A stretch of DNA of 23,170 nt from Candidatus Bipolaricaulia bacterium (GTDB taxonomy: Bacteria; Bipolaricaulota; Bipolaricaulia; JBHIAT01), in the NCBI GenBank assembly GCA_046758705.1, contig JBHIAT010000042.1, positions 1 to 23,170 of the forward strand. Direction: 5' to 3'. Positions 1 to 23,170 of this stretch are shown here, piece by piece. The notes beneath the pieces are model-generated. The model worked only from the letters and a program-made list of their open reading frames with translations, was not told the DNA's origin and searched no databases. The first letter of the stretch is position 1. Every line of letters starts with the position of its first letter. The position numbers were made by a program, and so were the translations under genes.

Positions 1-13
1 TGCTATGGGCCGG

Positions 14-2356
14 TTATGTCAAACGGAAATCCTCTTCCCGGTTTTTATATAGGTTGCTGAGCAAGATCGCGACGCCCGGCTTGTCCCCCAGTTCGCGTCG
101 CAGGTCCAGGCTCTCCTCGTAGAGCACTGTCGCTCGCTCGTAGTCCCCCTGCTCGTGTGTCAACACACCCGCCCCATGGAGCGCCTTCGCCCGCACCGAC
201 GCTGATACATCGCGGTCCTCTCCCTTTGCCAGCGCCCCTTCCAGCCACCTACGTCCCTCGCTCAGATAACCTCGCATGTGCCAGAACCCCCACAGCGCCC
301 CGCCCAACCGCAACTCCGCCTCCGCCTCCCCGTTCTGCTCAAACCACACCAGCGCTGCCCGCAGGTTGTCATGCTCTACCTCCAGTCGATCTAGCCACAT
401 CCTCTGATCTGGTCCCTCAAGCTTGGGCTCCGCCTGTTCAGCCAACGCAAGGTAGTAGTCGGCGTGCGTGCGCCGGATTGCCTCTGACTCCCCGCTCGCC
501 TCCAATCGCTCCAACCCATACTCCCGAATCGTCTCCAGTATCAGAAACCGAGGCTCCCCGTCCGCCTGCTCCTTCCGCCGCAGCAGGTTCTTGTCCACCA
601 GCGATGCTAACCCGTCTAATATGTCCATCTTCAGCTCCAGGTTGTCTGCCCCGATGCACACCGCCTCGGCTGCCTCGAGCGTGCCGCCCCCGACAAAGAC
701 CGATAGCCGCTCAAACAGTGTCCTCTCGCCAGTGTTCAGCAGATCGTAGCTCCAGTCGATCGTGTCTCGCAGCGTCTGCTGGCAGGCCGGCAGGTCCCGC
801 GCTCCCCCCGTCAACAGCTTGAGTCGGTTCCCGAGCCGCGCCAGCAAGGCCTGCGGTGAGAGCAGCTTGATCCGGGCGGCAGCGAGCTCGATGGCCAGCG
901 GCAAACCATCCAGGCGAATGCAGATCTCGGCGACCGCCGGGGCGTTCTCGTCGGTGACCGCAAAGTCAGGCTTCACGGCGACCGCACGCTCGATGAACAG
1001 GCGAACCGCCTCGTACTGCGTCAGGCGTTCGATAGCCAGCGGGCGCTTGCCGTCGGACCCAGGCAGCGCCAGCGGTGGCACCGGGAACACGTGCTCACCG
1101 CGCACGTGGCAGGGCTCCCGGCTGGTCACCAGCACCTTCAGCTGAGGACAGGCTGCCACCAGCTCCACCACCTGGGGTGCCGCTGCCACGACCTGCTCGA
1201 AGTTGTCGAGCACCAGCAGCATCTGCTTGCCCCGCAGCGATGCCTTCAAGATGTCGAGCAGCGGTCGTCCTTCGGCTTCCTTGACGCCTAGCGTCTGGGC
1301 AATGGTGGAGACCACCAGTCCAGGGTCGCTGATGGGAGCCAGGTCTACAAAGCAAGCGCCATCCTCGAAGTGATCGATCAAGTCGGCTACCACCTGCAGT
1401 CCCAGGCGGGTTTTACCCGTGCCACCGGGACCCGTGAGCGTCAGCAGGCGCATCTCCTCGTCCAACAGGCGTACCTGCACAACGGCCCGTTCCTTGTCAC
1501 GCCCGATGAAACGAGTCAACGGGATGGGCAGATTGTTAGGAACGGCTCGGGGAGGTTCAAGGATTTCACCGTTGCGTATCTGCCGATAAAGCTCACGGGT
1601 CTCCGGTGCGGGCTCCACATCCAGCTCGTCTCTGAGCACCTCGACGCACGCTTCATAGACGTTTAGCGCTTTCCTCGGCTCGCCCGCATAGGAGTGATAA
1701 CGCATCTGCTGGCGATAGCCTTCCTCGCGGTAGGGATCCAGCTCGATCATCCGTTGACAATACTCGATCGCTTGGGGATAGTTTCTCAGGCGCGCGTGGC
1801 ACTCCGCCAGCCGTCCCAGGGCGGTCAGATACAGTTCTCGCCAGCGCTCTCGGGGGAGAATCGACCACTCCTCGTAAAGATCTTCGGCCAGATAATCGCC
1901 ACGATACAACTCGACCGCCTGCTGGTACTGTTCCAGGGCCTGTGACCAGAGATCTCCCTCTTCTAACTCCCGTGCGGACTCTACGCACGGGTGAAATGCC
2001 TCGGTGTCCATCCAGCAGGGGGCGTTCTCGCTGAAGCAGTAGCCTCCCCCGACGCGCAGAATGAACTGGGAGTCGGCGCCCCGTTTGAGGTCCGGTTCCA
2101 GGGTGCGGCGCAATTCGCTGATCCGTTTGTGCAAGTTCCGAGCGGCTTTATCCGGATCGAGGTTGGGGAACAGGGCATCGATGAGTTGGTCTTGAGTGAA
2201 CACGCGGCCGCGCTCGGTGAGGAGGATTTTGAGGAGCGTTTGCGTCTTGCGCCGGGACCAGGCTTGGGGAGGAATGGGTTCATGGTCATGCCAGGTCTCA
2301 AAATGCCCCAAGAGTTTCACTTTGAGTCCGAAGTCATTCGTCCGAGTCTGCTCCAT
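14..2356 (-). CDS. AfsR/SARP-family transcriptional regulator (OmpR-type wHTH + BTAD + NB-ARC-like ATPase + start of TPR region), probably 3'-truncated
   Basis: N-terminal 'VKLLGHF...LLKILLTERGRVFTQDQLIDALFP' wHTH; BTAD 'LYRGDYLAEDLYEEW...DPYREEGYRQQMR...ELDVEP'; 'NNLPIPLTRFIGR', Walker A GPGGTGKT, Walker B 'LLVLDNFE', 'LDGLPLAIELAAAR'. The TPR stops mid-repeat at 'AILLSNL' and is followed by an unrelated tail. Confidence 0.9.
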   Translation of the reverse strand: MEQTRTNDFGLKVKLLGHFETWHDHEPIPPQAWSRRKTQTLLKILLTERGRVFTQDQLIDALFPNLDPDKAARNLHKRISELRRTLEPDLKRGADSQFILRVGGGYCFSENAPCWMDTEAFHPCVESARELEEGDLWSQALEQYQQAVELYRGDYLAEDLYEEWSILPRERWRELYLTALGRLAECHARLRNYPQAIEYCQRMIELDPYREEGYRQQMRYHSYAGEPRKALNVYEACVEVLRDELDVEPAPETRELYRQIRNGEILEPPRAVPNNLPIPLTRFIGRDKERAVVQVRLLDEEMRLLTLTGPGGTGKTRLGLQVVADLIDHFEDGACFVDLAPISDPGLVVSTIAQTLGVKEAEGRPLLDILKASLRGKQMLLVLDNFEQVVAAAPQVVELVAACPQLKVLVTSREPCHVRGEHVFPVPPLALPGSDGKRPLAIERLTQYEAVRLFIERAVAVKPDFAVTDENAPAVAEICIRLDGLPLAIELAAARIKLLSPQALLARLGNRLKLLTGGARDLPACQQTLRDTIDWSYDLLNTGERTLFERLSVFVGGGTLEAAEAVCIGADNLELKMDILDGLASLVDKNLLRRKEQADGEPRFLILETIREYGLERLEASGESEAIRRTHADYYLALAEQAEPKLEGPDQRMWLDRLEVEHDNLRAALVWFEQNGEAEAELRLGGALWGFWHMRGYLSEGRRWLEGALAKGEDRDVSASVRAKALHGAGVLTHEQGDYERATVLYEESLDLRRELGDKPGVAILLSNLYKNREEDFRLT

Positions 2357-2511
2357 CGGAGGGTCTCCTCATGAGACAAGCACCTTCACTTATCTATTTT
2401 ATACACCCTCTGAGTGCTCCTGTACAAGTGTCTGTGAATCGGCTCAACACAACCAGGAGTTTAACGAGATGGGCATTATACCAAGTTCTGGAAGAAGGAT
2501 GAGAGCTATAT

Positions 2512-2543
2512 GGGATAAAAAAGGGACATCCACCTGTTATAAA
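2512..2543 (+). promoter_or_regulatory. Candidate SARP-type direct-repeat operator plus extended -10 for the small peptide gene
   Basis: GGGATAA (2512-2518) and GGGACAT (2523-2529) are 11 bp apart and end 8 nt before TG-t-TATAAA (-10 at 2538-2543). The geometry matches SARP-activated promoters, but the motif is short. Confidence 0.35.
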
Positions 2544-2710
2544 CACATTAGAACTTCCGACCCAGCAAAAGGAGTAACGGCCAGCCAGACATCGCATACG
2601 ATAACATCCCACATCAACCCCTTCGAGAGCGGAGCCGGTTCACCCTCACTAACGGATGGACCGGGGCTCTAAGAAGATGGAAAGGGGAAAGGGGAAAGGA
2701 GGTGGAAACG

Positions 2711-2821
2711 ATGAAGTCTCGACTGTTGAAGTCTCGACTGTTGAAGGCGTTCCTGATCCTGCTACCCGTGGTCGGTGTGTTGCTCGCAGGTGGGGCTCCG
2801 ATGCGAATCCGGGGGGGTTAA
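2711..2821 (+). CDS. 36-aa small signal-peptide-like protein MKSRLLKSRLLKAFLILLPVVGVLLAGGAPMRIRGG (below the ORF-track cutoff)
   Basis: Strong Shine-Dalgarno AAAGGAGGTG just upstream of ATG 2711; TAA at 2819-2821. Basic n-region, hydrophobic h-region, small-residue 'AGGA' c-region and a short tail. Confidence 0.7.
   Translation: MKSRLLKSRLLKAFLILLPVVGVLLAGGAPMRIRGG
2712..2746 (+). repeat. In-frame 15-bp tandem duplication (TGAAGTCTCGACTGT x2 + TGAAG) encoding KSRLL twice
   Basis: Exact repeat read directly from the sequence; its length is a multiple of 3. Confidence 0.9.
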
Positions 2822-3000
2822 ACCCTTCGCTAAGCTCCTGGCTGGCCGTCTCCTGAATCTTTAGCAGAGCGGATCGTGAAGCTTCTCCTCGTTTTCTTAA
2901 AGGAATTGCAAAGTGGTTGGTCCAGAAGAGGCAGGAGATGAAGAAAACTCTCAATGCTTATTGGATGATCAAATCCGAAGTTCGGATCCCACGGCCTCAT

Positions 3001-3945
3001 TCACCCTCCCCCCCGCTCATACGGGAGGGTGAGTGCAGCCGGTGCGCCCAGCCGCTGGCGGATCTTTCGTCGAGAGGTGAGCACCAACACCAGGATCGGT
3101 GCCACATAGGGCAGCATCGATATCAGGTCGACGGGGACGGCGATGCCCGCCGCCTGGAGTCGGAGCTGCAGCCCCTCGATCCCGCCGAACAGGTATGCTC
3201 CCAGAATCGCCCGCTGCGGCCTCCAAAACGCGAAGATGACGAGCGCGATCGCGATCCAGCCGCGACCGGCGGTCATCCCCGACTGCCACGACTTCATCAC
3301 CGCGAGCGAGATGTACGCGCCGCTGGCCCCGGCCAATATCCCGCTGAGGAAGACAGACAAATAGCGGATGCGAGCCACACTGATCCCCAGCGTGTCGGCC
3401 GTCTCCGGGCTCTCTCCGACCGCGGTGATCGCCAGCCCCAACCGCGTCTTGAACAGGAATACCCAGATGATCGGGACGAGCAGCATCGCCAGGTAGACGA
3501 GGATGTCATGCTGGAACAGCATCCTGCCCAAGTGTGGGATGTCGCTCAACCCTGGGATATGGAGCGCGGAGAACCGGCTTTGGATCGTCTGACCGACCAT
3601 CGGGACGCCGAAGAAGTTGGTCAGACCGATCCCCATGAGGACCAGCATGATGCCACTGATCACCTGATTGGCCTTGATCGTGACCGACAGAAAAGCGTGG
3701 ATCAGGCTCAACGCACCGGCGGCCAGCGCCCCGATCAGAAAACCAAGCCATGCGCTGTCGGTGTAGAAGGTGCCCATGAACCCGGTGAGCGCCCCCACCA
3801 GCATCAGGCCCTCGAGGCCGAGGTTGAGGACGCCGGAGCGCTCGGCGATGATCTCGCCCAACGTCGCATACAACAACGGCGTTCCGGAGCGGATCGCTGC
3901 CGCAATCACCGACACGAAGAACGAGACGGTGAATACCTCAGACAT
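3001..3945 (-). CDS. Nucleoside/simple-sugar ABC transporter permease (NupQ/YufQ-like)
   Basis: 'TPLLYATLGEIIAERSGVLNLGLEG', 'AVGESPETADTLGISV', 'MTAGRGWIAIALVIF', terminal 'APAALTLPYER'. Confidence 0.93.
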   Translation of the reverse strand: MSEVFTVSFFVSVIAAAIRSGTPLLYATLGEIIAERSGVLNLGLEGLMLVGALTGFMGTFYTDSAWLGFLIGALAAGALSLIHAFLSVTIKANQVISGIMLVLMGIGLTNFFGVPMVGQTIQSRFSALHIPGLSDIPHLGRMLFQHDILVYLAMLLVPIIWVFLFKTRLGLAITAVGESPETADTLGISVARIRYLSVFLSGILAGASGAYISLAVMKSWQSGMTAGRGWIAIALVIFAFWRPQRAILGAYLFGGIEGLQLRLQAAGIAVPVDLISMLPYVAPILVLVLTSRRKIRQRLGAPAALTLPYERGGG

Positions 3946-5124
3946 TTAGCTTCTCCTCCACCGGATCCGATACCGGGCCAGAAACTCGCCGCCGATGATG
4001 AAGAAGATGACCAGCGCCTGGATGATATCGGCGATGGCCACCGGCACCTGAACCGTCTCCCCGGCGGCAAAGATCGAGTCGAAGCTGGACAACTGCATGG
4101 ACGACCCGCCGATGAGCAACATTCCGAAGAACACGGCCGAGAGGATCACACCGAGCGGATGCCCTTTACCGAGCAGGGCGACGACAATCCCGGTGAAGCC
4201 GTAGTTGGGCGAGATACCCGGCCGCAGGCGTCTGTGGATGCCACTCACCTCACCGAACCCAGCCAGGGCAGCGAGTGCCCCGCCGATCACCATGATGATC
4301 AGAATGATCTTGACCTTGCTGATCCCGCCGAGCTCGGCGACCGTCGGGTTGGCGCCCACCATCTTGATCTCATAGCCAAACCGGGTCTTGAGAAACACGA
4401 AGTAGATCAACACGGCGGCGGCAATGGCGATGAACAGGCCGGCGTGCAGCCGGGTGTTCCAAAACCGGGGCAGCCAGCCCGCTTGGGTGAACATCTCGGT
4501 GAGCGGAAAGTTGAACCCGAACGGGTCCCGCCACGGGCCGATGACGAGGTAGTTGACCCAAAAGATGGCGATGATGTTCATCAACAGGGTGGTAATAATC
4601 TCATTCACGCCAAGCTTTGCTTTGAAGAAAGCGGGGATGAACGCCCAGGCTCCGCCGGCGAGGGCGCCGGCGAGCGCCATCACACCGAGGAGCACTGGCG
4701 CTGGAAGCCCGGCCTCTGTGTTGATGGCCATGAGCGCGACCCCGGTCGCCGCGAACGCCCCCATGTGCAGCTGACCTTCACCTCCGATGTTCCACAGACC
4801 TGCCTTCAGCGGCAGGGCAACCGCCAGACCAGTGAAGATCAACGGTGTCGCCTTGACCAACAGTTCCGAGAAGTAGAAGCTCGCTGACGATCCACTGCCG
4901 AAGAGCTTTGCATAAGCGTCCAACGGGTTGACCCCCAGGGCGATCAGCGGAATCGTTCCCACCACCAGCGCTCCAAGGACGCTTGCCACCGGAGTGAGAA
5001 TCTGAGCTGGTCGAGAGATGACCTCACGCTGCTCGATCTGCAGACCCCCCCACCCCGGCACCGCAGCTGTAGCTCCGCCGACCTGCACCGCTTCGGCTTC
5101 GGCCTTCACTTCTTCGGCTCCCAT
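3946..5124 (-). CDS. Nucleoside/simple-sugar ABC transporter permease (NupP/YufP-like)
   Basis: 'ATPLIFTGLAV...AGLWNIGGEGQ', 'VNEIITTLLMN', 'GFTGIVVALLG'; multiple TM helices; directly abuts the second permease. Confidence 0.93.
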   Translation of the reverse strand: MGAEEVKAEAEAVQVGGATAAVPGWGGLQIEQREVISRPAQILTPVASVLGALVVGTIPLIALGVNPLDAYAKLFGSGSSASFYFSELLVKATPLIFTGLAVALPLKAGLWNIGGEGQLHMGAFAATGVALMAINTEAGLPAPVLLGVMALAGALAGGAWAFIPAFFKAKLGVNEIITTLLMNIIAIFWVNYLVIGPWRDPFGFNFPLTEMFTQAGWLPRFWNTRLHAGLFIAIAAAVLIYFVFLKTRFGYEIKMVGANPTVAELGGISKVKIILIIMVIGGALAALAGFGEVSGIHRRLRPGISPNYGFTGIVVALLGKGHPLGVILSAVFFGMLLIGGSSMQLSSFDSIFAAGETVQVPVAIADIIQALVIFFIIGGEFLARYRIRWRRS

Positions 5125-5193
5125 AGGCCCTGTTTTACCTCTTTTCTCCTCGACCCTTATATCTTTTTTACTACCGCATTCACTTTCTAACTT

Positions 5194-6732
5194 TTAACTT
5201 TCTAACTTTCCAACTGATTCGCCGGCCATCATCAGGCCGATCTCCTCATGATCCGCCCCCGGCCTGGCGGACCTCAATTGTCCTTCATAGATCACCAAGA
5301 TCCGATCGGCCAGATCGACGAGCTCATCCAGATCCTCCGAGATCAACAGGATGGCCGTCCCATCCGCTTTGGTCTCCACCAGCTTGTTGCGAACGTACTC
5401 GATGGCGCCCACGTCCAAGCCACGGGTCGGTTGGTCGGCGATCAGCAGCTTCGGGGCTCGGGCAAGCTCTCGGGCAAGGATGAGCTTCTGGAGATTCCCG
5501 CCAGAGAGCTGCTTCGTCCGAACCTCCACCGAAGGCGTGCGCACATCGAAATCCTCGATCAACTCCTGCGCATACGCCTTGATCTCCCGATGCCTCAGCA
5601 ACCAGTTTTTGGAGAACCGCTTATCCCGATAAGCCTTCAGAATCAGATTGTCGGCGACCGAAAGGTCGGGGGCCAAGCCTTGGGAGATCCGATCCTCGGG
5701 GATGTAACCGATCCCGTGGTTGAGAAATTTACGCGGTGAGGCGTTGGTGAGGTCAGCACCGTCGATTCGCACCTGCCCGTTCGTTGCCTTGCGCATCCCG
5801 GTGAGCACCTCGACCAGCTCTTTCTGGCCGTTGCCGGAGACCCCGGCAAGCCCGACGATTTCCCCTTGACGGATAGAGAGGGAAACATCTTTAAGGGCAG
5901 GCAGCCCTTTGTCGTCGAACGCCTCCACCCCGTCAACCTCGATGACCGGTTCTCCGACCTCGGCACTGACCTGCTCGGTCTCGAACAGCACCTCCCGGCC
6001 GACCATCATCCTGGCCAGCGCGGTGCGATCGGTTTCGGCGGTGGAGACGGTAGTCACCACCTGGCCCTTACGCAACACCGTCACCCGGTCGGTGACCGCG
6101 GTCACCTCTTTGAGTTTGTGGGTGATGAAGATGACGGTCAGGCCCTGCTCCACCAGCGATTCGATCGTCTGGAACAGGGCATCGACCTCCTGGGGGGTGA
6201 GGACTGCGGTCGGCTCATCCATGATCAGAAGATCGGCCCCGCGATACAACGCTTTGATGACCTCCACCCGCTGCTGTTCGCCCATCGACAACTCCCAGAT
6301 CTTCGCATCCGGGTCGACCTCCAGACCGTACGCCTCCGAGATGCGAAAGACCTCGGCCCGGGCCCGCTTGAGATCGAGCAGCGGACCGCCGTTACCCTTG
6401 AGCCCCAGGATGATGTTCTCGGTGACCGAGATGGTCGGCACGAGCATGAAGTGCTGATGGACCATACCGATCCCCAATGCGAGGGCATCCTTGGGGGAGG
6501 CAATCCGGACCGGTTTGCCACGCAATTGGATCACCCCACGGTCTGGCTGATAAAGACCGTAGAGGATGCGCATTAACGTCGTCTTGCCGGCACCGTTCTC
6601 TCCCAACAGCCCGTGAATCTCACCGGCCTCGACCTGCAGATCGACGCTGTCGTTGGCCAATACACCGGGGAATTGTTTGGTGATCCCGATCATCTCGAGG
6701 AGCGGCGGGGAGGTTTCGACCACATTTGCCAT
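5194..6732 (-). CDS. ABC transporter ATP-binding protein, CUT2-type with two fused ABC domains (NupO/YufO-like)
   Basis: GENGAGKT, 'GIGMVHQHFML', 'LIMDEPT', second domain 'LSGGNLQK', 'LLISEDLDE'. Start moved to ATG 6732 (GAGG SD upstream) because the track start at 6798 lies inside the promoter. Confidence 0.93.
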   Translation of the reverse strand: MANVVETSPPLLEMIGITKQFPGVLANDSVDLQVEAGEIHGLLGENGAGKTTLMRILYGLYQPDRGVIQLRGKPVRIASPKDALALGIGMVHQHFMLVPTISVTENIILGLKGNGGPLLDLKRARAEVFRISEAYGLEVDPDAKIWELSMGEQQRVEVIKALYRGADLLIMDEPTAVLTPQEVDALFQTIESLVEQGLTVIFITHKLKEVTAVTDRVTVLRKGQVVTTVSTAETDRTALARMMVGREVLFETEQVSAEVGEPVIEVDGVEAFDDKGLPALKDVSLSIRQGEIVGLAGVSGNGQKELVEVLTGMRKATNGQVRIDGADLTNASPRKFLNHGIGYIPEDRISQGLAPDLSVADNLILKAYRDKRFSKNWLLRHREIKAYAQELIEDFDVRTPSVEVRTKQLSGGNLQKLILARELARAPKLLIADQPTRGLDVGAIEYVRNKLVETKADGTAILLISEDLDELVDLADRILVIYEGQLRSARPGADHEEIGLMMAGESVGKLES

Positions 6733-6785
6733 CCAAAATACCTCGCGGTTATCGGGTGCGTTGCTAGATTGCGACGAACCGTCTT

Positions 6786-6826
6786 TTGACAGGTTCATTA
6801 TATTTGACTTAAAATGAGCCTGTCAA
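6786..6826. promoter_or_regulatory. Symmetric overlapping divergent sigma70-type promoters
   Basis: Plus strand TTGACA (6786-6791), 18 bp, TAAAAT (6810-6815). Minus strand TTGACA (6826-6821), 18 bp, TATAAT (6802-6797). Arms TTGACAGGTTCATT / AATGAGCCTGTCAA form a 13/14 inverted repeat. Confidence 0.75.
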
Positions 6827-6933
6827 CCGGTGCTATGCCGGGCGATTTCATCGAAAAAATCGTTCAGGGTCGGGTCGACCGGGCCGGCAATCTCCGTGAC
6901 GACATCCGACCCAATCATGAGGGGGGTATATAC

Positions 6934-8493
6934 ATGTCTATATCACCAAAGAGCCGGATCAGCCGGCGGACGTTTCTGAAGGGCGTGATGGGGGGAGCGG
7001 TCGCGGTCGGCCTCGCCCCAGGCCTGATTGCCTTCGGTCAGCCCCGACTGCGTGCGGGGTTCATCTATCTGACCTCACCGGGGGATGCTGGTTGGACGTT
7101 CCGACACGAACAGGGACGGCGGTTTGCCGAGCAACAGTTCGCTGCCTCAGAGCTGGGCCAGGAGTTCAGGCTGGAGACGGTTGCGACGGAAAACGTCTCC
7201 GATCCGGATGCCGAGCGGGTGGCGCGCGGGTTTGCCGCCCAGAGGTTCGACGTCGTGTTTGCCACCAGCTTCGGGTTCATGGATGGGACGCTGGCAGCGG
7301 CATTCGATTTCCCGAACGTCCATTTTGAGCACTGCTCAGGCTTCAAGGTCGGGGCGAACATGGGCAACTACTTCGGCCGGATGTATCAGGCCCGCTACCT
7401 CTCCGGCCTGGTCGCCGGTGCGATGACCCAGAGGAACGTTCTCGGCTATGTGGCCGCTATTCCGATCCCCGAGGTCATCCGCATCCTGAACGCCTTCTAC
7501 CTGGGAGCCAAAACGGTCAACCCGGAGGTGACGATGCGCGTCGTCGGGCTGGGCACGTTCTTTGACCCACCCAAGGCCCGAGAGTCGGCGTTCGCGCTCA
7601 TCGAGGCTGGGGCTGATGTGGTGACGATGCATGAGGACACGCCGGCGGTCCCTCAGGCGGCTGAAGAGCGGGGTGTCTTCTCGGTCAGCTATCAGTCCGA
7701 CATGTCAAAGTTCGCCCTCAACTCCCACCTCACCGGCGTCTTCTGGAACTGGGGCCCCTACTACCTCCAGACGCTCGAGACGCTGGCCCAGGCCAAGCTG
7801 AGCGGAGCGCGCTACCCGATTCGCACCGTGTGGAGCGGGTTCGAGAACAAAGAAGGGTTCGTCGAACCGATGGTCGGGATCTCCAACGAGGTCGGCGGCG
7901 GATCGAGCGGCCTGATCAACGAGCTCCTGATCAGACGGTTGGCTGGGGCTAGCAAGGTCCGGGAGATCCTGAACCTGGTTGAGAAAAAGCAAAAGGAGCT
8001 TCTCAACGACCCGTTCTTGGGGAACGGGGTGATCTTCCAGGGGCCGATCCGAGATGACCAGACCGGAGAGGTGACAATTCCCGACGGCATTGTCCCCTCG
8101 GACCTCCATCTGCTCAGCATGGACTATCCCGTCGAAGGTGTCTCCGGCCCTGGTTTCTTCCCGGACAGGAGTTCGGCTCTGCCTGCCTTTGAAGGAATTC
8201 GTAACACCGATCAGGTGGTGATCACGTTCAACGGCCGGGCGAGCGGGATCGGTTTCCTTAATCTCACCATCACGACGGTCGACGGAAGCAAGGGGTTCTC
8301 ATCCGGGCCACGCGGGTTCCCACCGGGTACGCCCGCAATGGACGTTGCCACTGCGTTCCGACAGGCGTTCACCGCCGACGGCACGTTCGAGGTGGGCGGG
8401 GAGACCCGGGTGATCACGATCTCTGCTATGGAGCCGCTCAATGTCTCCGCTCAATCCGGAGACGGCGGGATCCGAATCGAGGTGTTCCGATAG
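6934..8493 (+). CDS. BMP-family (purine nucleoside-type) ABC substrate-binding protein with Tat signal and a C-terminal extension
   Basis: SD GAGGGGGG before ATG 6934; twin-arginine 'SRRTFLK'; BMP motifs 'GDAGWTFRHEQGR', 'FATSFGFM', 'YFGRMYQARYLSGLVAG', 'PIPEVIR..NAF', 'WNWGPYY'. Confidence 0.9.
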   Translation: MSISPKSRISRRTFLKGVMGGAVAVGLAPGLIAFGQPRLRAGFIYLTSPGDAGWTFRHEQGRRFAEQQFAASELGQEFRLETVATENVSDPDAERVARGFAAQRFDVVFATSFGFMDGTLAAAFDFPNVHFEHCSGFKVGANMGNYFGRMYQARYLSGLVAGAMTQRNVLGYVAAIPIPEVIRILNAFYLGAKTVNPEVTMRVVGLGTFFDPPKARESAFALIEAGADVVTMHEDTPAVPQAAEERGVFSVSYQSDMSKFALNSHLTGVFWNWGPYYLQTLETLAQAKLSGARYPIRTVWSGFENKEGFVEPMVGISNEVGGGSSGLINELLIRRLAGASKVREILNLVEKKQKELLNDPFLGNGVIFQGPIRDDQTGEVTIPDGIVPSDLHLLSMDYPVEGVSGPGFFPDRSSALPAFEGIRNTDQVVITFNGRASGIGFLNLTITTVDGSKGFSSGPRGFPPGTPAMDVATAFRQAFTADGTFEVGGETRVITISAMEPLNVSAQSGDGGIRIEVFR

Positions 8494-8524
8494 AGATAGA
8501 GTCAGGAGGTCAACAGAGACCAAG

Positions 8525-9772
8525 ATGCAGATCGCAGACCGGATGGCAAGATTGGGCACCGAGACCGCGTTCGAGGTGCTCGCCGAGGTCGAGCGGCTTA
8601 AAGCAACCGGCAAGGAGATCATCAGCTTCGCTGTAGGTGAGCCGGACTTTGACACGCCGCGATGGATCAGAAACGCCGGCATCGACGCTCTGGAGCGCGG
8701 GGAGACCCATTATAACCCGTCCGCTGGAATCCGGCCGTTGCGTGAGGCAATCGCCCGTTATATCGAGCGCACCCGCGGGGTCGACGTCGATCCCGACGAG
8801 GTGGTCGTGACACCCGGGGCGAAGCCGGTCATCTTTGGCGCGATCCTCGCTTGTGTCAACCCGGGGGACGAGGTCATCTACCCCAACCCCGGCTTTCCGA
8901 TCTACGAATCGGTGATCGCGTTCGTGGGGGCTCGGCCCGTCTCGCTCCCACCCGTCGAGGAGCGGAGATTCCGTTTCGATGCACAGTTGTTGCGTTCGCT
9001 GATCACCCCGCGGACTCGAATGATCATCCTCAACTCTCCCCACAACCCGACCGGTGCAATGCTCACTCAGGAGGACCTCAAGACGATCGCCGAGCTGGCG
9101 AACCAACACGATCTGTGGGTCGCCTCCGATGAGATCTACTCCCGGATCATTTACGATGGGGCATTCCACAGTATCGTTTCGGTCCCCGGGATGAAAGAGC
9201 GCACCGTCCTGATCGACGGCGTCTCCAAGACGTATGCGATGACCGGCTGGCGGCTCGGCTTCGGGGTCATGAATCGGGAGCTGGCCGCCGGCCTCGCCCG
9301 CATCGCGACCAACGTCTACTCCTGTGTCGCCACCTTCACCCAACACGCAGCGTTCGCCGCCCTAGAAAAGGAGGAACCACAACGGGAGCCTGAGGCGATG
9401 GTCGCGGAGTTCAAGGTGCGACGCGAACTGATCTGGGAGGGGCTCAATGATATCCCGGGGATCCGCTGCCTCAAACCCGCCGGTGCGTTCTACGCCTTCC
9501 CGAATGTCACCGAACTCTGCCGGACATTGAAGCTGTCCGACTCGGGCGAGCTCCAGCGATTCCTGCTGCATGAGGCGGGGGTCGCGGTCCTCGGTCGAAA
9601 CTGCTTCGGACATCGTGATGCCAGCGAAACCGGGGAGTATATCCGGCTCTCCTACGCCACCTCCCAGGAGCAGATCACAGCGGGGTTGGAACGTATGCGG
9701 AAGGCCATCGAAGCGGGTGTCCCCTCCACCTCTCCGGCCTCGACTGAGATCCAATCGAGGGACGATTCATGA
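8525..9772 (+). CDS. PLP-dependent class I/II aminotransferase (aspartate aminotransferase-like)
   Basis: AGGAGG SD upstream of ATG 8525; 'GEPDFDTP', 'LNSPHNPTG', 'SDEIY', PLP-lysine motif 'SKTYAMTGWRLG', 'YIRLSYA'. Confidence 0.92.
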   Translation: MQIADRMARLGTETAFEVLAEVERLKATGKEIISFAVGEPDFDTPRWIRNAGIDALERGETHYNPSAGIRPLREAIARYIERTRGVDVDPDEVVVTPGAKPVIFGAILACVNPGDEVIYPNPGFPIYESVIAFVGARPVSLPPVEERRFRFDAQLLRSLITPRTRMIILNSPHNPTGAMLTQEDLKTIAELANQHDLWVASDEIYSRIIYDGAFHSIVSVPGMKERTVLIDGVSKTYAMTGWRLGFGVMNRELAAGLARIATNVYSCVATFTQHAAFAALEKEEPQREPEAMVAEFKVRRELIWEGLNDIPGIRCLKPAGAFYAFPNVTELCRTLKLSDSGELQRFLLHEAGVAVLGRNCFGHRDASETGEYIRLSYATSQEQITAGLERMRKAIEAGVPSTSPASTEIQSRDDS

Positions 9773-10836
9773 CACCAACACCATCTCGAAAGCGGCCAAA
9801 ACCCGTTCAGGTCGGGATCATCGGTGTAGGAGGGGTGGCTCAAGAGTCCCACATCCCCGGCTATCTCGCCGTTGATGGGGTTGAACTCTACGCTGTCTGT
9901 GACCTCATAGAGGAACGGGCCCAGAAGGTCGCCCGCCAGTTTAATATTCCCCACGTGTTCACTGACTATCGGGACCTGGTGGCACTGAAGGGCCTGGACG
10001 CGGTGAGCGTCTGCACCCCCAACAACTTCCATTGCGGACCGACGGTCGCTGCCTTGGAGGCCGATCTCCATGTGTTGTGCGAGAAGCCGATGGCCGGAAA
10101 CGCCGAGGATGGAGCAGCGATGGTGGAGGCCGCCCGCAAAAACAAGCGGATCCTTCAGATCGGTCTCCATGTCCGGTTCCAGAGCGATATTCAGGTGCTA
10201 AAGCGGTTCATCGACGCCGGAGAGTTAGGAAAGGTGTACTATGGCCGGGTGGTCGCCCTACGCCGACGGGGGATCCCGAGTTGGGGAACGTTCATCTCCA
10301 AGGCGGCCTCCGGAGGCGGCCCTCTGCTGGACATCGGCGTTCACGTCCTCGACGTGGCCATGTGGCTGATCGGCTACCCCAAGCCGACGACGGTGAGCGG
10401 GATGACCATGACGGCCTTCGGCAATCGGAAGGGGATCGTCAATCCTTGGGGGGAATGGGATGTGGCAAAGTTCGACGTGGAAGACTTCGCGACCGCCCAG
10501 ATTTACCTGGATAACGGTGCCGTCCTCACCTTGGAGACGAGCTGGGCCGCAAATGTGGACGATCCCGGCCCCCGCTTGCTCCTGTTTGGAGATGAAGGGG
10601 GAGCGCGTCTGATGCCGTTGACGATTTATCAGCAGCGTCACGGAGCCTTGGTCAACGTCACCCCCGACATCCCCCCTCAACGGGAGGACCCTCACACGAC
10701 CGAGATAACTGCCTTTGTTGAAGCGATCCGCGATGGAAAGCCCTCTCCAGTCCCCGCCGAGGAGTCGCTCGTCCTGGCCCGAATCTTTGACGCCATCTAT
10801 CAATCGTCGGAGACCGGGGAGATGATTAAGTTCTAA
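9769..10836 (+). CDS. Gfo/Idh/MocA family oxidoreductase
   Basis: Rossmann 'GIIGVGGVA', 'VSVCTPN', 'HVLCEKPM', 'GGGPLLDIGVH'; ATGA overlap with the upstream gene. Confidence 0.93.
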   Translation: MTPTPSRKRPKPVQVGIIGVGGVAQESHIPGYLAVDGVELYAVCDLIEERAQKVARQFNIPHVFTDYRDLVALKGLDAVSVCTPNNFHCGPTVAALEADLHVLCEKPMAGNAEDGAAMVEAARKNKRILQIGLHVRFQSDIQVLKRFIDAGELGKVYYGRVVALRRRGIPSWGTFISKAASGGGPLLDIGVHVLDVAMWLIGYPKPTTVSGMTMTAFGNRKGIVNPWGEWDVAKFDVEDFATAQIYLDNGAVLTLETSWAANVDDPGPRLLLFGDEGGARLMPLTIYQQRHGALVNVTPDIPPQREDPHTTEITAFVEAIRDGKPSPVPAEESLVLARIFDAIYQSSETGEMIKF

Positions 10837-10858
10837 GCTGCTAAGCGAGGTGTGCCCT

Positions 10859-11893
10859 ATGCCAGCTCATGCCCATTACCGCATTGGTATTGCGGGACTC
10901 GTTCACGACCACGTCTGGGGTCTGCTACCGGACTTTCAGAAGACCGGCGGAGCCGAGCTGGTCGCCGCCGCCGATCCCCATGAGCCGTTGAGAGCCAAGA
11001 TCGCTCAGAACTTCGGCATCGAAGACCTCTATGAGAATTACGGGCAGATGCTCGATGACAAACAGCTCGATATCGTCCTGGTCTGCACCTCCAACGCCGG
11101 GGCCACCCCGGTCGTCGAGGCGGCCGCCCAGCGTGGCATCCACGCCATCGTCGAAAAACCCATGGCCGCGAACCTGGAACAGGCCGATCGCATGCTTCAG
11201 GCGGCCGAGGAGGCCGGCATCCGCTTGATGATCAACTGGCCGACGGCCTGGATGCCAGCGATCCGATACGTCTACCGGCTCGCCGAGCAGGGAGACCTGG
11301 GAGAGGTCCACCGGATCCGTTACTTCGGCGGCCACAGCGGCCCCAAGGAGATCGGTTGCTCTCCCTACTTTTACAACTGGCTCTACGACGAGGAGCAGAA
11401 CGGCGGCGGCGCCAGCCTCGACTATGGTGGCTATGGCGCCAGCCTGTGTCGCTGGTTTCTCGGCGTTCCAGAGTCGGTCATCGGAGTGGCCACCCGACTG
11501 GTCAAAGATTACATCGACGTCGACGACAATGCCAGCCTGATCCTCCGCTATCCCCGAGCGCTCGGTCTGTGCGATGCGACCTGGACTCAGGTCGGACAGC
11601 AACCCCTCGGGCTGATCGTCAACGGAACTCAAGCGACCGCGATCATCGGGCCTGACGGTGTTCTGCTGGCCAGCCAGGATGAGCCCGGCGGCCGGCAGGT
11701 CACGCCACCACCGCTCCCGCTGGGCGAGCACAACGGTCCGGCCTACTTCCTGACCTGCCTCCGAGACGACCGACCGCTGGAAGGGTTGGTCAACCCCCGG
11801 ATCTCCCGGGACGCCGCGGAGATCGTCGAGGCCGGCGTCCGCTCAGCCAAGAGCGGAGAGGCGGTGAAGCTTCCCCTCAAAGGAGGTTTTTGA
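10859..11893 (+). CDS. Gfo/Idh/MocA family oxidoreductase (GLVHDH subgroup)
   Basis: 'IGIAGLVHDHV', 'VEKPMA', 'GPKEIGCS', 'NGGGASLDYGGYG'; GAGGTG SD before ATG 10859. Confidence 0.88.
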   Translation: MPAHAHYRIGIAGLVHDHVWGLLPDFQKTGGAELVAAADPHEPLRAKIAQNFGIEDLYENYGQMLDDKQLDIVLVCTSNAGATPVVEAAAQRGIHAIVEKPMAANLEQADRMLQAAEEAGIRLMINWPTAWMPAIRYVYRLAEQGDLGEVHRIRYFGGHSGPKEIGCSPYFYNWLYDEEQNGGGASLDYGGYGASLCRWFLGVPESVIGVATRLVKDYIDVDDNASLILRYPRALGLCDATWTQVGQQPLGLIVNGTQATAIIGPDGVLLASQDEPGGRQVTPPPLPLGEHNGPAYFLTCLRDDRPLEGLVNPRISRDAAEIVEAGVRSAKSGEAVKLPLKGGF

Positions 11894-11895
11894 AC

Positions 11896-13557
11896 ATGTC
11901 ATCCTATGAGATTCCTCAACTTCCAGAACCCCAGCCCCCCGCGCCAGATGAAGTGCTTCTGGTGGCCAACGGTGACCTGCGCCAAGCGGCCAATCAGACC
12001 TGCTGGGCAGCTCAGAAAGAGATGGAAGTCCTCATTACGGATGCCTTTGCTGGCGTGGGTATCACGGTGTGCCGCGCGCATCCCTATGATCCGGAGCTGG
12101 ATCACGGCTTCATCTGGAATCAGCGCATGGGCATGGATGTTTTTAAAGATATCCACCCCGACGCGCGATTGATCGTGGCCGAGGCGGTTTGGCAATACAG
12201 TCACCACGTCCTGGCCGGCCTGCGCAGCCATCGGGGACCGATCCTGACCTTGGCCAATTGGTCCGGTCAGTGGCCAGGACTGGTCGGCATGCTCAACCTC
12301 AATGGCTGTCTGACCAAAATGGGCGTGCCTTACAGCACCCTGTGGAGCGAAGATTTTAACGACGGATTCTTTTTGAACGGCATTCGCCAGTGGCTGAAGC
12401 AGGGCCGCATCGACCACGATACCAGCCACGTGCGCGATCTAAACATCGCTGATTTGCCTGCCGCCGAAGTCGAATTAGGCCAAGCGCTGGCTCACCAACT
12501 GGAACGGGAAAAGGCGATCCTGGGCGTCTTCGATGAAGGTTGTATGGGTATGTACAATGCGATCATCGACGACGAACTGCTCAACCCCATGGGGATTTAT
12601 AAAGAGCGACTGAGCCAATCGGCGTTGATCGCGGCGATGTGTCAGGTCTCGGACAAACAGGCAAACGCGGTGCGCGATTGGTTGGATGAACGCGGCATGA
12701 CCTTCGCCACCGGTCCCAATCCGGAGACGGATCTGACCGACGCGCAGATTTTGGAGCAGTGCAAGATGTACATCGCCGCGGTGCGCATCGCTCACGAGTT
12801 CGGCTGCGCCGCCATTGGTATTCAGTATCAGCAGGGACTGAAAGATATGGCCCCGGCGTCCGACTTGGCCGAAGGGTTGCTGAACAACGCCGAGCGACCG
12901 CCGGTCTACGATCAGGCCGGCGGCCAAGAGCTGTACGCCGGTCAGCCGTTGCCCCATTTCAACGAGGTCGACGAGTGTGCCGGCGTGGACGCGCTGGTGA
13001 CCAATCGGGTGTGGACGTCGATGGACCTTGACCCGGCCACGACGCTACACGACCTGCGCTGGGGCGAATGGTATGAGGGCGAAGGGATCGACAACTTCGT
13101 CTGGGTGTTCCTGATCTCGGGGGCGGCACCCGCCTCTCACTTCATCGGCGGTTACGCAGGGGCCGTCAGTGAACGCCAGCCACCGATGTACTTCCGCTTA
13201 GGGGGTGGCACCCTCAAAGGGGTGAGCAAACCGGGAGAGATCGTGTGGAGCCGGGTCTTCGTGCAGAGCGGTGCGCTGCACGCCGATCTGGGCCGGGCGA
13301 CCGTGGTGAAGCTACCTCAAGCCGAGACCGAGCGGCGCTGGCAGGCGACCACTCCCCAGTGGCCGATCATGCACGCCGTGCTGCACGGCGTCAGCCGCGA
13401 CCAGATGATGGCCCAGCATAAGGCCAACCACTTGAACGTCGCCTATGCTCCCTCGGCGGAGATGGCCGATAACGCGCTGGCGGCCAAAGCGGCGATGCTG
13501 GCCGAGCTGGGGGTGGCGGTGCACCTGTGCGGCAAATGCGGATCGTCATGGGAGTGA
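11896..13557 (+). CDS. L-fucose/L-arabinose isomerase-like protein
   Basis: AAGGAGG SD before ATG 11896; 'ANWSGQWPGLVG', 'DEGCMGMYN', 'IGIQYQQGLKD', 'PHFNEVDE', 'TLHDLRWG', 'HKANH' (candidate metal ligands). Confidence 0.8.
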   Translation: MSSYEIPQLPEPQPPAPDEVLLVANGDLRQAANQTCWAAQKEMEVLITDAFAGVGITVCRAHPYDPELDHGFIWNQRMGMDVFKDIHPDARLIVAEAVWQYSHHVLAGLRSHRGPILTLANWSGQWPGLVGMLNLNGCLTKMGVPYSTLWSEDFNDGFFLNGIRQWLKQGRIDHDTSHVRDLNIADLPAAEVELGQALAHQLEREKAILGVFDEGCMGMYNAIIDDELLNPMGIYKERLSQSALIAAMCQVSDKQANAVRDWLDERGMTFATGPNPETDLTDAQILEQCKMYIAAVRIAHEFGCAAIGIQYQQGLKDMAPASDLAEGLLNNAERPPVYDQAGGQELYAGQPLPHFNEVDECAGVDALVTNRVWTSMDLDPATTLHDLRWGEWYEGEGIDNFVWVFLISGAAPASHFIGGYAGAVSERQPPMYFRLGGGTLKGVSKPGEIVWSRVFVQSGALHADLGRATVVKLPQAETERRWQATTPQWPIMHAVLHGVSRDQMMAQHKANHLNVAYAPSAEMADNALAAKAAMLAELGVAVHLCGKCGSSWE

Positions 13558-13582
13558 TAGGGGTCTCTCTACCTTACACTCC
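13551..13582. terminator. Hairpin between convergent stop codons
   Basis: GGAGTG-a-TAGGGGT pairs with ACCTTA-CACTCC (with GU pairs). There is no clear U-tract. Confidence 0.35.
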
Positions 13583-14113
13583 TACCTCCCCCACACCTGA
13601 AACGACTCAAACCGAATCGCCGTCCCATCCGGATAAGCACCGGGATAGATGGTGCGGTCTATCCAGCCGATGGCGTAAACACCGACCTCAACTGGGTCCT
13701 CGACCGAAAACTCCACCGATCCGACGGTGTACCAGTCTGTGCCGTCTGTGCTACACAGAGCATAGACACGGCTGCCAAGTCGCTCCAACCGCAGAAAGAC
13801 GCGCTCGCTAGCCAAACGCCCGCGCCCGATGACCACATCTTCATTTCCGAGGCATCCTATGAACGAGATTTCGTACGCACCCTGGGTTCCTTTATCGAGG
13901 CGTAAGTAATTCTCCTGGTCCTTCCACAGTAGAATCCCACCCATGACAGGGTTTTCTCCGGAGACGGGCACACAAACCGTCTGGACGGCGAAGTCCCCCC
14001 AAACCGGTCGAAGAATGCGAGGAGCGCTCAGGTTCACATACCAGAGGTCCCGTCCGTTCGCGGCATGGATCTCCAGCCCGTCCTGTACGGTGAACGAGCA
14101 ATCGTCGAGAGGT
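13582..14113 (-). pseudogene. 5'-truncated concanavalin-A-like (DUF1349 / beta-xylosidase C-terminal-like) domain fragment
   Basis: The frame continues upstream of the track's GTG 14037 as 'PLDDCSFTVQDGLEIHAANGRDLWYVNLSAPRILRP..GDF', with 'FLRLERLG..VYALCSTDGTDW' further on. No SD or credible start; the protein-like character ends at TTAA 14115-14118. Confidence 0.65.
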
Positions 14114-14117
14114 CTTA

Positions 14118-14318
14118 ACAGGAATCCAGCGCGCCGAGGTCGCCGCGACCAATGCTCGGGACGAGCTGATTCAGGAGCTCCGAGACCGGATCGAGAGCCT
14201 GGAGCACCAACTCGAGCGTAGAGACCAGGAGATCGAGCGCCTTCCCGACATGCTCAACCGGCAGCTCCCGGGCAAAGTCTCGCCCTGGTGGAGACAGTTG
14301 TTTGGGAGGAGTAAATAG
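14118..14318 (+). pseudogene. Headless C-terminal fragment: coiled coil plus amphipathic membrane-targeting tail (…RDELIQELRDRIESLEHQLERRDQEIERL…LPGKVSPWWRQLFGRSK*)
   Basis: Open frame 14118-14318 with heptad pattern and PWWxxLFG end, typical of HTH-coiled-coil proteins of mobile elements. In-frame TGA at 14091 and no start codon before the coiled coil. Confidence 0.7.
14276..14318 (+). repeat. WW-tail repeat copy 1 (core CCTGGTGGA 14284-14292)
   Basis: gtc tcg ccc tgg tgg aga cag ttg ttt ggg agg agt aaa tag = VSPWWRQLFGRSK*. Confidence 0.75.
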
Positions 14319-14343
14319 ACGGTGTTCCTCCGTAACCTCCGTC

Positions 14344-14381
14344 AAAAAAGAGAACGCCGCCCTTGAGGCACAGGACGGCGT
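14344..14381 (-). terminator. Rho-independent terminator of the minus-strand Zn-ribbon gene
   Basis: Minus strand ACGCCGTCCT-gtgcctca-AGGGCGGCGT followed by TCTCTTTTTT, 6 nt after the stop codon. Confidence 0.75.
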
Positions 14382-14387
14382 CACCAA

Positions 14388-14630
14388 CTACGATACTAAG
14401 CCGATTGGCTTAGCAGCGAAAAGACGAACGTAGACACAGTTCGAGCAAACGAGCTGAACCATAGGAACCGAGGGGCCGCCGAGTTGTACTCCACCGTTGG
14501 TATATATAGGAGCACTAACAACATCACCAATGCTCCAGTTGTTAGCACCACAAACCGGACAGCTGTGCTGTCTGCCCCTGGTGTTGAGCCAGCTTTGGAC
14601 CCTCTGCTGTTCTGCTTGACTTAAAGCCAT
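14388..14630 (-). CDS. Small zinc-ribbon protein (80 aa)
   Basis: CPVC…CSNC pairs; AGGAGG SD; has its own promoter and terminator; similar to 15941..16216. Confidence 0.85.
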   Translation of the reverse strand: MALSQAEQQRVQSWLNTRGRQHSCPVCGANNWSIGDVVSAPIYTNGGVQLGGPSVPMVQLVCSNCVYVRLFAAKPIGLVS

Positions 14631-14665
14631 GATTCTACCTCCTCTCTAATGTTGAGGCCCAGAAG

Positions 14666-14738
14666 ATTATATAGTCGCATTGCCAAAATTTCAAATTGTG
14701 GCAATGTTTTGCACAAACAGGTTGGTTTGGGTTATGAT
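14666..14738. promoter_or_regulatory. Divergent promoters with a 29-bp palindromic operator
   Basis: Minus strand TTGAAA (14694-14689), 17 bp, TATAAT (14671-14666). Plus strand TTGCAC (14709-14714), 18 bp, TATGAT (14733-14738). Palindrome CATTGCCAAAATTT-C-AAATTGTGGCAATG at 14678-14706 (13/14). Confidence 0.65.
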
Positions 14739-14770
14739 GTTTTAAAAGAGGTTAAAGGGGGGAGTGAGGA

Positions 14771-15214
14771 ATGGAATTCTACACCAGCCAGGAGGTGGCA
14801 GAACAAACGGAAGTTCCTTATCGTACGCTCATGCGTTGGGTGAAGCAAGGATTGATTGACCCTACAGTTCCCGGGAGGCGGGGCCGCCAAACATTGTTCA
14901 CTAAAGAGGAATTTAGAGAGGTCGCGATTCTCGCCAAGTTGAGAAAGTTTCTGAGTGTGAAACAGCTTAGAGAAGCACTGAATTATCTACGCTCTCTGGG
15001 GCACAACCCTTTATCTGAGGGTGACTTCGCAATTGTCCGTGATATTAGAGGAGAGCGAGCTTTGTTTAAGATCTGCAAAGAAGGCGATGTTATCAAAGTC
15101 ATGGAAGAGGAACCAGGCCAACTTCGATTATTCCCCATCTACGATGTTGAAGAGCTTATAAAGGAAGCTGCACCGATACGAAAATCCTCAGAACAAGGGT
15201 ACTGGACAGATTGA
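14771..15214 (+). CDS. MerR-type HTH DNA-binding protein
   Basis: 'FYTSQEVAEQTEVPYRTLMRWVKQGLIDP…GRRGRQTLF', then 'LSVKQLREALNYLR'; G-rich SD upstream. Confidence 0.85.
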   Translation: MEFYTSQEVAEQTEVPYRTLMRWVKQGLIDPTVPGRRGRQTLFTKEEFREVAILAKLRKFLSVKQLREALNYLRSLGHNPLSEGDFAIVRDIRGERALFKICKEGDVIKVMEEEPGQLRLFPIYDVEELIKEAAPIRKSSEQGYWTD

Positions 15215-15252
15215 TGTCCTGGTGGAAACGTTGGTTTGGGAGAGGGGAGTAG
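15214..15252 (+). repeat. WW-tail repeat copy 2 (core CCTGGTGGA 15218-15226); reads as the 12-aa ORF MSWWKRWFGRGE*
   Basis: atg tcc tgg tgg aaa cgt tgg ttt ggg aga ggg gag tag. The ATG overlaps the MerR TGA, and the stop is 3 nt before the next gene. Confidence 0.7.
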
Positions 15253-15255
15253 CGT

Positions 15256-15828
15256 ATGGATTGGGTAACAATAGCCGTTGGTATAGGTGGCCCCATAATA
15301 GCCGTGATCGGTACCTTGCTCGGTAACGAAAGAGGGGCTCGGAATGCCCGGAAACAAATGGAGCTTCAACATCAATTTCAGCAAAGAGAGAGTGTTCGAC
15401 AGCAAAGGCACCGCTTCGTCGAACAGCAGGTTAAGGAACTTTACTCGCCGATGGTTGGAATCTATCAGGAAGCCCGTGGTAAACTTGTGGTGAGTCAGCG
15501 AATTAAGGCTGCCAGGAAGAAAGCAGGGGCTACCGAGTCTAAGGAGTCTATTGAATATGAACATAGACAAATAGAGGAAAAACTTATACCTGGTCTAGAA
15601 AAAATGCTTGATTTATTCAGAGAGAAGAGGTGGCTTGCAGAGGAGTCAACAGAAGAGTATTACCCCGGTCTTGTTGAGTTTATTGAGATTGAGAATCGCT
15701 TTAAGGCTGGTATCCTTTCTAGTGAGGTTCGTGATGAGCTTGATAAGTCTTCGTTTAGGGCGCTGTTTGAAGACCTCCAGAACCATCTCAGGCGGCTTCG
15801 TGCACAGCTCAGGGAGGGAATGGTTTAA
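15256..15828 (+). CDS. Hypothetical protein with N-terminal TM helix and helical soluble domain (190 aa)
   Basis: 'WVTIAVGIGGPIIAVIGTLLG' TM segment, Q/R-rich coiled region, GGGGAG SD; family not recognised. Confidence 0.75.
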   Translation: MDWVTIAVGIGGPIIAVIGTLLGNERGARNARKQMELQHQFQQRESVRQQRHRFVEQQVKELYSPMVGIYQEARGKLVVSQRIKAARKKAGATESKESIEYEHRQIEEKLIPGLEKMLDLFREKRWLAEESTEEYYPGLVEFIEIENRFKAGILSSEVRDELDKSSFRALFEDLQNHLRRLRAQLREGMV

Positions 15829-15843
15829 TGTTTGAGGTGAGAG

Positions 15844-15883
15844 AGTTTCGCCCTGGTGGAGGAGGTGGTTTAAGAAGGAATAG
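15844..15883 (+). repeat. WW-tail repeat copy 3 (core CCTGGTGGA 15852-15860)
   Basis: gtt tcg ccc tgg tgg agg agg tgg ttt aag aag gaa tag = VSPWWRRWFKKE*. Positions 15844-15861 match 14276-14293 at 17/18. Confidence 0.75.
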
Positions 15884-15940
15884 AGCTAGTCGGTATAAGA
15901 TCTCCTTAAACTGTGAGGTAGCTTCTGAAAGGAGTAGGTC

Positions 15941-16216
15941 ATGGAGTTAAATAAGGAGCAGATCCAGCAATTAGCTAAACACCTTAACGAAAAATGGCCA
16001 TCCCCACGAAACTGTTATGTCTGTAATGACACCCAATGGGAGATTTCGAACAAGGTATTTGAAATTCGAGAGTTTTTCGGTGGAGCGTTGACAGCTGGCC
16101 CCGTAATTCCAATTATCGTATTAGTGTGTAAAAACTGTGGTCACACTGTATTCTTTAGTGCAATGCGCTTAGGTGTTGTGAAACCAGAGGAGAAAGAGGA
16201 GAACAGAGATGAGTAA
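15941..16216 (+). CDS. Small zinc-ribbon protein (91 aa)
   Basis: CYVC…CKNC pairs; AAGGAG SD; same layout as 14388..14630. Confidence 0.85.
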   Translation: MELNKEQIQQLAKHLNEKWPSPRNCYVCNDTQWEISNKVFEIREFFGGALTAGPVIPIIVLVCKNCGHTVFFSAMRLGVVKPEEKEENRDE

Positions 16217-16679
16217 TCAGGGACCTCCTACTGTGACTGTGGCTAAAGACATTGAGTTCTTACCACCAAAGAAAGAGCAAGGAATTCCTATTACGATATC
16301 AGATTGGAGTCATTTGAAAACAAGGATTAGGCGACTTGGGATTGATAGTCTCCTCTTTCATACAATAGGGTCTGTGATTCTTGGTTTTGCAGGTTCAGCC
16401 CTCATTGCTGCATTAACTTTGCCTCAACGGGTTGAGCCCACCGAGAGTGAAATCGTGATTTGGGTGATTTTTGTAGCGGCTCTCTTCATTGGGGTACTCT
16501 CATTATACTTTGCTCATCAAACTAGAGGTGGTGTTCTCGATGAGATGCGTCGCCTTGAAGCGATGTATGTACAGCCCACCGATGAGGGCGGCGCTACCAT
16601 GCCCCAGCGGTGGCGATTATTATCGGTCAATACACCGGACTTCAGTCCGCGTGGACTTTCTCCTCTTTCCATGGTATAA
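16209..16679 (+). CDS. Two-TM hypothetical membrane protein whose 3' end is replaced by the mini-IS
   Basis: Overlaps the Zn-ribbon stop; two hydrophobic helices. The last ~19 codons come from the IS left end, and removing the IS gives …PQRWRLFRRRVQGS*. Confidence 0.75.
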   Translation: MSNQGPPTVTVAKDIEFLPPKKEQGIPITISDWSHLKTRIRRLGIDSLLFHTIGSVILGFAGSALIAALTLPQRVEPTESEIVIWVIFVAALFIGVLSLYFAHQTRGGVLDEMRRLEAMYVQPTDEGGATMPQRWRLLSVNTPDFSPRGLSPLSMV

Positions 16680-16941
16680 TGATCACAGATCTTTGACAAC
16701 GTATGGGGTTGTTGCCGCAACCCTGAGCAACGTAAAACGTTGTGGGTATAGCCAGGTGCATTTTGCCAGCGTTTTGCTGTTCAGCGAAACAGAAGCTAAC
16801 AGCCGCGAAGCCTGGCCTAAAGAAACTAAAACGTTGTGTGTGAACTGGCCGGGCGCGGCCAGCGTGGAGGCGTGAACCGCTGCGAGAGCAAGTTCCGCCT
16901 GTGAAACGAGAAGCCCCGTACTTTAGTGCGGGGAGCGTCAC
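16621..16941 (+). mobile_element. Non-autonomous IS200/IS605-family mini-element (PATE-like), no tnpA or tnpB
   Basis: Left hairpin CACCGGAC-TTCA-GTCCGCGTG (16633-16653) preceded by AATA, with target TTAT at 16617-16620 (or 16620-16623). Right end GAAG-CCCCGTAC-TTTA-GTGCGGGG-AGCG-TCAC (16910-16941). No target duplication, as expected for Y1/HUH elements. Confidence 0.85.
16652..16700 (+). promoter_or_regulatory. Internal sigma70 promoter and boxA-like motif of the mini-element
   Basis: TGGACT (16652-16657), 17 bp, TATAAT (16675-16680) with extended TG; GATCTTTGACAAC at 16688-16700. Confidence 0.7.
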
Positions 16942-16961
16942 TTAGAAGGCGAGTTCAGGGA
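16687..16961 (+). ncRNA. Candidate stand-alone TnpB omegaRNA (reRNA)-like structured RNA with flank-derived guide
   Basis: Several stems (16706-16723, 16728-16742, 16751-16756/16811-16816, 16845-16862, 16869-16899). The 3' part CGTGGAG…GTGAAACGAGAAGCCCC…TCAC resembles tnpB right ends. The guide would start at 16942. Confidence 0.6.
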
Positions 16962-16974
16962 AGTTGAAAACTAG

Positions 16975-17736
16975 TCATCTATGAAAACCCCCTCTGGAGC
17001 ACCCTAAAAGCAGAGGTCCAGCGCCCAGTTCCTGGTTTAGCAAGGTGTGAAACCGCTCATAGGTCCGGATCGCCTGGTCTGGGTCACCGTTTAGATAATG
17101 GTAAAGCATCAATTGTCGGTAAGTCGGCTCGCGATAGGGCTCGATCTCTAGGATCTGACTGCAGCGGGCGATCGCTCTTCGATATTGACCCAGGCGAGCG
17201 TGACATTCGGCCAGTCGGGACAAGGTATCGAGATAGATCCCCTGCCATCGTTCCGTATGCGGGATGGCCCAGTCCTCGTAGCGATCCTCGGCGAGAAACT
17301 CCCCCTGATACAGAGTTACTGCCTGCTGATATGCCTGAATAGCCTGTTCAAATTGGGTTTGGGATTCCAACTGCCTGGCTTGCTGCAGGTGTCCTTTGAA
17401 GATCTCGGAGTCGATGACGCAGTCGGCTTGGGCGTTGAAGCGATAGCCGGAGGGGTGGGTGAGGATATAGTGAGACCGTGTACCTCGTTTAAGCTCAGGC
17501 TCCAGGATGCGGCGCACGCGACTGACCAGAGGTCGGAGGTTTTTCTGGGCTTTGTCGGGATCGGTATCGGGCCAGAGCCAATCGATGAGCTGATCGTGGG
17601 TGAAGGTGCGCCCGGGATCGGTGAGCAGGATTTTGAAAAAGGCTTGGGGTTTGTAACCTCTCCAATCTTCTGGTAAGATCAGCTCTCCATCGCGCCAGAG
17701 TTGGAACGGTCCAAAGAGTTGAACCCGTAAACCCAT
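16975..17736 (-). pseudogene. Second SARP-family regulator (wHTH + BTAD), truncated within the end of BTAD
   Basis: 'LRVQLFGPF', 'KILLTDPGRTFTHDQLIDWLWP', 'LYQGEFLAEDRYEDW', 'EPYREPTYRQLM'. Clearly paralogous to 14..2356 but diverges after 'ELGAGP', where the paralog continues 'ELDVEPAPETRELYRQI'. It could still be a functional short SARP. Confidence 0.7.
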
Positions 17737-17769
17737 GATCGGCCCCCGGCATCGCGATCGCGCTGACTC

Positions 17770-17799
17770 AATATATCTCGGGATAGTGATTTGTGTCAA
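17770..17799 (-). promoter_or_regulatory. sigma70-type promoter of the second SARP gene
   Basis: TTGACA (17799-17794), 18 bp, TATATT (17775-17770). Confidence 0.6.
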
Positions 17800-18012
17800 A
17801 CGGTATGATGGGTAAGAAGGTTAAACCTTGCGTGAGTTCAATTGGGCTGACTTCACCAACCGATAGTTTCTAGTGCCCGTGTGACTCGATTCGAACTATC
17901 CGATCGAGGTATACTTGTAAGTGAGGGTCAATCAGGCTGGAAACGCATCTATTGTGATCAAGCTGTTTTCCATCCATCGTTGACCTCACTGGTAAAGGAA
18001 GGGAGAGAGAAG

Positions 18013-18243
18013 ATGAGCACCACAGTGGAGATAGAGGCTTACTTTGACACGGAATCCGACCTTTGGTGCGCTCACGGTGTCACGGAGGATATTTTCACTC
18101 AGGGCGAGACTTTAGATGAGTTAGTGGCCAACATCAAGGAGGCCGTGACGCTTCACATGGAAGGACAACTGCCCCAGGATGAAACGCTGAAGATCTCGAT
18201 CAAAGTTGAGGTCGGCGATGTCCCCCAAGTTACCGCAGGTTAG
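18013..18243 (+). CDS. hicB: HicB-like antitoxin (short form, no DNA-binding domain)
   Basis: 'IFTQGETLDELVANIKEAVTLHME' HicB signature; purine-rich SD before ATG 18013. Confidence 0.8.
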   Translation: MSTTVEIEAYFDTESDLWCAHGVTEDIFTQGETLDELVANIKEAVTLHMEGQLPQDETLKISIKVEVGDVPQVTAG

Positions 18244-18253
18244 CGGGCAGGAT
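18218..18253 (+). pseudogene. hicA: N-terminal stub of a HicA toxin (MSPKLPQVSGQD)
   Basis: ATG 18218 overlaps the hicB end; the 'PKLPxVSG' start is typical of HicA. The frame then loses similarity and stops at 18331 without the GSH catalytic motif. Confidence 0.65.
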
Positions 18254-18368
18254 CATGTAGTCGGGATTTCTTGTGCATTGGGCAACATCTCCTTTCTCCT
18301 TATGATGCCTCTCTTCGAGGAGACTCCCTAGTCAAGCGCTGATCCAGGAACTGTGAGGTGTCTTGTCT

Positions 18369-19331
18369 ATGACGCATAATACCATAAAAAAGATTTTGGT
18401 CACCGGTGCGTGCGGTCAAATAGGCTCCGAACTGGTGGACGCGCTGAGAAAAAAATATGACACTGCCTGTGTAATCGCCACCGACATCATAGAACCTACC
18501 GAAAACATGCTTAAACAAGGTCCTTTTGAATTGGTTGACGTCCTCAATCAGAGCACTTTAGAAGTGGTCATTGAGCAATATGATATCGATGTCATCTATC
18601 ATTTGGGAGCGATTCTCTCTGCTAGCGGTGAGGAAAATCCGCAAGCTTGCTTTCACGTAAACGTCTTAGGGCTATATCATGTCCTCGAAGCCGGACTAAA
18701 ACATGGACTCATCCGAATTATATTTCCCAGCTCCATAGCCGTTTTTGGACCTAAAGCTCCCCCCGATCACACCCCCAATGAGACCATCCTCCGCCCCATC
18801 ACCATCTATGGGGTGACCAAAGTGACCGGAGAACTACTGGGAAACTATTACTTCAACAGGTTTGGATTGGATGTTCGCGGAGTCAGATTACCGGGCATCA
18901 TCAGCAGCAAGACTCCGCCCGGCGGTGGAACGACGGACTATGCGGTGGAGATGTTCTATGCGGCAATAAAAACCGGGCACTATACATGCTTTGTAAAAGA
19001 AGACACAGTCCTTCCATTTATGTATATACCCGATGCCATCAACGCCCTCATCGGTGTGGCCGAAGCGGATCTCTCAAACCTGAAACACCATTGTGACTAT
19101 AACGTCAACTCGATGAGCTTTTCAGCCGGTGAGCTGGCTCAATCAATCCAAGAAATCATACCTGAATTTAGCTGCGAATTTAAGCCCGATCACCGGCAGG
19201 AAATCGCCGATTCCTGGCCTAATTCGATAGACGATAGCGCCGCTCGAGAGGAGTGGGGATGGCAACCGGAGTATGACCTCCCAGCCATGGCTAAAGATAT
19301 GATCGCAAAGCTCAAAAAGAAGCTCACATAA
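18369..19331 (+). CDS. tdh: L-threonine 3-dehydrogenase, extended-SDR/epimerase type
   Basis: 'LVTGACGQIGSEL', 'PSSIAVFG', YGVTK, 'PGGGTTDYAV', 'RQEIADSWP'; adjacent to kbl. Confidence 0.88.
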   Translation: MTHNTIKKILVTGACGQIGSELVDALRKKYDTACVIATDIIEPTENMLKQGPFELVDVLNQSTLEVVIEQYDIDVIYHLGAILSASGEENPQACFHVNVLGLYHVLEAGLKHGLIRIIFPSSIAVFGPKAPPDHTPNETILRPITIYGVTKVTGELLGNYYFNRFGLDVRGVRLPGIISSKTPPGGGTTDYAVEMFYAAIKTGHYTCFVKEDTVLPFMYIPDAINALIGVAEADLSNLKHHCDYNVNSMSFSAGELAQSIQEIIPEFSCEFKPDHRQEIADSWPNSIDDSAAREEWGWQPEYDLPAMAKDMIAKLKKKLT

Positions 19332-19423
19332 GGGAAGCTCATACTAGAGTTGTGAATCAACACCATCATCGGTATGCTAAAATAAGTTCTCAAGCAGCAA
19401 AGAAGTGGGAAGGGGTGAAATTT

Positions 19424-20671
19424 ATGCCACTGGAGAAGATGGAATCCGTGGCATCTAAAGCGTTAGAAGCTCTGGCTAAAGAGGGAACCCTTAAAGGGGA
19501 AGAATGGGTGATCACGGAGATCCAGGAACCGACGGATCAAAAAGGTCCTCGCTATATCATTGAGGGTCAAGAAGGCCAGGAATTTTTGCGAATGAATTCC
19601 AACTCCTATTTGGGGATGTCTTTGAAGGAGGAATTGATCAAAGCAGAGGAGGAGACCGCCGAGAGGTTTGGAACCGGACCGGGAGCGGTGCGGTTTATTC
19701 ACGGCACCTACAAACCTCACGTCGCATTGGAAGAGAAGCTGGCGGACTTCCACGACAAAGAGACGGCCATGATATTCAGCTCCGCTTATTCGACCAACTG
19801 CGGTATATTGGCTCCGTTGATCTCCCAAGACACGGTGGTGATGAGCGACCAACTCAACCACAATAGCATCATCATGGCCATCCGATTGGCCAGACCCCAG
19901 GACAAGGAGATATACCAGCACCTGGACATGGAGGATTTGGGGTCAAAGATCAAAAAGTGGGTAGGAAAGTGCAAAAGAATCATGATCGCCACCGACGGCG
20001 TATTCAGCATGAGGGGAGATTATCCCGACCTCGCCCAGCTGGTGGCGCTCTCCCAGAAATACGATTCCGAGTTTGAAGAGGGGATATTTACGGTGGTGGA
20101 TGACTCCCACGGTATCGGTGCCTTCGGCAAAACCGGAAGGGGAACTCCCGAAGTCACCGGAGGGGAAGCGGTGGACATCATCACCTCAACCATGGGCAAA
20201 GCCCTGGGAGTCAACGGCGGGTATGTGGTCACCCAGGCCAAAATCATAGAATACCTGCGGGAAACCTCCCCTTTCTACGTATATTCCAATCCCATCACCC
20301 CCTCCGAAGCCAGTGCCGCGTTACAGGCTTTGGAGATCTTGGATAGCGATCGGGGACGGAGCATGCTGGACGCCTTAAGAGAGAAGACCCGTTACTTCAA
20401 AAGTGGCTTGGTGGATTTGGGATATGAAACAATAAAGGGAGAGCATCCCATCGTGCCGGTCATAATTAGAGATACTCAGAAAACGGAGAAACTGGTCAAC
20501 TACCTCAAAGAACGGGGTGTCTTGGTGGCGGGTTTGAAATTCCCGGTGGTGCCCAGGGGTGATGAGTCGATCAGGATTCAAATCTCTGCGGATCATACAA
20601 AACAGGATCTTGACTATGTGCTTGGAGTTTTGAAGAATTATATTACAGTAACTAGATTGGAGGATGGATGA
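19424..20671 (+). CDS. kbl: 2-amino-3-ketobutyrate CoA ligase (glycine C-acetyltransferase), class II PLP enzyme
   Basis: 'NSNSYLG', 'AVRFIHGT', 'SDQLNHNSII', 'TDGVFSMRGD', 'VDDSHG', 'STMGKALG', 'PVVPRG..IRIQISA'. Confidence 0.85.
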   Translation: MPLEKMESVASKALEALAKEGTLKGEEWVITEIQEPTDQKGPRYIIEGQEGQEFLRMNSNSYLGMSLKEELIKAEEETAERFGTGPGAVRFIHGTYKPHVALEEKLADFHDKETAMIFSSAYSTNCGILAPLISQDTVVMSDQLNHNSIIMAIRLARPQDKEIYQHLDMEDLGSKIKKWVGKCKRIMIATDGVFSMRGDYPDLAQLVALSQKYDSEFEEGIFTVVDDSHGIGAFGKTGRGTPEVTGGEAVDIITSTMGKALGVNGGYVVTQAKIIEYLRETSPFYVYSNPITPSEASAALQALEILDSDRGRSMLDALREKTRYFKSGLVDLGYETIKGEHPIVPVIIRDTQKTEKLVNYLKERGVLVAGLKFPVVPRGDESIRIQISADHTKQDLDYVLGVLKNYITVTRLEDG

Positions 20672-21741
20672 TCGCCAAGTCGAAACCGATCCAGGTCGGT
20701 GTGATCGGAAGCGGCACCATCGCCCGCTCCCACGTGAACGCCTATCAGGAGAGTGGCCGAGCGCAGGTCCTGGGCGTAGTCGATGTTGACGAAGCACGGG
20801 CGGAGGCGCTCGCCGAAGCGTTTGGGGTTCCCCATGCGTTTCGCGATTATCATGAGCTTTTGAAGCTCGACGAAGTGGAAGCGGTCAGCATCTGTACCCC
20901 GAACGACCTCCATGCGCCGATGACGATCGATACGTTGAGGTCGGGGAAGCATGTCCTGTGCGAGAAACCTATGGCGATCAACGTTGAAGCGGCAACCCAA
21001 ATGGAACAAGCGGCCGAAACGTACCGCCGGGTGTTGATGATCGCCTTTTTCAACCGATTTCGTGATGACAGTCACGCCCTCAAGTGGATGATCCAAGCTG
21101 GCGCTCTGGGAGAGATCTATCATGTCGCCATTTCGATGATTCGAAGGCGGGGGATACCGTCGCTGGGCTCCTGGTTTACCCGCAAGGAGAGATCCGGGGG
21201 GGGCACACTCATCGATTCCGGATGCCACGTTCTGGACTTAGCCCTGTGGCTGATGGGTTTTCCACAACCAGAGACCGTCTCTGCTTGTACGTACGCCAAA
21301 TTCGGGAATCGGGACGACTACCTCTATCTGCACATGTGGGGAGGAGCTCCCCAAGACACGCCGAAATTTGATGTGGAGGATTACGCGACCGCGTTCGTCC
21401 GATTTGCGGGTGGCGCGAGCATGGCGATCGAATGCAGTTGGGCAGCTAACGCCAAAGATTCGTTCTACATCGACCTGTTGGGAACCCGGGGAGGAGCTCG
21501 GTTAGACCATGATCAAGATTTGGAGATTTATACCGAGCACCATGGACATCTGGCCGACCTGAAACCACTCTATAAGAAGACAGACCCGTTCCTGGAGGAG
21601 ATCGACCACTTCCTCGACCGGATTACCGGGGTCGAAGCAGAGCCCCTGTGCACCCCGGAGGAGGGGGTGGTTGTCCAGCAAATCATCGAGGCGGTCTATA
21701 CCTCGGCCGACCGCGGGCGGGAGGTGGAAGTCAAAACATGA
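20668..21741 (+). CDS. Gfo/Idh/MocA family oxidoreductase, paralog of 9769..10836
   Basis: 'GVIGSGTIA', 'HVLCEKPM', 'RRRGIP', 'GGGTLIDSGCH', 'FDVEDYA'. Confidence 0.92.
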   Translation: MIAKSKPIQVGVIGSGTIARSHVNAYQESGRAQVLGVVDVDEARAEALAEAFGVPHAFRDYHELLKLDEVEAVSICTPNDLHAPMTIDTLRSGKHVLCEKPMAINVEAATQMEQAAETYRRVLMIAFFNRFRDDSHALKWMIQAGALGEIYHVAISMIRRRGIPSLGSWFTRKERSGGGTLIDSGCHVLDLALWLMGFPQPETVSACTYAKFGNRDDYLYLHMWGGAPQDTPKFDVEDYATAFVRFAGGASMAIECSWAANAKDSFYIDLLGTRGGARLDHDQDLEIYTEHHGHLADLKPLYKKTDPFLEEIDHFLDRITGVEAEPLCTPEEGVVVQQIIEAVYTSADRGREVEVKT

Positions 21742-21784
21742 ACGCTCGGATCCAAAGATGCGAAACAAGATGGACAGGGGGTGG

Positions 21785-23062
21785 ATGATGTTCAGGCGGT
21801 TTATCCTGCTGTTGGGAGCGTTGGTGATCGTTGCGGTATTGGTGTTCACGTCCCCGACCGCTGCTGTGGCACAAGTGGCACAATCGGATCAACTGATCAT
21901 CTACAGTTGGTGGACGGCTGGTGAGGAACGCGAGGCGCTCGAGGCGCTCTTTGATCTGTACAAGCAGGAATATCCGGACGTCCGGATCGTCGACAACCCC
22001 GTTCTGGGCGGCTCCGGTGTGGAAACGAAGTCGGTGATGAAGGCCCTGATACTCGCCGGAAACCCGCCAACGACCTTTCAGGTGCATCCCGGCGGAGAGC
22101 TAGGGTTCACCTACGTCCAGAACAACCTGATCGCGCCCCTGACCGACCTATGGGTTCAGGAAGGGTGGTCTGAAGTCTACCCCGAGGCGATTCAAGAGTT
22201 GGTCCAGTTCAACGATGACTTTTACGCCGTCCCGGTCAATATCCATCGTGCCAACCTTGTTTGGTACAACAAGCGGATCTTCGATCAGCTCGACCTCAGC
22301 CCCCCAGAGACGATCGATGAGTTCTTCACGGTGATGGACAGGCTTCAGGAGGCCGGAATCATCCCGTTGTCGATGGCATCCCGATCCAAGTGGCCAGCCG
22401 CTCACGCGTTCGAGGTGGTGCTGCTGGGCGTCGGTGGGCCAGAGTTCTATCTGGATTACTTCAAAGGGGAGGCCTCCGCACTCGATCCGAAGTTCATCAT
22501 CGCGCTTGAGACGTTCCGGCGGATGCTCCGCTTCATCAACCCGGATCATGCCATGCTGACCTCGGGTCAGGCCGCTAGCTTAGTCAGACAAGGCAAAACA
22601 GCGATGATCATCATGGGTGACTGGATCAAGGGGCACTTCGATGCAACCGACTGGGTCGCCGGCATCGATTACGACATGTTCCCGTTCCCCGGGACAGATA
22701 GAGTCTTCGACCTGGTTACTGACGCGTTCGCCATGCCGAAGGGCGCACCGGGATGGGAACTCGGCCTCGAATGGCTGAAGCTTCTCGGCTCGATCGAAGG
22801 TCAGGTCGCGTTCAACCGGATCAAGGGCTCGATCCCGGCCCGCACCGATGTGCCTCTCGATCCGTTTGACGTCATCGCCCAGCGCAACATCGAGGACCTG
22901 CGCATGACCACCCTGGTGCCCAGTGCCGTCCATGGTAGCGCCGCTCCGGACGCGTTCATGAGCGACTGGAACGATGTGATCATCATCTTTCTCTATAACC
23001 AAGACATTGACCTGATCGTCCGGCAACTCGAGAGCATCGCCAAAGACCACGGACTGAGGTAA
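21785..23062 (+). CDS. ABC transporter sugar-binding protein (CUT1, glucose/mannose-binding-like)
   Basis: Sec signal peptide; 'YSWWTAG.E..AL', 'GNPPTTFQVH', 'VPVNIHRAN.VWYN', 'IMGDW', 'FNRIKGSIPARTD'. Confidence 0.88.
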   Translation: MMFRRFILLLGALVIVAVLVFTSPTAAVAQVAQSDQLIIYSWWTAGEEREALEALFDLYKQEYPDVRIVDNPVLGGSGVETKSVMKALILAGNPPTTFQVHPGGELGFTYVQNNLIAPLTDLWVQEGWSEVYPEAIQELVQFNDDFYAVPVNIHRANLVWYNKRIFDQLDLSPPETIDEFFTVMDRLQEAGIIPLSMASRSKWPAAHAFEVVLLGVGGPEFYLDYFKGEASALDPKFIIALETFRRMLRFINPDHAMLTSGQAASLVRQGKTAMIIMGDWIKGHFDATDWVAGIDYDMFPFPGTDRVFDLVTDAFAMPKGAPGWELGLEWLKLLGSIEGQVAFNRIKGSIPARTDVPLDPFDVIAQRNIEDLRMTTLVPSAVHGSAAPDAFMSDWNDVIIIFLYNQDIDLIVRQLESIAKDHGLR

Positions 23063-23078
23063 AGAGGAGATAACCGTC

Positions 23079-23170
23079 ATGGGCAGAGAGCGAGAGCGGG
23101 TGGTGGTGACCGGGCTGGGTGTGGTCACCTCCATCGGGACGGGGAAAGAAGCGTTCTGGGATGGGTTGAA
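23079..23170 (+). CDS. Beta-ketoacyl-ACP synthase (FabF-like), runs off the window
   Basis: GAGGAG SD; MGRERERVVVTGLGVVTSIGTGKEAFWDGL. Confidence 0.8.
   Translation, partial: MGRERERVVVTGLGVVTSIGTGKEAFWDGL

Follow-up and report, generated by a model that had tools for sequence, protein, structure and literature searches.

The window, by which we mean the whole stretch of 23,170 nucleotides that was analysed, belongs to a metagenome bin of 3,698,413 bp in 319 contigs, with an estimated contamination of 4.7%. Because Logan contigs from three runs of one study cover positions 13900-16645 with 0 differences, the order and frames of the genes in the array are not an artefact of MAG assembly. Across 14400-16600 the GC content is 0.42-0.48 compared with 0.55-0.66 in the flanks. 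Three copies of a short coding segment, here called the tail, are interspersed with small genes. The units between the copies had been described beforehand as a Zn-ribbon gene with a MerR gene, a 190-aa membrane protein, and a second Zn-ribbon gene with a 2-TM protein, all AT-richer than their surroundings, and both content and composition agree with this description. The features are, from left to right:

13582..14037, minus strand: DUF1349-like gene without its 5' end (Pfam PF07081, profile positions 37-160 of 179)
14094..14318, plus strand: 3' fragment of the tail-bearing family gene, 74 codons, no start codon (translation, paralog and profile match); ends in tail copy 1
14343..14388, no strand: hairpin with an A/T run (read from the sequence, blastn)
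14388..14630, minus strand: Zn-ribbon protein 1, 80 aa (phrog_4293, E 1e-7)
14678..14706, no strand: 14-nt inverted repeat (93%) in the divergent promoter region (repeat search)
14771..15214, plus strand: complete MerR/HTH_17 protein, 147 aa (Pfam)
15214..15252, plus strand: tail copy 2, a 12-codon ATG ORF whose start overlaps the MerR stop and whose stop lies 3 nt before the membrane-gene ATG
15256..15828, plus strand: complete single-pass membrane protein, 190 aa (homolog ends)
15836..15883, plus strand: tail copy 3, 15 codons from an in-frame TGA to TAG, no start codon
15941..16216, plus strand: Zn-ribbon protein 2, 91 aa
16209..16679, plus strand: 2-TM protein, the last 21 codons (from 16617) supplied by an inserted repeat
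16617..16942, plus strand: 326-bp high-copy repeat, the right edge of the AT-rich block

The homology of the DUF1349-like gene to its paralogs stops at about 14099-14108 (blastn) and related metagenome contigs diverge at 14099; as judged from these alignments, the left edge of the island lies at about 14099-14108, where both the DUF1349 gene and the family gene are cut. The hairpin reads on the minus strand as a terminator for the first Zn-ribbon gene and is 87% identical (blastn) to C209:762-806, a segment between a DUF6788 gene and another family member. The first Zn-ribbon protein has no Pfam match and is a paralog of the second (31% identity, CxxC pairs conserved), and the inverted repeat at 14678..14706 is a candidate operator. 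The protein encoded at 14771-15214 matches both PF13411 (39.0 bits, cut-off 21.6) and PF12728 (39.9 bits, cut-off 27).

The motif CCTGGTGGA occurs at 14284, 15218 and 15852, always on the plus strand and with spacings of 934 and 634 bp. The original prediction required that it exceed background, and a genome-wide count agrees: shuffles give an expectation of 0.29 copies in the window and 0/100 reach three, while the 3,698,413-bp genome holds 90 copies on both strands (0.024 per kb). The identical core measures 9 nt in all three direct repeats and 14 nt in copies 1 and 3, and a repeat search lengthens the copies to 28 nt, over which the other two are 68% and 82% identical to copy 1. The two Trp codons account for six of the nine motif bases, so that conservation of the motif in the DNA mostly reflects that of the peptide. 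As foreseen, each copy encodes a Trp-Trp-basic tail in the same register, ending W-W-basic-x-[LW]-F followed by TAG. A strict six-frame regex for this tail finds four matches in the genome, three in the window and one on contig C181, and BLOSUM scores of 43 for copy 3 and 38 for copy 2 compare with a shuffle maximum of 25. The three tail copies are confirmed. That they arose by chance or by chimeric assembly, a thought to which the fragmentation of the bin and its estimated contamination lend some support, has hardly any prospect of being right; it is contradicted by the shuffles, by the rarity of the regex matches (four in 3.7 Mb), by the BLOSUM scores and by the matching independent contigs.

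Judged by the sequences, the proteins of one unnamed family, which join a putative MerR-like HTH to a coiled coil, natively end in the tail. A profile search returned 697 cluster representatives at E<=1e-3; the 149 inspected are 129-218 aa long, most end (by eye) in an aromatic/basic stretch, and 19 satisfy the strict WW regex. The family is a conserved chromosomal gene in the organism's class, where it is present in 156 of 184 genomes, usually in 1-2 copies. The core ortholog adjoins mutL in six of nine loci, with a Xer-like recombinase nearby in two, and members also occur on phage and plasmid-like DNA. Among full-length members (C181, C209, C220), three of four have no Pfam match at E<=1e-3; the C209 copy (L004:3652-4191) gives a weak, sub-threshold match to HTH_24 (E 5e-4, 19.9 bits against a cut-off of 21.9). 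The Atlas model of one member resembles the MerR_1 N-domain (MerR_1 clusters, TM 0.47-0.49, residues 1-98), and an Atlas feature search with a family member leads to HTH_17/HTH_23 phage clusters (0.92). RacA-type chromosome anchors consist of a MerR-like winged helix and a coiled coil, and Noc-type proteins are DNA-binding proteins that bind membranes. The present family resembles them in architecture, with a small, putatively MerR-type DNA-binding domain, a coiled coil and a putative means of reaching the membrane. To our knowledge nobody has studied this family, a candidate DNA-to-membrane tether that is widespread and found in most genomes of the class.

The tail itself, which is short, aromatic and basic, most likely forms a helix that attaches to the membrane as the membrane-targeting sequence of MinD does. 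In MinD and FtsA this sequence is a short C-terminal helix, rich in basic and bulky hydrophobic residues, which can be moved from one protein to an unrelated one. The presumed likeness of the tail to the MinD ending extends to this portability, as the same tail here ends unrelated proteins in many phyla: in a GTDB-wide DNA-pattern scan it stands at the very end of unrelated ORFs of at least 80 codons in 14 of 120 loci, including kinases and coiled-coil proteins. However, the tail is Trp-rich and borne by DNA-binding coiled-coil proteins, its membrane binding is predicted, and copies of it are also orphaned between genes. Its position and composition, as read from the sequences, fit a short basic/hydrophobic helix at the extreme C-terminus, and the membrane-targeting role originally ascribed to it is plausible by likeness to MinD-type sequences. 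MinD binds the membrane through a C-terminal amphipathic helix (PMC8155659).

Copy 1 had been taken for the end of a coiled-coil gene. This holds for the tail, the native C-terminus of the family-gene fragment (codons from 14280, TAG at 14316-14318), but the gene itself is 5'-truncated, with no start codon before the Met at 14250 and with homology starting near 14100. The fragment is 52% identical to the intact paralog C181:1968-2417, matches profile positions 72-147 of 150 and can be aligned to P0002 across the breakpoint. It is GC-rich and adjoins AT-rich DNA directly after its tail. Such breakage is common in the source genome, in which the family (11 matches) has multiplied, mostly amid mobile-element debris: 3' fragments lie on C28, C109 and C184 as well as in the window, the C121 copy is frameshifted and copies on C107 and C209 are 5'-only. 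Neighbours of the family copies include Tn3, IS110, IS630 and TnpB genes and toxin-antitoxin pairs.

Copies 2 and 3 are, as had been claimed, genuine orphan tails, each directly after a complete gene that is natively without one. Copy 2 lies 3 nt after the MerR gene, whose 12 homologs (142-158 aa) share its end point and have no tail. Copy 3 lies about 8-23 nt after the membrane gene; five outside homologs of the membrane protein (P0004-P0008) end at most 4 residues from its end with no tail, and seven membrane-gene loci (L134-L140) show the same end within 4 residues and no tail nearby. Copy 3 is in the +1 frame relative to the membrane gene and, on reading the sequence, cannot be joined to it by a single indel, since TAA at 15826 closes the gene frame and TGA at 15833 closes the tail frame. 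The proposed origin of the tails, the 3' end of genes of the coiled-coil family, is supported by matches by eye to the C109 fragment, over 19/19 nt for copy 3 and 16/16 nt for copy 2. In the ten codons that surround W-W, copy 3 differs (by eye) from the C109 tail at four bases, all in two Arg codons and all synonymous, which argues that the tails were under peptide-level constraint. Another degenerate orphan tail is present on C157, and in a low-depth variant contig both Trp codons of copy 2 have become stops.

A second locus, on C181, repeats the layout of the window: a family gene is followed by a 22-codon ORF with the tail at its end and then by a membrane gene, which there is fused in frame to a tail. 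The stop of the 22-codon ORF overlaps the ATG of the membrane gene, and in this left tail a Pro codon stands between the two Trp codons. Over its first ~50 residues the window membrane protein is 60% identical to C181:572-1150. The leaders of the two membrane genes (60 nt compared) match at 17/19 nt at an equal distance from the start codon, a score reached by 1/2000 shuffles compared with 260/2000 for the control, the next 60 nt upstream; the 3' half of copy 2 is the Shine-Dalgarno/leader of the membrane gene. For the spacer that runs from the membrane-gene core to the tail, the score of window against C181 is reached by 501/2000 shuffles and is not significant, so common descent of the gene-tail junction is not demonstrated. 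The likeness of the two loci is confined to the stretch from the 3' half of the left tail through the membrane gene.

We tentatively favour, at somewhat less than an even chance, the reading that the orphan tails are relic 3' ends of a much-copied regulator gene, kept under secondary constraint within the decayed, AT-rich remnant of an integrated element. The window operon would then be a compact paralog of the C181 operon, in which genes sat so close behind tail-bearing genes that the tail codons double as the ribosome-binding leader of the next gene. Upstream gene bodies would have been deleted or replaced, events that we infer rather than observe, and the tails left behind as orphans. Copy 2, its conservation and position being observed, would have been retained for the membrane-gene start signals that it carries; copy 3 would be a recent relic of a tail that the C181 membrane protein still carries in frame, and no dedicated capture machinery would be involved. 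If so, the locus offers a clean example of a C-terminal anchor motif that outlives its gene because it overlaps the start signals of the next one, and annotation should call such motifs neither genes nor att sites.

Against the relic reading stand the two tails that lie 3 nt and about 8-23 nt downstream of complete, unrelated genes natively without one. Moreover, copy 3 has no start codon and is at least two changes away from joining the membrane gene, yet its peptide is intact, and it has no obvious role for the next gene, which lies 55 nt away with its own Shine-Dalgarno. The fragments retained are also strongly skewed towards the last codons of the family gene, keeping ~1, 5, 13, 18, 24 and 64 codons upstream of W-W, a pattern predicted by a hot spot or a constraint boundary but not by random decay. 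The lack of significant likeness between the gene-tail spacers of the window and C181 counts against this reading as well.

The conserved leader also bears on a functional explanation, in which copy 2 and the 22-codon ORF of C181 would be translated, as a micro-protein or a leader peptide, in coupling with the membrane gene. The product could be a small amphipathic peptide that sits in the membrane and cooperates with the membrane protein, or the ORF could be a uORF that tunes the translation of the membrane gene. Both loci keep a short ATG ORF with the same motif, its stop overlapping or 3 nt from the membrane-gene start; the differences between them are synonymous or conservative (Lys/Arg, Gly codons), and the overlap of the copy 2 start with the MerR stop is the usual layout for translational coupling. 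However, the conserved 19 nt can also be explained as Shine-Dalgarno/leader, copy 3 has no in-frame start codon, the variant contig interrupts copy 2 at both Trp codons, no such ORF accompanies the outside membrane-gene homologs (seven loci) and no good ribosome-binding site precedes the C181 micro-ORF (by eye). We regard this explanation as improbable.

The original prediction had gone further and seen in the locus an integron-like capture platform, which the searches do not bear out. In keeping with its own remark that the window lacks a recombinase, a scan of 28 ORFs of the window revealed no IntI-type enzyme and no Phage_integrase or other recombinase domain; in the whole genome there are 22 recombinase matches (15 tyrosine, PF00589, and 7 serine), none of them on C42, the contig of the window, or on C181. 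A recombinase of the island may have been lost with its deleted left part. None of 22 inverted pairs in 13000-18000 lies at or beside the three tails (repeat search), as an attC-type repeat would. Deletion or circular junctions, which it had suggested looking for, are absent from the contigs of the three runs, which are short and drop rare variants. Nor do repeated tails accompany homologs elsewhere: there are no extra tails within ~1.5 kb of family members at 17 loci of the class or at 22 loci of five multi-copy genomes, and tail motifs reveal no arrays in the 120 loci of the GTDB-wide scan or in three further loci of other genomes. The relatives compared were 'same class' genomes, with no close relatives of the source genome among them.

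Cast in the form of known accretion arrays, the idea is that units consisting of the rest of a tail, a gene and the start of a tail insert at the Trp-Trp core in the 3' end of a family gene, by site-specific or short-homology recombination, each unit bringing a replacement tail and the recombinase acting in trans or lost with the left part of the island. The three direct repeats with their identical 9-nt core (14 nt in copies 1 and 3) are as expected, as are complete, natively tail-less cargo genes and the junction of GC-rich family fragment and AT-rich DNA just past its tail. In two different arrays the membrane gene has a tail on either side, with likeness limited to the 3' half of the left tail through the gene, the orphan tails use AT-rich Arg/Lys codons as does their cargo (by eye), and the genome yields the 22 recombinase matches. 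Elements are, moreover, known to accrete at the ends of target genes (PMC5704250). Nevertheless, we consider tail-core recombination unlikely. Besides the lack of a recombinase on either contig, of joints and of arrays in other genomes, the units are 0.6-0.9 kb without mobility genes, and their cargo is not found again in other arrays; the only cargo genes represented elsewhere in the genome are the membrane gene, with one paralog on C181, and the MerR gene, whose paralog on C148 sits in a housekeeping setting. Two Trp codons force six of the nine core bases, the Pro codon splits the Trp pair in the C181 left tail, the variant contig lacks the core, and the other fragments in the genome have different 5' breakpoints. 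It is quite improbable that the Trp-Trp coding segment doubles as a recombination site at which single-gene units move between arrays at the 3' ends of copies of the gene for a membrane-tethered DNA-binding protein. If it did, gene cassettes of a new kind would have been found, with a functional peptide-coding motif as their attachment site and the membrane-gene unit as the first example.

The accretion arrays of integrative elements and CIMEs of the ICESt1 type (reviewed in PMC5704250) consist of gene blocks separated by direct repeats from a gene end and include decayed units without integrases. Here too, unrelated gene blocks are set apart by direct repeats that stem from a single gene end (the 9-nt identical core, 28 nt at 68-82%, the C109 matches). 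However, the units here are single genes, the repeats agree at only 64-82% beyond a core of 9-14 nt and have no linked integrase, and the 'target' gene lies within the island and is itself one of the broken copies of a multi-copy family. As in integrons, the units are small, mostly of one gene and in one orientation, each followed by a short repeated element, but there is no IntI, attI or attC-type imperfect palindrome and the repeated element is the coding sequence of a peptide motif. In cdiA/rhs arrays of orphan toxin-immunity modules, each unit keeps a short piece of the conserved coding sequence of the main gene, 5' of the variable toxin domain, which allows that domain to be swapped in. 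In contrast, the piece retained here is the extreme 3' end with the same motif in all copies, and recombination would therefore not diversify any protein.

The 326-bp repeat at the right edge is separate from the tail array. It has neither a terminal inverted repeat nor a target duplication, and exists as four identical full-length copies, one at 99.7% and one missing its final base, in addition to many copies at contig ends, with a depth of 150-400 compared with 12. Without this repeat at 16617 the ORF of the 2-TM protein would end at the TAG at 16943, and the last 20 residues of the protein have 100% matches on four other contigs and shorter or weaker ones on four more (tblastn).

The three tail copies in the window are most likely, if tentatively, relic 3' ends of an expanded and decaying gene family, lying within what remains of an integrated element. 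The features concerned are as follows.

14094-14318, plus strand: family gene fragment ending in tail copy 1
14388-14630, minus strand: first Zn-ribbon gene
14771-15214: MerR gene
15214-15252, plus strand: tail copy 2
15256-15828: membrane gene
15836-15883, plus strand: tail copy 3
15941-16216: second Zn-ribbon gene
16209-16679: 2-TM gene

Exactly three copies of CCTGGTGGA are present in the 23,170 bp, on the plus strand at 14284, 15218 and 15852, against a shuffled expectation of 0.29 copies; none of 100 shuffles reached three. The original prediction of three same-strand copies at these sites is confirmed, and the genes between them are as it described; the genome-wide frequency is 0.024 per kb (90 copies on both strands of a 3.70-Mb bin of 319 contigs, 57% GC). 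As a caveat, two Trp codons alone account for six of the nine motif bases. The repeats can be extended to 28 nt, where their identity is 68% and 82%, and all three encode, in one register, W-W-basic-x-[L/W]-F, a few further residues and a TAG stop. A strict six-frame search for this tail gives four matches in the genome, the three in the window and one on contig C181; of the 56 genome matches to a relaxed pattern, nearly all were noise. The region is AT-rich, with a GC content of 0.42-0.48 at 14400-16600 against 0.55-0.66 in the flanks. Positions 13900-16645 are present without a single difference in Logan contigs of three runs from one study, so that gene order and reading frames are not errors of the bin assembly. 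Chance or artefact as the source of the three copies is excluded for practical purposes.

Copy 1 ends a stretch of 74 open codons without a start codon. This fragment shares 52% identity with the C-terminal half of a 149-aa protein that is intact on C181, and its alignment to a metagenome protein spans the fragment's own 5' break. Intact members of this family consist of a helix-turn-helix followed by a coiled coil and, at the end, P-W-W with basic and aromatic residues. There is no Pfam model for the family: at E<=1e-3, three of four full-length members (C181, C209, C220) gave no match, and the fourth gave a weak sub-threshold match to HTH_24. A profile built from seven members found 697 matches at E<=1e-3 (285 at E<=1e-10) among 1.84 billion representative proteins. 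The best 149 of these 697 are 129-218 aa long and by eye mostly end in an aromatic/basic stretch, the strict WW pattern being positive in 19 of them. In the ESM Atlas, the neighbours of one member are small phage HTH_17/HTH_23 proteins and its model is placed beside MerR_1 domains; an HTH protein with the same ending is encoded on a phage contig. Of the 184 genomes of the class that were searched, 156 have the family, most often as one or two copies; this genome has 11 matches. Among nine class loci whose neighbours were scanned, the family gene adjoins mutL in six and an HD-domain gene in two, a Xer-like recombinase gene lies near it in two, and a RepA-like gene follows one divergent copy. 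A membrane tether for DNA is a candidate function, and this unnamed HTH, coiled-coil, P-W-W family is the larger lead to come from the locus.

That copies 2 and 3 are orphan tails, as originally proposed, is borne out by the ends of homologous proteins and by the frame of copy 3. Twelve MerR homologs (142-158 aa, 44-70% identity) share the end point of the window MerR protein. For the 190-aa membrane protein, five metagenome homologs (30-33% identity) lack a tail and terminate no more than four residues away from where the window protein does; seven loci related to the membrane gene have no tail nearby. The alternative that both copies are C-termini severed from the MerR and membrane genes by frameshifts was rejected because these outside homologs share the ends of the window genes. 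Copy 3 lies in the +1 frame relative to the membrane gene and has no start codon, and since TAA at 15826 closes the membrane-gene frame and TGA at 15833 that of copy 3, a single indel could not join them. Both orphans match a family fragment on contig C109, copy 3 over 19 of 19 nt and copy 2 over 16 of 16. Compared by eye over ten codons centred on W-W, copy 3 and the C109 fragment have four base differences, all in two Arg codons and all synonymous, which shows that selection acted on the tails as coding sequence until recently. With its start overlapping the MerR stop and its own stop 3 nt short of the membrane-gene ATG, copy 2 forms a 12-codon ORF. In sequencing run X3, a variant contig of lower depth (5.4 against 8) covers 15139-15276 with 12 listed differing positions, eight of them inside copy 2, where both Trp codons become stops; its source would be a second strain or a paralog. 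Around copy 3, a 40-codon third-frame ORF (15828-15950) reads the tail in a different frame, its ATG overlapping the membrane-gene TAA and its stop the start of the second Zn-ribbon gene, and is possibly a mere coupling artefact.

The original prediction read the locus as an integron-like platform capturing genes by recombination inside the 3' end of the coiled-coil gene. The corresponding rival reading is tail-core recombination of the kind known from accretion arrays (PMC5704250). Two features stay odd: a tail comes directly after each of two complete genes that are unrelated to one another, and the pieces of the family gene (about 150 codons) kept upstream of W-W, of about 1, 5, 13, 18, 24 and 64 codons, are strongly skewed toward the last codons. 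Either junctions fall preferentially near the tail or deletions were halted at the edge of a constrained segment. A scan of 28 window ORFs found no recombinase domain, in keeping with what had been said of the window, and the 15 tyrosine and seven serine recombinase matches in the genome all lie on contigs other than C181 and that of the window, one of them at a distance of 7 kb from a C39 family member that has no tail. No inverted repeats were found at the tails. No joints skipping either unit (14293-15226 or 15227-15860) appeared in the contigs of three runs from one study, a type of data that hides rare variants. The repeated WW tails expected at homologous loci did not materialise: there were no extra tails at 17 class loci, where non-self scores peaked below or close to the shuffle maximum, nor at 22 loci drawn from five genomes that have multiple family copies, and an alignment centred on the tail recovered two further loci in genome contigs and one in viral contigs, each with a single native tail. 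With a four-row family alignment, none of 256 pattern matches in genome contigs proved to be a relative. Recombination at the tail core is the second, rather unlikely reading of the copies.

C181 holds a second such array, where the following genes are found in order, on one strand unless stated.

Tn3-family transposase gene
PKD-domain gene, opposite strand
Intact family gene
Second family gene, with a degenerate tail
Membrane-gene paralog, 60% identical over the first ~50 residues
Gene for a secreted protein

A genome-wide BLOSUM scan with the three tails located an extra tail on C181, placed after the second family gene and ahead of the membrane gene. It forms a 22-codon ATG ORF that ends in the motif, its stop overlapping the membrane-gene ATG, and occupies the same place as copy 2 in the window. 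Within the 60 nt upstream of the two membrane-gene starts, 17 of 19 nt are common at equal distance (about -27 to -8), a score reached by one of 2000 shuffles; the next 60 nt upstream show no match (260 of 2000). The Shine-Dalgarno sequence of the membrane gene is formed by purine-rich Gly-Arg-Gly codons within this shared leader. Two old paralogous loci thus share the layout of tail micro-ORF, membrane gene and tail. The C181 membrane protein continues in frame into its tail; the window protein ends before copy 3, which lies in another frame. The spacers between membrane-gene core and downstream tail are not significantly alike, with 501 of 2000 shuffles reaching their score; a homologous junction with C181 is not supported on this ground, and an apparent match in the multiple alignment was left unused. 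The conserved leader directly supports deletion to a constraint edge at copy 2, and not at copy 3. Under the relic reading, copy 2 would have been retained through its overlap with the start signals of the next gene, and copy 3 would be a recent relic. The third reading, in which an orphan tail is a translated micro-ORF, is improbable; the short ORFs before both membrane genes fit it, and copy 3 has no start codon of its own.

Other signs of decay in the genome are these copies of the family gene.

C28, C109 and C184: 3' fragments
C121: frameshifted copy
C107 and C209: 5'-only copies

Some family copies neighbour Tn3, IS110, IS630 and TnpB genes and toxin-antitoxin pairs. At about 3651 on C157, a degenerate orphan tail, its first Trp codon now a stop, lies in a 0.8-kb stretch without clear genes. 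Near 14100, the left edge of the island truncates a DUF1349 gene (profile positions 37-160 of 179) as well as the family gene, and it is there that related contigs and paralogs diverge. On the right side, a 326-bp repeat interrupts the island at 16617-16942, and the final 21 codons of the 2-TM ORF come from it. This repeat has four identical full-length copies, one at 99.7% and one without the last base, together with many further copies at contig ends and diverged ones at 75-89%; its depth is 150-400 against 12 in the surroundings. It has neither a terminal inverted repeat nor a target duplication, folds strongly (z = -3.3) and carries, close to the 5' end, a box resembling an extended -10, and may be a small non-autonomous element with an RNA gene. 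One copy, on C279, adjoins a tyrosine-recombinase fragment.

The tail presumably resembles MinD's own ending. Scanning GTDB, one genome per species, with the back-translated tail gave at least 120 loci (L014-L133), many of which are either the N-terminus of a planctomycete (Gemmataceae) YraN-type nuclease-like protein or conserved genes read in an alternative frame. The Gemmataceae protein carries the same eight-residue motif at its N-terminus in dozens of genomes. A second match was found at one locus only among the matches listed (L064), and looks like chance. Among the 120 matches listed, 14 have the motif at the end of an unrelated ORF at least 80 codons long, with the stop at most 25 codons after it. 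Represented are protein kinases, a sensor protein of 1005 aa and several coiled-coil proteins, one of them an Anaerolineae MerR-like coiled-coil protein; the kinases and sensor proteins with this ending come from several phyla. A portable C-terminal membrane-targeting helix would behave in this way, and the tail is putatively one. MinD has a helix of this type (PMC8155659).

As to the other genes, PADLOC gave a mad1 HTH match for the MerR gene and nothing else, and PHROGs matches were to families of unknown function only. Rfam searches were empty, both at gathering level across the whole window and at E<=1 for 14000-17000, and the window has no tRNA genes. The Zn-ribbon and 2-TM genes do not occur again in the genome. 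The single genome paralog of the MerR gene (60% identity) has no tail and sits, in the stretch 719-4999 of C148 (locus L010), between genes for thymidine kinase and ribonucleotide reductase, the latter containing intein and LAGLIDADG domains. In six other genomes, MerR homologs had unrelated surroundings, and the ORF listings there showed no homolog of the membrane gene. A likely operator is a 14-nt inverted repeat (93%) at 14678-14706, in the gap between the diverging Zn-ribbon and MerR genes. A 46-nt hairpin-containing stretch at 14343-14388, which follows copy 1 in the window, is 87% identical to positions 762-806 of C209 (locus L004), where it lies between a DUF6788 gene and a family member.
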